Origin: Minisyncoccota bacterium
Lineage (GTDB): Bacteria; Patescibacteriota; Minisyncoccia; Phycocordibacterales; Phycocordibacteraceae
Length of the DNA: 64,000 nt
Direction: 5' to 3'
NCBI GenBank assembly: GCA_036261925.1
Contig: DATAJW010000013.1
Span: 22,544 to 86,543 of the forward strand
Under the pieces are notes generated by a model. That model worked only from the letters and a program-made list of their open reading frames with translations. It was not told the DNA's origin and did no database searches. Made by a program: the position numbers and the translations under genes. Shown in pieces: positions 1 to 64,000 of the stretch. Each line of letters begins with the position of its first letter. Position 1 is the first letter of the stretch.

Positions 1-378
1 GCTTCCGCATGATTGCAGCGAGCATCCGCTCACGAAGCTCTGGCCGCCAGCGGCGCTCCGCTGGCCGAAAGCGAAATAACCACAACGCGTCATTGACCTC
101 GCCCCGACAGGGTGTAAGGTGCATAAGGACCTGGTTCTTTGGGGGAACGCGTCACGCATCCAAGTCGGGGGCACCGATTTCAGTCCGTGCGGTTTTGCGA
201 CCGCTGCGATTTACAGGGCCCGCGGGCCACTTCTTACGCCGACGGACGGACGATAGCAACCAAACGCTTCGCTTGCGCCTTTCCAACCCTTAACCAGGTC
301 CACCCCCCTTCCGTTCATCATATCGACGCTCCTCCGGGAGCGTTTTTCCTTACCTCCCGGCAGTAGTACCATGTACGT

Positions 379-1071
379 ATGGCCAAGGAACGACCCGTCG
401 CCGTATTCGATATCGATGGGACGCTCTTCCGCTCCTCGCTCCTCATCGAGCTCGTGGAGGAGCTTATCCAGCGGGAGATATTCCCCGAGAAGGCGCGGCG
501 TTCGTACGAGGACGCGCGCACCGAATGGCTCAACCGGAAGGGGGAGTACGAGCCGTTCATCAAGAAGGTGATAGCGGCATTCGGCACCTACGCGAAGGGC
601 GTCGAGTACGGTGTCGTCGCCGATGTCGCCGGTGAGATCATCGAGGCGAAGCATAGCCGCGTGTACCGCTATACCCGCGACCTGCTCGACGACCTGAAGG
701 CCAAAGGCTACTTCCTCCTCGCGATATCCCATTCCCCGAAGTTCATCGTGGACGGGTTCGCGTACGAGCTCGGGTTCCACAAGTCCTACGGCACGTTCTA
801 CGAGACGGGCGCGACGAACCGCTTCACCGGCAGCATCGAGGACGAGCACCTCATCATGAACAAGGCAGCGGTACTCAAGCGCGCAGTCGAGAAGGAGAAC
901 CTGACGTTCAAGAACTCCTATGGGGTCGGCGATACCGAGAGCGATGTCTCCATGCTCACGATGGTCGAGAATCCCATCGCGTTCAATCCGAACCGTATCC
1001 TGTACCGCCACGCGAAGAAGAGCGGCTGGCCGATAGTCGTCGAGCGGAAGGACGTCATCTACGAGCTGTAG
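379..1071 (+). CDS. HAD-superfamily hydrolase, subfamily IB (phosphoserine-phosphatase-like)
   Basis: N-terminal DIDGTL motif (HAD motif I), later GDTESD; 230 aa. Confidence 0.7.
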   Translation: MAKERPVAVFDIDGTLFRSSLLIELVEELIQREIFPEKARRSYEDARTEWLNRKGEYEPFIKKVIAAFGTYAKGVEYGVVADVAGEIIEAKHSRVYRYTRDLLDDLKAKGYFLLAISHSPKFIVDGFAYELGFHKSYGTFYETGATNRFTGSIEDEHLIMNKAAVLKRAVEKENLTFKNSYGVGDTESDVSMLTMVENPIAFNPNRILYRHAKKSGWPIVVERKDVIYEL

Positions 1072-1093
1072 CGGTTTTTGATATACTGCGTAC

Positions 1094-1336
1094 ATGCATA
1101 AGAAACTGACCAGAAGCACTGAGCACCGCGTCATCGCGGGCGTCATGGGCGGCATCGCGGAGTTCGTCGATACGGACCCGAACGCTATCCGCCTCATCTA
1201 CGCGCTCCTCACGATATTCAGCGGGTTCATTCCGGGTATCATCGGCTACATCGTCGCGATGCTCATCCTCCCGGTGAAGGTGACCATTACGCCGTCTGAA
1301 CCAGTGCGCGGCGAGGATGACTCCGCAGCAGTTTAG
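1094..1336 (+). CDS. PspC-domain small membrane protein
   Basis: RVIAGVMGGIAEFVDTDPNAIRLIYALLTIF followed by a TM helix, typical PspC domain. Confidence 0.7.
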   Translation: MHKKLTRSTEHRVIAGVMGGIAEFVDTDPNAIRLIYALLTIFSGFIPGIIGYIVAMLILPVKVTITPSEPVRGEDDSAAV

Positions 1337-2126
1337 GATCCTCGTCTGGCGCCACTTCCGCAAGGAAGGGCGGCACGACTTGCCATGGCGTACGACGACG
1401 GACGCGTACCGCATCCTCGTCTCGGAGGTGATGCTGCAGCAGACGCAGGTGGAGCGGGTCGTCCCGTTCTACCTGGCGTTCTTGAAGAAATTCCCGACCG
1501 TACGGAAGCTCGCCGATGCATCGCTCTCCTCGGTACTCCAAAGCTGGCAGGGGCTCGGGTATAACCGACGCGCGAAGATGCTGCACGAGGCCGCGAAGAC
1601 GGTCGTTCGCGACTACCACGGGAAGATGCCGACGGACAGCGCGATACTCGAATCGCTTCCCGGCGTGGGTCCCTATACCGCGCGGGCAGTCGCCGCGTTC
1701 TCCGCGAACACGGACAGCATTTTCATAGAGACGAATATCCGCACAGCGGTAACGCATCATTTCTTCGGCGATAGGGAGCAGGTGGCGGACGCAGAAGTCA
1801 TCGCTGTCCTCGAGCAGGCCTATCCGAAAGGACGGGCGCGGGAGTGGTATGCGGCGCTCATGGATTATGGCTCCTTCCTTAAGCGTTCCGGCGTTCGGGT
1901 GAATGCACGCGCGAAAGGGTACGCGAAACAGAAGTCGTTCGCGGGGTCAGCGCGCGAAGCGCGCGGACGGATATTGAAAGCGCTCATCGATAGCCCGAAG
2001 ACTACTCACATCCTGACGAGCCAGCTTGGCCCCGAACGGAAGGAGCAGATGAAGGCCCAGCTCGCTGCGCTCGCCGCGGAAGGCCTTATCGAAAGGAAAG
2101 GCGAGAAGTACCAGCTCCCCGGCTAG
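1317..2126 (+). CDS. HhH-GPD base-excision DNA glycosylase (MutY/Nth-like, no Cys cluster visible)
   Basis: LPGVGPYTARAV HhH-GPD motif, QQTQVERV; no C-x-C Fe-S cluster seen. Confidence 0.65.
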   Translation: MTPQQFRILVWRHFRKEGRHDLPWRTTTDAYRILVSEVMLQQTQVERVVPFYLAFLKKFPTVRKLADASLSSVLQSWQGLGYNRRAKMLHEAAKTVVRDYHGKMPTDSAILESLPGVGPYTARAVAAFSANTDSIFIETNIRTAVTHHFFGDREQVADAEVIAVLEQAYPKGRAREWYAALMDYGSFLKRSGVRVNARAKGYAKQKSFAGSAREARGRILKALIDSPKTTHILTSQLGPERKEQMKAQLAALAAEGLIERKGEKYQLPG

Positions 2127-3277
2127 CGGATGTCCTGCATGCCGAGCGCAGCCCATGTCCCGAGCAACGCGATGGCTATGCCGGTGGATATGAAGAGCGT
2201 GCCATAGCCGGTGGTCGCGAGCAGGATGCTGCCGACCAAGGGCGCGACGAGCGCGCCTGCCGGGCGCATCATGCGTATCACGCTCACGGTGCTCGCGTCG
2301 CGCTCGTCGACCCTGCGGAAGAAGTGCCCCTCGACCATGGCTTCAGTGATGGCCGCCCCGACGCGGGTGAGGAGGAGGATGCCGAAGACGGCCGCGAGCG
2401 GGGTCGCGAGCGTGATGAGCGGCACGAGCGCGAACGCGCCGCCCATGATGAGGAATCCGGCGACGAGCATCTCCTTATCGCCGATGAACCGGTCCGCTAT
2501 CCAGCCGGCAGGGTACTCGAGGAAGACGAAGGGCAGGAGCGCGAACGCGAGAAGCCAGCCGAGATCGCTCCAGGGCATCCCGAGGACCGTATGGAGATAG
2601 AGCGGTATGTAGAGCGGCGCGAGATTGTAGAAGACCTGGAGCATGGCGTGCGCGAAGGTGACCGAACGCAGGTCCTTGTCGTTCATGATGCAGATGCAGG
2701 TCGCGGAAAGCCGCGATATGCGCGGCGGCGCGCCTTCCTGCGGCCGCTCGAACAGGAAGAGCATGATGAACGGGGTGAGCGACAGGCTCGCGGCGAGGAA
2801 GACGCCCCGGTAGTCGCTGCCGTCGCCGAGGATGGCGCCGATGAGGAGCGGCGCGAGGATGACCGCGACGCTGCTCGCGGTCAGGAACGCGGTGCGGATG
2901 CGGCCGGTCGAGCCCTCCTCCCTCACCGTCGCCTCGAGCAGGAGGTCGAGCTGGTAGGCGATGAACGGCGCGGTCGCGCAGACGAGCGCGAGGAGCCCTG
3001 CGGCGAATACGGGAATGGGATTCGCGGCGAGCAGGAGGAGCATGACCGCCTGCAGGAACGCGAGCGCGAGCGCGATGTTCCTCGATCCGAACCTCCTGAC
3101 GAGGCTCGGCATCCAGGGGAAGACCGCGAGGGTCACGACCGCGCCGAGCGAGATGACGAGCCCGGCCGCATCGTCGGACATGAACGTCGCGAGGTACGGT
3201 CCGATGATGTAGATGATGAGGAAGAAATGCCCGCCCGAGAGGAAATTCCCGAACGAGAGCAGGGCGCGCGGCGACAT
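2123..3277 (-). CDS. MFS transporter
   Basis: about 12 predicted TM segments, MFS-like topology, 384 aa. Confidence 0.65.
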   Translation of the reverse strand: MSPRALLSFGNFLSGGHFFLIIYIIGPYLATFMSDDAAGLVISLGAVVTLAVFPWMPSLVRRFGSRNIALALAFLQAVMLLLLAANPIPVFAAGLLALVCATAPFIAYQLDLLLEATVREEGSTGRIRTAFLTASSVAVILAPLLIGAILGDGSDYRGVFLAASLSLTPFIMLFLFERPQEGAPPRISRLSATCICIMNDKDLRSVTFAHAMLQVFYNLAPLYIPLYLHTVLGMPWSDLGWLLAFALLPFVFLEYPAGWIADRFIGDKEMLVAGFLIMGGAFALVPLITLATPLAAVFGILLLTRVGAAITEAMVEGHFFRRVDERDASTVSVIRMMRPAGALVAPLVGSILLATTGYGTLFISTGIAIALLGTWAALGMQDIR

Positions 3278-3327
3278 TGCGTTTCATTTTAGCATCACGG
3301 CAGCCATCCGCGCTGCGTTCGCAGGAA

Positions 3328-3363
3328 GATTCCAACCCTCTGAATCCTTACGGGTTAGATTCG
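3328..3363. repeat. Copy d of a about 40-nt conserved hairpin element (GATTCCAACCC-loop-GGGTTAGATTC)
   Basis: near-identical stem to copies at 41809, 47630, 53449. Confidence 0.6.
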
Positions 3364-3380
3364 CTTGCGTTGCTTCGTCA

Positions 3381-3413
3381 CGTAAAGCCCCGCACGAAGT
3401 GCGGGGCTTTACG
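3381..3413. terminator. perfect palindromic hairpin (CGTAAAGCCCCGCAC GAA GTGCGGGGCTTTACG), likely terminator downstream of RNase J
   Basis: 33-nt perfect inverted repeat seen in sequence. Confidence 0.6.
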
Positions 3414-3578
3414 TACGTTTCAGTTGGCCGACTGACGGTCGTTCGACCGATGAGAATCCTCGTGCAAACGCTTCTTATGCGAGGCAGGGGAAGACGGGCG
3501 CACGACGCGTATCGAGCATGCGAAGAGAGTGCTCGGCGGGGACCCGAGCGACGCAGAAGGAGCGTTTGAACGGATCCG

Positions 3579-5558
3579 CTACACCCCGATCAACACCGGG
3601 ATGACCATCGGCGCCTTGTTCGAGCGCGTGAACAGGTAGCCTGCCATCGTATCGGAGAGCGCGTTCTTCACGTGGTCGAGATCGACGGGGTTCATGCCCT
3701 GCGTGGAGTCCTCGACGGTCTTCTTGATGAGGAGGCGCGCCTGGTTGAGCATGTCCTGGTTCTCGCGCAGGTAGACGAAGCCGCGGCTGATGATGTCCGG
3801 CGACTTGCGGAGCTTCCCGGTCTTCAGGTTGACCGTCGCGATGATGACGAACATGCCGTCCTTCGCGAGCATCTGGCGGTCGCGGATGACGACCTCCTGC
3901 AGGTCGCTGATGGAGAAGCCGTCCACCGCGAGCGGGGAGCTCGGCACCTTCTGCTTGTGGATGTTCATGCGCTCGCCGTCCTCGATGTCGATGACCATGC
4001 CGTTGTCGGCGACGACGATGGATTCCTTCGGGCGTCCGGCCTGCTCCACGGCCTTCGCGTGCGAGGCGGTCATGGAGTAGTAGCCGTAGGCGGGCATGAA
4101 GAACTTGGCGTTGACTTGCTTGTTGATCCAGATGAGCTCGCCGGTGTTGCCGTGGCCGGTCGAGTGCACGTCGGAGGAACGGTAATGGATGAGGGTGACG
4201 CCGTTGCGGTACAGGTTGTCCTTCAGGGTCTGCACCGAGATCTCGTTGCCGGGGATGACGGAGGACGAGAGCACGATGGTATCGCGCGGGGTGAGCGTGA
4301 TGCTCTTGTGCTGCTTGGTCGCGATGCGCATGAGCGCGGCGAACTCCTCGCCCTGCGCGCCGGTCGAGAGGATGACGATCTTATCGGGCGGATAGTCGCC
4401 GATCTCCTGCGCGCTGATGATGGTCTCCTTCTTCACCTTGAGGAGGCCGGTCTTCTGCGCGATCTCGAGATTGGTCTTGATGGAGCGGCCTTCGGTGACG
4501 ATTTTCTTGCCGAGCGATTCCGCTATCTCGATGATGCGGACCATGCGCTCGAACTGCGAGGCGAAGGTACCGATGATGAGGCGGCCCTGCACGGTCTTGA
4601 TGATGCCCTCGAGGGTCTCGTGCACCTTGCGCTCGGGAACCGAGAATCCGTCGCGCTCCGCGTTCGTGGAGTCGGCGATGAACATGAGGTTCTTCTGCTT
4701 GGCGAGCACGCCCCAGGTATCGACTTCCTTCTGGGTCGGGATGCCGTTCTCGTGGTCGAGCTTGAGGTCGCCCGTGACGACGACGTTGCCGTACGGGGTC
4801 TCGATGGCGATGCCCATGGAATCCGGTATGGAGTGGGTCACGGCGAAGAACTGGACCTTCGTCGCGCCTATGGTCATGGTCTGGCCGGCCTCGACGACGA
4901 CGAGGTTCGGCTTGGGCATATCCGGATATTCCTCCTGGCGCTTCGCGATCATGACCGCGGTCAGGTTCTGGGTATAGATAGGCGGGTTGCCCATGCGCTC
5001 CATGAGGAACGGGATACCGCCGATGTGGTCGAGATGGCCGTGGGTGATGAACACGCCGCGGATGCGCTCCTTATGCTTCTCGAGGTAGGTGGTGTTCGGG
5101 AGCAGGTAATCGACGCCGGGATTGGAGCCCTCGGAGACGAACTGGAAGCCGACGTCGAAGACGAATATATCGTTGTTGGTCTCGACGCAGAACATGTTGC
5201 GGCCGACCTCCTCGACGCCGCCGAGCGGGATGACGCGGACGACCGACTTCGCGGGAGCCTCGGGAAGGTAGACGGGCACGTTCTTCGGTGCCGCTCCCTG
5301 GGATGGCCCGGAAGGACGGCGCAGCGTGCGGCGTATCTGGCGGGAGACGCGGCCGGGACGGCCGCCGCCCTGGGGAGCGCGCTCGCCGCGAGGCGCGCCC
5401 GGCGCGCGGCCCTGGCCGCCCCGTCCCTGGCCGCCGCGCGTGCGTGTGCGGGGACCGCGTTCAGGACGCGGGCCGCGTGGCGCGGGCGTGGCGGAGCTGC
5501 TAGGTGATCGCGGCGCGGGAGCAGGGGCCGGAGCCGGCGCGGAGGATGCATTCGACAT
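3579..5558 (-). CDS. rnj: Ribonuclease J (metallo-beta-lactamase / beta-CASP) with Arg/Gly/Pro-rich N-terminal extension
   Basis: HGHLDHIGG motif, beta-CASP region, RNase J C-terminal domain; first about 105 aa low-complexity PAPAPA/RGG. Confidence 0.85.
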   Translation of the reverse strand: MSNASSAPAPAPAPAPRSPSSSATPAPRGPRPERGPRTRTRGGQGRGGQGRAPGAPRGERAPQGGGRPGRVSRQIRRTLRRPSGPSQGAAPKNVPVYLPEAPAKSVVRVIPLGGVEEVGRNMFCVETNNDIFVFDVGFQFVSEGSNPGVDYLLPNTTYLEKHKERIRGVFITHGHLDHIGGIPFLMERMGNPPIYTQNLTAVMIAKRQEEYPDMPKPNLVVVEAGQTMTIGATKVQFFAVTHSIPDSMGIAIETPYGNVVVTGDLKLDHENGIPTQKEVDTWGVLAKQKNLMFIADSTNAERDGFSVPERKVHETLEGIIKTVQGRLIIGTFASQFERMVRIIEIAESLGKKIVTEGRSIKTNLEIAQKTGLLKVKKETIISAQEIGDYPPDKIVILSTGAQGEEFAALMRIATKQHKSITLTPRDTIVLSSSVIPGNEISVQTLKDNLYRNGVTLIHYRSSDVHSTGHGNTGELIWINKQVNAKFFMPAYGYYSMTASHAKAVEQAGRPKESIVVADNGMVIDIEDGERMNIHKQKVPSSPLAVDGFSISDLQEVVIRDRQMLAKDGMFVIIATVNLKTGKLRKSPDIISRGFVYLRENQDMLNQARLLIKKTVEDSTQGMNPVDLDHVKNALSDTMAGYLFTRSNKAPMVIPVLIGV

Positions 5559-5703
5559 AACTACGTGGGGTCTGATTAGTGGTGTGATGTATAGAGCGAG
5601 GATGCCCGGGTGTCGGCGGGTGCGCCGCGGGTCTCCTCTGCTTGCGAACAGCGGGCAGTAGGCGATGCGTAAGGCATCAAACGGGCCTACTACGTGCTAT
5701 TCG

Positions 5704-7413
5704 CTAGCGCGCGAGGAACGGCCAGATGTATTCGCTATGGCGGTGCCAGCCGTATACGGTGGCGAACCGGTCCGACGGCGAAGCTATCTGGGGAAGCACG
5801 ATGCCGTCCAAGTCGTTGGGTACAGCATACAGGAAGTCGGGGGCATGCGTAAAGGCTGCCGGGAAATCGCCCGCGATGAGGTTGCTCGCCGCCTGGATAT
5901 CGATGAGCGCCTGGGCGGGGTCGTTCTCGGTGCGCGCACGCGCGAGGAGCTCGTCCACGGTCGGATTCGCGTACCCGGCGATGTTGAGGCCGGGATCCGC
6001 GACCTGCCCCGAGTCCCAGAACGCGAAGAGGTCGCGGTCGCGGCCGATGACCTCGCCGAAGAGCAGCGCCTGGTACGCGCGCGGGCGTATGACGTCGCGC
6101 GTCAGGCTGCCGGAGTCGTAGAGCTCGACCGTGACGGGGATGCCGAGCGCCTCCCAGTCCTCCTTCACGAGGCTCGCGATGGTCTTCAGCTCGGGCACGC
6201 TCGAGGTCTTGAGCGTGATGCCGGGAAGCACGCGGCCAGCCTTTTCCCAGCCGACGCCTTCCGCGAACTTCCAGCCGGCGTCCGCGAGCGCCGCGCGCGC
6301 TTGCGTCATGCGCCCGCTCGGGTCGGGCGGAGTAGGGGACTCGATGCCGATGCCGGGCGGCACCGGCCCGAGGCTCGGCGTGCCGTAGCCACCGAGCACC
6401 TCGTTCACGATGCGCGTGCGGTCTATCGCGAGCGAGAGCGCCTCGCGTACGCCGTCGTCCCCGAAGTCCGTGTACTCGGCCGGGTTATAGAAGACGCCGA
6501 ACATGCGGGCGTAGGGCGCGCGGAGCGCGCCCGCGCGCTTGAAGCCGTACGCGCTCTCGACCGCGCCCCGGCGCAATGCCGCGGCGAGGTCGTCCGCGTT
6601 CGAGTAGAATCGGAGCGTGATGCGATCGAGGAACGGCCGGCCGGCCGTGAACCCCTCGAACGCCTCGAGACGGTATTCCTTTATGACGCCGTCGCGATCG
6701 CGGACGACGCGGGTGACCGCGAACGGGCCGGCGCCCACCGGACGCTCCATAAGCGGCGAGAAGGGGAACTGGTCGTTGCTCACGTCGCGCCAATGCCGTG
6801 CAGGCAGGATGCCGAGCGTCGTATCCTCGAGGAATGGCGCGTACGGCTGCGGCAGGATGAAGCGTACGGTACGCGCATCCACGACCTCCGCGCGGATGTT
6901 CGCCCAGTTCGCGTACTCGGGCGACTTCAAGTCCGGGTCCTGCGCCTTCTCGACGGTGAACACGACGTCCTCGCTCGTCACCGACGAGCCGTCGGAGAAC
7001 GTGGCGTCCGCACGGATGACGAAGGTGTAGGTACGGCCGTCCTCGGAGACGGCATAGCTCTCGGCGAGCCGGGGCTCGAGCAGGCCGTCCGCCCCGATGC
7101 CCATGAGCCCCGCGTACGTCAGCGCGGTGAGGTCCCGGTCGGCATCGGTGAGCGCGAGCAACGGATTCACGAAGCGCGGGTTCCCGACGACGCCTTCGGT
7201 GAGGCTGCCGCCTTCGGCGGGCACGCGGACGAGGAAGGATTTCTGGAGCGCGCGCAGCCCCACGAGGCAGGTAGCGACGAGCGCAATGCCGAGCACGGCG
7301 GCGATGAGCTTGTCGCCGGGCGCGAGCGTGCCTATGAACGCGAAGGCGCCGCGCATGCCGCGGCGTTCAGAGGTGCTCTCGAGTGAGGTAGGGAAGCGGT
7401 CGAATCGCTTCAT
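5704..7413 (-). CDS. ABC transporter substrate-binding protein, family 5 (peptide/nickel type)
   Basis: N-terminal TM/signal, SBP_bac_5-like length and motifs, 569 aa. Confidence 0.6.
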   Translation of the reverse strand: MKRFDRFPTSLESTSERRGMRGAFAFIGTLAPGDKLIAAVLGIALVATCLVGLRALQKSFLVRVPAEGGSLTEGVVGNPRFVNPLLALTDADRDLTALTYAGLMGIGADGLLEPRLAESYAVSEDGRTYTFVIRADATFSDGSSVTSEDVVFTVEKAQDPDLKSPEYANWANIRAEVVDARTVRFILPQPYAPFLEDTTLGILPARHWRDVSNDQFPFSPLMERPVGAGPFAVTRVVRDRDGVIKEYRLEAFEGFTAGRPFLDRITLRFYSNADDLAAALRRGAVESAYGFKRAGALRAPYARMFGVFYNPAEYTDFGDDGVREALSLAIDRTRIVNEVLGGYGTPSLGPVPPGIGIESPTPPDPSGRMTQARAALADAGWKFAEGVGWEKAGRVLPGITLKTSSVPELKTIASLVKEDWEALGIPVTVELYDSGSLTRDVIRPRAYQALLFGEVIGRDRDLFAFWDSGQVADPGLNIAGYANPTVDELLARARTENDPAQALIDIQAASNLIAGDFPAAFTHAPDFLYAVPNDLDGIVLPQIASPSDRFATVYGWHRHSEYIWPFLAR

Positions 7414-7437
7414 AGGGAAGGGTTGCTAGAGCGTGCC

Positions 7438-7668
7438 CTAGATAAGGAATCCGGCGATGGCGGTAAGGACGAAGAGAACCGCGATGACGATGGTCGCATT
7501 GAAGAGGAAGAGCTCCGCGCCGCGGCGCTTGTAGAAGGTGGAGGCGAAGTTGTCGCCGCCGAACGCGCCACCGAGCGAAGCGCCGCGATTCTGCAGCACG
7601 ATGCCGAGCACGAGCAGCACGGACAGCACTATCTGGATGTAGGGCAGGTATGCCGCGAGGTAGGCCAT
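7438..7668 (-). CDS. secG: Preprotein translocase subunit SecG (start chosen at internal Met)
   Basis: LGIVLQNRGASLGGAFGG...ATIVIAVLFV typical SecG; the tool ORF extends to 7815 but the upstream part is non-conserved. Confidence 0.6.
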   Translation of the reverse strand: MAYLAAYLPYIQIVLSVLLVLGIVLQNRGASLGGAFGGDNFASTFYKRRGAELFLFNATIVIAVLFVLTAIAGFLI

Positions 7669-7791
7669 AGGGTAGGGGAACCATAGCATATATAGGCCAT
7701 ATGAAAAGCCCCCGAGATGGATTTCTCGTCGGTAATTATCATGAATCAATACTTCCATGGCGAAGTCAAGTTGCAGGCATGCGGCGTTCGT

Positions 7792-7820
7792 TTGACGCCG
7801 TAGAGCCATCTTCATATACT
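7792..7820 (+). promoter_or_regulatory. sigma70-type promoter for groES (TTGACG-17-TATACT)
   Basis: -35 at 7792-7797, -10 at 7815-7820. Confidence 0.55.
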
Positions 7821-7830
7821 GTGGATAACT

Positions 7831-7864
7831 TTAGAGCGTCTTGAGGAAGCTCTAGGCGCTCTAA
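7831..7864 (+). promoter_or_regulatory. CIRCE-like inverted repeat (variant HrcA operator) upstream of groES
   Basis: TTAGAGCGTC-N14-GGCGCTCTAA inverted repeat immediately downstream of the -10. Confidence 0.45.
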
Positions 7865-7923
7865 AAGTGAAAACGGGCAATTTCTTTACTAAGCGCTAAT
7901 CGCAGCTGCGAACTTTCTTTCGT

Positions 7924-8232
7924 ATGGCAAAGACCGAAAAACTCTCTATCGCTCCGCTCGCTGACCGCGTCGTCATCGAGCCTTCCCCTAAGGAAACCGT
8001 GTCCGCATCCGGCATCATAATCCCGGACTCGGCCAGCCGAGAAAAGCCGGAGCAGGGAACCGTAGTCGCAGTCGGCCCCGGCCGCTATGACGACGGCGCC
8101 TTGGTCCCGATGACGCTCAAGTCCGGCGACACCGTCCTCTTCTCCAAGTACGGCTACGACGAGGTGAAGGTCGACGGCACCGACTACCTCATCCTCCCCG
8201 AGTCGAGCGTATTAGCAGTCATTAGCCACTAG
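7924..8232 (+). CDS. groES: Co-chaperonin GroES
   Basis: 102 aa, classic GroES sequence. Confidence 0.95.
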   Translation: MAKTEKLSIAPLADRVVIEPSPKETVSASGIIIPDSASREKPEQGTVVAVGPGRYDDGALVPMTLKSGDTVLFSKYGYDEVKVDGTDYLILPESSVLAVISH

Positions 8233-8300
8233 GCACTGGGCAGTTAGTAGGATTCGAACTTCCCTATTCTTCCCTAACGCCTGATTCCCTAACAAACTAA

Positions 8301-9947
<1,647 letters not shown>

Positions 9948-10013
9948 GAAGTAAGCAGTAGGTAGTAGGCAGGTTGAAGGGAATTGACTTCCCTGCCTGG
10001 CTATAAAAGATTC

Positions 10014-10045
10014 GAGGCGCGGTCCAGGGACCGCGCCTCTTTCAA
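10014..10045. terminator. intrinsic terminator hairpin after groEL (GAGGCGCGGTCCAGGGACCGCGCCTC + TTT)
   Basis: GC-rich stem followed by a T run. Confidence 0.7.
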
Positions 10046-10210
10046 TCCTCGTGCCCTCGGAATGAATCGATGAGCGTCGCGATGACCGGAACGATGTACA
10101 GGCCGGCGATCGCGGCAAGGCACGCGTAGGCCGCTACATGCGACTCCGTGAGGATGGCGACCGCGAGCACGATGAGCAGCGTCACGGGAAGTTCGAGCTC
10201 GTTTCGCATA
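10043..10210 (-). CDS. small hydrophobic protein (55 aa), strong SD
   Basis: GGAGAAAGGAG upstream of ATG at 10210; single TM; not in the ORF track (<60 aa). Confidence 0.35.
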
Positions 10211-10313
10211 AGATGCTCCTTTCTCCTTCCGGCACGCTACTACGCGGCTGGCGAAAGGGCAACGCGATGCCGTCACGATGAGTTCGCCGCAGGCTGTGCC
10301 TGCGGCGGGGATC

Positions 10314-10460
10314 TCAATCGAGGCGGTCGATCTCGTCCGCGCGGATGCTCCGGCGGCAGATGATCACGAAGATGGCGATGAAGACAAGTGCCGCCACCCA
10401 GCTCAAGGGTCCGAACAGGTGGTCGAGAAAGTACGACCAGTACTCCTGCAGCGCATAGAT
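10314..10460 (-). CDS. small membrane protein (49 aa) from internal Met, strong SD
   Basis: AAGGAGAA 7 nt upstream of MIYALQEYW...; one TM helix. Confidence 0.35.
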   Translation of the reverse strand: MYALQEYWSYFLDHLFGPLSWVAALVFIAIFVIICRRSIRADEIDRLD

Positions 10461-10587
10461 CATTGCCCGTTCTCCTTCCTTAGGTAGAGGAGTCCCAGCC
10501 CGGGATTCCGTCTGAATCCTAGTGCCGCGCGAAGGTTCTAGCAATACATCCTGATTTCGCTATACTCATATATATAACTACCTGCCT

Positions 10588-11148
10588 ATGACTATCCTCT
10601 ACATCGTGCTCGGCATTCTCGTGCTCGTGCTGCTCTGGGCCATCGTCGCCTACAACGGCTTCGTCTCGCTCCGCAATCGCGCCAAGGAGGCGTGGTCAGA
10701 TATCGAGGTGCAGATGAAGCGCCGTTACGATCTCATCCCGAACCTCGTGGAGACGGTGAAGGGCTACGCCGCGCATGAGCGCGCGACATTCGATAGCGTC
10801 ACTGCGGCGCGCGCCAACGCGATGAACGCGCAGACCGTCGCCGAGCACGCGGAGGCGGAGAACATGCTCTCGGGCGCGCTCAAGTCGCTCTTCGCGGTCT
10901 CCGAAGCGTATCCGGACCTCAAGGCGAATACGAATTTCCTCGAGCTCCAGCGCGAGATAAGCGATACCGAGAACAAGGTGATGGCCTCTCGCCGCTTCTA
11001 CAACCAGAACGTCCTGCAGCTCAACACGGCGGTCGAGCAGTTCCCGGGCAACGTGATCGCCGGACCGTTCGGCTTCGGCCAGATGGAGCTCTTCGAGCTC
11101 GCGGAAGGCGAGGAGGCAGCACGCCAGCCGGTGAAAGTTAGTTTTTAG
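10588..11148 (+). CDS. lemA: LemA family protein
   Basis: N-terminal TM plus conserved LemA core (RYDLIPNLVETVKGYA...FPGN). Confidence 0.85.
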   Translation: MTILYIVLGILVLVLLWAIVAYNGFVSLRNRAKEAWSDIEVQMKRRYDLIPNLVETVKGYAAHERATFDSVTAARANAMNAQTVAEHAEAENMLSGALKSLFAVSEAYPDLKANTNFLELQREISDTENKVMASRRFYNQNVLQLNTAVEQFPGNVIAGPFGFGQMELFELAEGEEAARQPVKVSF

Positions 11149-11527
11149 CCACTAGACGTTAGGGTATTAGGGAATGCAGACGTATCGGGACCTGATCGTT
11201 TGGCAACGAAGCATCGAACTCGTTACTGCCATCTATCAGCTCACGAACGCATACCCGAAATCCGAGCTCTTCGGCCTCACGAGTCAGATGCGGCGTGCAG
11301 CAGTATCCATACCCTCGAATATTGCCGAAGGATACGCGCGTAAATCCAGGAAAGAATACATTCAATTCCTGCGCATAGCAGAACTCGAAACGCAACTAAC
11401 AATCACCAGGAACCTTGCACTCGTCACGGAGGAGAAGCTCAAGGTATCCGAAGCGCTTCTGAACGAAACCATGCGTTTATTGAATAAGTTTATCTCTTCC
11501 CTAACGTCTAAACCCTAGTGGCTATAC
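11146..11527. mobile_element. Inverted-repeat-flanked about 380-bp insertion carrying a four-helix-bundle (23S rRNA IVS) protein gene
   Basis: left TAGCCACTAGACGTTAGGGTATTAGGGAA (11146-11175) and right TTCCCTAACGTCTAAACCCTAGTGGCTA (11498-11525) are imperfect inverted repeats; internal GC lower than the flanks; splits the usually adjacent lemA-htpX pair. Confidence 0.55.
11174..11518 (+). CDS. Four-helix-bundle protein (23S rRNA intervening-sequence protein family, TIGR02436-like)
   Basis: DLIVWQRSIELVTAIYQLTNAYPKSELFGLTSQMRRAAVSIPSNIAEGYARKS matches the conserved IVS-protein motif. Confidence 0.8.
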   Translation: MQTYRDLIVWQRSIELVTAIYQLTNAYPKSELFGLTSQMRRAAVSIPSNIAEGYARKSRKEYIQFLRIAELETQLTITRNLALVTEEKLKVSEALLNETMRLLNKFISSLTSKP

Positions 11528-11537
11528 CCTAATTCAT

Positions 11538-12431
11538 ATGGCAACGCTATACCAAGAACGCTCCGCCAACACCTGGAAGACCTGGAGCCTCATGGTCGGG
11601 TTCTTCCTGCTGGTCATCCTCGTCGGGTGGGGCGTCTCGTACTACTACGGCTCCCCCGTTATCCTCTATGGCGCGGTGGCGTTCGCGCTCGTCGGGAACG
11701 TGGGGAGCTACTGGTTCAGCGATAAGCTGGTGCTCTCGATGACGCACGCGAAGCCCGCGACGCGCGAGGAGCACTTCGATTTCTATACGGTGACCGAGAA
11801 CCTCGCCATCACCGCAGGCCTCCCGATGCCGAAGCTCTACGTGATAGAGGACCCGGCGCCCAACGCATTCGCGACGGGACGCGATGAGAAGCATGCAGTC
11901 GTCGCCGCGACGACCGGGCTCCTGTCGATGATGACCCGCACGGAGCTCGAAGGCGTCATCGCGCACGAGCTCTCGCACGTGAAGAACAAGGACATGCTCG
12001 TGATGACGGTCGCGGTCGTGCTCGCTGGGTTCCTGGCCATCATCGCTGACATCTTCCTGCGCATGAGCATGTTCGGCGGTGGCGACCGCGACAGCAAGGG
12101 GAACGCGCTCTTCATGGTTCTTGCCGTGGTCGGCATCGTTCTTGCGCCGATAGCAGCGCAGCTCATCCAGCTCGCTATCTCCCGCCGCCGCGAGTACCTC
12201 GCGGACGCGTCGGGCGCGCTCCTCACGCGTTACCCGGAGGGCCTCGCGTCCGCGCTCCAGAAGATTGGAAGCTACGGGGGAGCCATGAAGACCGCGAACC
12301 ACGCGACCGCGCACCTCTTCATCGGCAACCCGTTCGGCGCGCGCGCCGGCAACCTCATGAACAAGCTGTTCGCGACCCATCCGCCGGTGGAGGACCGCAT
12401 CAAGCAGCTGCTCCAGCCTGACGGACGGTAG
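11538..12431 (+). CDS. htpX: Zn metalloprotease HtpX (M48 family)
   Basis: HELSHV zinc motif, 4 TM, 297 aa. Confidence 0.85.
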   Translation: MATLYQERSANTWKTWSLMVGFFLLVILVGWGVSYYYGSPVILYGAVAFALVGNVGSYWFSDKLVLSMTHAKPATREEHFDFYTVTENLAITAGLPMPKLYVIEDPAPNAFATGRDEKHAVVAATTGLLSMMTRTELEGVIAHELSHVKNKDMLVMTVAVVLAGFLAIIADIFLRMSMFGGGDRDSKGNALFMVLAVVGIVLAPIAAQLIQLAISRRREYLADASGALLTRYPEGLASALQKIGSYGGAMKTANHATAHLFIGNPFGARAGNLMNKLFATHPPVEDRIKQLLQPDGR

Positions 12432-12460
12432 AGGGAATCCGTGCTATAAAAGTGCCATAC

Positions 12461-12547
12461 GGAGGCGTCGGATAGCGGTTTATTCCACCACCTTGGAAAG
12501 GTGGCAGGCTCGAAAGGGTCTCGAGAGTTCGAATCTCTCCGCCTCCG
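12461..12547 (+). tRNA. tRNA-Ser (anticodon GGA), long variable arm
   Basis: cloverleaf folded by hand: acceptor GGAGGCG/CGCCTCC, anticodon loop TTGGAAA, T-loop TTCGAAT. Confidence 0.8.
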
Positions 12548-12557
12548 CCGAATTGCG

Positions 12558-13418
12558 TTAGCGCGCAGGAACATCGAAATACCCCACGAGTTCACTCTCG
12601 ATGTGGTAGTGGTGCAGCTGCTTGTTGAACCGGTCCTCGATAGGTATCTGCGTCGGGTGGAACCCGGGCTTGAAGTAGAAGAGCCAGTACTTGAGGACGA
12701 GATAGTAGACTCCCCGCTTGCCGAGGAGATAGGGCATGCCGTTCCGCCAGACGCGCCACGAGAAGAGCAGCCGCTTCGCGGCAAGGAAGTCGATGATGCA
12801 GCGCGTATGCGCGATGAGGAAGGCGACGCTCACGAACGCGCCGATGAGGACGCGCATGACGTAGCCGCCGCCCTGCGCGCGGTACAGGTCTATCGCGGTC
12901 GAGCGGTGCTCCATCTCCTCGATGCAGTGCCAGCTCCAGACGCGGTCCATGCGCTCGTCCGTGTCCTCGCCCTCGAGCACGCCGATATCGATGACCTGCT
13001 TCGAGTACGTGGCGGTGAAGTGCTCGATGATCATGCAGGTCACGAGCCGCATCTTGAGGGTGAATATGCGTTCGAAGAACCGCAGCAGCACCTCGGTCTC
13101 CTTCACGTGCTTGGTCGCGGGGAAGCCTTGCGCGTCGAGGTAGCGGTTGTAGGCGTCGTGCATGAGGGCGTGCGCGGTCTCCTCGTGGATGAGTATCGCC
13201 GCCTGCTCCTTGAGCGCGGGATCGCTCACCCGCTCCCGCGCTTCCTCGACGGCACGGACGATGAACCGCTCGCCCTCCGGGACGGTCGCGGAGCTCGTGT
13301 TGAACGCGAAGGTGAGGAGTGCGTTATCCTTGAACCACCATTCCCGTATCGGCACTCCGTCGCGCACGAGCTTCTCTGCCGCTTCCCGTTCCCGCTCATT
13401 GATGATCGGCTCTTCCAT
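12558..13418 (-). CDS. predicted metal-dependent hydrolase (PF10118-like), hypothetical
   Basis: HCIEEMEH and HEETAH histidine-rich motifs; 286 aa. Confidence 0.4.
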   Translation of the reverse strand: MEEPIINEREREAAEKLVRDGVPIREWWFKDNALLTFAFNTSSATVPEGERFIVRAVEEARERVSDPALKEQAAILIHEETAHALMHDAYNRYLDAQGFPATKHVKETEVLLRFFERIFTLKMRLVTCMIIEHFTATYSKQVIDIGVLEGEDTDERMDRVWSWHCIEEMEHRSTAIDLYRAQGGGYVMRVLIGAFVSVAFLIAHTRCIIDFLAAKRLLFSWRVWRNGMPYLLGKRGVYYLVLKYWLFYFKPGFHPTQIPIEDRFNKQLHHYHIESELVGYFDVPAR

Positions 13419-13811
13419 CGTACGGAAAGTATAGCGCGCTGGCCTGCGCAGCTACACGCCCGCGTTGACGATGCCGCGCACCAAGGGCGATGTCCGATAG
13501 ATGTCCTTTATCGATCGACCGCCGTTCCACTACGGCAGACGCGCAGCGGTATCGGCGGTTCACGGCAGGAGGCGAGGCGGTGCGAACGGTAGGTGCGGCT
13601 AGACGCGAGCGGTCGCGGTTCCGAAACCTATCCACAGGTATGTCAAATCCCGCGCGCTTCATTGACCTATCATCATTGCAGTGGTACGAATGGTCGCAGA
13701 TACGTAGTCGTTCCGGTTGGGGCCGGACACGTGCATAGGCGCCCTTATATTCATTGGGCAGCGCCGCCATTTATCACGCGTACGAGGGCTCACGTTTAAC
13801 CTATTACTCCG

Positions 13812-16800
13812 ATGATCAAGAAAGATGCTCGCATGACGGCACTCCGCAAGACCCTTGCGGCGTTCAACGCTGCCGTACTGATGATTACCATGGTAGCGGT
13901 CAGCTCCCCTGTCGCGATAGCGCAGGAGACGCCGACAGATACCGCACCGGCCCAGGTAGAGGGACCGGTCACGTCGGACACGACGACCGATACGGACACC
14001 GACAAGAAGGATGCGACGGAACCGGCGCAGCCTCCGGCTGACGATACGCAGCCTCCGGCAACCGATCCCGGCACCGGTACGACCGGCGATGATGCGACCA
14101 ATCCCGAGAGCGGTGACCCAGCCGCTCCTAGCGACCCTGCGGTCGATACCGTCATCAAGGATGGCGGGAACGCGGTCATGACGTTCGTGGCGCCGCTCAT
14201 GGACGCGCTCCTGCTCGCGCCAGCAGCTGCGCTCGACCCGTTCCCGAGCACGAATGCGCAGAACCAGGTGAATGGGTACCCATATGTCGAGTTCGTGAGC
14301 GCCACTACGGATAGCGTCACGCTCAATTTCGTGAATCCGAAACCGCAGACCTATTATTTCGAGTATCGAATTGATGGTCTCGTACCAAGCGGTCGTCCAT
14401 CTAATTACAATCCCTGCAAGGAGTCGGCAACGCCTCTCAACGGCGCGTGTGGCGGGGCTCGGTATATCGCGGATGACGAGATTGCCTACCCCACTCACTC
14501 GGTAGCCGGAAACCTGACGAATCAGGTCACCATCCCGGCAGGCTCCACCGTCGAGATCCGCATGACATTCGGCCCAGAGCGTAACTACGATTTCGACTGG
14601 ATAACCTTCGATGTGGCAACGCCGCCCGATACGAGCAACATCAAGTTCGTCGGCAGCCCGAAGTACGTGCGCGCGAATAACGGGGGCGACCTCGCGGCGC
14701 AGCTCGTCACGCCCGACTCGACGACCGCGGTCAACTTCTTCATCGACGGGTCGGCAACCCCGGTTGCCGGTACGCTGCATGGGTCCGCGACGGCATCTAC
14801 CGATTGGTGGAGGCTCTACACGCCGCTTGCCCCGGGTGAGCACGCCATCACCGCGCAGGTAGAGATTGGCGGAGCCTGGTACGACGCAAGCGACACGGGA
14901 ACCGCGTATTCGCTCGATACGCCGTGGGCCCAGTACATCGTCCCGAATGCGGGACAGATGTTCCGTCCCGATGACATGGTCGTTCGGCTCAAGATCGATG
15001 ACCAGTTCGATCAGTTCAAGGAAGTCAGGGTAACGCTGAACAGCATCGTGCATACGGTACTGCGCTCCTCCTGCAATGACATCGGCGCAAGCGTATTGTG
15101 CGACCTTAAGGATCTCGGCCTCCCGGCCGGCACGTACTCCGCTTCCGCGACAATCTACACCAAGGCGAACAACCGGCTCGATAACCTGATGAGCGAGACG
15201 TTCACCATCGATGACCAGCGGCCGGTCGCGACGGGAATCCTCGTCGAGAATGCCGCACTCGGCGTCGTGACGAACACGGTGGTCGTATCGGCGAACGCGA
15301 CCGATGACCATGGCGTAGAGAGCGTGAACTTCTATGTCACCGAGCCGCGCAACGATGGCGTATGCACCGGAAACGGGACGAAGCTCGCGAGCGAGCGCGT
15401 GCTCGCGACCGATATAGATGGGAAGTATCGCGCAACGCTCGGCGTCGCGGGCCTCGCTGGCCCCTACTGCGTCACGGCGGTCGCGCGCGATGATGCCATG
15501 AACAACAGCCAGCTCATCCATCAGAAGGTCTCCATCGAGAACGCGGTGGTCGACAACGATGCGCCGAGCGTTCCGGTCATCATCGTCCCATCCAACGGTC
15601 AGGTCTTCACTTCCGCACCGATATTGAATGACTGGACGGACTCGACGGATGCGAGCGGGATAGATAAGTACGAAGTCGAGTATGTCTATTCGGATGGGCA
15701 CACCTTCAGCGGAGGCCCCTACCGCGAGACGGCAGGGAACGTGAGCCAGCGCAGCCATGCGCCAGGAGTGAGTGAACAGGGCGGCGTCACTATCCGCGTG
15801 CGCGCATACGATAATGCCGGCAACGTTAGCGGCTGGAGCGAGCCCGTCTTCTATGTGTACGACCAGGACGGTACCTATGTGAGCCGCATCATCTCGCCAG
15901 CTGATAGCGAAACCGTAAGTGGAGCGTCGTCTCTCACCGCGTTCTATGCGGACGAGAACGGCGACAATAACGACGGCGTGCAGTGGGCGGTCAGGAGCGG
16001 CGCGAGCTGCACCAACACGTCAGGTACGGTCTTCGGCAATGTCGACGGCCGCCATGACGCCGCTACCTGGGACCACGAGAACTTCGAGGCCTCGATCGAT
16101 ACTACGGCCATCGCGAACGGCGAGTACTGCTTCGTCTTCAATCCGACCGAGGATGCGGGCGACGCGAACCAGCGCCTGACGCGCGTCTTCTCGGTCCTTA
16201 ACGACGACAGCGTCCCGACGGTACCGGGCACCGAGACCATCACGGTCACCGGCACGACGGCATCCGGCGAGAACGATATCGGCGGTTGGTTCTTCAACCG
16301 CGACGCCTCGACGCAGTCCCCGTACGCATTCGCGACCGGTAACGCAAGCATCGGCTCGGGCAGCCTCTACGTCGAGCCGATCGAGAACGACATCAACGGC
16401 GATAGCGACAAGTTCATCGGCGAGCTCTTCCTCCAGAAGGCGCTCTCGGAGATCAACGGCATCTCGTTCGACTTCAAGATCGGCGCACCCGATGATACCG
16501 TCGCGGAGCAGTTCTACATGAACGTATACGCGACCTTCGGCGCATCGAGCGATACGAAGTACTACGATTGCCGGTACGATATCGTCGCGTCCTCCGGTTC
16601 GACCGCGGGCTACTCGACGGTCTCCTTCGATCCTAACGCTACCTACGCCCTCGTGACGCAATCGGGCAGCTCGCCGAGCGCCTGCCCGCAGAAGCCGTCC
16701 GACATGGGCGCTGGCGCGAAGGTGCGCGCCATCGCGCTTACGGTCGGGGACCAGAGCGACAACGACGCGGGCGTAAGCGGGTATCTCGATAACGTCATCG

Positions 16801-17291
16801 TGGATACCGATTCCATGGTCACGACGTATGACTTCGAGGCAGTTTCGGTTCCGGCAACCGTATCGCGCGGTAACGGCGGCGGAGGCGGTTCCGCCCGCGC
16901 TGCAGCGGCGAGCGCGGATGACGGCGACGATGAGGATGGCCGCGTGCTCGGCGCCTCGACGGACGCCGCCTGCAGCCCGCTCATCACGACGTTCATGGGC
17001 TTCGGCCGTCCGAACGATGCGGGCGAGGTGGGCCTCCTCCAGGACTTCCTCAATGCCCAGGCAGGCGCTGGCCTCCCGGTCACTGGCTTCTTCGGCGCGA
17101 TGACCCAGTCGGCGGTGCATGCGTACCAGAAGGCGCACTGGCAGGAGATCCTCCAGCCATGGTTCAGCGTGCCGGGTTCGGGCATCGCGGACGCGGACGA
17201 CTCGACCGGCTTCGTCGGCAAGATGACGCAGTGGAAGGTGAACATGACTCACTGCCCGGAGCTCGACCTTCCGACGCCAGAGCTCCCATAA
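13812..17291 (+). CDS. Giant secreted/surface protein (1159 aa) with C-terminal peptidoglycan-binding domain
   Basis: signal peptide; acidic T/P/D-rich linker; beta-rich repeats; C-terminal GEVGLLQDFLNAQAGAGLPVTGFFGAMTQSAVHAYQ resembles PG_binding_1. Confidence 0.7.
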   Translation: MIKKDARMTALRKTLAAFNAAVLMITMVAVSSPVAIAQETPTDTAPAQVEGPVTSDTTTDTDTDKKDATEPAQPPADDTQPPATDPGTGTTGDDATNPESGDPAAPSDPAVDTVIKDGGNAVMTFVAPLMDALLLAPAAALDPFPSTNAQNQVNGYPYVEFVSATTDSVTLNFVNPKPQTYYFEYRIDGLVPSGRPSNYNPCKESATPLNGACGGARYIADDEIAYPTHSVAGNLTNQVTIPAGSTVEIRMTFGPERNYDFDWITFDVATPPDTSNIKFVGSPKYVRANNGGDLAAQLVTPDSTTAVNFFIDGSATPVAGTLHGSATASTDWWRLYTPLAPGEHAITAQVEIGGAWYDASDTGTAYSLDTPWAQYIVPNAGQMFRPDDMVVRLKIDDQFDQFKEVRVTLNSIVHTVLRSSCNDIGASVLCDLKDLGLPAGTYSASATIYTKANNRLDNLMSETFTIDDQRPVATGILVENAALGVVTNTVVVSANATDDHGVESVNFYVTEPRNDGVCTGNGTKLASERVLATDIDGKYRATLGVAGLAGPYCVTAVARDDAMNNSQLIHQKVSIENAVVDNDAPSVPVIIVPSNGQVFTSAPILNDWTDSTDASGIDKYEVEYVYSDGHTFSGGPYRETAGNVSQRSHAPGVSEQGGVTIRVRAYDNAGNVSGWSEPVFYVYDQDGTYVSRIISPADSETVSGASSLTAFYADENGDNNDGVQWAVRSGASCTNTSGTVFGNVDGRHDAATWDHENFEASIDTTAIANGEYCFVFNPTEDAGDANQRLTRVFSVLNDDSVPTVPGTETITVTGTTASGENDIGGWFFNRDASTQSPYAFATGNASIGSGSLYVEPIENDINGDSDKFIGELFLQKALSEINGISFDFKIGAPDDTVAEQFYMNVYATFGASSDTKYYDCRYDIVASSGSTAGYSTVSFDPNATYALVTQSGSSPSACPQKPSDMGAGAKVRAIALTVGDQSDNDAGVSGYLDNVIVDTDSMVTTYDFEAVSVPATVSRGNGGGGGSARAAAASADDGDDEDGRVLGASTDAACSPLITTFMGFGRPNDAGEVGLLQDFLNAQAGAGLPVTGFFGAMTQSAVHAYQKAHWQEILQPWFSVPGSGIADADDSTGFVGKMTQWKVNMTHCPELDLPTPELP

Positions 17292-17302
17292 GGGACGCGT
17301 GA

Positions 17303-17335
17303 TACCGCAAAAACCGCGCCACACGGCGCGGTTTT
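17303..17335 (+). terminator. intrinsic terminator (AAAAACCGCGCCACACGGCGCGGTTTTTGT)
   Basis: stem plus T tract directly after the giant ORF. Confidence 0.75.
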
Positions 17336-17376
17336 TGTCTATACAGCGGGAGCTCCCGGTGCTATACTGCCTTCCG

Positions 17377-18408
17377 ATGGAAACGCCCCACCACGAGCGG
17401 CATCCGGCACGGCACGTCCTCGGGACGGCCGGCCTCATCGCGTTGACGCTCGCCGCGGTCGCGACGCTCGGCGCCGCGACGTTCTACGCGCGCACGTACC
17501 TCACCTCGACGCAGATGGCTGCGGTCATCTCCGCGGTTCTCGTCGACCTCGCGAACGACGACCGCACCGATGCCGCCCTGCCGGCGCTCACGGTGAATCC
17601 GAAACTGGTCGCCGCTGCGCAGGCAAAGGCGGACGATATGGCGGCGAAGAGCTACTTCGCGCATACGTCGCCCGATGGCACGACTTCGTGGCAGTGGTTC
17701 AAGGACGCGGGGTACGCGTACGCATCGGCGGGCGAGAATCTCGCGGTCGATTTCAACGATTCGGAGAACGTCGAGCGGGCGTGGATGGATTCGCCGACGC
17801 ACCGCGCGAATATCTTGAGCGGGAAGTTCACGGAGATCGGCATCGCGACCGCGGTCGGCGAGCTCGACGGCAAGCGCACGGTCTTCGTCGTGCAGATGTT
17901 CGGGAGGCCGGCCGCATCCCCGCTCCCGGTGCCGGTCGCGGCGGTCACGCCGCCCGCGCCGGAGGAGATAGCCATCGCCGCGGACGAGCCGGACGACGTG
18001 CTCGGCTCTACCGACGAAGCGCCGCACGCCGCGCTCATCGAGGATGAGGGGCTCGCCGCAGCCGTCGAGGGGGTCGCGGCACCGACGGCGCCTGAAGAAG
18101 CCGTCGCGCCGGCCGCCGAATCCGGCATGCCGCTGGTGGCGCCGGTCGCCGCACGCCACGCTCCCGTCTGGGGACTGGTCGCGGCCTCTCCGGAGCGCGC
18201 GCTCCGCGGCATCTATATCGCCTTCGCGTTCCTGCTGCTCGGCGCGCTCCTCATGATCACGCGCGTGGAGTTCAGGAAGCATCATTTCCGGCATGTCGCC
18301 GCCGCGAGCATCGCGCTCGTGATGCTGGGCGGGCTCTTCTTCGTCGCCGATACGTTCGTCTTCCCGGCGCCCGCCATCGGCCAGGCGGTCGCCTCGAGCA
18401 ATGGATAG
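17377..18408 (+). CDS. CAP/SCP/PR-1-like extracellular domain protein with C-terminal TM anchor
   Basis: YFAHTSPDG...GENLA...SPTHRANIL CAP motifs; start moved to the Met after the upstream terminator; TATACT 8 nt upstream of the ATG. Confidence 0.6.
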   Translation: METPHHERHPARHVLGTAGLIALTLAAVATLGAATFYARTYLTSTQMAAVISAVLVDLANDDRTDAALPALTVNPKLVAAAQAKADDMAAKSYFAHTSPDGTTSWQWFKDAGYAYASAGENLAVDFNDSENVERAWMDSPTHRANILSGKFTEIGIATAVGELDGKRTVFVVQMFGRPAASPLPVPVAAVTPPAPEEIAIAADEPDDVLGSTDEAPHAALIEDEGLAAAVEGVAAPTAPEEAVAPAAESGMPLVAPVAARHAPVWGLVAASPERALRGIYIAFAFLLLGALLMITRVEFRKHHFRHVAAASIALVMLGGLFFVADTFVFPAPAIGQAVASSNG

Positions 18409-18898
18409 GAAGCGCGCCATCGACCGGCGGGCGGCGATCGGCGCGGTCGCGCTCCTCGCGGTCCTTATCGTCTCGTCCTTCCTGTACCGGCAGGCGACCG
18501 CGCCATCGGTCGCGGAAGACGCATCCGTTCCGGCGCGCGCCGGAAACGCGCTCCCGTCCTCGATCGAGGTCGCCGATACGGAGGCGCTCCGCGAGCAGGG
18601 TCTCTCGGCCCGCGATTCGCTCGGCGACGACAGCGGCATGCTCTTCGTATTCCCGGCGTCCGGCCTCCACGGCTTCTGGATGAAGGATATGCGCTTCTCT
18701 ATCGACATGCTCTGGCTCGACGACGCGGGCGCCATCGTGCATGTCGTCTCGAACGCCGCGCCCGAGACGTATCCGGAGATCTTCACGCCGCCCGCGCCCG
18801 CGCGCTACGTGCTCGAGGTGCCGGCCGGCTACACTGCGCGGCGAGGGTGGGGGATCGGGACCGTGCTCGATTTGGGAGCGTACCAGGAAGAGAACTAG
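18401..18898 (+). CDS. DUF192 domain protein
   Basis: MLFVFP...FWMKDMRFSIDMLWLD conserved DUF192 core. Confidence 0.65.
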   Translation: MDRKRAIDRRAAIGAVALLAVLIVSSFLYRQATAPSVAEDASVPARAGNALPSSIEVADTEALREQGLSARDSLGDDSGMLFVFPASGLHGFWMKDMRFSIDMLWLDDAGAIVHVVSNAAPETYPEIFTPPAPARYVLEVPAGYTARRGWGIGTVLDLGAYQEEN

Positions 18899-18930
18899 AA
18901 ATCGATACCGGAAGACGGTACACTCTGCCT

Positions 18931-19251
18931 ATGCCTTTCCTGAATACCCGTCATACCGGCAGCGTACGAAGCCTCATCTATGAGGAGGATGGGGAGTGGT
19001 TCGGTGTCGCGCTCGAATTCAATATCGTCGAGACCGGCGATTCTCCCCAGGAAGTCTCTGTCCTCCTCGACGAAGCGATCCTCGGCTACATCGAAGCCGC
19101 GCAGAAGAACAAGTTGTCCATCAGTGTCCTGAACCAGGATACCGATCCCGTCTATGAATCCCTCTGGGAAGCCGGCAATTCCGAAAAGGAGGAAGAGCGA
19201 AAGAGGGTCTATAAAGTATCTGCGCAGACCATACCTGCGCTCGTAGCGTAA
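18931..19251 (+). CDS. hicB: HicB-family antitoxin (UPF0150)
   Basis: IYEEDGEWFGVALEFNIVETGDSPQEVSVLLDEAILGYIEAAQKN; AT-richer than surroundings. Confidence 0.55.
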   Translation: MPFLNTRHTGSVRSLIYEEDGEWFGVALEFNIVETGDSPQEVSVLLDEAILGYIEAAQKNKLSISVLNQDTDPVYESLWEAGNSEKEEERKRVYKVSAQTIPALVA

Positions 19252-19259
19252 TTCACTCC

Positions 19260-19493
19260 ATGCCGCGAGGTCTCAATAACTGGACTGCGGCAATGGTGAT
19301 GAGGTTCCTGAAGAAGAACGGATTCATGAATACGCATGAGCGCGGAAGCCATTTCTATTACTCAAAGAAATCGAACGCACGCAGCTACCTGGTCACCGTT
19401 CCGGTCCATGGAACCGATAGCATCCATCCGAAGACTATGAAATCGATCATCGCGCAGTCGGGCATACCCCAATCGGAATGGCTTAGGAAATAG
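19260..19493 (+). CDS. hicA: HicA-family toxin (YcfA-like mRNA interferase)
   Basis: MVMRFLKKNGF...RGSHFYY...SYLVTVPVHGTDSIHPKTMKSIIAQSGI matches the HicA pattern. Confidence 0.65.
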   Translation: MPRGLNNWTAAMVMRFLKKNGFMNTHERGSHFYYSKKSNARSYLVTVPVHGTDSIHPKTMKSIIAQSGIPQSEWLRK

Positions 19494-19516
19494 GGCGGAG
19501 ACCATTCCGGGCAAAG

Positions 19517-19546
19517 GAAGAACCCGCCGTGAGGCGGGTTCTTCCA
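19517..19546. terminator. hairpin GAAGAACCCGCC GTGA GGCGGGTTCTTC
   Basis: perfect 12-bp stem. Confidence 0.6.
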
Positions 19547-19552
19547 TGCAGC

Positions 19553-19997
19553 ATGGACCGGTCGATAAGCCGAATTCTGTAGCGCGCGCCCGCTACGGCA
19601 CGCACCGACGACCATCTATCTGGGACTGCTGTCGCCAGCAGCCTCGAGCGGCGCTCAACCTTGTGCGGAGCAGAAGGGAGCCCTCGACCACGCACCATTC
19701 CCGAAGGGAATTCCTATTTGGAAATTGGTGCTTGGAATGTGGAGCTTCCTTATGCTCCGCATAAGGTGCACGGCCTTGCACAGCGGTAAGGGTTTAGCCG
19801 TTTCAGTCGTACGTCGCCGTACGCCCGCTCTCAAGGAGAGCTCCTTCACCTTTCGGCTCCGGACGTTTCTGTTCGCACCTCGCGCCTCGCGGCGGGCAGG
19901 CGTTACCTGCTACCAGACTGCCCTCGCTTCAGCGTGGGCCTGTGTTCGGACTTTCCTCCATCGCCCGAAGGCGACAGCGGTCGTCTGACCGGTCCGG
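19553..19997 (-). ncRNA. rnpB: RNase P RNA (bacterial type A)
   Basis: reverse complement contains GGAGGAAAGTCCG (P4 5' strand), GGTAGCAGGTAACGCCTGCC, and ACAGAATTCGGCTTATCGACCGGTC (P4 3' strand and P1); P1 GGACCGGTC/GACCGGTCC. Confidence 0.8.
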
Positions 19998-20138
19998 TAT
20001 AATCATACCATCAAAATAGTCACTCGTACATGCCTGCGGTTCATGAAGCCGCGCATGGTTAGTCCCCATACGGCCCCGTCCGCAGCCCGTACAGGGGCTA
20101 TACTGGATTGCATTAGCAGGGCTGGGTAATTACGAACC

Positions 20139-22538
20139 ATGCAAGATTCAAACGCTACTTCCGCGGCCGCGCGCCGCCTCTCGTTCGACGGAGCCGCGAC
20201 CTGGGCGCTCGTCGCCACGGGCGCCGTCGCCGCAGTCGCTTTCATACCGGTCGCGACCGTACCGTTCCTTTATACGAAGGTCTCGCTCGTCGCGCTCGGC
20301 GTCCTCGTCGCGCTCGCGCTCTACGTGCTGGCGCGCCTGACGCGCGGCAACGTCGTGCTCCCCCCGCTCGCGCTCGTCGGCAGCCTCTGGCTCGTGCCGC
20401 TCGCGTACGCGGTGTCGACGCTCTTCTCGGGCGTCGCGCCCGCGAGCGCGTTCTTCGGCCGCGAGCTTGAGACCGATACGTTCGGCTTCGTCATCGTCAT
20501 GGCGGCGCTCGCGAGCCTCACCGCGCTCGCGTTCCGCAGGACGAAGCAGTATCGCGCGTTCTTCCTCGTGCTTGGCGGCGCGATCGCCGCGGTGCTCTTG
20601 GTGCAGCTGGCCTTCGTCGCGGTCGGCCGCATCGCGCCGTCGCTCGTCTCGCCGACGACGAACCTCGTCGGCTCGTTCCCTGACGTGGGCATGCTCGCCG
20701 GGCTCGGCATCGCGCTCGCGCTCCTCGCCCTGCGTCTCCTCACCCTTCCGGACCGGCTCCGCACCCTGCTGTACGCCTTCGGCGGCATCGCGCTCCTCAT
20801 CGTCGCCCTCGTGAACTCCGCGCTCATCTGGACCATGGTCGGCCTCGTCGCGCTCGGCCTCTTCATCGAAGCCATCATGCGCCATCGCGCGGGAAGCGCG
20901 GCGGACGAGGACCTCGACGGCGTCGCGCTCATGCTCGCGGACAGCGATGGCGAGACCAAGGCTACGGAGTCGCACTCGCTCCTCGCGCCCCTCGTCACCC
21001 TCGCGCTCGCGCTCTTCTTCGTCATCGGCGGCTCGACCATCGGCAACGCGCTCGTTTCCGCCTTTGGCGCGAACGCCATCGACGTCCGCCCGTCGTGGCA
21101 GTCCACGTTCAACGTCGGTAGCCACACCTACGCGTCCTCGCCGCTCTTCGGCTCGGGACCGGGCACGTTCGGCGAACAGTGGCTCAAGTTCCGCGACCGC
21201 AGCATCAACGATACGGTCTTCTGGAACATCGACTTCACATCGGGCATCGGCAGCATCCCGACCTCGTTCATCACGACCGGCATACTCGGCGCGCTTGCAT
21301 GGCTCGGGTTCCTCGGCATGTTCATCGTCATCGGCGGCCGCACATTGCTGTTCCGCCTGCCGAAGGAGGCGTTCGCACGCTTCGTCGCCATCGCCTCGTT
21401 CGTGGGAACGCTCTACGTGCTCGCGCTCTCCGTATTCACCGTGCCCGGCCCGGTCGTCGCGACATTCGGCTTCCTGCTCGCCGGCCTCTTCATATCGTCC
21501 TTGCGGCACGCGAGCCGCTCGCAGGAATGGGGCATCGTCTTCTCGAAGAACCCGCGCATCGGCTTCGCCATCGTATTCGGCCTGACGCTCCTGCTCCTCG
21601 CGTCCATACTCGCCGCGTACGTGGTCACCGAGCGCTACCTGGCATCGATCGCGTACGCCGAAGGCGCGCAGGCGCTCGCGCAGGGCGACCTCGCGCAGGC
21701 GGATGACGCCGTCGGCCGCTCCATCGCCTTCGCGCCATCCGATCGCGCGTACCAGCTCGCGGCCGCCGTCGGCATCGCGCGCATGAACCAGGTGGCGAGC
21801 GATACCACGCTCGCGCCGGCTGACGCGCAGCAGTCCTTCCAGACCGCGCTCTCGGGCTCCATACAGGCCGCGCTTACCGCGACCAAGCTCGGGCCGAACA
21901 ACTACCAGAACTGGGCGATGCTCGGCAACGTGTACCAGACCGTCGTGCCGCTGCGCATCGAGGGCGCGTACGATAACGCGAAGACCGCGTACGACCGCGC
22001 AGTGAGCCTCAACCCGACCTCACCGGCGCTCCCGTACGTCATCGCGCAGCTCGAGATCGCGCAGGGCGATGCCGCCGCCGCGGAGGAGCAGCTCGTGAAC
22101 GCCATCAACCTGAAGCGCGACTACACGCAGGCCATCTTCCTGCTTTCGCAGCTCGCGGTGCAGCAGGGCCGCGCCGCCGAGGCGCTCCAAGCCGCCGAGG
22201 CCGCCGCGTACTTCGCGCCGAACGACCCGACCGTCCTCTTCCAGGTGGGCATACTCCGCTCGGCGAACAGCGATACGGACGGCGCCATCATCGCGCTCTC
22301 CCGCGCCGTCGAGCTGAACCCGCAGTACGCGAACGCGCGCTTCTTCCTCGGCGTCATGCGTGCCCTCAAGGGCGACTACGCTGCGGCTGCGACGGAGCTC
22401 GAAGCGGTCGCCGCGCTCTCGGAGGAGAATGCCGACGCGGTGGCCGCGGACCTCGCGGCGCTGCGCAATGGCGAGAACCCGTTCCCGCCGTCGCGCCTGG
22501 GCGCGCTCGGCATCCCGGTAACGCCGGTAACGCCGTAA
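20139..22538 (+). CDS. O-antigen ligase/polymerase-like polytopic membrane protein with C-terminal TPR repeats
   Basis: more than 10 TM helices with a Wzy_C-like region, then TPR-like A/L-rich repeats; 799 aa. Confidence 0.55.
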   Translation: MQDSNATSAAARRLSFDGAATWALVATGAVAAVAFIPVATVPFLYTKVSLVALGVLVALALYVLARLTRGNVVLPPLALVGSLWLVPLAYAVSTLFSGVAPASAFFGRELETDTFGFVIVMAALASLTALAFRRTKQYRAFFLVLGGAIAAVLLVQLAFVAVGRIAPSLVSPTTNLVGSFPDVGMLAGLGIALALLALRLLTLPDRLRTLLYAFGGIALLIVALVNSALIWTMVGLVALGLFIEAIMRHRAGSAADEDLDGVALMLADSDGETKATESHSLLAPLVTLALALFFVIGGSTIGNALVSAFGANAIDVRPSWQSTFNVGSHTYASSPLFGSGPGTFGEQWLKFRDRSINDTVFWNIDFTSGIGSIPTSFITTGILGALAWLGFLGMFIVIGGRTLLFRLPKEAFARFVAIASFVGTLYVLALSVFTVPGPVVATFGFLLAGLFISSLRHASRSQEWGIVFSKNPRIGFAIVFGLTLLLLASILAAYVVTERYLASIAYAEGAQALAQGDLAQADDAVGRSIAFAPSDRAYQLAAAVGIARMNQVASDTTLAPADAQQSFQTALSGSIQAALTATKLGPNNYQNWAMLGNVYQTVVPLRIEGAYDNAKTAYDRAVSLNPTSPALPYVIAQLEIAQGDAAAAEEQLVNAINLKRDYTQAIFLLSQLAVQQGRAAEALQAAEAAAYFAPNDPTVLFQVGILRSANSDTDGAIIALSRAVELNPQYANARFFLGVMRALKGDYAAAATELEAVAALSEENADAVAADLAALRNGENPFPPSRLGALGIPVTPVTP

Positions 22539-22579
22539 TGCATCCCACGCAGGCGTTCCGCGGTTATCGCTAGGGCATC

Positions 22580-24262
22580 ATGGTGCGCACGATATTGAAA
22601 AGCCTCACGGCACCGGTACGCGGCCTGCATCAGGCCGCGTACTTGCTTGCCGGGCTCACGCTCGCGAGCCAGGTCCTCGCGCTCCTGCGCGACCGCCTGT
22701 TCGCGCACCAGTTCGGCGCGGGCCTGACGCTCGACCTGTACTACGCCGCGTTCAAGGTGCCGGACCTCGTGTTCGCGCTCGTGGCGTCGCTCGTCTCCGC
22801 GTACGTGCTCATACCCCGCATCGCGGGCGCCTCGCGCGACGAGACGAGGAACCTGCTCTCGCACACCGCATCCTTCCTGTTCATCGGCGGCGGCGTGCTC
22901 TGCCTCGGCATCGCCTGGTTCGCGCCCGCGCTCCTGTCGTTCCTGTTCCCCTCGCTCATGACCAGCGGGAGCGGACCCGAGTTCGTGGCGCTCACCCGCA
23001 TCCTGCTCATCCAGCCGATACTCCTCGGCCTCTCGGGCATCGTCACGAGCGTGACGCAGGTCAGGCGCCGGTTCGCGCTCTTCGCGCTCTCGCCGGTGCT
23101 CTACAACCTGGGCATCATCGCGGGCGCCTACTTCCTCTATCCGGTCTACGGCCTCATGGGCATCGGGTACGGCGTCATCGCGGGCGCGGTACTGCATCTC
23201 TTCATCCACCTGCCGCTCCTCGCGCGCGCGCGGGTCCTGCCGCGCCCGGTCGTCCCGAAGCTCTCCATCATCATCGGCATCGCGAAGGATTCCATACCGC
23301 GCTCGCTTGCGCTCGGGATGGGCGCCGTGAGCGCGCTCGCGCTCGCGGCGCTCGCGGCATCCTCCGGCGAAGGCAATGTCGCGGTCTATACGCTCGCGAG
23401 CAACCTCGAGGCGGTACCGCTCTCGCTCATCGGCGCGTCCTACGCAACCGCCGCGTTCCCGGTGCTCGCGGAGCACATGAACGCGAAGCGCTTCGACGGG
23501 TTCAAGGCGACCCTGTCCGCGGCGGCGCGCCACATCATCTTCTGGTCGGCGATCATCTCGGTGCTGATGCTGGTGCTGCGCGCGCACGCCGTGCGCATCA
23601 TCCTGGGCTCGGGCGCGTTCGATTGGGATGCTACCCGGCTCACCGCAGCGGTCCTCGCCATCCTCGTGCTCGGCCTCATCGCGCAAGGGCTCGTGCTGCT
23701 CTGCTCGCGCGCGTTCTATGCGGCAGGGAAGTCCTGGAACCCGCTCCTCATCCAGGCGGCGGGCGCCATGCTCTCGGTCCTTGCTGCGGCGGGCCTCCTG
23801 CACCTCATCTCGGCATTGCCGGCGGTCAGGTATTTCATGGAAGCCTTGCTGCGCGTCGAGGACGTGCCGGGCACCGGCGTACTCGCGATCGCCATCGGCG
23901 CCGCGTTCGGCCAACTCGTCATGGCCGTCATCGCGCTCGTTACCTTGCGCGACGTGGCGGAGGGCGTCGCTCGCTCGCTCGCTCGCTCGCTCTGCGAAGG
24001 CCTCGGCGCCGCGATACTTGGCGGCGCGGCAGCGTACGGCGTGCTCTCCTTCACCGGCTCCATCGCGCCCCTGACCACGCTCCTCATCGTCTTTGCGGAG
24101 GCCGCCTTAGCTGGTATCGTGGGCTTACTCGTCGCTGGGGCGGTCCTCGCACTCCTTGAGAACCGGGAATTCCGGGACCTCATCGAGACCTTGAAGAAGC
24201 TCACTTCCACCAAGGCGCTGAAGCCCCACGGCCAAGTCCTCAATGACCGACCGGATACGTAA
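22580..24262 (+). CDS. murJ: Lipid II flippase MurJ (MviN)
   Basis: 14-TM MOP superfamily pattern (LRDRLFAHQFGAG...DLYYAAFKVPD). Confidence 0.75.
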   Translation: MVRTILKSLTAPVRGLHQAAYLLAGLTLASQVLALLRDRLFAHQFGAGLTLDLYYAAFKVPDLVFALVASLVSAYVLIPRIAGASRDETRNLLSHTASFLFIGGGVLCLGIAWFAPALLSFLFPSLMTSGSGPEFVALTRILLIQPILLGLSGIVTSVTQVRRRFALFALSPVLYNLGIIAGAYFLYPVYGLMGIGYGVIAGAVLHLFIHLPLLARARVLPRPVVPKLSIIIGIAKDSIPRSLALGMGAVSALALAALAASSGEGNVAVYTLASNLEAVPLSLIGASYATAAFPVLAEHMNAKRFDGFKATLSAAARHIIFWSAIISVLMLVLRAHAVRIILGSGAFDWDATRLTAAVLAILVLGLIAQGLVLLCSRAFYAAGKSWNPLLIQAAGAMLSVLAAAGLLHLISALPAVRYFMEALLRVEDVPGTGVLAIAIGAAFGQLVMAVIALVTLRDVAEGVARSLARSLCEGLGAAILGGAAAYGVLSFTGSIAPLTTLLIVFAEAALAGIVGLLVAGAVLALLENREFRDLIETLKKLTSTKALKPHGQVLNDRPDT

Positions 24263-26036
24263 TTTCTCGATCATCGCGCACATCGATCATGGAATGTCGA
24301 CCCTCGCGGACCGGCTTCTTGAGCGTACCGGCACCATAGAAGCCCGGAAGATGCGCGACCAGGTGCTCGACAAGATGGATCTCGAGCGGGAGCGCGGCAT
24401 TACCATCAAGATGCAGCCTGCCCGCATGAAGCATGTCGGCTCGGACGGGCAGGAGTACATCCTGAATCTGATCGATACCCCGGGGCACATCGACTTCGCA
24501 TACGAGGTATCGCGCGCGCTCTCGGCGGTCGAGGGGGTCATCCTCCTCGTCGACTCCACGCAGGGCATACAAGCGCAGACGCTGACCACCCTCGATATGG
24601 CGAAGAAGGCTGGCTGCGTCATCATTCCCGTCATCTCGAAGATCGACGCGCCGGCCGCGCGTCCGGATGATGTCTCGCTCGAGCTCGCCGAGCTGCTTTC
24701 CATAGATCCGGATACCGTTCTTGCGGTCTCCGGCCGTACCGGCGCGGGCGTTACCGAGCTCCTCGAGGCTATCGTCTCGCGCATACCGGCGCCGAGGGTG
24801 GGCGAGGGCAATCCGCGCGCGCTCATCTTCGACTTCTCGTACTCGACGCACCGCGGCATCACGGTCTTCGCGCGCGTCTTCGACGGGGAATTCAAGAAGG
24901 GCGACGTGCTGCGCTTCGCGGCGGCGGGCGAGCGCTTCACCGCGCTCGAGACCGGCATCTTCATGCCGGACGAGCTTCCGACCGAGAAGCTCACGGCCGG
25001 CGAGATCGGCTACCTCGTGACGGGCGTGAAGAAGGCGGGCGTCGTCAATGTGGGCGACACGGTCATCCCGAACGCGGGCTCCACCGAGGGACTCGAAGGC
25101 TTCGAGAAGCCGCGTCCGGTGGTCTGGGCCTCGGTGTACCCGGAGAGCCAGGACGACCTGACCGAGCTGCGGCAGTCGCTCGAGCGCCTGCGCCTCTCCG
25201 ACTCCTCGCTCTCGTTCGAGGAGGAATCCTCCGGCATGCTCGGCCGCGGATTCCGCTGCGGTTTCCTCGGCATGCTCCATCTCGAGATCATCGTCGAGCG
25301 GCTGAAGCGCGAGTTCGACCTCGAGCTCGTCGTGACCATCCCGACCATCGCGTACACCGTGACCGACAAGCGCGGCAAGAAGGAGGTCATCTATACGCCG
25401 TCCAAGTTCCCCGCCTATGGCGAGACCGACGCCATCGAGGAGCCGTGGGTGAAGGTCGTCCTCATGACGCCGTCCGAGACGCTCTCGAGCATGCTCCAAC
25501 TCTTCCAGGACCATGAGGGCGCCGTGCTCTCGACCGAGACGCATGCCGATGGCCGCATCGAGCTCAAAGTGGAGATGCCGCTGCGCGAGCTTATGCGGGG
25601 GTTCTTCGACAAGGTGAAGAATGCTTCCTCCGGCTATGCGTCGCTCTCGTACGAGCTCATGGACGAGCGCGCCGCTGACGTGGTGAAGCTCGAGATATTC
25701 GTCGCGGAGGAGCCGGTGCCGGCGTTCGCGCGCGTCGTCTCCCGCCGCCGCGTGGAGGAGGAAGGCGAGCGCATGGTGCAGAAGCTCCATGAGATACTCC
25801 CGCGCCAGCAGTTCGTTACGAAGATACAGGCGCACGCGCTCGGCCGCATCGTCGCGTCGCGCTCCATCTCCGCGTTCCGCAAGGACGTCACCGGGTATCT
25901 CTACGGCGGCGATATCACGCGCAAGATGAAGCTCTTGGAGAAGCAGAAGAAGGGGAAGAAGCGGCGGGGCGTCCACGCAAAAATGGACATCCCACAAGAT
26001 GTCTTCATGAAAATGGTCCAGGAAAGCGAGCGATAG
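24243..26036 (+). CDS. lepA: Elongation factor 4 (LepA)
   Basis: IRNFSIIAHIDHGMSTL G1 motif, DTPGHIDF, LepA C-terminal domain; 597 aa. Confidence 0.95.
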   Translation: MTDRIRNFSIIAHIDHGMSTLADRLLERTGTIEARKMRDQVLDKMDLERERGITIKMQPARMKHVGSDGQEYILNLIDTPGHIDFAYEVSRALSAVEGVILLVDSTQGIQAQTLTTLDMAKKAGCVIIPVISKIDAPAARPDDVSLELAELLSIDPDTVLAVSGRTGAGVTELLEAIVSRIPAPRVGEGNPRALIFDFSYSTHRGITVFARVFDGEFKKGDVLRFAAAGERFTALETGIFMPDELPTEKLTAGEIGYLVTGVKKAGVVNVGDTVIPNAGSTEGLEGFEKPRPVVWASVYPESQDDLTELRQSLERLRLSDSSLSFEEESSGMLGRGFRCGFLGMLHLEIIVERLKREFDLELVVTIPTIAYTVTDKRGKKEVIYTPSKFPAYGETDAIEEPWVKVVLMTPSETLSSMLQLFQDHEGAVLSTETHADGRIELKVEMPLRELMRGFFDKVKNASSGYASLSYELMDERAADVVKLEIFVAEEPVPAFARVVSRRRVEEEGERMVQKLHEILPRQQFVTKIQAHALGRIVASRSISAFRKDVTGYLYGGDITRKMKLLEKQKKGKKRRGVHAKMDIPQDVFMKMVQESER

Positions 26037-26215
26037 AGACCACTCGATAAGGTCGAATCTACATCGTTACGGGTCCCAGTTCCTCTCTACGTCGTACTTC
26101 TAGTACGCCTTCGTTCGTCGCTTCCCGCGCCGCGCATCTGGCCCCCTTTCTCGCCCTGACTGATCCCGCTTCGTGTGGGTCGAAGGTTCGTTAGGGGTAG
26201 CGGTATACTGGAGGA

Positions 26216-26575
26216 ATGCCCCGTCGGCCGACCAAGAAGCGGATGAAGGAGTACGTCATAGCGGCGGCGCTCTCGCTGGCCGTCATATGGCTCCTCTGGC
26301 TCATCTGGGGCATCGCCCGGAAGGAGGAAATCGCCCGTCAGGCGGTCAAGAATACCCAGATAGAGCTTGCCGAGCTCAAGGACCGGAAAGCCGTCCTGGA
26401 GGCGAATATGGCCGAATTAGCGACCGATAGGGGTCAGGAGGCGACCCTCCGGCAGACCTATAACGTAGCCCTCCCGGGCGAGGAGGTAGTCATCGTGGTG
26501 CCGCCGAAGAAGGAGCCGGAGCCGGTGGTACTTCCGTGGTATAAAAAAGTCCTCGGATTCTTCGGCTTCTGGTAA
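26216..26575 (+). CDS. Septum-formation initiator (FtsB/DivIC-like) small bitopic protein
   Basis: N-terminal TM then coiled coil (ELAELKDRKAVLEANMAEL); TATACT 6 nt before the ATG. Confidence 0.45.
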   Translation: MPRRPTKKRMKEYVIAAALSLAVIWLLWLIWGIARKEEIARQAVKNTQIELAELKDRKAVLEANMAELATDRGQEATLRQTYNVALPGEEVVIVVPPKKEPEPVVLPWYKKVLGFFGFW

Positions 26576-26709
26576 GTCGGCTTCCTAAAAGGTCCATCTG
26601 CTTTGTTGCGGGTCCCACTGATTCCTCTCACCGTATGCTTGATACGTTTCGAGGAATCAGTTTCCCGCGCCTCGCATCTGGATCCTTTTAGAAAGCCTCC
26701 GAAATACAA

Positions 26710-26783
26710 GCGGAATTAGTTCAGTGGCAGAACGAGTGCTTCCCAAGCACTAGGCACGGGTTCGATTCCCGTATTCCGCACCC
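26710..26783 (+). tRNA. tRNA-Gly (anticodon CCC)
   Basis: acceptor GCGGAAT/ATTCCGC, anticodon loop TTCCCAA, T-loop TTCGATT. Confidence 0.8.
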
Positions 26784-26824
26784 GTCAAAATGGTATACTG
26801 TCGCCATAACCCACAATCGAACGT

Positions 26825-27097
26825 ATGGACACTCCCGTCACCATTTACACCACCCCGACCTGCCACTTCTGCCAGATGAGCAAGGAGTACTTCAAGGCGC
26901 ACGACGTCGCGTACACCGAGCATAATGTCGCGGCGGACCTCGAGAAGCGCCAGGAGATGATAGACAAGAGCGGCCAGATGGGCGTGCCGGTCATATTCAT
27001 CGGTGAGGAGATGATCATCGGCTTCGACAAGAAGCGCTTCGACGAGCTTCTCGGTACCGGCGGAGCGCCAGCGGCAGAAGAAGCCCCAGCAGCCTAG
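26825..27097 (+). CDS. Glutaredoxin/NrdH-like thiol-disulfide oxidoreductase
   Basis: TPTCHFC CxxC motif, GVPVIFIG, 90 aa. Confidence 0.75.
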   Translation: MDTPVTIYTTPTCHFCQMSKEYFKAHDVAYTEHNVAADLEKRQEMIDKSGQMGVPVIFIGEEMIIGFDKKRFDELLGTGGAPAAEEAPAA

Positions 27098-27107
27098 CAA
27101 AGAAACA

Positions 27108-27140
27108 AAACCCCGCGGCTGAATGCCGCGGGGTTTTGTG
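27108..27140 (+). terminator. intrinsic terminator AAAACCCCGCGGCTGAATGCCGCGGGGTTTTG
   Basis: stem flanked by A/T runs. Confidence 0.75.
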
Positions 27141-27240
27141 CTAGTCTCCGACATAGCTCTCGTATGCTCTGCATGCAACCATACGAAAGCTCGTTCGGCG
27201 CATATCGATATAGCCTAGATATGTTGATATGATTTCACTT

Positions 27241-27312
27241 CGCTCTCGTAGTTCAATGGATAGAATAGAGGTTTCCTAAACCTTCGATTCAGGTTCGACT
27301 CCTGACGAGAGC
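27241..27312 (+). tRNA. tRNA-Arg (anticodon CCT)
   Basis: acceptor GCTCTCG/CGAGAGC, anticodon loop TTCCTAA, T-loop TTCGACT; 72 nt. Confidence 0.8.
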
Positions 27313-27376
27313 ACAAAACGATTGACAATAGCCTCATTTATTGTTTGCATGCTTATGGCATGCACAGGAGGGTCGA

Positions 27377-27634
27377 ATGACCAAGCGGGACTCGAATCAT
27401 CTCGGTCCAAGAACGACAGAGGCATTTGAGGAGCGGGCCGCCGAGGCCAAGAGCCTGATCGAGAGACGGGCCGAACGAGCGAGGGAATTCAAGCTCAAGG
27501 ATCCGGTCGTCCATGAAGTGGATGGCGAACGCAAACCCGGCGTCGTTATCGGCTTCGGATCGGCCGGCCGGGTCTTGGTGAGATTCCGGGTCGGACGGGA
27601 ACAATGGTGCGACCCGCTCAATCTGAAGAAGTGA
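27377..27634 (+). CDS. hypothetical small protein (85 aa) in AT-richer segment, strong SD
   Basis: AGGAGGG 6 nt upstream of the ATG at 27377; no recognisable domain. Confidence 0.4.
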   Translation: MTKRDSNHLGPRTTEAFEERAAEAKSLIERRAERAREFKLKDPVVHEVDGERKPGVVIGFGSAGRVLVRFRVGREQWCDPLNLKK

Positions 27635-27667
27635 CCTTCTGATCAGCGGCCGCTGATCAGAAGGTCA
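27628..27667. terminator. 38-nt perfect palindrome GTGACCTTCTGATCAGCGGCCGCTGATCAGAAGGTCAC
   Basis: overlaps the stop codon of the 27377 ORF. Confidence 0.55.
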
Positions 27668-27727
27668 CAAGACTTGAAGGACGTGGCGAAAGCCGCGTCC
27701 TTTTCGTAATGGTAGACTTGGGGGCAT

Positions 27728-28036
27728 ATGAACGAAGAGATGGCCGAGCTGAAGGACTTGCTCGAGGAGAACCTGGAAGTCGCGAAGGACAATAATCGCC
27801 TGCTGAAGCTGATACGCCGCGATGCGACCCTCGGCCTCATCGCGAAGGTCGTCCTGTGGCTCGTGCTCCTTGGCGTACCGCTCCTGTTCCTGGGCTCGTA
27901 CCTGGGTCCGCTCCTCGAATCCATGGCCCGGACGCCCGGCGCGACGCCGGCAGGCGTCGGGATATTCGGCCTCCCGTCGCCGGAGCAGGCCCAGGAATTG
28001 CTCGAGGAATACAAGTCGCTCTACGAGGTTCAGTAG
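27728..28036 (+). CDS. hypothetical membrane protein (coiled-coil N-terminus, 2 TM)
   Basis: ORF with hydrophobic core LIAKVVLWLVLLGVPLLFLGSYLGPLL. Confidence 0.4.
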   Translation: MNEEMAELKDLLEENLEVAKDNNRLLKLIRRDATLGLIAKVVLWLVLLGVPLLFLGSYLGPLLESMARTPGATPAGVGIFGLPSPEQAQELLEEYKSLYEVQ

Positions 28037-28076
28037 AGCGTGAAAACCGCCATCCGGTGTGCTAGGATGGCGAAGA

Positions 28077-28258
28077 CGCTTGGGTAAGAAGCTTGCTACG
28101 CAACTTCTTTCCGGGCGCTCGCTCGGCGAGCAAGAATATACCTTCGGGCGCATTCTTGTTGCCTCGCTTGGGTAAGAAGCTTGCTACGCAACTTCTTTCC
28201 CTACGCTCGTTCGACAAATGAGAATATGCCCTTCCGGGCGCATTCTCATCGTCTCACT
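28077..28258 (+). repeat. Two tandem about 90-nt repeats, each beginning with the first 9-10 nt of tRNA-Phe (CGCTTGGGTA) and containing 2-3 hairpins
   Basis: unit 1 at 28077-28164, unit 2 at 28165-28258; shared CGCTTGGGTAAGAAGCTTGCTACGCAACTTCTTTCC. Confidence 0.7.
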
Positions 28259-28259
28259 C

Positions 28260-28332
28260 GCTTGGGTAGCTCAGTTGGTAGAGCACTCCCCTGAAGAGGG
28301 AGGGGTCACCGGTTCGACCCCGGTCCCAAGCA
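28260..28332 (+). tRNA. tRNA-Phe (anticodon GAA)
   Basis: acceptor GCTTGGG/CCCAAGC, anticodon loop CTGAAGA, T-loop TTCGACC; 73 nt. Confidence 0.85.
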
Positions 28333-28354
28333 CTAAAGGGTTTATAGTAGAGGC

Positions 28355-29434
28355 ATGAACCGCCTCCTCGCCTGGGCGCAGAAGAACGAACGGCGCCTGG
28401 GCGGCGTGCTGTTCCTCGGCGGCTTCGTGACGGACCTCCTCACGTTCACGCTCCTCGAGGTCTCGTACGTGAACCTGTTCTTCATCGCGTACCTCGCGCT
28501 CGCGAGCGTCTGCGTCTTCGGCTCGCATCTCCTGTTCGCGCGCAAGCGCGAGGGGCAGTCGAAGCTCGAGCGGGCGCTCGCGGTCCTGTTCTCCCTCGGC
28601 TCGCAGTACGCCATCGGCGGCATCCTCTCGGGCTGCCTCATCTTCTATACGAAGAGCGCGGTGCTCTCGGTATCCTGGCCGTTCATCGTCCTGCTCGCGC
28701 TCGTATTCATCGGGAACGAATACTTCAGGAAATATCGCGAGCACCTGATATTCCAGACGGTGCTCCTCTATTTCGCGCTCTACGCGTACGCGATATTCGC
28801 GCTCCCTATCTACCTGCATGCGCTCGGCCCGTGGATATTCGCCGCGAGCACTGCCGCATCGCTCGCGGTGTTCGCGGCATTCCTCTTCCTGCTCAAGCAG
28901 GCTTCTGCGTCGCGCCTCCGGCAGAGCCTGAAGCCGATACTCCTCTCGGTCGCCAGCATGACCGTCGCCATAGTCGGCGCGTACGCGACGGCCGCGATAC
29001 CGCCGATACCGCTCACCTTGCCGGAAAGCGGCATGTACCACGGGCTCGTCCGCAGCGGCGGCGACTACGTGGTCCTCGCGGAAGAGGCGAAGCCCTGGTG
29101 GGATCCGCGCCCGCAGACGCTGCACCTGACCGAAGGCGGCACCGCGTACGCATACGCGTCGGTGTTCGCGCCGACCCGATTCTCCGCGTCGGTCGTCCAC
29201 CACTGGGAGCGGTACGATGCGGCTGCCGGGAAATGGGTGAACGAGGGCCGGATATCGTTCGGCATAGCGGGCGGCCGCGATGGCGGGTACCGCGGCTACT
29301 CGGAGCGTTCCGGGCTCTCGCCCGGGAAGTGGCGCGTCTCGGTGGAGACGCCTGCGGGCCAGACCATAGGGCGGATACCGTTCGTCGTCGAGCGGGTGAT
29401 GGTGCAGCCAGCGCTCCATGAAGAGACGCATTAG
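28355..29434 (+). CDS. polytopic membrane protein with C-terminal soluble domain, hypothetical
   Basis: about 6 TM helices then a beta-rich C-terminal region; TATAGT 6 nt upstream of the ATG; the overlapping antisense 391-aa ORF was rejected. Confidence 0.5.
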   Translation: MNRLLAWAQKNERRLGGVLFLGGFVTDLLTFTLLEVSYVNLFFIAYLALASVCVFGSHLLFARKREGQSKLERALAVLFSLGSQYAIGGILSGCLIFYTKSAVLSVSWPFIVLLALVFIGNEYFRKYREHLIFQTVLLYFALYAYAIFALPIYLHALGPWIFAASTAASLAVFAAFLFLLKQASASRLRQSLKPILLSVASMTVAIVGAYATAAIPPIPLTLPESGMYHGLVRSGGDYVVLAEEAKPWWDPRPQTLHLTEGGTAYAYASVFAPTRFSASVVHHWERYDAAAGKWVNEGRISFGIAGGRDGGYRGYSERSGLSPGKWRVSVETPAGQTIGRIPFVVERVMVQPALHEETH

Positions 29435-29531
29435 TGCGTTAGCCACTCGCCATTAGTACTTAGGGAAGAAGGCCCTGGAACTTCGTTCCAGGGCCTATCC
29501 TACTAACTGCCTAACCCCTAGTGGCTAAAAA

Positions 29532-30020
29532 CTAGCTCGCTTTGATCTTCAGCTTCGTCTGTCGCGTCTTATCGAGCTTCGGCAGGACGATGTTGAGCAG
29601 GCCGTCCTTGGCGGCAGCGGATGCGAGGTCGACGTCCACCTCCTGCGGCAGGAGGATGGTGCGCGAGAAGGTTCCCCAGAAGAGCTCGCGGGTGAAGTAA
29701 TCGGAGTCGGCGAGCTGCTCGCGCTCGTCGCGCGAGCCGTCGATGACGACCATGTCGCGGCTGATGGAGACATTGAGGTCGTCGGGGCGGACGCCGGCAA
29801 CGAAGGTGCGGATGACGATCTCGGTCGCGGTCTGGTAGACGTCGACGGGGAGCTGGCCCTCGCTCGGCTCGTCCTCGTGCAGCGTCGCGAGCGGAACGTT
29901 CTGCGCCAATGAATCCCGGGCACGCACGGGCTCGCGGCGGGGAAGCTCGTCCTCGTAGTCGTAGTCGTCGGCAAGCGGCACGGAACCCGCGAGGCGATCG
30001 AGGAGGGAGCGTTTTTTCAT
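29532..30020 (-). CDS. Hsp20/alpha-crystallin family small heat-shock protein
   Basis: alpha-crystallin domain (PVDVYQTATEIVIRTFVAGVRPDDLNVSISRDMVVIDGSR...GLLNIVLPK). Confidence 0.8.
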   Translation of the reverse strand: MKKRSLLDRLAGSVPLADDYDYEDELPRREPVRARDSLAQNVPLATLHEDEPSEGQLPVDVYQTATEIVIRTFVAGVRPDDLNVSISRDMVVIDGSRDEREQLADSDYFTRELFWGTFSRTILLPQEVDVDLASAAAKDGLLNIVLPKLDKTRQTKLKIKAS

Positions 30021-30021
30021 A

Positions 30022-30780
30022 TCAGCAGGTGTTTTTCGGTAATCGCTTGTAACGGGCGTAGCGCAGCAGTTCGAACAGGGCGAAGAATACGACGATGCCC
30101 GACCAAACCAGGAAGAACGCCAGAAGCGTGTGCGAGGCGGTCTCCTTGATTATAAGGAAGTTGAAAATCGCATGCAACGCGATAGCAAGGACAAGTCCCG
30201 CGCTCGCGGCCGCGGCGCGCACGATGAGGGGCTTCCGGAACGCGAACGCGAGCGAGAATCCTATCGCGGAGGAGGCGATGACATGCAGCAGGGTCGCGCC
30301 GATGAAGCGGAGATTGTTCGAGAGGAGGCTGCCGACGATATCGCCCTCGGTGAGCGGCACGATGAGGAAGAGGGTATTCTCGAGCGCCGCGAATCCGAGC
30401 GCGACCGATAGCATATAGATGACGAGGTCGACCGGCTCGTCGACCTGCTGGCGCCAGAGTATGAAGAGGGCGGCGAGGGCGTATTTCACCGTCTCCTCGA
30501 TGACGGCCCAGGCGAGCACGATGGGCAGCTGGAAGGTCGGGTCGAGCGCGAAACGGTCGAAGAGCGAGATGCCGGGAAAGAGGCTCGGCAGGAACGCGCG
30601 GGCCATATGCTCGAGCGGGAGCACGAGGGGCACGGCGAGCATGCCGGTCATGAGCGCGAGGATGATGAGCGGCCGCGGCTCGGGGCAGCGGGAATCCTCC
30701 TTCAGGAGGAAATAGAGCCAGACGAGCGCGGGGAGCACGCCGCCGAGGAATGCGTAGATCGCTATTTCAGCGGTAGGCAT
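30022..30780 (-). CDS. prsW: PrsW-family intramembrane metalloprotease
   Basis: AVIEETVKYA (EExxK) and HAIFNF motifs, about 7 TM. Confidence 0.55.
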   Translation of the reverse strand: MPTAEIAIYAFLGGVLPALVWLYFLLKEDSRCPEPRPLIILALMTGMLAVPLVLPLEHMARAFLPSLFPGISLFDRFALDPTFQLPIVLAWAVIEETVKYALAALFILWRQQVDEPVDLVIYMLSVALGFAALENTLFLIVPLTEGDIVGSLLSNNLRFIGATLLHVIASSAIGFSLAFAFRKPLIVRAAAASAGLVLAIALHAIFNFLIIKETASHTLLAFFLVWSGIVVFFALFELLRYARYKRLPKNTC

Positions 30781-30801
30781 GGTGCCCCCATTATAGCCCC
30801 T

Positions 30802-32976
30802 CTACGCAGCGGGGGATGCGGGAACGGGCCATGGGGCGACCATGAGGAATCCCTCGGTATCCTCGAGATTCTGCCAGATTTCTTCGGTTACGAACGGCAT
30901 GAACGGATGGAGGAGGATCAGGACGGAGCGGAGCAGCGATACGAGAAGCACTCGGCGCGACGCTTTCGCGGTCTCGTCCTCGCCCGCGAAGATCACTTTC
31001 GACTCCTCGAGCAGCACGTCCGCGAGACGATGCCATATGTAGTGGTATATCTTCTCCGAGGCCAGGTAGAGGCGGTACGCGTCGAGGTCAGCCGTGATAT
31101 CCGCGGCGAGCGCATCGAGCTCATCGCGCAGCGCTCGGTCGGTATCGGTGAGCGGGGCATTCGGGTCCGACTCGTCGGTATTCTCCAGGATGAAGCGGGT
31201 GATGTTCCACAGCTTGTTGCCGAAGTGCTTGTAGCCCTTGATCTTGTCTTCGGACATCCTCGAATCGGTGCCGGGCGTGTTCCCGACCAGGAGCGCCATG
31301 CGTGCCGCGTCGGCGCCGAACTTGCCGACGACCTCGATCGGGTCGATGCCGTTCCCGAGCGACTTGGAGAATTTCCGGCCCTGCGCGTCGCGAATGATGC
31401 CGTGCAGGTAGACGGTCCTGAATGGCACCTGGCCGAGCGCGAAGCCCGACATGAGTATCATGCGCGCGACCCAGAAGAAGAGGATCTCGTACGCGGTCTC
31501 GAGGACGTCGGTCGGATGGAACTTCGCGAGGTCCTTGGTCGCTTCGGGCCAGCCGAGCGTGGAGAAGGTCCAGGAACCGGATGAGAACCACGTATCGAGG
31601 GTGTCCTCATCCTGCGTCCAGCCTTCGCCTGGCGGCAAGAAGCCGACGGCGATCTCCTCGCCGCGGTACCACACGGGTACCCGGTGGCCGTACCAGATCT
31701 GGCGGGAGATGCACCACGGGCGCAGGTTATCGATCCAATGGAAATAGGTCTTGTTGAAATGCTCGGGAACGATGGAGATGGCGCTCGATTCGACCGCGGT
31801 GCGGAGCAGCTTCTTGAGCGTGATCGGCACGCCCGCTGCTATGCCCGGGATTTCCGAATGGTCGAGCGCGAATTCCTTTTCGGTATCGACGAACCACTGG
31901 AGCTTTATCTGCGGCTCGATGACGCCTCCGGTGCGCTCGGCGGTCGATACGTTATGGGTGTAGTCCTCGATGCGATCGACGAGGCCCTTCTCGGACAGCT
32001 TCTCGATTATCTTGTCGCGCGCTTCGCCTATCTTCATGCCGGCGAATTCGCCCGCTATAGGCAGGAGCTTGCCGTACCAGTCGATGACCTGCTCCTTGTC
32101 GAGGCCGTGCTTCTCGGCGAGCTCGAAGTCCACGGCAGAATGCCAGGGCGTGATCGTCATGACGCCCGTGCCGAATCCTGGATCGACCGCCTCGTCCTTG
32201 ATGATGGTCGCCTCGATGGGGCCGTTGATCCATTCGACGGTGAGCTTCTGTCCATGCGCGTATTCAGCGTAGCGCGCGTCATCGGGGTGCATCACGACGT
32301 ACTTGTCGCCGAACTTGGTCTCGGGGCGCGCGGTGCCGATGACGAACGGCCCGTACTTGAGGTAATAGAACTTATCCTTGCGCTCCTCATAGACGATCTC
32401 ATCGTCGGAGATGGTGGTCTGGCCCTTCGGGTCCCAGTTCACGATGCGGTGGCCGCGGTAGATGAGCCCTGCGTCGTACATGCGCTTGAACATGGTGTTC
32501 ACGGCGAAATTGCGCTTCTCGTCGAAAGTGAACGCTTCGCGCGACCAGTCGCAGGAGGAACCCATCACGCGTATCTGGCTGCGGATGGTGGAGCGGCTGC
32601 CCTCCACGAACTCATCGATGCGGCGTACCAGCTCCTCGCGCCCCAAGTCGTGCCGGCTCTTCTTCTCGCTCTTCGCTATGTCCTTCTCGACGCGCGCCTG
32701 GGTCGCGATAGCGGCATGGTCGGTCCCAGGTAGCCAGAGCGCGGCGAATCCCTGCATGCGCTTGAAGCGGATGAGCACGTCCTCGACCGTCAGGCCGAGC
32801 GCATGGCCCATATGGAGGACGCCCGTCGCGTTGGGCGGCGGCATCATGATGGTGTAGGGGGTCGGACGGTCGCCCGGGAGATTGTCCGGGTTGAATAGTC
32901 CGCTTTCTTCCCAGGCCTCGTAGATGCGGCCCTCGGTCTCCTGGGAATTGTACGGCTTGAGGAATTTGCTATCCAT
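30802..32976 (-). CDS. valS: Valyl-tRNA synthetase (short form, 724 aa)
   Basis: PPPNATGVLHMGH (HIGH), KFSKSLGN (KMSKS), editing domain; lacks the long C-terminal coiled coil. Confidence 0.9.
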   Translation of the reverse strand: MDSKFLKPYNSQETEGRIYEAWEESGLFNPDNLPGDRPTPYTIMMPPPNATGVLHMGHALGLTVEDVLIRFKRMQGFAALWLPGTDHAAIATQARVEKDIAKSEKKSRHDLGREELVRRIDEFVEGSRSTIRSQIRVMGSSCDWSREAFTFDEKRNFAVNTMFKRMYDAGLIYRGHRIVNWDPKGQTTISDDEIVYEERKDKFYYLKYGPFVIGTARPETKFGDKYVVMHPDDARYAEYAHGQKLTVEWINGPIEATIIKDEAVDPGFGTGVMTITPWHSAVDFELAEKHGLDKEQVIDWYGKLLPIAGEFAGMKIGEARDKIIEKLSEKGLVDRIEDYTHNVSTAERTGGVIEPQIKLQWFVDTEKEFALDHSEIPGIAAGVPITLKKLLRTAVESSAISIVPEHFNKTYFHWIDNLRPWCISRQIWYGHRVPVWYRGEEIAVGFLPPGEGWTQDEDTLDTWFSSGSWTFSTLGWPEATKDLAKFHPTDVLETAYEILFFWVARMILMSGFALGQVPFRTVYLHGIIRDAQGRKFSKSLGNGIDPIEVVGKFGADAARMALLVGNTPGTDSRMSEDKIKGYKHFGNKLWNITRFILENTDESDPNAPLTDTDRALRDELDALAADITADLDAYRLYLASEKIYHYIWHRLADVLLEESKVIFAGEDETAKASRRVLLVSLLRSVLILLHPFMPFVTEEIWQNLEDTEGFLMVAPWPVPASPAA

Positions 32977-33009
32977 TATCTATGGAATATAGCAAATCCA
33001 TGGCTTTTT

Positions 33010-34263
33010 TCACGCTTCGGCTAAGGAGCGGTTGCCGTCGGCGATAAGGGTCTCGAGGGGTATGAAATCGCCCCGTGCCGCGCGGTAGAAGCCGGCGATG
33101 CCGATCATGATGGCATTGTCGCCGGTGAGCTCGACCGACGGGATGCAGAGGCGCACGCCGTCGTGGCGTTCGGCTATGGATTTCACGAACACCTCGCGCA
33201 GGTACTCGTTCGCGGACACGCCGCCGCCGATGGCGAGCGTGCGGCTGCCGGTGCTCTCGAGCGCGGTCGCGGTCTTCTTGAGAAGCACGTCGGCGACCGC
33301 GTCCTCGAACGCGCGCGCGAGCCGCTCCTTCTCGGCTTCCGATACTTCGCCGCGCTCCTTGAGGAGGTAGAGGACGGCGGTCTTGAGTCCGGAGAACGAG
33401 AAGTCGAGGTCATCCGAGTTCAGCATCGGGCGCGGCAAGATGAACTCTTCCCGACCATCTTTCATCGAGGACGGACCTCGATGAGGAAGAACCTGGCTGG
33501 AATCTTCATCAAGGACGGACCTTGATGAAGCCGCGCGTGCGCGGGCGGCGAGCTTGCCTACTTCAGGACCGCCTGGATAGGGAAGGTCGAGCATGCGGGC
33601 GACCTTATCGAACGCCTCGCCAACCGCGTCGTCACGGGTCTGCCCGATCTTCTCGTACGACAGCCAGTCCTTCATGAGCACGAGCTCGGTGTGGCCGCCC
33701 GATATGAGGAGCGCAAGGAGCGGAAGCTCGATGTCCCGTATCGCGTAGGTCCGGTCGCCCTCGCTCGTGACGAGCGAGGAGAGGATGTGGCCTTCCAAGT
33801 GGTTCACGCCAGCAACGGGAATGTCCCAGGCTATGGAAAGCGCCTTCGCGAAGTTGACGCCGACCCAGAGCGCGGGCGCGAGGCCGGGGCCGTGCGTGAC
33901 GGCGATGGCGTCGATGGGCGGCTTCTCCACCGATTCGATGAATGCGAAGAATGCGTCCGCGAGGCCGGGCTCGCGCTCGAGCGTCGTCGCGATGCGCTCG
34001 CGCGCGCCGGCATCGAGCGGCTGCAGGCTCTCGCGCATGAGCTCCGCCTCCTCGAGCGCGCTAGCTAAGAGCGGCACGAGGTTCTTCGCGTGCTCGCGCT
34101 TGGCAACCGCAGGGAAGACGCCGCCGAACTCGCGGTGGATATCTATCTGGGAAAGGAGCGCATTCCCAAGGACGGTGAATGTCGCGCGCTCCTCATTGCC
34201 CTCGCCCGCAAGGAGGGAGACCGCAGTCTCGTCGCACGAGGTCTCAATCGAGAGCAGTTTCAT
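33010..34263 (-). CDS. tsaD: tRNA N6-adenosine threonylcarbamoyltransferase TsaD (Kae1/YgjD)
   Basis: MKLLSIETSCDETAVSLL N-terminus, HxEGH motif; the tool ORF has a 39-aa non-conserved 5' extension. Confidence 0.85.
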   Translation of the reverse strand: MKLLSIETSCDETAVSLLAGEGNEERATFTVLGNALLSQIDIHREFGGVFPAVAKREHAKNLVPLLASALEEAELMRESLQPLDAGARERIATTLEREPGLADAFFAFIESVEKPPIDAIAVTHGPGLAPALWVGVNFAKALSIAWDIPVAGVNHLEGHILSSLVTSEGDRTYAIRDIELPLLALLISGGHTELVLMKDWLSYEKIGQTRDDAVGEAFDKVARMLDLPYPGGPEVGKLAARARAASSRSVLDEDSSQVLPHRGPSSMKDGREEFILPRPMLNSDDLDFSFSGLKTAVLYLLKERGEVSEAEKERLARAFEDAVADVLLKKTATALESTGSRTLAIGGGVSANEYLREVFVKSIAERHDGVRLCIPSVELTGDNAIMIGIAGFYRAARGDFIPLETLIADGNRSLAEA

Positions 34264-35104
34264 CGTTTTCGACCATCGTCCAGGGAACCGGACCGCCCGC
34301 GGGGATGAGGAAGCCGGATGAGCTCGGATGCCCGTTCCCGCCGTACTTCTGCGCGATGAGGGAGACGTCGACGCTGCCATCGCCGCGTATCGAGACGCCG
34401 TACCCCTTCGGGTGCGCGGCGACCACGAGCGCGAACGGCCCCTTCTTCCTCGCGAGCAGGTTCCCGACGAGCGATTTCATCGGCTTGAAGGGGTGCGCGG
34501 TGGCGAAATAGCATTCGTAACCCTCGAACTCGACGAGCTGGGCCTTGTCGGCGGCCAGCTCGGCGAGGAGCTCGAAGTACTCGGCGTAGGCGCGCGCTTT
34601 CTCGAGGAGCTTCCCGCCGGCGACCGCGTCGTCGAGCGTCAAAGCGAGCGCGTCCCATTCCTCGAACGTGAACGGGCGTACGGAAAGGTAGGAGAGGACG
34701 GGACGCGTATCGGGAAGCGCGAAGCGGAAGAGATCATCGTCTTCGACATGCGCGAGCAGCTTCGGGAGCGGCGTGCCGGGATGGAAGAAGTTCCAGGCGA
34801 TGGAGGCGCCGGAACGGTCGTTATCGAATACGTGGTTCGGCATGGACTCGACGACCGCGCGTACGCCGTTGTGGTGGTCGAGCACGGTCACGCTGTTCGC
34901 TTCAGCGACGATAGCGTCCATCTCCTCCTGGTCATAGGAGAAATCGATGAAATAGAGGTCGTTCCCGGCGATGACATCCGGGTGCGGCTCACCGCGATGG
35001 AGGGGGATGTAGTCGGCGGCATCGCCGAACCTCTTCCAGGCTGCGTAGGCGCCGCCGAAGCCGTCGGGGCAGCCGCCGTGATACAGAACTATAGTTTTAG
35101 GCAT
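34244..35104 (-). CDS. DHH-family phosphoesterase (NrnA-like)
   Basis: LYHGGCPDGFGGA, DHH and DHHA1-like regions; start placed at MPKTIV because the 5' extension runs through tRNA-Val. Confidence 0.65.
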   Translation of the reverse strand: MPKTIVLYHGGCPDGFGGAYAAWKRFGDAADYIPLHRGEPHPDVIAGNDLYFIDFSYDQEEMDAIVAEANSVTVLDHHNGVRAVVESMPNHVFDNDRSGASIAWNFFHPGTPLPKLLAHVEDDDLFRFALPDTRPVLSYLSVRPFTFEEWDALALTLDDAVAGGKLLEKARAYAEYFELLAELAADKAQLVEFEGYECYFATAHPFKPMKSLVGNLLARKKGPFALVVAAHPKGYGVSIRGDGSVDVSLIAQKYGGNGHPSSSGFLIPAGGPVPWTMVENDETALD

Positions 35105-35106
35105 TG

Positions 35107-35179
35107 TGCGCGATACAGGATTCGAACCTGTGACCCTCTCAACGTCAATGAGATGCTCTACCAACTGAGCTAACCGCGC
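35107..35179 (-). tRNA. tRNA-Val (anticodon GAC)
   Basis: reverse complement GCGCGGTTAGCTCAGTTGGTAGAGCATCTCATTGACGTTGAGAGGGTCACAGGTTCGAATCCTGTATCGCGCA; coordinates plus or minus 2. Confidence 0.8.
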
Positions 35180-35191
35180 GTATGGGAACAC

Positions 35192-35848
35192 GTGCAGAAT
35201 ACCGTTTTTGCGGCTAGTATTCAAGCCATGGAGCTCATCCGACTGTCGGATATCTCATTGAATGAGGCGGCCGCTAAAGCGGCCGCTGTCCTGCGTGACG
35301 GCGGCATCGTGCTCTTCCCGACCGATACCCTGTACGGCCTCGCGGTGGACATCGCGAACCCGGATGCGGTGGAGCGATTGCGCCAGCTCAAGAGCCGGGA
35401 GCGCCGCAAGCCGTTCTCGGTCATCGTTCCCGACGTCGAGCATATCGAGAAGCATGCCGAGCTGCATTCGGATGCGCGCGCGCTCGCGGAGACGCACTTG
35501 CCGGGCGCGCTCACGCTCGTGCTGCCCGCGAAGCGGCACATCTCGCCCGACGTGACGCTGAACGGGACCATCGGCATCCGCGTGCCGAACGACGCCTTTT
35601 CCCTCGCGCTGGCGCAGGTCTTCGGGAAGCCCTACTCCGCGACGAGCGCGAACGAGACGCGTCTCACGACGCCCGCGACCGCGCACGGGGTCATCGAGCA
35701 CTTCAAGCTGAAGGCGCATCTCATCTCGCTCGTCGTCGATGCGGGAGCGCGCGCCGGCGGCGTGCCGTCGACGGTCGTGACGTTCATCGATGGAAGGCCG
35801 TACGTTACGCGCGAGGGAGCTATTTCGCGCGAGGATCTCGGCCTTTAA
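35192..35848 (+). CDS. tsaC: L-threonylcarbamoyladenylate synthase TsaC/YrdC/Sua5 family
   Basis: VLFPTDTLYGLAVD...KPFSVIV...SANETRLTTPATAH YrdC motifs; true start possibly MELIRL (35228). Confidence 0.8.
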   Translation: MQNTVFAASIQAMELIRLSDISLNEAAAKAAAVLRDGGIVLFPTDTLYGLAVDIANPDAVERLRQLKSRERRKPFSVIVPDVEHIEKHAELHSDARALAETHLPGALTLVLPAKRHISPDVTLNGTIGIRVPNDAFSLALAQVFGKPYSATSANETRLTTPATAHGVIEHFKLKAHLISLVVDAGARAGGVPSTVVTFIDGRPYVTREGAISREDLGL

Positions 35849-35964
35849 ACTGCAACTATTTGCCTCCAACTACAGAGTCCTGGTATATACCGTCCATCAC
35901 TCCTTTTATCCTTGATAGATACAATCTACCCGGGATGCGAACCGCTACGGTGCCCTCTCTATTG

Positions 35965-36036
35965 TGACCCCACGGGGAATCGAACCCCGATTTCCTGCGT
36001 GAAAGGCGGGCGTCCTAACCGTTAGACGATGGGGCC
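35965..36036 (-). tRNA. tRNA-Glu (anticodon TTC)
   Basis: reverse complement GGCCCCATCGTCTAACGGTTAGGACGCCCGCCTTTCACGCAGGAAATCGGGGTTCGATTCCCCGTGGGGTC. Confidence 0.8.
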
Positions 36037-36098
36037 TTCATTCACTCGAATATCCTACATTTTTAAGGCTGAAAATGCTAGGATACGTTGGTTCTCTT

Positions 36099-36188
36099 GG
36101 AGAGGTGGCTGAGTGGTCGAAGGCACCGCACTCGAAATGCGGCGTACGGGAAACTGTACCGAGAGTTCGAATCTCTCCCTCTCCGCCA
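36099..36188 (+). tRNA. tRNA-Ser (anticodon CGA), CCA encoded
   Basis: acceptor GGAGAGG/CCTCTCC, anticodon loop CTCGAAA, long variable arm, T-loop TTCGAAT. Confidence 0.8.
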
Positions 36189-36190
36189 AA

Positions 36191-36228
36191 AGCAGAATAC
36201 CGGACGCATGCGCGTCCGGTATTCTGCT
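36191..36228. terminator. bidirectional terminator palindrome GCAGAATACCGGACGCATGCGCGTCCGGTATTCTGC
   Basis: perfect 16-bp stem. Confidence 0.7.
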
Positions 36229-36244
36229 TCAGATGGCGTGGAAC

Positions 36245-36643
36245 CTATGCGCGAGCGGCGAGCAGGCCGCGGTACGTATCGCGATACCTCCAGATAAGAT
36301 AGAGGTTGATGAGCAGCATGATATCGGCGAGGACGGCGCCGCCGGTGAACAGGCCGCCATCGAGCACGAGGTGGAAGCCGACGACGTTCAGGGTGATGGG
36401 CAGCACGATGAGCGCGGCGAGCCCCTCGCGCCTGGTCCACAGCGCGATGACCGCGATGACGTGCGCGACGGCCATCATGACATTGATATACCGCGCATCC
36501 ATCAGCATCTGGATGAACGCGAATGCGGCATCGGTGTTATAGAGGTCGCGCGTCGCCTCGCCCAGTACGCCGAACAGGCCGAGGACCGGCATCGCGAGAA
36601 TCAGAGTGAAGACGGCCTTCAGGACGATGTCTACTATCTTCAT
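36245..36643 (-). CDS. small polytopic membrane protein (DoxX-like?), hypothetical
   Basis: 4 TM helices, 132 aa. Confidence 0.45.
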   Translation of the reverse strand: MKIVDIVLKAVFTLILAMPVLGLFGVLGEATRDLYNTDAAFAFIQMLMDARYINVMMAVAHVIAVIALWTRREGLAALIVLPITLNVVGFHLVLDGGLFTGGAVLADIMLLINLYLIWRYRDTYRGLLAARA

Positions 36644-36725
36644 ACGAAGGGTGTTATCGGGTAAGCCTCACTAAATGTAATACGGCCCCGGCTCGGAATG
36701 GCGCTCGTCCACAAAAGAAAGAGCG

Positions 36726-37430
36726 GTGCCAGCCGTCTCCATCCCTATGGGCCCATTCCGCTTCGACGTGACACCAAAGGAAGCGGTCGCCCTCCAGAAG
36801 GAGCTGCGCGAACGCGTCAGGCTCGGGCCGCTCGAACGTCAGCCGGAGCGTATCGGCGGCTGCGACGTCTCGATGAACCGGTTCGCGAAGGAGGGATTCG
36901 CGGGATTCGTGACGCTTGCGTATCCGGAGCTCTCCGTCATCGACCATGCCGCGGTCGAGTCATCGATACCGTTCCCGTACGTGCCCGGCCTGCTGTCGTT
37001 CCGCGAGATACCGATGCTCATGCGCGCATGGGAGAAGCTCGGGACGAAGCCTGATGCGCTCATGGTCGATGGCATCGGCATCGCGCATCCGCGCCGGCTC
37101 GGCATCGCGTCGCATCTCGGGCTCATGCTCGGCATCCCGACCATCGGCATCGCCAAGAGCGTGCTCACCGGCTCCTATGAGGAGCCGGGAATCGAGGCCG
37201 GCTCGACGTCGCCGCTCATCGACCGCAAGACGAACGAGACCATCGGTATGGCTGTCCGTACCAAGCGGGGAGTGAAGCCCATCTTCGTCTCTCCTGGCCA
37301 CCTCATCACGCTCGACGAGTCCGTAGAGCTCGCGCTTTCTTGCGTACGTAAGCATCGCCTTCCGGAACCGACGCGTCAGGCGCACCTCACCGTCAACGAC
37401 TACCGGATCGAGAAAATGCGGATTTCGTAA
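36726..37430 (+). CDS. nfi: Endonuclease V
   Basis: IGGCDVS...PYVPGLLSFREIP...DGIGIAHPRRLGIASHLG catalytic motifs. Confidence 0.85.
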   Translation: MPAVSIPMGPFRFDVTPKEAVALQKELRERVRLGPLERQPERIGGCDVSMNRFAKEGFAGFVTLAYPELSVIDHAAVESSIPFPYVPGLLSFREIPMLMRAWEKLGTKPDALMVDGIGIAHPRRLGIASHLGLMLGIPTIGIAKSVLTGSYEEPGIEAGSTSPLIDRKTNETIGMAVRTKRGVKPIFVSPGHLITLDESVELALSCVRKHRLPEPTRQAHLTVNDYRIEKMRIS

Positions 37431-37488
37431 ACCCGCTATACCGAGGGCCAGCTCACGGAACCGGCCATCGGGTATACTGCTCGTATCT

Positions 37489-38682
37489 ATGCAGCCCAAG
37501 GAGTGCGCGGAATGCGGTTCGGGAGCCATATACCATCGGCTCACCTATATCAGTATCGTCATCGACGAGTTAATGGCGGGCCTCCTGCCGACGCCCTCGG
37601 GCTCGAACTGGTTCAGCAGGGCCGTGCAGGCCGTCGAGCGGCGAGCGACACCGTACCTGCTCGAAGCCTTCATGGCCATCGGCCTTGCGACGCGGGTCAC
37701 GGAACCGGATGACCGGACGCAGCTGCTTGCGCTCATGCTCTGGAACGAGGCCAGGGAGCGGGATATACGGGTCGAGGAGGTACGGCTCTTCGGCCTGCCG
37801 CGCAACATCTTCCTCGCCACGTATCCGGATGGCCGGAAGGTAGCGTACGAGGGCATTCCGCTGCCGCCCGAGGATATCGAGCGGGTCGCGTGGATGGACG
37901 ACAAGGCCGAGCTCAAGAAGCGGTTCCGCAAGCTCGGGCTCCCGGTAGCGCACGGAGGCGACGCACGCACGCTCCGCACGGCACGCGCCCTCTTCGCGGC
38001 CATGACGCCGCCGGCTATCGCGAAGCCTTACTCGGGTTCGGCGTCGCGTCATACGACGCTCCATATCACTGACGAGCACGAGCTCGCGCGCGCATTCCGG
38101 GTCGCGGTCGAGGTGGCGCCGCGAGCGGTCATCGAGGAGGAGCTGGTCGGATCCGTCTATCGCGCGACGGTCGTCGACGGGAAGTTCGCCGCCGCTATCA
38201 GGCGCGACCAACCGTACGTCGTCGGCGACGGTACGCGCACCGTCCGGGAGCTTGTCGCGGAGGCGAATACGCATCCGGCGCGCAGCGGCCCCTATTTCCA
38301 TGCAATCAAGCTTGATGAGGCGGCCGAAGGCGAACTCGCCTGGCAAGGACTCGATCTCGACGCGATTCCCGAAGCCGGGAGGAACGTCACGCTCCACCAG
38401 AAGATAAACTGGTCGGTCGGCGGCACGACCGCGGACGTCACGGACGACGTGCACCCCGATAACATCGCGCTTTTCGAGGAGACGGCGCGCGTGCTGAAGG
38501 CACCTATCGTGGGCATCGATTTCATCATCGCGGATATCGGCCGCTCGTGGAAGGAGCTCGAGCGCTGCGGCATCCTCGAGACGAACAGCATGCCCTTCTT
38601 CGATAACCACCATCTCCCGTTCGAAGGAAAGCCGCGCAATGTCGCGGCCGCCATCTGGGATATGAACATCGCCCGTCTTTGA
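37489..38682 (+). CDS. ATP-grasp enzyme resembling the N-terminal/ATP-grasp half of cyanophycin synthetase (no Mur-ligase M domain)
   Basis: YVVGDGTRTVRELV, INWSVGGTTADVTDDVHPDN, IVGIDFIIADIG, GILETNSMPFF closely parallel the CphA G-domain. Confidence 0.6.
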   Translation: MQPKECAECGSGAIYHRLTYISIVIDELMAGLLPTPSGSNWFSRAVQAVERRATPYLLEAFMAIGLATRVTEPDDRTQLLALMLWNEARERDIRVEEVRLFGLPRNIFLATYPDGRKVAYEGIPLPPEDIERVAWMDDKAELKKRFRKLGLPVAHGGDARTLRTARALFAAMTPPAIAKPYSGSASRHTTLHITDEHELARAFRVAVEVAPRAVIEEELVGSVYRATVVDGKFAAAIRRDQPYVVGDGTRTVRELVAEANTHPARSGPYFHAIKLDEAAEGELAWQGLDLDAIPEAGRNVTLHQKINWSVGGTTADVTDDVHPDNIALFEETARVLKAPIVGIDFIIADIGRSWKELERCGILETNSMPFFDNHHLPFEGKPRNVAAAIWDMNIARL

Positions 38683-38744
38683 CAGGGGCATGGTGTGCGG
38701 GGTAGTTTCGAGGAAGGAACCGAACCTTACTAGAGGGGAACATC

Positions 38745-39266
38745 ATGGAACATCCGGGAATCGATCCGGAGGGGAAAAGCGAGGGCGAGCTCTTGGCCCG
38801 CGTGCGCGATGCGGTCGATCCGCGCCGGCACGATGGGGCAGGGTCGGCCATCGGCAAGCTGGAACCAGCAGTGCGGCTCGACATGCTCGAGCTCCTCGCG
38901 CGCGACGGGCACTGCATGCGCACGTGCGCGGTCGCTGTCTTCCGCACTTCCTGGCTCACGCGCGACACGAAGAGCTGGGAGGCGTGGGAACGCTTCGCAG
39001 CCGAGGCGCGGCGCAAGGTCGTCATCGTCATCGTGGACATCGGCGAGGACATGCTCGGCGCTCTGACGCGCGCCCGCAAGCTCGTTGAAAGCGGCGCGAT
39101 ATATGTAAGCGTGCTGACGAGCCAGGTGAACCTGACCCAAGAGATGCTCGGCGTGCTCGTGGACGGCATGGACCTGCGCCTGACCGACCCGCCCATTTTC
39201 AGCACGAAAGGGCATGAGCGCGTAAAGCTCCTCATTCCAGCGCCTCCGAAAGCGGAAGCTGCATAA
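38745..39266 (+). CDS. hypothetical protein (173 aa)
   Basis: ORF with good codon usage; no recognisable domain. Confidence 0.4.
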   Translation: MEHPGIDPEGKSEGELLARVRDAVDPRRHDGAGSAIGKLEPAVRLDMLELLARDGHCMRTCAVAVFRTSWLTRDTKSWEAWERFAAEARRKVVIVIVDIGEDMLGALTRARKLVESGAIYVSVLTSQVNLTQEMLGVLVDGMDLRLTDPPIFSTKGHERVKLLIPAPPKAEAA

Positions 39267-39271
39267 TACCT

Positions 39272-39300
39272 AGAAGGTCCCCATCCGGGGACCTTCTTTC
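39272..39300. terminator. bidirectional terminator AGAAGGTCCCCATCCGGGGACCTTCT + TTCCTTTTT
   Basis: stem plus T tract between convergent genes. Confidence 0.75.
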
Positions 39301-39321
39301 CTTTTTACGTACTGGCAGGTG

Positions 39322-40248
39322 CTACGAGTGCGCCATCAGCCACTGGTAGATATCCTCGAGCGCCTTCACGGCGTCGCCGGCGGCGATATTATTTTGATGA
39401 TACAGCTCGTCGGTACAGTCACCGGCGGCCCAGATGCCCGGAACGGAGGTCTTCTGGTCGCGGGCGTTCGTGACGACGCGGCCGACGTCATCGAGATCCA
39501 CGACGCCCTTCGCGAAATCGGTGTTCGGTATGACGCCGACTTCCACGAAGACGCCGGTCACGGGAAGCTCCCGGACTTCGCCCGTCTTCTTGTCGCGGAC
39601 GGAGAGCCCGGACACGAACTTCTCGCCATGCACCTCGACGGGCTCGGTGTCGGTGAGCGCGACGAGGTTCGGATGCGCGAGAACCTTCTCCGTCGTGATG
39701 GCTTCCGCCTTGAAGGCATCGCGGCGATGGATGAGCGTGACCGATTTCGCGTACGCGAGGAGCTGCGCGGCGGTCTCGAATCCGGCATTGCCGCCGCCGA
39801 TGACGGCGACGTCAGCCCCGGCGAAGAGCGGGCCATCGCAGGACGCGCAGTAGGTGACGCCCTTGTTCTCGAAGGTGTCCGCACCCGGAACCAGGAGCTT
39901 CTTCCTGCCGGCACCCGAGGCGATGAGCACCGCGCGCGCGGAGAACGTCTTGCCGTCGCGGGTCGCCACCGTAAAGCCGCCATCCATTCTCTCGAGCTTC
40001 TCCACGCGGTCGCCGATGACGCGCTCGACGATATCGCCGGCATACGCCTCGAGGTGGCCGCCGAGCGCGTGCGCGAGCTCCGCTCCCGGTATGTTCACCG
40101 TGCCTATCCAATTCTCGATGCCTTCGGAGACGGTCGACTGGCCGCCGACCTCCTCGGCGATGAGTACCGACTTCAGGCGCTTCCTTGCGGCATAGACGCC
40201 CGCTGCGATGCCGGCAGGCCCGCCGCCGATGATGATGAGATCGTTCAT
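39322..40248 (-). CDS. trxB: Thioredoxin-disulfide reductase
   Basis: IIGGGPAG FAD motif, CASC redox centre, GGGNAG NADPH motif. Confidence 0.9.
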   Translation of the reverse strand: MNDLIIIGGGPAGIAAGVYAARKRLKSVLIAEEVGGQSTVSEGIENWIGTVNIPGAELAHALGGHLEAYAGDIVERVIGDRVEKLERMDGGFTVATRDGKTFSARAVLIASGAGRKKLLVPGADTFENKGVTYCASCDGPLFAGADVAVIGGGNAGFETAAQLLAYAKSVTLIHRRDAFKAEAITTEKVLAHPNLVALTDTEPVEVHGEKFVSGLSVRDKKTGEVRELPVTGVFVEVGVIPNTDFAKGVVDLDDVGRVVTNARDQKTSVPGIWAAGDCTDELYHQNNIAAGDAVKALEDIYQWLMAHS

Positions 40249-40354
40249 AGTAGTAAGCAGTATGCAGTAGACAGTAGGCAGGAACAAGTGGGACAGGAAA
40301 ATGGCGCAGCTTCGCTGCGCCATTTCTACATGCTACCTACCGCTTACTGCCTAC

Positions 40355-41617
40355 TTATTTCTTGTGACGACGGAGGAACGAAGGAATCGCCCCCCACGCC
40401 TCCTCCTCTTCAGGAGCGGGCGGCGTGAGCGGCTTGGCTTCGTCGCGAGCGGACGGCTTGGCGGTCACGACCGGCTCCTCCTTGCGGGGAAGCTCGGCCT
40501 CCTCCTCGATGTTCTCGAGAACCGCCTCGGGCAGCTGTTCCTCGCGCGACGACGGCTTCATGATGGCGTTGAATATCTTGCCGCGGGTCTCTTCCTGCGT
40601 CTCGGCAGGCATGGCGAAGAGCGAACGCTCGGCCGTCGGGGTGGTGTGCTCGGTCTCGAGCTCGGGGAAGCCGGTCGCGATGACGATGATGCGGATCTGG
40701 CCCTTCTTGAGCTTCTCGTCGCGCATGATACCGAAGATGACCTTCGCGCTCTTGTCGACGGAGTCGGAGACGACCTTCGCGGCCTCCTGGACCTCGAGGA
40801 TGCCGAGATCCTCGGAACCCGCGACGACGAAGAGCACGCCCTTCGCGCCCGTGATGGAGACGTCGAGGAGCGGGGAATTGACGGCCATGGCGGCGGCGTC
40901 CTGCGCGCGGCGGTCGCCGTCGGCGATGCCGATGCCCATGAGGGCGGGGCCTGCGCCCTCCATGATGGCCTTGATATCGTTGAAGTCGGTATTGATCTCG
41001 CCGGGCGTCGTGATGATATCGGAAACGCCCTCGACGGCCTGGCGGAGTATCTCGTCGGCCATGGCGAACGCGCTCTTCGCGGTCGTCTGCGCCTCGACGA
41101 TGGAGAGGAGCTTATCGTTCGGGATGACGATGAAGGCGTCGACTTCCTTCTTGAGCTCGGCGAGGCCCTGCTCGGCGATGTCCTTGCGCTGCATGCCCTC
41201 GAACGCGAACGGCTTGGTCACGACCGCGACGGTGAGCGCGCCGATCTCCTTCGCGATCTTCGCGACGATCGCGCTCGCACCCGTGCCGGTGCCGCCACCC
41301 ATGCCGCAGGTGATGAACACCATGTCCGATCCCTGGAGCGCCTCGAGTATCTCCTGGCGCGTCTCTTCCGCTGCGCGGCGGCCGAGCTCGGGGTTCATGC
41401 CCGCGCCGAGGCCCTTGGTGAGGTTCTTGCCGATGTGGATCTTCTTCTTCGCGAGCGAGCGGTGGAGGTCCTGCGCGTCGGTGTTGATGGCCACGAACTC
41501 CACGCCCTTCACCTTGGAGTTGATCATGTGGTTCACGGCGTTGTTGCCGGAGCCGCCGCACCCGACTACCCGTATGCGGGCAAAGGTCTCGATCTCGGAT
41601 TCTACGCGCTTTGACAT
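40355..41617 (-). CDS. ftsZ: Cell division GTPase FtsZ
   Basis: GGGTGTG tubulin signature, 420 aa. Confidence 0.97.
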   Translation of the reverse strand: MSKRVESEIETFARIRVVGCGGSGNNAVNHMINSKVKGVEFVAINTDAQDLHRSLAKKKIHIGKNLTKGLGAGMNPELGRRAAEETRQEILEALQGSDMVFITCGMGGGTGTGASAIVAKIAKEIGALTVAVVTKPFAFEGMQRKDIAEQGLAELKKEVDAFIVIPNDKLLSIVEAQTTAKSAFAMADEILRQAVEGVSDIITTPGEINTDFNDIKAIMEGAGPALMGIGIADGDRRAQDAAAMAVNSPLLDVSITGAKGVLFVVAGSEDLGILEVQEAAKVVSDSVDKSAKVIFGIMRDEKLKKGQIRIIVIATGFPELETEHTTPTAERSLFAMPAETQEETRGKIFNAIMKPSSREEQLPEAVLENIEEEAELPRKEEPVVTAKPSARDEAKPLTPPAPEEEEAWGAIPSFLRRHKK

Positions 41618-41808
41618 ATGAGGGATATAGGGCCGCTAAAAAGGCTGGGCTCATCATACCAGCTGATTTCAGCCTGCAAAGGGTGACAAATCCTTAGGCC
41701 GTGCTGTATTTTCTCCGCCAAAATGCCCGTTCTCGCTCACGACCGCAAGCGAGAACGGACGCATTTCGCCCACGAGTCGCACGATCCCGCAATGCTACGG
41801 AGCGAGCC

Positions 41809-41851
41809 GTTCAATCTAACCCGTCAAGGTACTCCAGGGTTGAGATTGAAC
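41809..41851. repeat. Copy a of the about 40-nt conserved hairpin element (GTTCAATCTAACCC-loop-GGGTTGAGATTGAAC)
   Basis: between ftsA and ftsZ. Confidence 0.6.
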
Positions 41852-41865
41852 GGTGAGCGGAGCCC

Positions 41866-43032
41866 TTAGGGGAGAAACTGCTTGAAGAACCGCTGTACCG
41901 CCCCCGCGACATCCCCCGCGGACCGCTTCTTCGGGGTCTCGGTGTCGCCGGTGAGCCCCCAGAGCGCGAGGCCGTACGCGACCGCCCAGGTCGCGTCGCG
42001 GACCTTCACTTCCGGCGAGATGCGCATGTCGGCGATGCGCGACGGGAGGTTCAGCGTACCCTTCGCGATGTCGGTGATAGAGCCTTGCCCAGCGCCGCCG
42101 CCCGAGATGATGATGCCTGCAGGGAGGGTGCGTCCGCGGCCGAGCTGCTTCAGGTGCTTGTCGATGAGCTCGAACATGGCGCGGAAGCGCGCGGTGACTA
42201 TTTCCTCCACCTTGCGGCGCGGATACATGGAACCCGAGAGGCGGCCGAGCTTCAGGCGCTCCGCGTCCTCGAGCGATACCTTGAAGCCGAGCGCGAGGTC
42301 GTCGGTGATGTGCGTGGAGCCGATAGGGAAGACCTTCACGGATACCGGAAGGCCCTCGTCGTACACCACGATTGAGACGGTCTCGGCCCCGATGTTGGCG
42401 AGGACGCAGCCCTTCATCTTCTGGTCCTTGGTGAGGGTGACATAGGAACCCGCGAGCGGGGACGCCATGCGGTCGATGACCTCGATATCGGCCGCCTCGG
42501 TCGCGGTCTCGAGCAGCTCGGCATGCTGCGTGAGGCAGGTGATGAAGAGGTAGTCGGCCTCAAGGCGGGTGCCCTTGAGGCCGACCGGCTCACCGAGCGA
42601 CTTCGTGCCGTCGACGCGGAACTCGAGCGGTATCTCGTGGAGCACGGTGCGGTTGAGGAAGTTCGGACGGGCCGCTTCCCGCGCGGCCTCCCGGGTCTTC
42701 TCGATATCGAGATCGGTTATCTCCTGGTCGGCGCGGGATATGACCGTCTCGCCCGAGGCGCGGACCTCGTCGAGAGAGATGCCGCCGATGGCGAGGAAGC
42801 CTTTCTTGATGGGAACCTGCGCGGTCTGCTCGGCCTGCTGGCGCGCAGCACGGACGGATTCCGCCGCGTCCTCCGCATCGACGACATAGCCGTGGCGCAA
42901 GCCCCGCGTCTCCGCGATGCCCGTCCCGATGATGCGCAGCACCGGCCCTTCCTGGCTAGCCAGCTCCTCGACGACCACCACCTTGGTGTGGTGGGTGCCG
43001 ATATCAATGCCGGTTGCTATGCGTCGTGCCAT
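41866..43032 (-). CDS. ftsA: Cell division protein FtsA (start at internal Met)
   Basis: MARRIATGIDIGTHHTKVVVVE actin-fold N-terminus; the tool ORF has a 69-aa non-conserved extension. Confidence 0.85.
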   Translation of the reverse strand: MARRIATGIDIGTHHTKVVVVEELASQEGPVLRIIGTGIAETRGLRHGYVVDAEDAAESVRAARQQAEQTAQVPIKKGFLAIGGISLDEVRASGETVISRADQEITDLDIEKTREAAREAARPNFLNRTVLHEIPLEFRVDGTKSLGEPVGLKGTRLEADYLFITCLTQHAELLETATEAADIEVIDRMASPLAGSYVTLTKDQKMKGCVLANIGAETVSIVVYDEGLPVSVKVFPIGSTHITDDLALGFKVSLEDAERLKLGRLSGSMYPRRKVEEIVTARFRAMFELIDKHLKQLGRGRTLPAGIIISGGGAGQGSITDIAKGTLNLPSRIADMRISPEVKVRDATWAVAYGLALWGLTGDTETPKKRSAGDVAGAVQRFFKQFLP

Positions 43033-43423
43033 GTACAGGGGGAATGTGGATGAGGCGAGCGAGAAGCGCTCGCTCTTCACGTTCCATTGTAGGGCCGTGA
43101 CGCTTCCCGGCCAAATGCAGGAGCCCGTGGATAAAAAGGAATCCGACGAATGCGGTGTACGAAAGCCCGTAGTCGGGCGCCTGCTTCTTCGCGACCTCGA
43201 GGCAGATGATGATCTCGCCGCTCTTGTTCCCGGTCTCATACGAGAGGACGTTCGGGACGTAGTCCTTGTTGCGGAGCTTTACGTTGATGCTCTGCGCACG
43301 CTGCTGTCCCGCGAACACGAGGGAGATGTCCCAGCCGGGAAGGGCAGCATCGAGCGCTTTCTTATATGGAAAAGCAGGCTGAGGGCGCCGGGTGAAGTTT
43401 CGAGTGTCGAGCGAACTTTTCAT
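43004..43423 (-). CDS. ybeY: Endoribonuclease YbeY
   Basis: VLSY...IIICLEV...HGLLHLAGKRHG (H3xH5xH zinc motif). Confidence 0.7.
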   Translation of the reverse strand: MKSSLDTRNFTRRPQPAFPYKKALDAALPGWDISLVFAGQQRAQSINVKLRNKDYVPNVLSYETGNKSGEIIICLEVAKKQAPDYGLSYTAFVGFLFIHGLLHLAGKRHGPTMEREERALLARLIHIPPVHGTTHSNRH

Positions 43424-43562
43424 ATCGCTAAGGATACCAGAGCGTCTCTATAAACTTTCATATCCGAGGCGCGGGTGAATGGGAACCACAGGCGTACTAG
43501 CAGTACGACGAAGGGGCCCGTTCGGGCCCCGTAACGAAGGAGAGGGAAGTTTTAGAACGCTC

Positions 43563-43823
43563 TTACTTGCGGCCGCGAGTCTTGCGAGCAGCCGGGTCAA
43601 TCTTACCAAGCTTTACTTGCTCGTTGTAATCGGCGCGGCGGCCGGCAGCGACGATAGCGCGCGCGTGCTCGACGTTCTTCGACTTCGTGCGGCTGTAGTA
43701 GCGGCGCTTGCGGAGCGCGCGGACGAGGCCGAGGCCCTGGCCACGGCGGGAAAAGCGGCGGATAAGCGAGGCTGAACTCTCGTTCTTCCCGCGCTTAACC
43801 TCTACGCGTACGGCGTTTTGCAT
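43563..43823 (-). CDS. rpsU: 30S ribosomal protein S21 (start at internal Met)
   Basis: VEVKRGKNESSASLIRRFSRRGQGLGLVRALRKRRYY pattern; the 79-aa extension on the tool ORF is non-conserved. Confidence 0.55.
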   Translation of the reverse strand: MQNAVRVEVKRGKNESSASLIRRFSRRGQGLGLVRALRKRRYYSRTKSKNVEHARAIVAAGRRADYNEQVKLGKIDPAARKTRGRK

Positions 43824-43917
43824 ACGTGTGACAGTAGCATAAATGGCCCTTTTCTGTCTACCGGGTAACGAAAACGCCCGGTCCAATTGCTTGGACCGGG
43901 CGGTAGACCGGTAGCTG

Positions 43918-44220
43918 TCACGCTTTCTCGAGCGCACGCCAGCCAGCCATGAAGGCGAGGGTGCCGACGATGGCGAAGAAGGTCGGGGCGTATGTGCCGA
44001 TAAGTCCATCGCCGAGGAAGCGGGATTGAGGACCGACCGGCAGGGTCTGATCGGCGCCAAGCGAGATGAGCGCCGAGCCGTAATGTCCGGCGTCCACGAT
44101 CATCCGGACGAGTTCATGGCCCGCGAACGCGCTGAGGGCGAGCAGGCCGGCGCCGATCATGAGGAGACTGACCCCGTAGAACCTGTTAGAACCTTTCTTC
44201 TTCGATGCGGCAACGTTCAT
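43918..44220 (-). CDS. small membrane protein, hypothetical (100 aa)
   Basis: 3 predicted TM helices. Confidence 0.4.
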   Translation of the reverse strand: MNVAASKKKGSNRFYGVSLLMIGAGLLALSAFAGHELVRMIVDAGHYGSALISLGADQTLPVGPQSRFLGDGLIGTYAPTFFAIVGTLAFMAGWRALEKA

Positions 44221-44303
44221 GTATGGCCTCCTTTAGCGCCATGGTTTGTCTGTATATACTATAGTCTAAACTATAACTTTTGTCAAGTTTATCGGGATGG
44301 CTC

Positions 44304-45449
44304 CTATCCAACCACCTTCAGATGCGCGATGAGGGAATCGAGCGGGATATGGGACTCGGTATGGGTGGCGCGCTCGCGGAGGATGACGGAGCGCTCGAGC
44401 GCTTCCTTGCGGCCCATGATGAGGAGATAGGGCGCGTTCGTGATGTCGGCGAGGCGCATCTGCTCGGTCAGGGAGGCGATGCCGATGGACTGGATGAGCG
44501 GAACGCGGGCGCGGCGGAGCTCGTCAGCGATCTTCATGCTCTCGCGCTTGGCCTCGTCGCCGATATGCACGAAGACGAAGCGGGGAGTACCGCGCTGCTT
44601 CACGGCCGGTATCGGCTCGCGGTTCTCGACATTGATGCGTATGACGGCGCCCATGGACGGGACATGGGACTTGAAGAACGTGCGCGCGAAATCGGTGTAG
44701 CGGGAGCCCCAGGCATGGAGCGCATCGTCGCCCTGTATCTCGAAGCAGGTCTCCGCCCAGGACGCGCCACGCGAAAGGAGCCCGGGCGCGAGGTCATACG
44801 GCGTCTCGGTCGCTTCGAGGTACTCGAGGACGCTCTCGAAGTGCTTACGGCTCGATTCTGAAAGATGGTCGGTAGGCGAGGGGAGCTCGTCCGCGTCCTC
44901 GCCCGACGCGAGGAGCTCGGCGGCCTCGAAGACATCCCGCTTGGCGCAGTCGACGCAGTCGGCGGGCAGCGTCGGCCCCTGCTTGCGGAAGAATTGCGTG
45001 AGCTCGCGCGCGAAACGGCTGCGGGTCTCGCGGTCGCCCATGCTGTTGAGGCGCAGGCGCGGCTCGCCCTTGGCGAGGTCCTGCATGAGCGCGCGCACGG
45101 CGCGTATGAGGACCGCATCCGCTATCGCATTCTCGACGCCGAGCACATGGAACTGCACGACGATCTGCTTGGGCGACGGGCGCCCGTAGGCGGCGTTGGT
45201 GTGCCAGAGGAAGAGCGGCTGGAGCGTGGACGGTTCGAGTCCCGCATCGCGTACCTGCTTCAGGAGGCTCGCGACCTCGCGCGCGGCCGGATCGAGCGCC
45301 TCGAGCGCTATCGAATCGGGATACGGGCCCTTCGCGCCCTTGCCGCGGTTGCCGGCAGCCAGTGCCGAGAGCGGCGTGAAGCCATAGTAGGTACCGATAG
45401 CGTGCGCGCGCTTCAGGACGTCGGATGGCTCGTGCGCAAGGGTGCTCAT
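44304..45449 (-). CDS. Histidyl-tRNA synthetase-like class II aaRS paralog (HisRS/HisZ family), catalytic motifs degenerate
   Basis: C-terminal anticodon-binding domain (PRFVFVHIGDEAK...LIMGRKE) and GSRYTDF (motif-3-like) present; the motif-2 FRYERPQ.GRYR arginines are replaced (LWHTNAAYGRPSPKQIVVQF). Confidence 0.55.
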   Translation of the reverse strand: MSTLAHEPSDVLKRAHAIGTYYGFTPLSALAAGNRGKGAKGPYPDSIALEALDPAAREVASLLKQVRDAGLEPSTLQPLFLWHTNAAYGRPSPKQIVVQFHVLGVENAIADAVLIRAVRALMQDLAKGEPRLRLNSMGDRETRSRFARELTQFFRKQGPTLPADCVDCAKRDVFEAAELLASGEDADELPSPTDHLSESSRKHFESVLEYLEATETPYDLAPGLLSRGASWAETCFEIQGDDALHAWGSRYTDFARTFFKSHVPSMGAVIRINVENREPIPAVKQRGTPRFVFVHIGDEAKRESMKIADELRRARVPLIQSIGIASLTEQMRLADITNAPYLLIMGRKEALERSVILRERATHTESHIPLDSLIAHLKVVG

Positions 45450-45997
45450 TGCGTTTCGTGTACGGCGCCCGGCAGTACGCCGACCACATCGGCAGGCAGC
45501 AGGCGGATGTAGGCGCGGCCCATCAGGTCCTCGCGCGGGAGAGCGCCCCAGACGCGGGAATCGGAGCTGCGCGGCCGATTGTCGCCCATGACGAAGAATT
45601 CGTCGGACGCGAGCGCGGTATCGAGGCTGTAGGTGGCGTCCTCGGCGACGACGTAGGACTCATCGAGCTCGATGACGGAGCCGTCGGCGCGCGTGATGCT
45701 CGTCTTGCCGGCCTCGATGTGCACGGTCTCGCCCGGCAGGCCGATGATGCGCTTGATGTAGAAGACCTTGGGGTCGTTCGGGTAACGGAACACCACGACG
45801 TCGCCGCGTTTCGGGTCGCCGAAGCGGTACGAGAGCTCGTCGACGATGAGATAATCGCCGCTCTCGAACGTCGGATGCATGCTCTCGCCCTCGACGACGA
45901 ACGGCTGCGCGACGAACAGCCGTATCGGGATGACGATGACGATCGCGAGGATGATGAATGTAAGGATCTCCTTGAACGCTTGCCCGAGGAATTGCAT
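45446..45997 (-). CDS. lepB: Signal peptidase I
   Basis: SMHPTF (Ser box), RGDVVVFRYP, GDNRPRSSDSR; 183 aa. Confidence 0.9.
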   Translation of the reverse strand: MQFLGQAFKEILTFIILAIVIVIPIRLFVAQPFVVEGESMHPTFESGDYLIVDELSYRFGDPKRGDVVVFRYPNDPKVFYIKRIIGLPGETVHIEAGKTSITRADGSVIELDESYVVAEDATYSLDTALASDEFFVMGDNRPRSSDSRVWGALPREDLMGRAYIRLLPADVVGVLPGAVHETQ

Positions 45998-46090
45998 GTG
46001 AGGGTATTGTAAGCCTCATGGTGCGTGCGTCAACTTTTCGCGCGTGCGCACCGAGCGCGCACGGACGTATCGCGCACGCTGCGCGGCTGC

Positions 46091-46096
46091 TACAAT
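46091..46096 (+). promoter_or_regulatory. -10 box TACAAT 6 nt upstream of the pth start codon (leaderless-type promoter)
   Basis: seen in sequence; the same arrangement occurs at several other genes. Confidence 0.4.
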
Positions 46097-46102
46097 CCCT
46101 TC

Positions 46103-46702
46103 ATGGCATACGTGATACTCGGTCTCGGCAATCCGGGAGGCGAATACGCGAAGACGCGGCACAACGCGGGGCGCATGGCCGTCGAGCTCCTCGCGGAAAC
46201 GGAAGGATTCGAGTTCGCGGAGAAGAAGAATGCGCAGGCGCTCGTCGCGACCGGCACGCTCGGCGGCGAGAAGGCCGTCCTCGCGCTCCCCGAGACGTTC
46301 ATGAACCACTCGGGCACGGCCGCAGGCGCGCTCGTGAAATCGAAGGCCGCCGCGAAGAAGCTCCTCGTGATACGCGACGAGCTCGACCTGCCGCTCGGCA
46401 CCATAAAAATGACCGTGCACGGCCGGGGCTCGGGCGGGCACAAGGGCGTCGAGAGCGTCATGCGGGCGCTCAAGACGAAGGACTTCGTGCAGATGAAGAT
46501 CGGCATCTCGCCATCGACGCCTACGGGGAAGCTGAAGAAGCCCGCGATGGGCGAGAAGGTCATTACGCACGTCATCGGGAAGTTCAAGCCGGCAGAGGAG
46601 GCGCTCCTCAAGAAGACGCTCGAGCGCGCCGCGAATGCCGCGCGCCTGTTCGCCACCGAGGGCCTCGAGAGGGCGATGCTTGCGGCTAATACGCGCGCCT
46701 GA
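46103..46702 (+). CDS. pth: Peptidyl-tRNA hydrolase
   Basis: MAYVILGLGNPGGEYAKTRHNAG N-terminus, HNG catalytic motif. Confidence 0.9.
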   Translation: MAYVILGLGNPGGEYAKTRHNAGRMAVELLAETEGFEFAEKKNAQALVATGTLGGEKAVLALPETFMNHSGTAAGALVKSKAAAKKLLVIRDELDLPLGTIKMTVHGRGSGGHKGVESVMRALKTKDFVQMKIGISPSTPTGKLKKPAMGEKVITHVIGKFKPAEEALLKKTLERAANAARLFATEGLERAMLAANTRA

Positions 46703-46790
46703 ACCCCGCCCACGGAGCTATTGCATGGCGCACCGGGAAGGCGCATAGTGCGGGCGGATACTTCTGTCCGTTCACAGCGAGGAGACCACC

Positions 46791-47543
46791 ATGACGGCAC
46801 CGTCTCTTCAAGAGATCGATCGCCAGCTGCCGCTTCTCTATACCAACACGCTCGTGCGGTACGAGCCGCTTCCTATCCGCGGCAAGCGCAACCTGCTCAT
46901 GCTGCTCGACCTGCATGCGGTCCCGCATGCGACTGAATGGGGGGACGGGTACTCCCGCACGCTCCCGCAGCTCATCCGCGATATGCGCCGAGGCGAAGCG
47001 ACCATCGTGCTCTACTATCCGAGCATCGCGGGCTTCCAAGAAGATCACGCGTACCTGACGCGGATGATACGGACGGTATCGATCCGCATCACGTACGACC
47101 TGCCCGATCCGACGCCGCTCAACCCCGAGCATGTGCGGCCGCTCGTGCTGCGCGAATACCGCACGGCCGCAGGCGGCGCGCTCCATCCGCGGAAGTTCCC
47201 GAATCCGAGCGAGACGATGGTGCGGAAGGACCGGACGCAGCACCATACGATCCTGCGGTTGCTGCGCGAGGAGCTCGGCATCCGCATCACGCACCGCCAG
47301 TTCCGGAGCCTGATCGTCCCGAACCTGACGTTCATGCCTTCGGCGCTGCGCGAGTTCGAGGACCAATGCGCGGGACGGCAGACCGAGCTCGCTATCCACG
47401 CCTCGGATAAGTATCCGGGACTCTGGACGCACAACGAGGTCTGGCACTACCTGCTCAAGCTTCCGACGCAGTTCTACCAGCCGGACGGGTACCGCGAGGA
47501 CCAGAACGTCAGCTTATGGGAAGATGCCGAGCACAAAGACTGA
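46791..47543 (+). CDS. hypothetical protein (250 aa), partial Nudix-like REELGI signature only
   Basis: ORF preceded by GAGGAGA SD; followed by two terminator hairpins (47545-47570, 47581-47607). Confidence 0.45.
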   Translation: MTAPSLQEIDRQLPLLYTNTLVRYEPLPIRGKRNLLMLLDLHAVPHATEWGDGYSRTLPQLIRDMRRGEATIVLYYPSIAGFQEDHAYLTRMIRTVSIRITYDLPDPTPLNPEHVRPLVLREYRTAAGGALHPRKFPNPSETMVRKDRTQHHTILRLLREELGIRITHRQFRSLIVPNLTFMPSALREFEDQCAGRQTELAIHASDKYPGLWTHNEVWHYLLKLPTQFYQPDGYREDQNVSLWEDAEHKD

Positions 47544-47629
47544 ACCCCGATCTCGCGATCGGGGTTCCTTGTATACGAGCAGGGCCCGGCGCTTCGCGCC
47601 GGGCCCTGCTGCATAAGAGCGAGCGGATG

Positions 47630-47666
47630 CTAATCTAACCCGTCAAGTTCCTACAGGGTTGAGATT
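47630..47666. repeat. Copy b of the about 40-nt conserved hairpin element (AATCTAACCC-loop-GGGTTGAGATT)
   Basis: between the convergent 46791 ORF and the S1 gene. Confidence 0.6.
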
Positions 47667-47679
47667 CGCATCCCGAGCG

Positions 47680-48807
47680 CTACTTTTTCTTGCCGACGTA
47701 GGAAAGCGTCATGCGCTGGTCCTTCGGCTCGAAGAGCGTGATGGTGAACGGGTACGTCTTGCCGAGCTCGAGCGCGTCGCGGAGCGCCGCAGGGGACTCG
47801 AATTCGCTGATGTGCACGAGGCCGGCGACGCCCTCCTCGATGGACGCGAGCGCGCCGTGCTTGTTGTACTTGATGACGACGCCCTGCACCTCCATGCCCT
47901 TCTTGTAGCGGTCGCTCGCGACCTTCCACGGATTCTCCTTGAGCGCCTTGATGGAGAGGGAGACCTTGCCGTCCTTCACCTCGATGACCTTCACCTTCAC
48001 GGCGTCGCCGACGGAGAAGAGCGCGCGCGGGTCCTCGACGAGGCCCCAGTCGAGCTCGCTGATGTGCACGAGGCCCTCGAGGCCCTGCTCGAGCTTCACG
48101 AAGACGCCGAAGTCGACGGCACCCGTGACCTCGCCCTCGACGACGTCGCCCACCTGGTACTTATCGACGAGCGATGCCTTCTCCTCGTCCTCGCTGCCTG
48201 CGCGCTCGGAGAAGATGAGCTTGCCCTCCTTCGGATCGGCCGTGATGATGCGGACCGAGAGCGGCTGGCCGGCGAGCTTCTGCAGCTCGGCGAAGATCTT
48301 GTCCTTATCGCCTTCAGGCACGCGCGGGTAATGCTCCTTCGAGAGCTGGGAGGCAGGGAGGAAGCCCTGGATGCCCTGCCACGAGAGGATGAGGCCGCCC
48401 TTGTTCGCCTCGTCGACGGTGAGGGTGTAGACGGTTTCCGCGGCGATGGCCTGCTCGGCCTCGCCCCAGATAGCGGCCTGGCGCGCCTCCTTGAGGGAGA
48501 GCTCGATGTAGCCCTCGATACCGGACGGATCGACGACCTTCGCGGTGATGGTGTCGCCCGGGTTCGACTTGCGGAGCACGTCGGCGGCATTGAGGTACTC
48601 GCGCCCGTAGATGATGCCGCTACCGAACGGCGGCAGGTCGACATAGAGACGGCCGCGCACGAGCTCGATGATGGTACCTTCAATCAGATCCCCGACCTTA
48701 GGCGGGGTGGCTATGTCGTCGACCTTGGAAGCCATCGGGTGGCTCGGGTCGATGACGAGGGTGCTTGCGGGAATCACAGGCGCCTTCTTAACTTCTTCTT
48801 CTGGCAT
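47680..48807 (-). CDS. rpsA: 30S ribosomal protein S1 (short, four S1 domains)
   Basis: repeated S1 OB-fold motifs (G..V.G.V....FGAFV). Confidence 0.8.
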   Translation of the reverse strand: MPEEEVKKAPVIPASTLVIDPSHPMASKVDDIATPPKVGDLIEGTIIELVRGRLYVDLPPFGSGIIYGREYLNAADVLRKSNPGDTITAKVVDPSGIEGYIELSLKEARQAAIWGEAEQAIAAETVYTLTVDEANKGGLILSWQGIQGFLPASQLSKEHYPRVPEGDKDKIFAELQKLAGQPLSVRIITADPKEGKLIFSERAGSEDEEKASLVDKYQVGDVVEGEVTGAVDFGVFVKLEQGLEGLVHISELDWGLVEDPRALFSVGDAVKVKVIEVKDGKVSLSIKALKENPWKVASDRYKKGMEVQGVVIKYNKHGALASIEEGVAGLVHISEFESPAALRDALELGKTYPFTITLFEPKDQRMTLSYVGKKK

Positions 48808-49401
48808 GGATATGGGCGGGCGCGCGGATTTGCGGCAAGTACTGGGGAGAGGAAGTTAGTTACTAGCCATTAGGGTTTTAGTAGGAAGGATTCCTGACTA
48901 ACTGCCTAACGACTAGTGGCTAACGACTGGCACCCCAGGGATAGCTTGCTCGCGGCTACTAGACGCGCCTGCGATGAAGGGTTTATACCACTATATAGGT
49001 AAAAGAAAAAGCCCCCGACCTGCGTCGGGGCTTTGCGGCAGCGTAGGTCTCCGTAAAAGGAAAGAGCCCGGGGTTAGCGGGCTCTTGGAGTATCTTCCGT
49101 CTCCGGAAGCTGTCGATGGTGCGACCTGCGGGCGCAGGAACCGGGATAGTCCCGGCAGCGCTCCCCTGCGGCTTCCTTCTGGAGAAGCTCATCCAGGGTC
49201 GCTTTCGCGAGCAGGTCGGCTTCCGCGCGATTGCGCGGCCGCGGATGGATCCGGTGCATAGCAGCTCCGTGTGAAGTGAAAGAACTGGGATTCAGGCGAG
49301 ATAGGCGGGGATGACAACTTTCCCGGAAGCATCCCCGCCTCCTCGCGCATGGCTCGCGGCCTCGTGGGACCGACTGCCGCTCGCCGCGCAAGCTCGGCCG
49401 C

Positions 49402-49545
49402 TTAGTGGACGATGCGGTCCTCCGGATGCGGGCCGGTACGGTCCTTGTCGGTCGCGTCGTTCGGGCGGGATTCGCCTTCGCGGATGCTCCTGACCGCTTC
49501 GTCGAAGGCCGGGTCGCGTTCTTCGTGCGCTTCGGTCTGGCCCAT
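49402..49545 (-). CDS. small acidic protein (47 aa) with strong SD, hypothetical
   Basis: CAGGAGGAGACCGC-ATG; not in the ORF track because shorter than 60 aa. Confidence 0.3.
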   Translation of the reverse strand: MGQTEAHEERDPAFDEAVRSIREGESRPNDATDKDRTGPHPEDRIVH

Positions 49546-49947
49546 GCGGTCTCCTCCTGAAATGAAAATCTGCCCGGTGGCAGATATGGGAACATCATAC
49601 GGAAATGGGGTGGAAAGTCAATGAAGCAGCCGCGCGAAGCGCGGCTGGGGTGCGAAGGGGAGCGGGTACTCCGACTGGCGACGAGGATTTCGACGCCAGT
49701 CGGAGTTCGTGGGGCGTCAATGTTGCGGGAATCGTGCTCCTTTTCAAATGTGCGAGCCGCATGGCTCAAGGTTCATGGGCGCCGTCCTCAATGAAGAGTC
49801 GGGCGGGGTGAAGTGGTCGTCGTCCGTCGTTCGACTAGTGGCCCAGGTGACCGTTGCTCATATGAGCTCCTTTCTATGTGACGCAGGAAAGTGACACCTC
49901 CTGACGCTATCATGAAGGCATCGAATACGGTATAATTGTCCACATAT

Positions 49948-50592
49948 ATGGTCATAACCCACCACGGCGGGCAGTGCTTCAAGGTCACCTTCGGGGACTT
50001 CACCCTGGTCTTCGATCCCATCTCGAAGAAGGGTACGCTGCCTGCGGTCCGCTTCGGCGCGGACATCGCGCTCGTCTCCCGTAACCACCCGGACATGAAC
50101 GGCGTCGAGGAGGTATCCTCCGCGAGCAAGGAGCCGTTCGCGATTACCGGCCCCGGCGAGTACGAGCACTCCGGCGTCACCATCCAGGGTTTCCTCACGA
50201 AGAGCCAGTACGGCCTGCCGAAGGGCACGCTCGACGCGGTGAATACCGTCTATTCGGTATCCTTGGAAGGCATGACGCTCGTGCACCTCGGCGCGCTCTC
50301 GGATGCTGTGCTCTCGCATGAGGCGCGCGAAGCCATCGATGAGATCGACGTCCTCTTCGTGCCGGTCGGGGGCGATGGCGTGCTCTCGGCCGCGGAAGCA
50401 AGCAAGCTCGCGGTCTCCCTCGAGCCGCACATCATCATCCCGATGCACCACGACGGCATGGGCGAGCCGAAGGCGCTCGAGGCCTTCCTCAAAGAGGAGG
50501 GCAGCAAGGACGCGGAACGCGTCGATAAGCTGACCTTGAAGAAGAAGGAGGCAGCCGAGAAGGACGGTGCTATCATCGTGATATCCGCATAA
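49948..50592 (+). CDS. MBL-fold metal-dependent hydrolase (UPF0173-like)
   Basis: HHG...D...H pattern, VLFVPVGGD, IPMHH; TATAAT at 49931-49936. Confidence 0.6.
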   Translation: MVITHHGGQCFKVTFGDFTLVFDPISKKGTLPAVRFGADIALVSRNHPDMNGVEEVSSASKEPFAITGPGEYEHSGVTIQGFLTKSQYGLPKGTLDAVNTVYSVSLEGMTLVHLGALSDAVLSHEAREAIDEIDVLFVPVGGDGVLSAAEASKLAVSLEPHIIIPMHHDGMGEPKALEAFLKEEGSKDAERVDKLTLKKKEAAEKDGAIIVISA

Positions 50593-50594
50593 GT

Positions 50595-50960
50595 ATGGCT
50601 CGTACCGTCACCGACCACCTTGAGCACCTGCGCGCGAAGCCGCACCACGTGCGCCGGCAGATATCCTTCCTCGCGGCGCTCGTCGTGACCGGGCTCGTGA
50701 CCGCTGGCTGGCTCGGCGCGATGGCGACCTCGGGCAGTTTCGCGCTCGATACGACGACGCTCGCCGATGGCGGCGCCGAAGGCGCCACGCTCACGAACGC
50801 CCGCAACGATTTCTCCTCGCTCCTCGGCGCGGCGGGCGCCGCCATTGGCGCGACATCCTCGCCGCGCGAGATAACGGTCGTCGACGTGAAGTCGTGGAGC
50901 AGCCTCGAGGAAGCGCCGGACAACCAGAACGATACGACGCAGACGACGCTTCATTTCTAA
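50595..50960 (+). CDS. hypothetical membrane-anchored protein (121 aa)
   Basis: N-terminal TM, abuts the MBL gene. Confidence 0.4.
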   Translation: MARTVTDHLEHLRAKPHHVRRQISFLAALVVTGLVTAGWLGAMATSGSFALDTTTLADGGAEGATLTNARNDFSSLLGAAGAAIGATSSPREITVVDVKSWSSLEEAPDNQNDTTQTTLHF

Positions 50961-50963
50961 TAC

Positions 50964-53432
<2,469 letters not shown>

Positions 53433-53448
53433 GGCTTCACTCGCACTC

Positions 53449-53487
53449 CGAATCTCAACCCTCTAAATTCTTACGGGTTAGATTCGG
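53449..53487. repeat. Copy c of the about 40-nt conserved hairpin element (GAATCTCAACCC-loop-GGGTTAGATTC)
   Basis: 16 nt after the gyrA stop. Confidence 0.6.
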
Positions 53488-53531
53488 AGGCGTCGTTCCG
53501 TCGATTTTAGTATTCAAGGGCGCGGGGTAGT

Positions 53532-53918
53532 ATGGAGGGGTTATTTAGTAAAGCTATTCGTATGGGACCAGAAGGAATGGGCGACATCGGGCCGAAGCAG
53601 TACACGACCGGCAGGCCGGAAGCGGCGCCGGCTTCGACGGAAGCCTCGGATGCGGACGTATTCGAGGCGAGCTTCTCGCCGCAGATGGGCGCGCTCTACC
53701 GGCAGGCAGGCGAGGTTGGTGCCGACGTGCCGGCAATCGTCGCCAAGATGAACGCGCTCGGCGAGGGTCAGATCGCGGAGGACGCGTACGATGGGCTCTC
53801 GCTCGCCGACCGCGAGATGCTCGAGCCGCGCACCGTCATGCTCGCGAACGGCCACTCGCTCTCGTACACCCGCAACAAGCGCGGCGTGTTCGAGTTCTCG
53901 AGCGAGACGGCAGGGTAG
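53532..53918 (+). CDS. hypothetical protein (128 aa)
   Basis: ORF followed by a strong terminator at 53925-53970. Confidence 0.35.
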   Translation: MEGLFSKAIRMGPEGMGDIGPKQYTTGRPEAAPASTEASDADVFEASFSPQMGALYRQAGEVGADVPAIVAKMNALGEGQIAEDAYDGLSLADREMLEPRTVMLANGHSLSYTRNKRGVFEFSSETAG

Positions 53919-53976
53919 GCAGCAGGGGTGTTGATGCACGGGCCGCCCGGAGGGCGGCCCGTGCTATTTTTAAGGC

Positions 53977-54507
53977 ATGCGATTCAGCGACCCGCAGGGA
54001 AACGTGCTGCAGCTCGGGCTGACCGAAGGCATGAAGGTCGGCGACCTCGGCGCAGGCTCCGGCCATTACGCGGTGGCGGCCGCAGGCATCGTAGGTAGCG
54101 CGGGCCATGTCTATGCCGTCGATATTCAGGAGGACGTGCTGAAGCACGTCCGGGATTTCGCGAGCGAGCGCGGCATGCGCAACGTCTCGACCATCTGGGG
54201 CAACTTCGAGCGCGTCGGCGGCACCACGCTCAAGGACCAGGCGCTCGACGCCGTCATCCTCTCGAATACGCTGTTCCAGCTCGACCACCGCGAGGGCGCG
54301 CTCGCCGAGATCAAGCGCATCCTGAAGCCCGGCGGACGGCTGCTCGTCGTCGATTGGGCGGGTGCCTACGGCGGCATGGGGCCGCTCCCGCACCGCGTCG
54401 TGCCCGAGCATGCGGCGGAGGAGCTGTTCATCACCAGCGGCTTCCACAAGCTGAAGGCATTTCGCGGCGGGCCGCACCATTATTCCCTGGTGTTTACGGC
54501 CCCATAG
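53977..54507 (+). CDS. Class I SAM-dependent methyltransferase
   Basis: DLGAGSGHYA motif I, VDIQ motif II, ILKPGGRLLVVDW. Confidence 0.7.
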   Translation: MRFSDPQGNVLQLGLTEGMKVGDLGAGSGHYAVAAAGIVGSAGHVYAVDIQEDVLKHVRDFASERGMRNVSTIWGNFERVGGTTLKDQALDAVILSNTLFQLDHREGALAEIKRILKPGGRLLVVDWAGAYGGMGPLPHRVVPEHAAEELFITSGFHKLKAFRGGPHHYSLVFTAP

Positions 54508-54539
54508 CGGAACCGGGAAAATCGACTAACCTAAGACGT

Positions 54540-55847
54540 ATGAGCGAAATGAAACCGTTCCAGATAATCCTGCTCTCGGTCTTCGGACTGGTGGCGCTCC
54601 TCGGCCTGTTCCTGTTCGCGAACTTCCAGGGCTTCGGCCGCAACGCGGATGCGGTGGGCACGGTAACCATCTGGGGCACGCTGCCGCAGCGCTCGTTCGA
54701 CGCGACGCTCAATGAACTCAAGGATGCCCGCAAGGAATACGCGAACGTCAGCTACGTCGAGCGCCAGGCATCGACCTTCAACGCCGACCTGGCGGACGCC
54801 ATCGCGTCAGGCTCGGGGCCCGACCTCATCCTCATTTCCCAGGAGGAGCTGGTCGGCGAAGTGACCCGGCTGACGCTCGTGCCGTACTCCTCCATCTCCG
54901 AGCGTACCTTCCGCGACTCGTACCTGCCGGTATTCGAGCTCTTCCTCACGAGCGGAGGTACGTACGGCATCCCGTTCGCGGTCGACCCGCTCATGCTGTT
55001 CTACAACCGTACGCTGCTCGCGACCGCGGGCGCCGCCCGCCCGCCCGCTACCTGGGAGGCGGTCACTGGCCTCTCGCCCGCGATAACGCGCGCGACCGAT
55101 GCGCAGACGGTCACCCGCAGCCTCGTGCCGCTCGGCACCTACCAGAACGTCACGAACGCGCGCGCTATCCTCTCGCTGCTGTTCTTCCAGTCCGGCAACG
55201 GCGTCTCCGGCGGCTCGCTCGAAGGCGGCCTCTCCTCGACGCTCGCCGCGAGCGGGAGCGAGAGCTACGGCTCCACGCCGGTCGAATCCGCGCTCAACTT
55301 CTATACGGAGTTCGCGAATCCGGCGAAGACGACCTACACCTGGAATCGCTCGCTGCCCGAGTCCCGCCAGATGTTCCTCACCGGCGACCTCGCGCTCTAT
55401 CCCGGATTCGCATCCGAGCAGCGCGCGCTCGCGAGCGCGAACCCGAACCTCGATTTCGATATGGCGCCGATGCCGCAGCCGGGGACGGCAACGGTACGCA
55501 CCGCATATGCCCGCGCGTACGCGTTCGCGCTGCCGAAGGCGTCCCGGAACACGTCGGGCGCGTACGAGGTAGCGCTCGCGCTCGCCGGGAAGGGCGTCAA
55601 CGCCGCGTTCGCCCGCTCGCTCGGCATGGCGCCTGCCTCCCGCGCCGATCTCACGCCGTCGAACGCGAGCATCTTCGAGCCGGTCTTCTATCCGGAGGCG
55701 CTGACCGCAAAGGGCTGGCTATCCCCACTGCCGGGGCGAACCGATGCGATATTCGCGGCTATGATAGATAACGTGAACAGCGGCCGGCAGAGCGTGAAGC
55801 AGGCGCTCTCGACCGCCGACCAGGCGCTTACCGCCGCTTTCCGCTAA
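54540..55847 (+). CDS. membrane-anchored extracellular solute-binding-protein-like protein
   Basis: N-terminal TM then an SBP_bac_1-like alpha/beta domain; start moved to MSEMKPF. Confidence 0.45.
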   Translation: MSEMKPFQIILLSVFGLVALLGLFLFANFQGFGRNADAVGTVTIWGTLPQRSFDATLNELKDARKEYANVSYVERQASTFNADLADAIASGSGPDLILISQEELVGEVTRLTLVPYSSISERTFRDSYLPVFELFLTSGGTYGIPFAVDPLMLFYNRTLLATAGAARPPATWEAVTGLSPAITRATDAQTVTRSLVPLGTYQNVTNARAILSLLFFQSGNGVSGGSLEGGLSSTLAASGSESYGSTPVESALNFYTEFANPAKTTYTWNRSLPESRQMFLTGDLALYPGFASEQRALASANPNLDFDMAPMPQPGTATVRTAYARAYAFALPKASRNTSGAYEVALALAGKGVNAAFARSLGMAPASRADLTPSNASIFEPVFYPEALTAKGWLSPLPGRTDAIFAAMIDNVNSGRQSVKQALSTADQALTAAFR

Positions 55848-55849
55848 CC

Positions 55850-56434
55850 ATGACCCGACTCCATTCGTTCCGCGCGCTTCTCGTCCTCGGCATGCTCGCG
55901 TTCTCCTTCGCGGCGCCTATGCCCGTGGCGTATGCCGCCGACCAATGCAACCCATCGAGCCCGAGCTCATGTCCGAGCGGGCAGCAGTGCAAGAAAGTGA
56001 ACGATGAAGACGCGACATGCGTCGCTATCGAATGCACGCCTGCCTGCAAATCCACGGAAGTCTGCTTCCTCGGCAATACCTGCATTGCGAAGTCGAGCAC
56101 TACCAATCCCGGCGGGACCGAGGGAACTACTAATCCTGGCGGAACCCAGGGAACCGCAAATTCTGGCGCAGGCAGACTCCAGAACCCGCTCAATAATATA
56201 AATAGCATAGACGATCTGCTCGGCGCGGTTCTCGGCGCGGTCGTGCGCATCGGCTCCATCATCCTCGTGCTCGCGCTCGTCTATATCGGCTTCCTCTTCG
56301 TCGTCGCCCAAGGGAACGAGGAAAAGCTCAAGAGCGCTCGGACCGCGCTTCTTTGGACGGTGATTGGCGGTCTCATCCTGCTTGGCGCCACGGCGATAAA
56401 GGAGGTCATAACCGCGACCGTGGACGCGCTATGA
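55850..56434 (+). CDS. Pilin-like two-TM protein paralog 1 (TrbC/VirB2-like core) with N-terminal Cys-rich secreted domain and TNPGGT repeats
   Basis: signal peptide; 10 Cys in about 50 aa; C-terminal core homologous to the four downstream ORFs. Confidence 0.6.
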   Translation: MTRLHSFRALLVLGMLAFSFAAPMPVAYAADQCNPSSPSSCPSGQQCKKVNDEDATCVAIECTPACKSTEVCFLGNTCIAKSSTTNPGGTEGTTNPGGTQGTANSGAGRLQNPLNNINSIDDLLGAVLGAVVRIGSIILVLALVYIGFLFVVAQGNEEKLKSARTALLWTVIGGLILLGATAIKEVITATVDAL

Positions 56435-56901
56435 TGCCGCGTACGTTCATCGCGCTGCTCTTCATCGCTGGCCTGTCCGGCGCGTCCCCGGTTCCTGCGC
56501 TCGCCCAGACCTGCACCCCTGGCTGCGGGTCAGGGACGATATGCGCGTACACCAATCTCGCGGAGACGCAGACGGGATGCATCATCGCCGCCCAGGATGA
56601 CGGAACGGTCGATGAGGTCGTCGTGGAGGCGGCGGGAGGCGGCTCCGGCCGCTCGTTCGCGGAGTTCGTATATGACGTAATCGTACCGCTCTTCAATGAC
56701 GGCATCATCCCGCTCCTGTATGCGCTCGCCTTCCTCTTCTTCCTCATCGGCGTCGTTCGGTACTTCTTCCTCGAGAGCGAGGAGAACCGCGAGAAAGGCA
56801 AGGGCATGATGCTCTGGGGCATCATCGGCCTCGCGGTCATATTCTCGGTCTGGGGGCTGGTGCAGCTCCTCCTCGCCACGTTCTCGCTCGGTAGCGCATA
56901 G
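56431..56901 (+). CDS. Pilin-like two-TM protein paralog 2 with N-terminal Cys-containing domain
   Basis: core IIPLLYALAFLFFLIGVVRYFFLESEENREKGKGMMLWGIIGLAVIFSVWGLVQLL. Confidence 0.6.
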   Translation: MMPRTFIALLFIAGLSGASPVPALAQTCTPGCGSGTICAYTNLAETQTGCIIAAQDDGTVDEVVVEAAGGGSGRSFAEFVYDVIVPLFNDGIIPLLYALAFLFFLIGVVRYFFLESEENREKGKGMMLWGIIGLAVIFSVWGLVQLLLATFSLGSA

Positions 56902-56928
56902 CACTTATTCCCTAATCACCATTCCGTC

Positions 56929-57360
56929 ATGCCTCCTTCGAACCAAGCTCCAAGCACGCTGCAGGGATTCTTCCCCTGGATCATCGCGTTCATCGATACG
57001 TATATCGTGCCGCTCATCTTCGCGCTCGCGTTCGTCGTCTTCCTCTGGGGCGTCTTCCAGTACTTCATCGCCGGAGGCGCCGATGAGGAGAAGCGGGAAA
57101 AAGGAAAGAGATTCGTCGCGTACGGACTGGTCGGTTTCTTCGTGATGGTGTCGGTCTGGGGCCTCGTGAACTTGCTGGTCGGCTCGTTCGGCTTCAATAA
57201 GTCCGCGCCGCCGGTGCCGCGCTTCGGCGCGCCTTCGAGCGCCAATCCTGCGCCGAACACGCCTACCGGCACGTCAGGCATCTCATGCCAGACGGCATTC
57301 GATTGCGGCGGTCTCGCCTGCCTGAACGGCTTCTGCGCATCGAGCAACGGGAACAACTGA
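56929..57360 (+). CDS. Pilin-like two-TM protein paralog 3 with C-terminal Cys-rich tail
   Basis: core IVPLIFALAFVVFLWGVFQYFIAGGADEEKREKGKRFVAYGLVGFFVMVSVWGLVNLL; tail CQTAFDCGGLACLNGFC. Confidence 0.6.
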   Translation: MPPSNQAPSTLQGFFPWIIAFIDTYIVPLIFALAFVVFLWGVFQYFIAGGADEEKREKGKRFVAYGLVGFFVMVSVWGLVNLLVGSFGFNKSAPPVPRFGAPSSANPAPNTPTGTSGISCQTAFDCGGLACLNGFCASSNGNN

Positions 57361-57453
57361 TAGCTGATAGCCGTTTTCCACATGCGGCCAAGGCCTCTAT
57401 TGACGGGCTGCCGTGGCGTTCTATCCTATAGGAGTACTTAGTAATCACTATCT

Positions 57454-57816
57454 ATGAAGAAACTCGGTTATATCGGTGCGGCCCTCGCGCTCCCGTTCCT
57501 CGCATTCGCGCAGACCATCAATGGCCAGAGCGGCCTCGGCGGCCTCGGCCAGAGCCTCATCGCCTTTATCAATACGATCGTCGTGCCGCTCATCTTCGCG
57601 CTCGCGTTCATCGTCTTCATCTGGGGCGTCTTCCAGTACTTCATCGCTGGCGGGCACGACGAGGAGAAGAAGGAGAAGGGCAAGAGCCTCATGCTCTACG
57701 GCCTCATCGGTTTCTTCGTGATGGTATCGGTTTGGGGCCTCGTGAACATCCTCACGGGTACCTTCAATCTCCGCGACACGCCGCCGCCGTACCCTGACGT
57801 ACCGGTCAACAACTAG
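57454..57816 (+). CDS. Pilin-like two-TM protein paralog 4
   Basis: signal peptide plus core nearly identical to paralog 3. Confidence 0.6.
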   Translation: MKKLGYIGAALALPFLAFAQTINGQSGLGGLGQSLIAFINTIVVPLIFALAFIVFIWGVFQYFIAGGHDEEKKEKGKSLMLYGLIGFFVMVSVWGLVNILTGTFNLRDTPPPYPDVPVNN

Positions 57817-57875
57817 GCGCAGTTCTCCACCAGAGGAAGCCGCCCGTTCGGGCGGCTTCTTGCTATGATACGGAT

Positions 57876-58133
57876 ATGGATAAGCTCAATGAGTTCATAA
57901 CGAACGTGGAGCGGGAGATACTCACCCCGATAGTCACCCTCCTCGCCCTGTTCGCGTTCGCGGTCTTCGTCTGGGGCATCGTGCAGTTCATCGCGAACGC
58001 GGGCGATGAGGAGAAACGCAAGACCGGCCAGATGCACATGTTCTGGGGCATCATCGGCCTCGTCATCATATTCGGCGCGAACGCCATAATACGGCTCATG
58101 GCGAATACGGTGGGTGCGGACGTTCCGTTCTAG
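57876..58133 (+). CDS. Pilin-like two-TM protein paralog 5 (core only, 85 aa)
   Basis: core ILTPIVTLLALFAFAVFVWGIVQFIANAGDEEKRKTGQMHMFWGIIGLVIIFGANAII. Confidence 0.55.
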   Translation: MDKLNEFITNVEREILTPIVTLLALFAFAVFVWGIVQFIANAGDEEKRKTGQMHMFWGIIGLVIIFGANAIIRLMANTVGADVPF

Positions 58134-58139
58134 CAACCA

Positions 58140-58180
58140 TAAGAAAAGCCCCGCATGAGAATGCGGGGCTTTGAAAGATC
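58140..58180. terminator. bidirectional terminator AAAAGCCCCGCATGAGAATGCGGGGCTTT
   Basis: stem flanked by A and T runs. Confidence 0.8.
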
Positions 58181-58195
58181 AGGTACCGATGCTTG

Positions 58196-58708
58196 CTACT
58201 CGGAATCCGCGGCTTCGGCTTGCGCCCTCGCTGCATGTTCCGGTTCGAAGCGGATGAGGAGCTTCTTCGGGCTCGAGTCGAGCGATTGGTAGAGCTCGGC
58301 CGTGCCGCCATTCGGACAGCTGTCTTGAATGGCTCCGAAGAGGTCCTTGCATCGGATACGGACGCCGTCGGTGTTATTCCGGAATATGGTGTATCCGGGA
58401 CGGATCCTGGCTTCGTATTCGGTCGTGCCGGCCGCCGGCGCCGTCACCACCTGCCACTCCGGGGAGGGCAGGGATTCTGGCGCGGTTGCTGCCGGTATCG
58501 TCGCGGTCGTCTGCGTACTGCGCGCAGCTTCGACCTGTCCAGGCTCTTTCGAGCCATGTACGAGATGCTTGCCTCCGACCCAGTCGATCAAGAAGAAGAT
58601 CGCTCCGACGGCCGCGAAAAGCAGGCCGATTCGTAAGGCCCACTTCTTCATTCCTTCGGTCGAACCTCCGGAACCATGCTTGGAGCCAGATGAAGCGCCA
58701 TGAGCCAT
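58196..58708 (-). CDS. membrane-anchored protein, possibly NfeD-like partner of the SPFH protein
   Basis: N-terminal TM, beta-rich C-terminus; 12 nt from the upstream SPFH gene. Confidence 0.35.
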   Translation of the reverse strand: MAHGASSGSKHGSGGSTEGMKKWALRIGLLFAAVGAIFFLIDWVGGKHLVHGSKEPGQVEAARSTQTTATIPAATAPESLPSPEWQVVTAPAAGTTEYEARIRPGYTIFRNNTDGVRIRCKDLFGAIQDSCPNGGTAELYQSLDSSPKKLLIRFEPEHAARAQAEAADSE

Positions 58709-58719
58709 GTTGAGTTCCT

Positions 58720-59916
58720 CTAGTCCTTGTTGTTGGTGAAGATAGCGGCCGCGTCGACAAGCGGATTGCCGCTTCTGACGATGGTCTCTTTGGCTCGGCC
58801 ACGGTTGATGCGGACAAGCTCAAGCGCGCGCTCCAAGGAGAGCGTTTCTCCTCGGCTGGTGGCGTCGGCAATATATGCCCTCGCCAGCTCGAGCTCGGTA
58901 TCGAAGTCCTTCCTTTCCGCTCGACGCTGCGCGTCTTCGCGGGCGGACAATTCGGCGTCTGCGCCGAGCGCGCTGCTCGGTTCGATGCGGACGACGTTGA
59001 GGCGGGTGATCTGGATGCCCAGGTCGACCACATCCCCGACGCCGTTCTCGCGAACGATGCGCAGGAAGACCTCCATTTCCCGTTGCCGGTTATGCAAGTC
59101 ATCTTTCGGGGCGGCATGGATATACCGCAACGGCTCGTCGATGGCGGGCAGCAGCCTATACTTATCGGGTGCGATTGCGAAATCCTCTTCCGCTATCTTG
59201 CCGTCCGTACGAGGCAGTGTACGCAACTTCGCGTCGCTGACCATCATCAAGAGGCTCGCCGCGAGCGGCGCCTTGAGGAAAACGAATTCCTCCCAGGTAT
59301 AGTCGCTCGCGAACACACGCGTCTCTTCGCCGATGATGTCGCAGAGGATCTTCTTGACCCCCTCCTCGCCGCCGGAGTTGAGATACTTGATGATGCGATC
59401 GGCGTCGACATCCTCGCCGCCGTGCAGGCCATCAGCATCGGGCTCGATGGTAATGGCCACTTCGACGGTGACTGCAGCGCCGGCAGCGGCCGTATCCGAT
59501 CCGGTATTCGCGCGGCATCGGACATCTTCATAGGTGAAGTTCCTGTTCATCCGCTCGACTTTGACCGGATTCACTCCCACCATGAAGGGGAAGTACGGGG
59601 CGAGCAGATGCGTCCCTTCCGGAATGAGGACGCGGATGCGCCTATTCCAGAACGTGAGGATGCCCTTATGCGGCGGATCCTCGGGAACGCGCACGAACCC
59701 GAACGCGATCATCAGCGCACCGATAGCGCCGATAGCCGCGAAGTACCGCGGGCCGACGAGAAGGTAGTAGGTGCCGAGCAGGATGAAGCCGATAGCGCTT
59801 GCCCAAAGGATCGTCGTGATCCTTTGGAGAAATGCACGGTCGACTATTACCGCCACCAGCATCGCCACCTGAATGGCTAGCCAGAGCTTGAGTACCAGAG
59901 GCATAGCGCCCTCCAA
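58720..59916 (-). CDS. SPFH/band-7 (stomatin/prohibitin-like) domain protein
   Basis: N-terminal 2 TM, SPFH core (GILTFWNRRIRVLIPEGTHLLAPYFPFMVGV...), C-terminal coiled coil. Confidence 0.5.
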   Translation of the reverse strand: MEGAMPLVLKLWLAIQVAMLVAVIVDRAFLQRITTILWASAIGFILLGTYYLLVGPRYFAAIGAIGALMIAFGFVRVPEDPPHKGILTFWNRRIRVLIPEGTHLLAPYFPFMVGVNPVKVERMNRNFTYEDVRCRANTGSDTAAAGAAVTVEVAITIEPDADGLHGGEDVDADRIIKYLNSGGEEGVKKILCDIIGEETRVFASDYTWEEFVFLKAPLAASLLMMVSDAKLRTLPRTDGKIAEEDFAIAPDKYRLLPAIDEPLRYIHAAPKDDLHNRQREMEVFLRIVRENGVGDVVDLGIQITRLNVVRIEPSSALGADAELSAREDAQRRAERKDFDTELELARAYIADATSRGETLSLERALELVRINRGRAKETIVRSGNPLVDAAAIFTNNKD

Positions 59917-60036
59917 GATTCGTTTGACCTGTCAAAGGCCGTTCCACCTGCTATAATAGCACAATATATAGTGTTTTGTCAAGGTGCTCCCAGCAATCGA
60001 ATACCGAGGCCAGTGCCGGCTATTTCATGGAAATGT

Positions 60037-60100
60037 ACTGGAGAGAGGACTCGCACCAGCACCCCCGAAGGCCCAACCTACGGATGGAAGACGGGACCAA
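60037..60100 (-). pseudogene. tRNA-Leu-like 3' fragment (T-arm variant plus acceptor CTCCAG), partner of the 5' fragment at 60225-60270
   Basis: ...CCTTCGGGGGTGCTGGTGCGAGTCCTCTCTCCAG parallels the tRNA-Leu 3' end with substitutions. Confidence 0.35.
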
Positions 60101-60138
60101 CCATCTTCCATTCCCGCGGCAATTCGTTATGCACACAG

Positions 60139-60219
60139 TGCCGAGGAGAGGACTCGAACCTCCACCCCCGAAGGGACCTGCTCCTAAGGCAGGCGCGCCT
60201 ACCATTTCGCCACCTCGGC
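60139..60219 (-). tRNA. tRNA-Leu (anticodon TAG), long variable arm
   Basis: reverse complement GCCGAGGTGGCGAAATGGTAGGCGCGCCTGCCTTAGGAGCAGGTCCCTTCGGGGGTGGAGGTTCGAGTCCTCTCCTCGGCA. Confidence 0.75.
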
Positions 60220-60224
60220 ACTCT

Positions 60225-60270
60225 ATGCACAACTCGCGTCTACCATTTCGCCACTCCAGCGTTCCGGTAT
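60225..60270 (-). pseudogene. tRNA-Leu-like 5' fragment (acceptor GCTGGAG plus D-arm TGGCGAAATGGTAGACGC)
   Basis: D-arm identical to tRNA-Leu(TAG) except for 1 nt; acceptor complementary to the 3' fragment at 60037-60060. Confidence 0.35.
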
Positions 60271-60325
60271 CTTATCAGAAAAAGACGAAAGCCGGACGAA
60301 TCCGGCTCCGGTCTTTCACTTTGAT

Positions 60326-60401
60326 TGGTCCGCCTGCCTGGGCTCGAACCAGGGACCATCTCCTTAAGAGGGAGTTGCTCTACCAACTGAGCTACAGGCG
60401 G
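60326..60401 (-). tRNA. tRNA-Lys (anticodon CTT), CCA encoded
   Basis: reverse complement CCGCCTGTAGCTCAGTTGGTAGAGCAACTCCCTCTTAAGGAGATGGTCCCTGGTTCGAGCCCAGGCAGGCGGACCA. Confidence 0.85.
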
Positions 60402-60452
60402 ATGTCCGAAGGACTTTCGGATTCTAGCGTCTTCATGAAAAATAGTAAACAG

Positions 60453-61595
60453 CTATTCGACGACCCGGCGGAGATGCGGCGGGACATGGACGAGCACCTC
60501 GTACGGGATGGTGCCGATACGTTCCGCTATGTTGGCGACCGAGTTCGGATGCTCGGGCGTCCGGCTGATCGCGATGACCCGGTCGCCCTGCGCGACGCCG
60601 CCCGCTCCGGTGATGTCGAGCGTGGTCATGTTCATGGAAACGCGTCCGGCGATGGGGCAGTCCTCCTCCCGGATGCGCATGCTGCCGGCGCTCGAGAGGC
60701 GTCGGTCGATGCCTTCGTAGTAGCCGACCGGGACGGTCGCGATGCGTGACGGCTGCCCGGCGATGAACGTCGCGTTATACCCGACGGCGTCGCCTGCGGG
60801 AATATCCCTGATGCTTGTCACGAGCGAGCGCAGCTCGAGCACCGGCTTCACTGCCGATTTCCCGCCGGGCGCGGTATCGAACCCGTAGAGGCCGATGCCG
60901 ACGCGCGCGACGTTCGCGCGGCATTCGGCGGAGAAACGCACGCCCTTGGTGGCGGCTATGTGCCGGAACTCGAGCGCCGGATAGGCGGCTTCGACGAGCG
61001 CGAGGGTCTCCATCCAGGCGGCGAGCTGCGTGCGGCTGAACGCTTCGTCCTCGCTATCGGCGTCGGCCAGATGGGTGGCGATGCCGACGACCTTCGCATG
61101 CGGACTCTTCTTGAGCGCTTCGAGCGCGCGCGGAAGGTGCGCTCTCGTGATGCCTTGGCGGTGCATGCCGGTATCCACCTTTACGTGAAGCCGGACATCA
61201 TGCGTAAGGAGCGGCAGGAGCTCGGCAAGCTGCTCTCGGTCGGTGAGCGCGAAATCGACGTGCGCCAGCCGCGAGCGCGCCATATCGCGCGGCCGCACGT
61301 AGCCCATGACGACGACGCGCGAGCGTATGCCGGCCTGGCGCAGGCGGTGCGCCTCGTACAAGGAATCCACCATGAAGAACGCTATATCCTCCGTGTCGAG
61401 GAGACGCGCGATCAAGCCGAGGTCGTGGCCGTACGCGTTCGACTTGAGGACGGGCGCTATGCGGACGCCCGGATGCCGCTCCTGGTACATGCGCAGGTTA
61501 TGGAGCAGGTTCGCGCGCGAAATGGATACCTCGACCAAGGGCGCATAGCCCGAAAGCCGGCGCTCTAGCGTACGGAAGCGTTCGAGGATTCTCAT
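60453..61595 (-). CDS. alr: Alanine racemase (start at internal Met)
   Basis: VLKSNAYGHG PLP-Lys motif region, C-terminal beta domain; the ATG abuts the tRNA-Leu(TAA) 3' end. Confidence 0.85.
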   Translation of the reverse strand: MRILERFRTLERRLSGYAPLVEVSISRANLLHNLRMYQERHPGVRIAPVLKSNAYGHDLGLIARLLDTEDIAFFMVDSLYEAHRLRQAGIRSRVVVMGYVRPRDMARSRLAHVDFALTDREQLAELLPLLTHDVRLHVKVDTGMHRQGITRAHLPRALEALKKSPHAKVVGIATHLADADSEDEAFSRTQLAAWMETLALVEAAYPALEFRHIAATKGVRFSAECRANVARVGIGLYGFDTAPGGKSAVKPVLELRSLVTSIRDIPAGDAVGYNATFIAGQPSRIATVPVGYYEGIDRRLSSAGSMRIREEDCPIAGRVSMNMTTLDITGAGGVAQGDRVIAISRTPEHPNSVANIAERIGTIPYEVLVHVPPHLRRVVE

Positions 61596-61597
61596 GG

Positions 61598-61682
61598 TAC
61601 CGGGGGCGGGACTCGAACCCGCACGGCATCGCTGCCAAGAGTGTTTAAGACTCTCATGTCTAACCAATTCCATCACCCCGGC
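61598..61682 (-). tRNA. tRNA-Leu (anticodon TAA), long variable arm
   Basis: reverse complement GCCGGGGTGATGGAATTGGTTAGACATGAGAGTCTTAAACACTCTTGGCAGCGATGCCGTGCGGGTTCGAGTCCCGCCCCCGGTA. Confidence 0.8.
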
Positions 61683-61707
61683 TTCGGGGTTATTTTTACC
61701 ATATGTC

Positions 61708-61781
61708 GGAGGCCCGAGCGGGAATCGAACCCGCGCATAACGCTTTTGCAGAGCGCCGTGTTACCGCTTCACCATCGGGCC
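61708..61781 (-). tRNA. tRNA-Cys (anticodon GCA), U73 discriminator
   Basis: reverse complement GGCCCGATGGTGAAGCGGTAACACGGCGCTCTGCAAAAGCGTTATGCGCGGGTTCGATTCCCGCTCGGGCCTCC. Confidence 0.8.
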
Positions 61782-62492
61782 CTTCCTCTCCAATTCCGAA
61801 TCCAAATCCTTCAGTCTAAGCCCTCGGATATTGAAGTACTTCGTAAATATACCGTACTTTCTTTCAAGAGCTAATCCAACGAGTTCCGGCGTTGAATACA
61901 TAAGCTTGAAGAGTCGTATGCTATCGCGTGCGCCGTACCGCAGTTGGTATGTGCCCTTGCTGCTGCCATGAGCAAACAGTCCCTTGCCCGTTACGCCAGC
62001 TTCATGGACAAGACGTTCATGCATGGATGAAAGGAATGCGCGACTCCCAGAGGTGAAGATGCTCAACAGTCGCTTGGGGTTCCCGTTCGGTGCCCGTTCA
62101 ATGCATACGCACCCATCGCCATCGAAATAGCCGAGTACGAATGCGGGGAAGTAGAATAGCGGAATATGCGGCAATACCATCGTGAGTGATTTTGCAGGTG
62201 TCATACCGATTTCAATGAGCGCATCATATAAGGCATGGCTTCCGATTGAAAGACAGTAGGCCAGCTTACGATTCTCCGATCTATCCTCGACGCGTATCGT
62301 ATGCTGCGACTTCATGAGGTCGCGGATTAGAGCGATTCGATCCCTATCAGTGCTCAGCACCCGAACGTATTTGCCCCTGATATTCTGTGAATACTGCATG
62401 TTCCCATCCGCATATAGATATCCCAGCACGTATGCCATGGATACCGACCATGAATCGAAAAATGCTTCGTCTACGGGAGTTTTCTTACCCAT
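61761..62492 (-). CDS. Double-motif LAGLIDADG homing endonuclease, free-standing, in AT-rich island
   Basis: two LAGLIDADG motifs (VLGYLYADGN and VLGYFDGDGCV); GC clearly lower than flanks; 3' end overlaps the tRNA-Cys 5' end by about 20 nt. Confidence 0.75.
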   Translation of the reverse strand: MGKKTPVDEAFFDSWSVSMAYVLGYLYADGNMQYSQNIRGKYVRVLSTDRDRIALIRDLMKSQHTIRVEDRSENRKLAYCLSIGSHALYDALIEIGMTPAKSLTMVLPHIPLFYFPAFVLGYFDGDGCVCIERAPNGNPKRLLSIFTSGSRAFLSSMHERLVHEAGVTGKGLFAHGSSKGTYQLRYGARDSIRLFKLMYSTPELVGLALERKYGIFTKYFNIRGLRLKDLDSELERKGPMVKR

Positions 62493-62551
62493 ATTCCTAA
62501 TGATAAGGAATGTGGATAGATAAAAGCTGAAGAAAAAATAAGAAAGCTAAA

Positions 62552-62875
62552 CTAGCTCTCGCGGGAGATATCGTCGAGATGCTGGCGATTGCGCTCGCCG
62601 TGGTCTATCTCGAAGCGTATGAACGGGAGCCGCGAGAAGCGGGTGGTCTTCTTGAGCTCGTTGCGGAAGAGGTCCTTGTGGCGCATGAGGAAATTGATGG
62701 CCTGGTCGTCCTGGCCCTCGGGGAAGACGCTGACGAATATGGTCGCGTTCTTGCGGTCCTTGGAAAGATGCGCGCGCGTCGGCGTGATAAGGGTCTCGCG
62801 ACCCGCCTCGCGCGCGATGTAGCGGCCAGCGGCCTCTATGAGTATGGAAACGGCTCGGTTGTCGCGGTCGCTCAT
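62552..62875 (-). CDS. rbfA: Ribosome-binding factor A
   Basis: RbfA KH-like pattern (ATIFVSVFPEG...LKKTTRFSRLPFIRFEID). Confidence 0.8.
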   Translation of the reverse strand: MSDRDNRAVSILIEAAGRYIAREAGRETLITPTRAHLSKDRKNATIFVSVFPEGQDDQAINFLMRHKDLFRNELKKTTRFSRLPFIRFEIDHGERNRQHLDDISRES

Positions 62876-62877
62876 GA

Positions 62878-64000
62878 CTATTTCTCTATCATGCGATAGG
62901 CGAAGAGCGTGTCGCCCGGGGCAGCCTCCGCCTTCCCGTCGATCTGCAGGCCGAACTCGCCCTCGACATGGATCTCCTTCACGTCGGCGCGCGCCACCTG
63001 GAGGTTCGTGAGCTTCGCGGTGCCGATAGGGAGGCCGCGACGGTCGACCTTCACCATATCGCCCACTTCAAGAGCGCCCGATATCCAGCGCGCGCCGAGC
63101 GTCTGCTTGGTGCCGGTCGCATTGAAGGCCTTGAGCACCTTCGCCTCGCCCGTTATCTCCTCGACGGTGATGCGCGGCGCGCTTGCCGCGACGAGCTTCT
63201 CGATGTGCTCCTTGAGGTCGTAGATGATGGAGAAGGTCTCGATAGCGACCTGGCTTCGGTCCGCGAGGTCGCGCGCGTTCGAGTCGGTGCCGACGTTGAA
63301 TGCGATGATGTTCGCGCCGCCGGCCATCGCGAGCTTCACGTCGCCTTCAGAGACCGCGCCGAGGCCCTCGCCGATGATGCGGACGACGACGCGCTCGTGC
63401 TCGACCTTCGCGAGCTCGTGCTTGATGGCTTCCACGCTGCCGGAGACGTCCGCCTTGAGGATGAGGGGGAGCAGCGCGGTGCCTTCGGGCAGCGCCGCGT
63501 CGCGCGCCTTCGGCGCGTCCGCCGCGATGGCCGCGGCGAGCTTCTCGGCCTCCTTCTTGTTCGCGACCGCGAGGAACGGGGTGCCTGCCGCTGGCAGCGC
63601 GTTCCATCCGGCGATACGGACCGGCTGGGAGGCCTTCGCATCCTTGATGCGGGTTCCCTTGAAGTCCTCGATGAAACGGATCGGCGCGATAGCGGTGCTC
63701 GCGATGGCGTAGGTGCCGGTCGCGAGGGTACCTTCCTTGAGGATGAGGGTCGCGGTCTGGCCCTGCCTTGGATCCTGCGAGGATTCGAGCACGTAGCCGG
63801 ATGCGGCGGCGTCCGGATCGTAGGTGAGTTCGGCGAGGTCCGCGGTGAGAAGCACGAGGTCGAGCAGCTCCGGAATGCCGTCGCCGGACTTCGAGGAGAC
63901 CGACGCATAGGGCACCGAGCCGCCGAGACCTTCGAGGTAGATGCCTGCCTCGATGACGCCCATCTTCACGCGCTCGAGGTCGGCGCCATTCTTGTCCATC
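62878..64000 (-). CDS. infB: Translation initiation factor IF-2, C-terminal part (gene continues beyond window end)
   Basis: IF-2 domains C1/C2; ORF open at the window edge; infB-rbfA order conserved. Confidence 0.85.
   Translation of the reverse strand, partial: MDKNGADLERVKMGVIEAGIYLEGLGGSVPYASVSSKSGDGIPELLDLVLLTADLAELTYDPDAAASGYVLESSQDPRQGQTATLILKEGTLATGTYAIASTAIAPIRFIEDFKGTRIKDAKASQPVRIAGWNALPAAGTPFLAVANKKEAEKLAAAIAADAPKARDAALPEGTALLPLILKADVSGSVEAIKHELAKVEHERVVVRIIGEGLGAVSEGDVKLAMAGGANIIAFNVGTDSNARDLADRSQVAIETFSIIYDLKEHIEKLVAASAPRITVEEITGEAKVLKAFNATGTKQTLGARWISGALEVGDMVKVDRRGLPIGTAKLTNLQVARADVKEIHVEGEFGLQIDGKAEAAPGDTLFAYRMIEK

Follow-up and report, generated by a model that had tools for sequence, protein, structure and literature searches.

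In the 64-kb stretch of DNA analysed here (the window), which comes from a tiny-genome CPR bacterium, an intact tRNA-Leu(TAG) gene on the minus strand is flanked by two pieces of a second tRNA-Leu. How did one tRNA gene come to lie inside another, and which of them works? A preliminary description had proposed that a tRNA-Leu gene was split by a second copy, leaving a scar of integration or duplication. The outer pieces are 26 nt from the start (60260-60235) and 37 nt from the end (60072-60036) of the second tRNA-Leu, and both halves of this outer gene bracket the intact gene within 225 nt. The 162 nt between them consist of a 15-nt linker, the 81-nt tRNA-Leu(TAG), and 66 nt of other sequence. 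The parts of the locus are given below in the order in which they are read, all on the minus strand and in the numbering of the 64-kb window.

60326 to 60401, minus strand: tRNA-Lys(CTT), the upstream neighbour, conserved in relatives and given for context only.
60309 to 60288, minus strand: terminator-like hairpin after tRNA-Lys(CTT).
60269 to 60277, minus strand: promoter-like extended -10 box TGATAAGAT, 8 nt before the outer 5' piece, a putative promoter.
60235 to 60260, minus strand: outer 5' fragment, tRNA-Leu positions 1-26 (GCTGGAG and the D arm), assigned by homology to the inner gene.
60220 to 60234, minus strand: 15-nt linker AGTTGTGCATAGAGT, the last 14 nt of which form the 5' strand of the clamp helix described below; it holds the first copy of TGTGCATA.
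60139 to 60219, minus strand: inner intact tRNA-Leu(TAG), taken as the working gene, found by ARAGORN and Rfam.
60126 to 60139, minus strand: 3' strand of the clamp, ACTGTGTGCATAAC, beginning at discriminator A73 and holding the second copy of TGTGCATA.
60073 to 60125, minus strand: non-tRNA filler of 53 nt, including an 11-bp hairpin.
60036 to 60072, minus strand: outer 3' fragment, with the variable arm, a degenerate T arm, and acceptor strand CTCCAGT plus A73.
59953 to 59982, minus strand: promoter-like TTGACA-18-TATTAT (11 of 12 matches) of the downstream 394-aa gene, the downstream limit of the locus.

The same arrangement was found in L081, an independent Logan assembly, with two differences over 560 nt. 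Because the two assemblies agree, the arrangement is real DNA and not an assembly artefact or chimera. No fragments were found when we searched around the other 10 tRNAs in the window. The open reading frames of at least 50 aa across the locus all run through the tRNA sequences themselves.

The inner gene is an ordinary tRNA gene. ARAGORN called a single tRNA-Leu(TAG) at 60219-60139, and the Rfam model RF00005 matched it with 57.9 bits against a cutoff of 29 (E=7e-12), a score above the curated threshold that identifies it as a canonical bacterial type II tRNA cloverleaf. Both tools thus bear out the intact tRNA-Leu(TAG) that had been described at this place. CCA is not encoded in the gene. 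With the tRNA-Leu(TAG) that the relatives L086, L087, and L089 have at this locus, it shares 89-90% identity, which argues that the inner tRNA is native to its own lineage.

The outer pieces were compared with the inner gene by Smith-Waterman alignment against shuffled sequences. The 5' piece, GCTGGAGTGGCGAAATGGTAGACGCG (60260-60235), is identical to inner positions 6-26 at 19 of 20 sites, and the 3' piece, GCCTTCGGGGGTGCTGGTGCGAGTCCTCTCTCCAGTA (60072-60036), is identical to inner positions 45-74 at 26 of 29 (p<5e-4 for each), as expected from the earlier view of the fragments as near-copies of the inner gene. Their acceptor halves, GCTGGAG and CTCCAGT, pair at all seven positions (six Watson-Crick pairs and G1.T72), and the complementarity claimed for the flanking halves therefore stands; the 5' fragment is also present as described, except that it starts at 60260 and not at 60259. 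The outer gene, however, has no anticodon arm, positions 27-44 being absent, and in its T arm (GCTGG TGCGAGT CCTCT) the stem has two mismatches and U55 is replaced by G. Neither ARAGORN, including its intron mode, nor Rfam at E<=10 called a second tRNA in 59800-60500. The one exception was a weak 'Pro(tgg)' call at 60111-60035, which appeared only at the loosest ARAGORN pseudogene setting. With significant partial homology and essential elements missing, the outer gene is a tRNA pseudogene or fragment, and judged from its sequence (no anticodon arm, a broken T arm, no tRNA call) it looks dead. The sole substitution between the two strains over the 560 nt, a single observation, is G18 to A at 60244, an invariant site of the outer D loop. 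Compared with the acceptor strands of relatives (GCCGGGG/CCCCGGC), the outer stem carries two changes that preserve pairing, C3-G70 to T3-A70 and G6-C67 to A6-T67. Because both changes are compensatory, the outer stem was once selected to pair; such selection could predate the disruption, and could also mean a present role.

The flanks of the inner gene are mutually complementary. A 14-nt inverted repeat, GTTGTGCATAGAGT and ACTGTGTGCATAAC, extends the inner acceptor stem, and TGTGCATA is its core. Thirteen of the 14 positions of this clamp pair in register with the acceptor stem, forming a continuous helix with one G-G mismatch, whereas 42 other tRNAs score 2-8 of 14. In minimum free energy folds the inner cloverleaf is retained on top of the clamp helix, and the composite RNA folds better than shuffled sequences (z=-3.4). 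TGTGCATA occurs exactly twice on both strands of the 64-kb window, at 60231-60224 and 60135-60128, where about 0.42 occurrences are expected. The direct repeat noted earlier is therefore present, with its two copies around the inner tRNA, but it is really part of the inverted repeat of leader and trailer. We take TGTGCATA to belong to a leader/trailer helix and not to be a target-site duplication.

The rest of the inserted sequence is less tRNA-like. The linker AGTTGTGCATAGAGT has no tRNA similarity (p=0.95). The filler contains an 11-bp hairpin with arms 60111-60101 and 60094-60084; it is unique in the window, and a search of the 64 kb for other copies of the hairpin or of TGTGCATA found none. 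Local alignment of the filler to tRNA was not significant (p~0.5). Its last 49 nt, 60121-60073, start with GCCGCGG, and in global alignment they match the 5' half of the inner gene with weak significance (p=0.002-0.01), so this segment may be a very degenerate tRNA 5' half. Two similarities elsewhere were discarded: candidate remnants of a tRNA 3' end further downstream (CGGCACTG at 60018-60011, and CCTCGG) were not significant (p=0.67), and a T-arm-like 14-mer at 45232-45245, which is GC-rich and has no tRNA context, was taken as a chance match.

We next turn to the corresponding locus of relatives among the Paceibacterota. The gene order IF2, RbfA, tRNA-Cys, tRNA-Leu(TAA), Alr, tRNA-Lys, a site X, and Band_7 is common to L086, L087/L088, L089, and L091, and in all of them site X is one uninterrupted tRNA-Leu(TAG). 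Their Alr proteins (L086, L087, L088, L089, L091) are 63-66% identical to that of the window. The distance from tRNA-Lys to the Band_7 gene is 340-358 nt in relatives versus 548 nt here. The outer 5' piece aligns directly behind a TGnTAAGAT box, as does the single gene of relatives: the counterpart of TGATAAGAT in the alignment is TGCTAAGAT, found some 8-11 nt ahead of the lone tRNA-Leu(TAG) of L087, L089, and L091, and L086 has TGCTAGACT in place of TGCTAAGAT. On the other side, relatives have TTGACTTTTTGTCAA at 10-25 nt past their tRNA-Leu, the counterpart of the downstream promoter-like site. The synteny and the alignment behind the box place the outer pieces in the position of the ancestral gene. 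A simple tandem pair of Leu tRNAs, or a normal second tRNA overlooked at first, would have spoken against a split gene; the relatives have a single gene instead, and the scanning tools (ARAGORN in intron and pseudogene modes, and Rfam) called no normal second tRNA. The orthologous loci thus support the view of a tRNA-Leu split by a second copy.

The relatives closest by Alr, L090 (81%) and L085 (70%), have contigs that end inside tRNA-Lys, so the event can neither be dated nor its steps followed. An alanine racemase search of genome contigs returned no close relative, the best identity being 40%. Three contigs with homologues of the downstream gene (L082-L084) begin 33-126 nt upstream of that gene; L083 alone among them includes the 3' end of a normal tRNA-Leu.

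These observations are best explained by duplication or insertion: the outer gene is probably a set of decaying remnants and the inner gene the working tRNA. In this course of events the resident single tRNA-Leu(TAG) would have lost its anticodon arm (27-44), and a 162-nt segment with a complete tRNA-Leu(TAG) would have taken that place. Judged by sequence, the inner gene would be the working tRNA, and the outer halves would have no decoding function. Transcription would presumably still start from the old TGATAAGAT box, with all parts on one transcript. The dead 5' half plus the linker (about 41 nt) would then form a 5' leader and the remainder a 3' trailer, and pairing of leader and trailer over 14 nt would extend the inner acceptor stem to a helix of about 21 bp. 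The 5' end would be made by RNase P cleavage at G1, and the 3' end by an endonuclease or exonuclease together with the CCA-adding enzyme. Candidates for the origin of the insert are a paralogous copy inserted into the anticodon arm, or a local tandem duplication followed by deletions.

A strict pattern scan of metagenomes detected a second nested case, in the Saccharibacteria-like contigs L092/L093/L094 of a distant CPR lineage, apparently independent of the case in the window. In L092 the anticodon loop of one tRNA-Leu encloses a tRNA-Leu(TAG); the two genes clearly belong to different tRNA-Leu species, and the outer gene has kept an intact anticodon stem on either side of the insert. In both cases the outer acceptor stem is closed at seven of seven positions, and the linker from G26 to the inner G1 is exactly 15 nt. 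The clamp helix of L092 has 10 of 14 pairs, its composite RNA folds with z=-3.6 versus shuffles, and its outer T arm is damaged (TTTAAGT, with stem mismatches). The material between the clamp and the outer 3' part has neither sequence, nor length, nor position in common between the two: here it is 66 nt that precede the variable arm, and in L092 77 nt that follow it. A duplicated inner 3' end within this 77-nt second insert was not significant (p=0.27). The inner tRNAs of the two cases are 78% identical. A relative of the L092 case by RsmD (71%; L096/L097) ends 29 nt past RsmD and, of a tRNA on the other strand, includes the 3' end only. Two strict patterns gave no matches in viral contigs, and all that two relaxed ones returned was coding noise of high GC content, without a tRNA at any match.

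The same layout and clamp in L092/L093/L094 fit a one-off accident less easily. We nevertheless regard the nested locus as most likely an evolutionary scar, and consider it unlikely that nested tRNA, clamp, and closed outer stem together make up a recurrent, undescribed CPR feature, be it an in-situ replacement process, a selected precursor, or a leucine-accepting outer shell.

The scar may also have had another origin, a decayed tandem triplication of leader plus tRNA, in which copy 1 lost 27-76, copy 2 stayed intact, and copy 3 became degenerate at its 5' part; this would be a variant of the origin with the same end product and function, and we give it a minor share of the probability. The spacing suits it, since the 100 nt from the start of copy 2 to GCCGCGG equal an 81-nt tRNA plus a 19-nt spacer, as do the 6 of 7 matches of GCCGCGG to GCCGAGG at the start of the 49 nt before the 3' fragment, whose global alignment was weakly significant as given above, the presence of TGTGCATA in both spacers, and 9 of 18 matches in register between the 18 nt before GCCGCGG and the 18 nt before the outer 5' piece. 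However, the local alignment of the middle region to tRNA is not significant, the identity within the supposed copy 3 rises abruptly, from about 60% for the 5' part to 90% for the 3' part, and drift is unlikely to have turned a D arm and an anticodon arm into a perfect 11-bp hairpin. GCCGCGG does not pair with CTCCAGT, whereas the strand of copy 1 pairs with it at seven of seven positions through two mutually complementary changes, an outcome that separate copies decaying independently would not yield. L092, moreover, is true nesting, with its different tRNA-Leu species and intact outer anticodon stem. An active agent instead of local duplication, namely a small element, mobile or integrative, that has the anticodon arm of tRNA-Leu genes as its target and a replacement tRNA as its cargo, with the 14-nt flanks as terminal repeats and TGTGCATA as target-site duplication, seems very improbable. 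It would account for the inverted flanks with an 8-nt direct repeat and for the same type of target, directly after G26 of tRNA-Leu, in two lineages, and integration into tRNA genes that leaves fragments is well known (PMC9897764, PMC3293823). Of the terminal inverted repeats and target-site duplication that would mark a MITE or IS, 14-nt inverted flanks and 8-nt direct repeats exist here, but the direct repeats lie inside the inverted flanks, and removal of the segment does not recreate the target. Taking out one repeat with the tRNA restores no tRNA. Judged by the spacing and ORF layout, there is no recombinase and no room for one in 162 nt; nor do the 15 nt and 66 nt that separate the fragments from the intact gene make an integrase att-site scar, which classically is one fragment (3' or 5') at the far end of the element and not both halves. 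The hairpin and TGTGCATA have no further copy within 64 kb, and there were no matches in viral contigs. Since the inner tRNA belongs by sequence to its own lineage (89-90% to relatives versus 78% to the inner tRNA of L092), no shared cassette has moved between the two lineages.

Could the outer gene still give rise to a functional RNA? If it were an intron-containing, split, or permuted tRNA, it would be spliced to a second functional tRNA, as its complementary acceptor strands and normal D arm might suggest and as group I introns documented in the anticodon loops of Patescibacteria tRNA genes (PMC13011429) would allow. The joined halves cannot rebuild an anticodon stem-loop, however, the outer T arm is broken, and the flanking helix is continuous with 13 of 14 pairs and not a bulge-helix-bulge. 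ARAGORN with introns of up to 300 nt found no outer tRNA, Rfam at E<=10 found neither RF00028 nor any other family in 59800-60500 but tRNA alone, and half of the 162-nt insert is tRNA, the remainder being too short for a ribozyme core. The permuted or split tRNA that had been raised as a more speculative reading is thus not supported, and we consider this whole class of explanation extremely improbable. A tmRNA or other tRNA-like RNA was discarded separately, with 0 genes in the tmRNA mode of ARAGORN and tRNA only in Rfam. A selected precursor design is improbable too, if less far-fetched: the outer acceptor and the clamp would fold the precursor so as to prevent mispairing of the near-identical outer D and T arms with the inner tRNA or offer an RNase III-type entry site, and in a stronger form the outer shell would be a functional leucine-accepting, tRNA-like RNA without anticodon. 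Bacterial LeuRS does not read the anticodon, which counts for such a shell. Two apparently independent cases with a 7/7 outer stem, a 15-nt linker, and a clamp far above background, the two compensatory changes in the outer acceptor stem, and the better folding of both composite RNAs than of shuffles all argue in the same direction. On the other hand, close relatives do without nesting, both cases have a damaged outer T arm (U55=G here, TTTAAGT and mismatches in L092), the outer G18 varies between strains by one SNP, and the material from clamp to outer 3' part is unlike in the two. There are, moreover, only two cases, each represented by near-identical strains only, too few for covariation to be judged.

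CPR bacteria have tiny genomes, in which most tRNA species are presumably single-copy. Here a presumably single-copy tRNA gene has apparently been swapped for a copy inside its own wreck, with the old putative promoter kept. If the locus is a scar only, it is a clear bacterial example of how tRNA genes turn over through duplication and decay. It is also a warning for annotation, as gene callers, and possibly assemblers, can be misled by homologous half-genes that surround a tRNA. To our knowledge, group I introns are the only disruption of bacterial tRNA genes established so far; if the recurrence reflects a mechanism or a selected RNA design, the locus would represent a new type of disrupted tRNA gene for bacteria and a natural instance in which one tRNA serves as the scaffold that presents another.

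Leader and trailer stems that are cut by RNase III are familiar from bacterial rRNA operons, where they serve 16S and 23S rRNA. As in those stems, the 5' and 3' flanks here pair to prolong the terminal stem of the mature RNA into a long helix; unlike there, such stems are not known as a regular feature of bacterial tRNA genes, and a role of RNase III here would be hypothetical. Partial tRNA genes beside intact ones, left by integrated elements, are known from prokaryotes (van der Gulik et al., 2023, PMC9897764; Sugahara et al., 2012, PMC3293823). The present locus resembles them in that truncated dead copies adjoin a functional one and that tools miss them or score them low. They are usually a 3' fragment at the far end of a kilobase-sized, recombinase-bearing element, whereas here both halves bracket the intact gene, no element lies between the halves, and the junctions are at the base of the anticodon arm.

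Group I introns interrupt tRNA genes in Patescibacteria (Nakagawa et al., 2026, PMC13011429), and the phylum, the interruption in the anticodon region, and the failure of annotation tools are the same as here, but our locus has no ribozyme, its exons cannot be joined, and the interrupting sequence is itself a tRNA gene. The disrupted tRNA genes of archaea and algae, which are split, permuted, or carry BHB introns (Chan et al., 2011, PMC3218864; Soma, 2014, PMC3978253), likewise have separated halves with complementary flanks that form a helix beside the acceptor stem. Unlike them, the present case has a bacterial host and no BHB, its helix flanks a complete tRNA, and its outer gene is without an anticodon arm. 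Tandem duplication and random loss of mitochondrial tRNAs (e.g., PMC4223735) is similar in that a tRNA is duplicated locally, redundant copies decay, and remnants lie around the survivor. In that organellar process the remnants lie side by side, whereas here the complementary halves of one gene enclose the survivor.

On the minus strand of the window, an intact tRNA-Leu(TAG) gene (inner gene) lies between two pieces of a second tRNA-Leu gene (outer gene). The features are, in order:

stop at 60453, minus: 3' end of the alanine racemase (Alr) gene
60401-60326, minus: tRNA-Lys(CTT) with a promoter-like site (ARAGORN, Rfam)
60309-60288, minus: terminator-like hairpin
60277-60269, minus: promoter-like box, TGATAAGAT
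60260-60235, minus: outer 5' fragment, tRNA-Leu positions 1-26, GCTGGAG TG GCGAAATGGTAGACGC G
60234-60220, minus: linker, 15 nt
60219-60139, minus: inner intact tRNA-Leu(TAG) (ARAGORN, Rfam)
60138-60073, minus: 66 nt of other sequence containing an 11-bp hairpin
60072-60036, minus: outer 3' fragment, 37 nt, tRNA-Leu variable arm, T arm and 3' acceptor strand
53 nt beyond the outer 3' fragment, minus: promoter-like site of a 394-aa gene

ARAGORN and Rfam called only tRNA-Lys and the inner tRNA-Leu at this locus, and ARAGORN with intron, pseudogene and tmRNA options added no gene there except a weak 'Pro' at the loosest setting; the scanners thus found no normal second tRNA that might have been misfolded by eye. 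The outer 5' and 3' fragments matched the inner gene at 19/20 and 26/29 positions, respectively (each p<5e-4 against shuffles), whereas local alignment of the linker and the 66-nt stretch to the inner gene gave no match. The outer acceptor strands, GCTGGAG and CTCCAGT, paired at all seven positions, and TGTGCATA occurred only twice in the 64-kb window, once on each flank of the inner gene. These results confirmed the preliminary description of an intact tRNA-Leu(TAG) bracketed by halves of another and flanked by a direct repeat. An independent Logan assembly of the locus (L081, run SRR12773038) had the same arrangement, differing by one indel after tRNA-Lys and by one substitution, the only one over 560 nt (window 60244, L081 ~2660; G18 to A in the D loop of the outer 5' fragment). 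A chimeric assembly seems unlikely, because the repeats are just 20-29 nt long and imperfect.

The window belongs to a Candidatus Paceibacterota MAG, as its Alr protein matches an NCBI entry under that name at 100% identity. Four relatives with 63-66% identical Alr share the gene order IF2, RbfA, tRNA-Cys, tRNA-Leu(TAA), Alr, tRNA-Lys(CTT), X, Band_7-type gene, small protein and T4SS-pilin genes. In all four, X is a single uninterrupted tRNA-Leu(TAG), GCCGGGG...CCCCGGCA, located ~8-11 nt behind TGCTAAGAT (in L086, behind TGCTAGACT) and followed after 10-25 nt by promoter-like TTGACTTTTTGTCAA; a fifth relative (L083) has a normal tRNA-Leu 3' end 25 nt ahead of TTGACTTTTTGTCAA. None of the four has the simple tandem Leu pair that would have pointed to ordinary divergence. 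The Alr-to-Band_7 spacer is 548 nt in the window vs 340-358 nt in the four relatives, and multiple alignment placed the outer 5' fragment directly behind the conserved box, at the start position of the ancestral gene. Because the relatives hold a single gene there and the fragment aligns behind this box, we take the outer halves to be the ends of the ancestral gene, with the extra sequence replacing its anticodon arm. The original main reading, a tRNA gene split by a second tRNA-Leu copy and left as a scar, therefore holds.

Contigs of the closest relatives (Alr 81% and 70% identical) end within tRNA-Lys. Seven independent short-read contigs of relatives (L082, L083, L084, L085, L090, L096, L097) end in or beside the tRNA-Lys/tRNA-Leu cluster or its Saccharibacteria counterpart, so intermediate states are out of view; strain heterogeneity or repeat-induced breaks may cause these ends.

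The surrounding region has other features. The likeliest Alr ATG (61595-61593) overlaps the final base of tRNA-Leu(TAA) (61682-61595) at 61595, and a longer GTG-started Alr ORF would traverse that entire tRNA. A free-standing LAGLIDADG-type ORF (61764-62492, minus; Pfam LAGLIDADG_3, 33.6 bits) reaches at its 3' end into the beginning of tRNA-Cys (61781-61708); it has the appearance of a mobile homing-endonuclease gene within the tRNA cluster. The same spot holds a 275-aa LAGLIDADG gene in L086 and, in L087 and L088, an unrelated 177-aa ORF between tRNA-Cys and tRNA-Leu(TAA); no gene was called there in L085 and L089. Five small paralogous membrane proteins are encoded in a row at 55850-58133 (plus), four of them sharing ...FQYFIAGG..EEK.EKGK...; their counterparts in the relatives have Pfam T4SS_pilin matches.

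Both copies belong to the window lineage, because they share a D loop (AAATGGTAG; AAATTGGTAG in relatives) and a variable arm (CCTTCGGGGGTG) that differ from those of distant relatives. Three pairs distinguish the acceptor stems (GCCGGGG/CCCCGGC in relatives, GCCGAGG/CCTCGGC in the inner gene, GCTGGAG/CTCCAGT in the outer gene), and pairing is retained at every one. Two complementary changes in the outer halves imply that these halves once formed one stem under selection, which favours true nesting, with a paralogue set into a gene that used to work, rather than tandem copies that decayed independently. Tandem duplication may still have had a part: the 49 nt preceding the outer 3' fragment start with GCCGCGG, exactly 100 nt after the inner start, and their global alignment to the tRNA 5' half is somewhat above chance (p=0.002-0.01), which together suggest such a role.

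The inner gene, a type II tRNA of normal form with A73, is 89-90% identical to the relatives' tRNA-Leu(TAG), about the same as the relatives among themselves. The outer gene is without an anticodon arm, two pairs are mismatched in its T stem (GCTGG/CCTCT), U55 is replaced by G in its T loop (TGCGAGT), and the window/L081 substitution falls on its invariant G18. From these features, we conclude that tRNA-Leu(TAG) function probably resides in the inner gene and that the outer one is a wreck. Transcription would likely start at the old box, because no promoter-like site of the inner gene's own was recognised and this box is 8 nt upstream of the outer 5' fragment; the transcript would then carry the dead 5' half as a ~41-nt leader. 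CCA is not encoded at the inner gene (...GGCA CTG), and release of the tRNA would involve RNase P, a 3' nuclease and the CCA-adding enzyme.

The preliminary description overlooked an inverted repeat (GTTGTGCATAGAGT before inner G1, ACTGTGTGCATAAC from the discriminator onward) that has the two TGTGCATA copies at its core and prolongs the inner acceptor stem. Its arms pair at 13/14 positions in exact register with that stem, giving a ~21-bp helix (clamp helix), vs 2-8/14 for ungapped leader/trailer pairing in 42 other tRNAs. The minimum-free-energy fold of the whole unit placed the inner cloverleaf atop the clamp helix with the outer acceptor stem closed (-106 kcal/mol, z=-3.4).

A single scan of JGI metagenome contigs used a strict pattern of 27 specified bases: a tRNA-Leu D arm up to position 25, a gap of 10-25 nt and the start of a tRNA-Leu. 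This pattern could match exclusively tRNA-Leu inside tRNA-Leu and demanded no downstream feature of the unit found. The single match was L092; L093 and L094, both ENA assemblies of that species, agree with it at all but one base. L092 RsmD neighbours are annotated as Candidatus Saccharibacteria, a CPR class other than the window's. The unit reads:

L092 897-637, minus (L093 ~2780-3040; L094 ~1185-1445): whole unit
5' part: TAAAAT (promoter-like); GGGCGAG TG GCGGAATTGGTAGACGC G; TCCCT; CTCTATTTGT
L092 856-772, minus: inner intact tRNA-Leu(TAG) with CCA
after the inner tRNA: AAAGGTG; AGGGA; T GGCGCAAGGGTGC (variable arm); 77 nt of hairpins
3' end: ACGGG TTTAAGT CCTTT; CTCGCCC A CCA

The L092 outer gene is clearly a tRNA-Leu species different from the inner one. 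The inner tRNA sits in the outer anticodon loop, with the outer anticodon stem (TCCCT/AGGGA) intact around it. The outer D and variable arms are intact, the T arm is degenerate and preceded by the 77-nt insert, and the acceptor stem (GGGCGAG/CTCGCCC) is perfect, 7/7 plus ACCA; chance alone would very rarely place an exact 5'-strand complement followed by ACCA inside 250 nt (~6e-5 by our estimate). The linker from G26 to inner G1 is exactly 15 nt in both L092 and the window, the L092 inner flanks pair at 10/14 positions ungapped, well over background, and the unit folds with z=-3.6. Since the two inner tRNAs share just 78% identity and are each similar to the tRNAs of their own lineage, we read the cases as independent events rather than a single travelling cassette.

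On the opposite strand to the L092 unit, an 86-aa ORF without a Pfam hit is called as a putative gene (L092 421-681, plus; L093 2997-3257); over its last ~13 codons it overlaps the outer 3' piece made of T arm and acceptor strand. In L096, a contig of a relative with 71% identical RsmD, a tRNA 3' end, ...GGAGGTTCGAGTCCTCTCTCACCCACCA (3031-3069), begins on the opposite strand at the RsmD stop codon, and the contig ends inside that tRNA. Given the similarity of its acceptor strand to that of the L092 outer gene, this tRNA may correspond to the latter in intact form.

The window locus is best described as an apparently working tRNA-Leu(TAG) nested within what is left of this site's ancestral gene. 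The outer shell is probably a non-functional scar that now serves merely as leader and trailer. It is improbable that the nesting reflects a specific mechanism of replacement or a precursor layout under selection; three observations keep this reading alive: nesting recurs in another CPR class, both cases have a clamp helix, and the outer stem shows compensatory changes. No account of one bacterial tRNA gene nested in another turned up in full-text searches of a limited literature set. A MITE seems unlikely, since the hairpin and TGTGCATA were found nowhere else in the window and deleting the segment fails to restore the target. Patescibacteria tRNA genes can carry group I introns in their anticodon loops (Nakagawa et al. 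2026, PMC13011429); unlike these, the window locus has no ribozyme (Rfam) and its outer exons cannot form a tRNA, which makes such an intron very unlikely. The speculation about a split or permuted tRNA was not borne out for the latter reason too, and because the locus has no bulge-helix-bulge motif, in contrast to archaeal split, permuted and BHB-intron genes. An integrase scar is a single fragment left at the distal end of a recombinase-carrying element (PMC9897764, PMC3293823), whereas at the window locus, with no element present, both halves closely flank the gene.

Follow-up and report, generated by a model that had tools for sequence, protein, structure and literature searches.

A LAGLIDADG homing endonuclease gene, probably free-standing and mobile, in the 5′ leader of tRNA-Cys of a Paceibacterota genome

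Introduction

Homing endonuclease genes (HEGs) are thought to persist mainly in introns and inteins, which self-splice out of essential genes. Free-standing LAGLIDADG reading frames outside introns occur in intergenic regions of fungal mitochondrial genomes, often beside tRNA genes. According to the tRNA-punctuation model of mitochondria, mRNAs are delimited by tRNA processing and carry little or no untranslated region (UTR).

Three described systems are the closest to the locus reported here. SegB of phage T4 is a GIY-YIG homing endonuclease whose free-standing gene lies within the tRNA gene cluster of the phage (PMC2330249). LAGLIDADG_3 proteins have been seen in 16S rRNA insertions of CPR bacteria, in a paper that does not mention tRNA (PMC11270868). 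A survey of tRNA introns in Patescibacteria described group I introns in the anticodon loop with few HEGs, all of them HNH, and does not mention leader-borne genes (PMC13011429).

In this study, a double-motif LAGLIDADG gene that runs into the 5′ end of a tRNA-Cys gene was analysed in a 64-kb window (the whole stretch of DNA under analysis) from a tiny Paceibacterota (CPR) genome with 65% GC. Its protein, its neighbourhood in relatives, its family and its likely mode of expression and spread were investigated by computational comparison.

Materials and methods

GTDB species representatives were searched with the infB gene of the window, which yielded 34 Patescibacteria loci, 31 of them evaluable for the HEG. 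A metagenome scan with the family alignment retained 80 loci with 35–57% identity. The overall comparison covered more than 110 related bacterial loci, designated by L numbers. Other thresholds are given with the results that they define.

Results

The HEG occupies 61761..62492 on the minus strand, where the preliminary description had placed a 243-aa reading frame with two LAGLIDADG motifs. The frame is intact, starts with ATG and encodes a 243-aa protein whose motifs, VLGYLYADG (D29) and VLGYFDGDG (D126), each end in a catalytic Asp; the assignment as a free-standing double-motif LAGLIDADG endonuclease draws on the ORF, Pfam, alignment and AlphaFold2. The gene lies in the 5′ leader of tRNA-Cys(GCA) (61708..61781, minus strand; ARAGORN and Rfam, 65.7 bits), the only tRNA-Cys in the window. 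An overlap of about seven codons with this tRNA had been noted earlier, and reading the sequence gives six codons and a stop, 21 nt in all (61761..61781, minus strand). The shared sequence, GGC CCG ATG GTG AAG CGG TAA, is the last 21 nt of the HEG and the first 21 nt of tRNA-Cys; it encodes GPMVKR followed by the TAA stop and forms the acceptor/D-arm 5′ strand and the D-loop, inside which the stop codon falls. The frame of the overlap and the junction are the same in related loci.

Upstream, 59 nt separate the rbfA stop from the HEG ATG. This AT-rich spacer (62493..62551, minus strand) travels with the HEG and is the putative promoter region of a leaderless HEG/tRNA-Cys transcript. It is followed by rbfA (62552..62875, minus strand; Pfam RBFA), the predicted upstream homology arm, and by infB (62878..>63999, minus strand) upstream of rbfA. 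The two genes are still adjacent, and the earlier statement that the element interrupts infB–rbfA has to be replaced: the conserved adjacency of rbfA and tRNA-Cys is what is broken. A terminator-like hairpin with a T-run across the rbfA stop codon (62542..62560, minus strand; a pattern match from a consensus scan) would part rbfA transcription from the HEG. Downstream of tRNA-Cys lie tRNA-Leu(TAA) (61595..61682, minus strand; ARAGORN), the probable downstream limit of the converted tract, and alr (alanine racemase), all on the minus strand. At 61593-61597 (minus strand) the ATG of alr shares one base with the encoded CCA of tRNA-Leu(taa) (..GGTACCATG..). The same one-base overlap is present in L005, L006 and L022, and its retention in relatives suggests that a host gene, too, starts leaderless directly after a tRNA.

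The AT-richer island of the preliminary description was recovered, with GC of 0.445–0.555 across 61700-62600 (0.49 over the HEG) against 0.60–0.72 in both flanks. Every HEG copy has a GC about 0.1 below that of its host (from 0.21 vs 0.33 up to 0.48 vs 0.63), and this constant deficit, whatever the GC of the host, marks the AT-rich island as a family trait.

The only Pfam match of the window protein is PF14528 LAGLIDADG_3 (E 4.7e-08, 33.6 bits, cut-off 22.5); no Hint domain was found, and the NCBIfam search matched no family. A record of the identical protein exists for a Candidatus Paceibacterota MAG. The search yielded more than 1,100 homologues, the nearest with 62% identity, so that no recent donor is known. 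D29/G30 and G121–C128 (the GYFDGDGC block) are invariant in an alignment of 35 homologues (46–62% identity), as are K101, S102, Q183 and R185. The AlphaFold2 model has two domains (pLDDT 92.8, pTM 0.91), and the model and Foldseek together reveal the tandem alpha-beta-beta-alpha-beta-beta-alpha fold. Foldseek matched the model with a probability of 1.00 to I-Tsp061I, I-AniI, I-DmoI, I-SceI and the I-OnuI family. I-Tsp061I is the best PDB fold, followed by intein-associated enzymes, I-AniI, I-DmoI and I-SceI, all monomeric LAGLIDADG enzymes with 9–19% identity to the window protein; it is also the sole match of the PDB sequence search (E 0.0077). Alignment to characterised families had been proposed as a route to the target site, but these sequence and fold matches are too distant for a target to be transferred.

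Five moderately diverged HEG pairs gave dN/dS values of 0.05–0.15. The invariant catalytic Asp residues, the confident fold and these values together indicate an intact enzyme under selection and not a pseudogene. Disrupted catalytic residues had been named beforehand as the sign of a dead gene, and both catalytic Asp are present in the window copy and invariant in the 35 homologues.

The region 59500-64000 was scanned against Rfam with permissive filters at E<=10. Four tRNAs were returned and nothing else, with zero matches to group I or group II intron models and no rRNA match, in agreement with the earlier remark that no intron or rRNA context is evident. ARAGORN and Rfam both find tRNA-Cys and tRNA-Leu intact, contiguous and uninterrupted. 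Three familiar settings of such genes were rejected on this basis: a group I intron-encoded endonuclease (no Intron_gpI match at E<=10, both tRNAs contiguous), an intein-associated endonuclease (LAGLIDADG_3 alone by Pfam, and an ATG of its own 59 nt past the rbfA stop), and the LAGLIDADG genes of CPR rRNA insertions (the HEG lies between rbfA and tRNA-Cys, with no rRNA match in the region).

Group I introns do occur in tRNA genes of Patescibacteria (PMC13011429), and LAGLIDADG genes are mostly intron- or intein-borne; the gene might accordingly be what is left of a group I intron, or of an intein, that once resided in tRNA-Cys or tRNA-Leu and lost its ribozyme or splicing domains. We consider such an origin extremely improbable, given the zero matches to intron models, the completeness of both tRNAs, the lack of any domain other than LAGLIDADG, and the position of the ORF outside the mature tRNA save for the 21-nt overlap; in addition, the reported patescibacterial tRNA introns sit in the anticodon loop, with HNH genes as their HEGs (PMC13011429). 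Of the three alternatives in the preliminary description, a free-standing HEG and a tRNA-targeting element are retained, whereas an intron remnant is dropped: the covariance models detected no intron embedding the ORF and no ribozyme in 59500-64000 at E<=10, and the tRNAs are intact.

Relatives with infB identities as low as 35% retain the order infB-rbfA-tRNA-Cys(gca)-tRNA-Leu(taa)-(alr)-tRNA-Lys-tRNA-Leu(tag). Comparison of the rbfA to tRNA-Cys spacer, as the preliminary description had suggested, located the HEG in 3 of the 31 evaluable GTDB representatives (L006, L021 and L022) in addition to the window. Elsewhere the gap is mostly short, 12–40 nt in most close relatives and up to ~210 nt in a few loci. 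In L005, the closest relative (infB 76%), the gap measures 34 nt and holds no HEG. When the flanks of L005 and L022 were aligned separately, a clean absence/presence of the HEG was obtained, bounded on the left by the last few rbfA codons and on the right by tRNA-Cys +1; tRNA-Leu is identical in the two loci. Occupied sites have an AT-rich spacer with no relation to the GC-rich native one found at empty sites, and since the native spacer is wholly replaced, the insertion point cannot be placed to a single nucleotide. A tblastn search at E<=10 of the unusually long empty spacers (L009, 209 bp; L019, L033, L035, L036) detected no credible HEG remnants.

Empty sites have the rbfA stop codon within a promoter-like T(A)GCGY-17 nt-TAGTAT, which ends 8–9 nt before tRNA +1. 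The spacers between rbfA and tRNA-Cys in HEG-free L005, L016, L020, L024 and L025 measure 12–34 nt, with the stop TAG in promoter-like hexamers: in L005 (5445-5484) it is part of the -35-like TAGCGC of tRNA-Cys, and in L016 it lies in the -10-like TAGTAT itself.

HEG and infB identities correlate over the 39 loci that have both genes (Spearman 0.57), an indication that much inheritance is vertical or within-clade. This correlation, the constant offset at which HEG GC tracks host GC, and the 62% identity of the closest known homologue would all suit an old, immobile resident that entered once in a Paceibacterota ancestor, descended vertically with many losses and no longer homes. The evidence from single pairs speaks against such a history. 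HEG identity is far above that of infB between L061 and L072 (70% vs 44%) and between L084 and L085 (96% vs 82%), and also exceeds it between the window and L039 (57% vs 40%), while the window and L022 display the reverse (HEG 45%, infB 76%).

The tRNA-Cys allele likewise departs from the host background. The window tRNA-Cys shares 95% identity with that of L002/L041 and 88–90% with those of L040, L042, L044 and L039, and just 73–78% with those of its nearest relatives L005, L007 and L022. The eight tRNA-Cys most similar to it all belong to HEG-bearing loci with infB identities of merely 40–56% (56% for L002/L041), and the loci with the nearest tRNA-Cys are those with the nearest HEGs. The window tRNA-Leu, by comparison, is host-like, with its best matches in HEG-free L007/L009, and rbfA is 78–82% identical to the nearest relatives and host-like except for the last 2–3 codons. 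A HEG-linked tRNA-Cys between a host-like tRNA-Leu and a host-like rbfA reads as the footprint of a gene conversion that introduced the ORF along with its AT-rich spacer and tRNA-Cys; the tRNA-Cys allele was probably co-converted with the HEG. An immobile resident is hard to reconcile with this match to distant HEG-bearing genomes, and the invariant catalytic residues and low dN/dS would be hard to maintain in a functionless nuclease. Premature stops were observed in L104 (161-870) and L059 (1450-2171), which end 223 and 70 nt before tRNA-Cys; these are probably decaying copies and would fit a cycle of invasion, decay and loss rather than long residence. We judge the immobile-resident explanation unlikely. 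Presence and absence among relatives, together with the signs of horizontal spread and co-conversion, instead support a mobile homing element, the support being comparative and indirect.

HEG-linked and HEG-free tRNA-Cys alleles differ at one D-loop position. Of 45 HEG-linked alleles, 22 have a base other than T directly after GAAG (in the window the C of GAAGCGG, ~61766), as has 1 of 25 HEG-free alleles (Fisher p ~1e-4, a test that ignores phylogeny, the difference being confounded with kinship and with the ORF stop codon). Such a base could be the mark of a linked allele, confer target immunity, or be due to selection acting on the ORF stop codon.

The association with tRNA extends across the family. 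Among the best 120 of the more than 1,100 homologues, most C-termini are translated tRNA-Cys, either GP[MV][VA]K.. or the read-through form ..GLQNRYARVRIPPGP. Among the 80 metagenomic loci, 71 end within 25 nt of a tRNA 5′ end or extend into or past the tRNA (53 at tRNA-Cys and 18 at tRNA-Asp(gtc)), and 7 reach the contig end or have no downstream tRNA called. The ORF ends between -18 and +30 nt of the tRNA 5′ end, or continues 80–117 nt onward to or just past the tRNA 3′ end. Distant relatives from viral contigs (24–35% identity) served as a control, and of these 80 just one adjoins a tRNA. This sole case, L131 (3001-3708 of a 427-kb viral contig), is a LAGLIDADG gene in the tRNA cluster of a jumbo phage, with its stop abutting tRNA-Trp. 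A phage vector was also considered and rejected: the viral-contig relatives are merely 24–35% identical, 79 of the 80 lie away from tRNAs, and no evidence of phage carriage was found among them. The 18 tRNA-Asp-class loci (in L082-L116) form a more distant sister subclade, with the gene between tRNA-Met(cat) and tRNA-Asp(gtc); in L101, L105, L111 and L114 no nucleotide (0-nt spacer) separates the tRNA-Met 3′ end from the ATG, a junction that resembles mitochondrial tRNA punctuation. A pattern wider than the preliminary description emerges from these comparisons: the window HEG belongs to a large clade that is always placed in a tRNA 5′ leader and shares the tRNA overlap as a family trait, and on the loci compared it is this association with tRNA that defines the clade.

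Sites of this type also house other nuclease genes. HNH reading frames were observed in the tRNA-Cys/tRNA-Leu(taa) spacer of L007 (5607-6134), L008 (5653-6171), L010 (5648-6253) and L014 (5801-6304), extending 23–38 nt into tRNA-Leu(taa). Pfam HNH/HNH_3 was confirmed for those of L007 and L014, and those of L008 and L010 share the motif. L024 has a LAGLIDADG_3 ORF (6279-6917, 212 aa) that shares 28% identity with the window protein and extends 10 nt into tRNA-Leu(tag).

The strong purifying selection, the conserved neighbourhood of a tRNA and of genes for ribosome biogenesis, and the resemblance of the fold to the bI3 and I-AniI maturases raise the question of domestication, in which the protein would have a host role in translation or ribosome biogenesis, as a maturase-like RNA/tRNA processing factor or a regulator. 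However, the HEG is missing from most close relatives, the nearest included, and its GC is below that of the host. In the sister clade the gene stands at tRNA-Met/tRNA-Asp with no rbfA nearby, from which it follows that the constant partner is the tRNA 5′ end and not the pathway. Moreover, pure LAGLIDADG maturases such as bI3 usually lose the catalytic Asp, whereas these are invariant here. On balance a domesticated protein is very unlikely.

For expression, the window copy has a -10-like TATCAT at 62505..62500 (minus strand), 7 nt before the HEG ATG, and no usable Shine-Dalgarno motif. No convincing -35 accompanies it, and a strict sigma-70 scan upstream of the ORF found no promoter; the promoter argument thus draws on the family and not on the window copy. 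Loci of the tRNA-Cys class carry a recurrent upstream promoter, TTGCAG-17 nt-TATAAT, with at least 9 of 12 consensus positions in 31 of 57 unique loci, compared with 2.3% of random positions. The -10 ends 6–8 nt before the start codon in 29 of those 31 loci, and a Shine-Dalgarno-like motif was found in 0 of the 57. Given this spacing and the lack of a Shine-Dalgarno motif, transcription should begin at or beside the start codon, thereby producing a leaderless mRNA that runs into the tRNA. The HEG message would in effect be the 5′ leader of pre-tRNA-Cys, and we infer that an RNase P cut at +1 would restore a normal tRNA. The HEG stop varies in position: it may lie as far as 18 nt upstream of the tRNA or in the D-loop, or be reached only after full read-through of the tRNA, and the overlap is on that account better seen as a by-product of an ORF without its own stop than as a conserved requirement. 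In copies with the stop inside the tRNA, that of the window included, the RNase P cut would leave a non-stop mRNA from which the stop codon has been removed. Elsewhere in the window, tRNA-Ser-gga, tRNA-Arg-cct and tRNA-Val-gac have a -10-like hexamer ~8–19 nt upstream of their mature 5′ ends (12400-12460, 27180-27241 and 35180-35240), and individual promoters hard against tRNA genes therefore seem usual in this genome.

Discussion

The likely explanation of the locus, which we hold with good though not full confidence, is that a free-standing LAGLIDADG HEG, still active or active until recently, has inserted into the 5′ leader of tRNA-Cys(GCA). The proposed enzyme would cut HEG-free alleles at or near the junction of the promoter and tRNA-Cys +1. 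Repair would then use rbfA and tRNA-Cys/tRNA-Leu as homology arms, and the recipient would acquire the ORF together with the AT-rich spacer and part of tRNA-Cys; the insertion, by splitting the target, would render the carrier immune. A promoter with its -10 ending 6–8 nt before the start codon would yield a leaderless ORF mRNA continuing into the tRNA, and an ORF without its own stop would run to the first in-frame stop, in the D-loop, which would account for the overlap. RNase P would cut at tRNA +1 and release a normal tRNA-Cys, so that the insertion would cost the host little and need neither intron nor intein. The constant position of the HEG in the tRNA-Cys leader is probably explained by this normal trimming, which would make the insertion harmless.

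The family would then achieve intron-like hiding with no splicing element, sitting without UTRs in a stretch of the tRNA precursor that is discarded. A more general reading, to which we give slightly less than even weight, is that the tRNA 5′ leader is a third safe harbour for HEGs beside self-splicing introns and inteins, and a general, unrecognised homing hotspot in CPR bacteria. Host RNase P, with 3′ tRNA processing in inter-tRNA spacers, would excise the element from the transcript, and the HEG would borrow the tRNA promoter or an upstream tRNA 3′ end for its leaderless mRNA. The leader-site nucleases found in Paceibacterota comprise LAGLIDADG genes at tRNA-Cys, tRNA-Asp and tRNA-Leu(tag), and HNH genes at tRNA-Leu(taa). 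If confirmed, the leader niche of the present family would explain the recurrent unannotated 'hypothetical proteins' beside tRNAs in CPR genomes. The family would also provide hundreds of natural LAGLIDADG variants against one conserved site, for use in specificity studies and meganuclease engineering, and a practical way into the study of leaderless translation and tRNA-linked mRNA processing in bacteria that are not in culture. It carries a warning as well, that tRNA-Cys alleles in these CPR genomes can be horizontally replaced.

The arrangement of a HEG as a tRNA leader was not found described in the full texts searched, a statement that holds for those texts only; the family is large, always at a tRNA leader and apparently undescribed. 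Fungal mitochondria, with their free-standing LAGLIDADG ORFs, differ in being an organellar setting, and we know of no such family there that is tied to one tRNA 5′ end or to a promoter/leaderless-start layout.

Among the described systems, T4 SegB is the closest functional analogue. Like the window HEG, it is a free-standing HEG among tRNA genes and absent from related genomes; it recognises tRNA-gene DNA and drives co-inheritance of neighbouring tRNA markers (PMC2330249), as the window HEG would do. However, SegB is a GIY-YIG enzyme of a phage, whereas the window HEG is a LAGLIDADG gene of a bacterial chromosome; and SegB is a separate gene in its cluster, whereas the window HEG fills the stretch from promoter to tRNA exactly, has no UTRs and enters the tRNA.

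The LAGLIDADG genes of CPR rRNA insertions are the closest taxonomic analogue, sharing the phylum, the superfamily, a patchy homing-like distribution and conserved RNA genes as sites. These genes lie inside 16S/23S genes, many in group I introns, and are mostly single-domain (PMC11270868), whereas the window HEG has two motifs and lies outside the mature RNA, in a tRNA leader. The archaeal enzymes I-Tsp061I (2dch) and I-DmoI are the best sequence and fold matches, two-domain monomers of ~200 aa with two catalytic acidic residues. They differ in being intron-borne in rRNA genes, with unrelated targets and 17–19% identity, and for these reasons the homology does not predict the target of the window HEG. 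Within the LAGLIDADG superfamily the window HEG is unexceptional as an enzyme; the novelty lies in its niche, its gene architecture and the sharing of both across a large clade.
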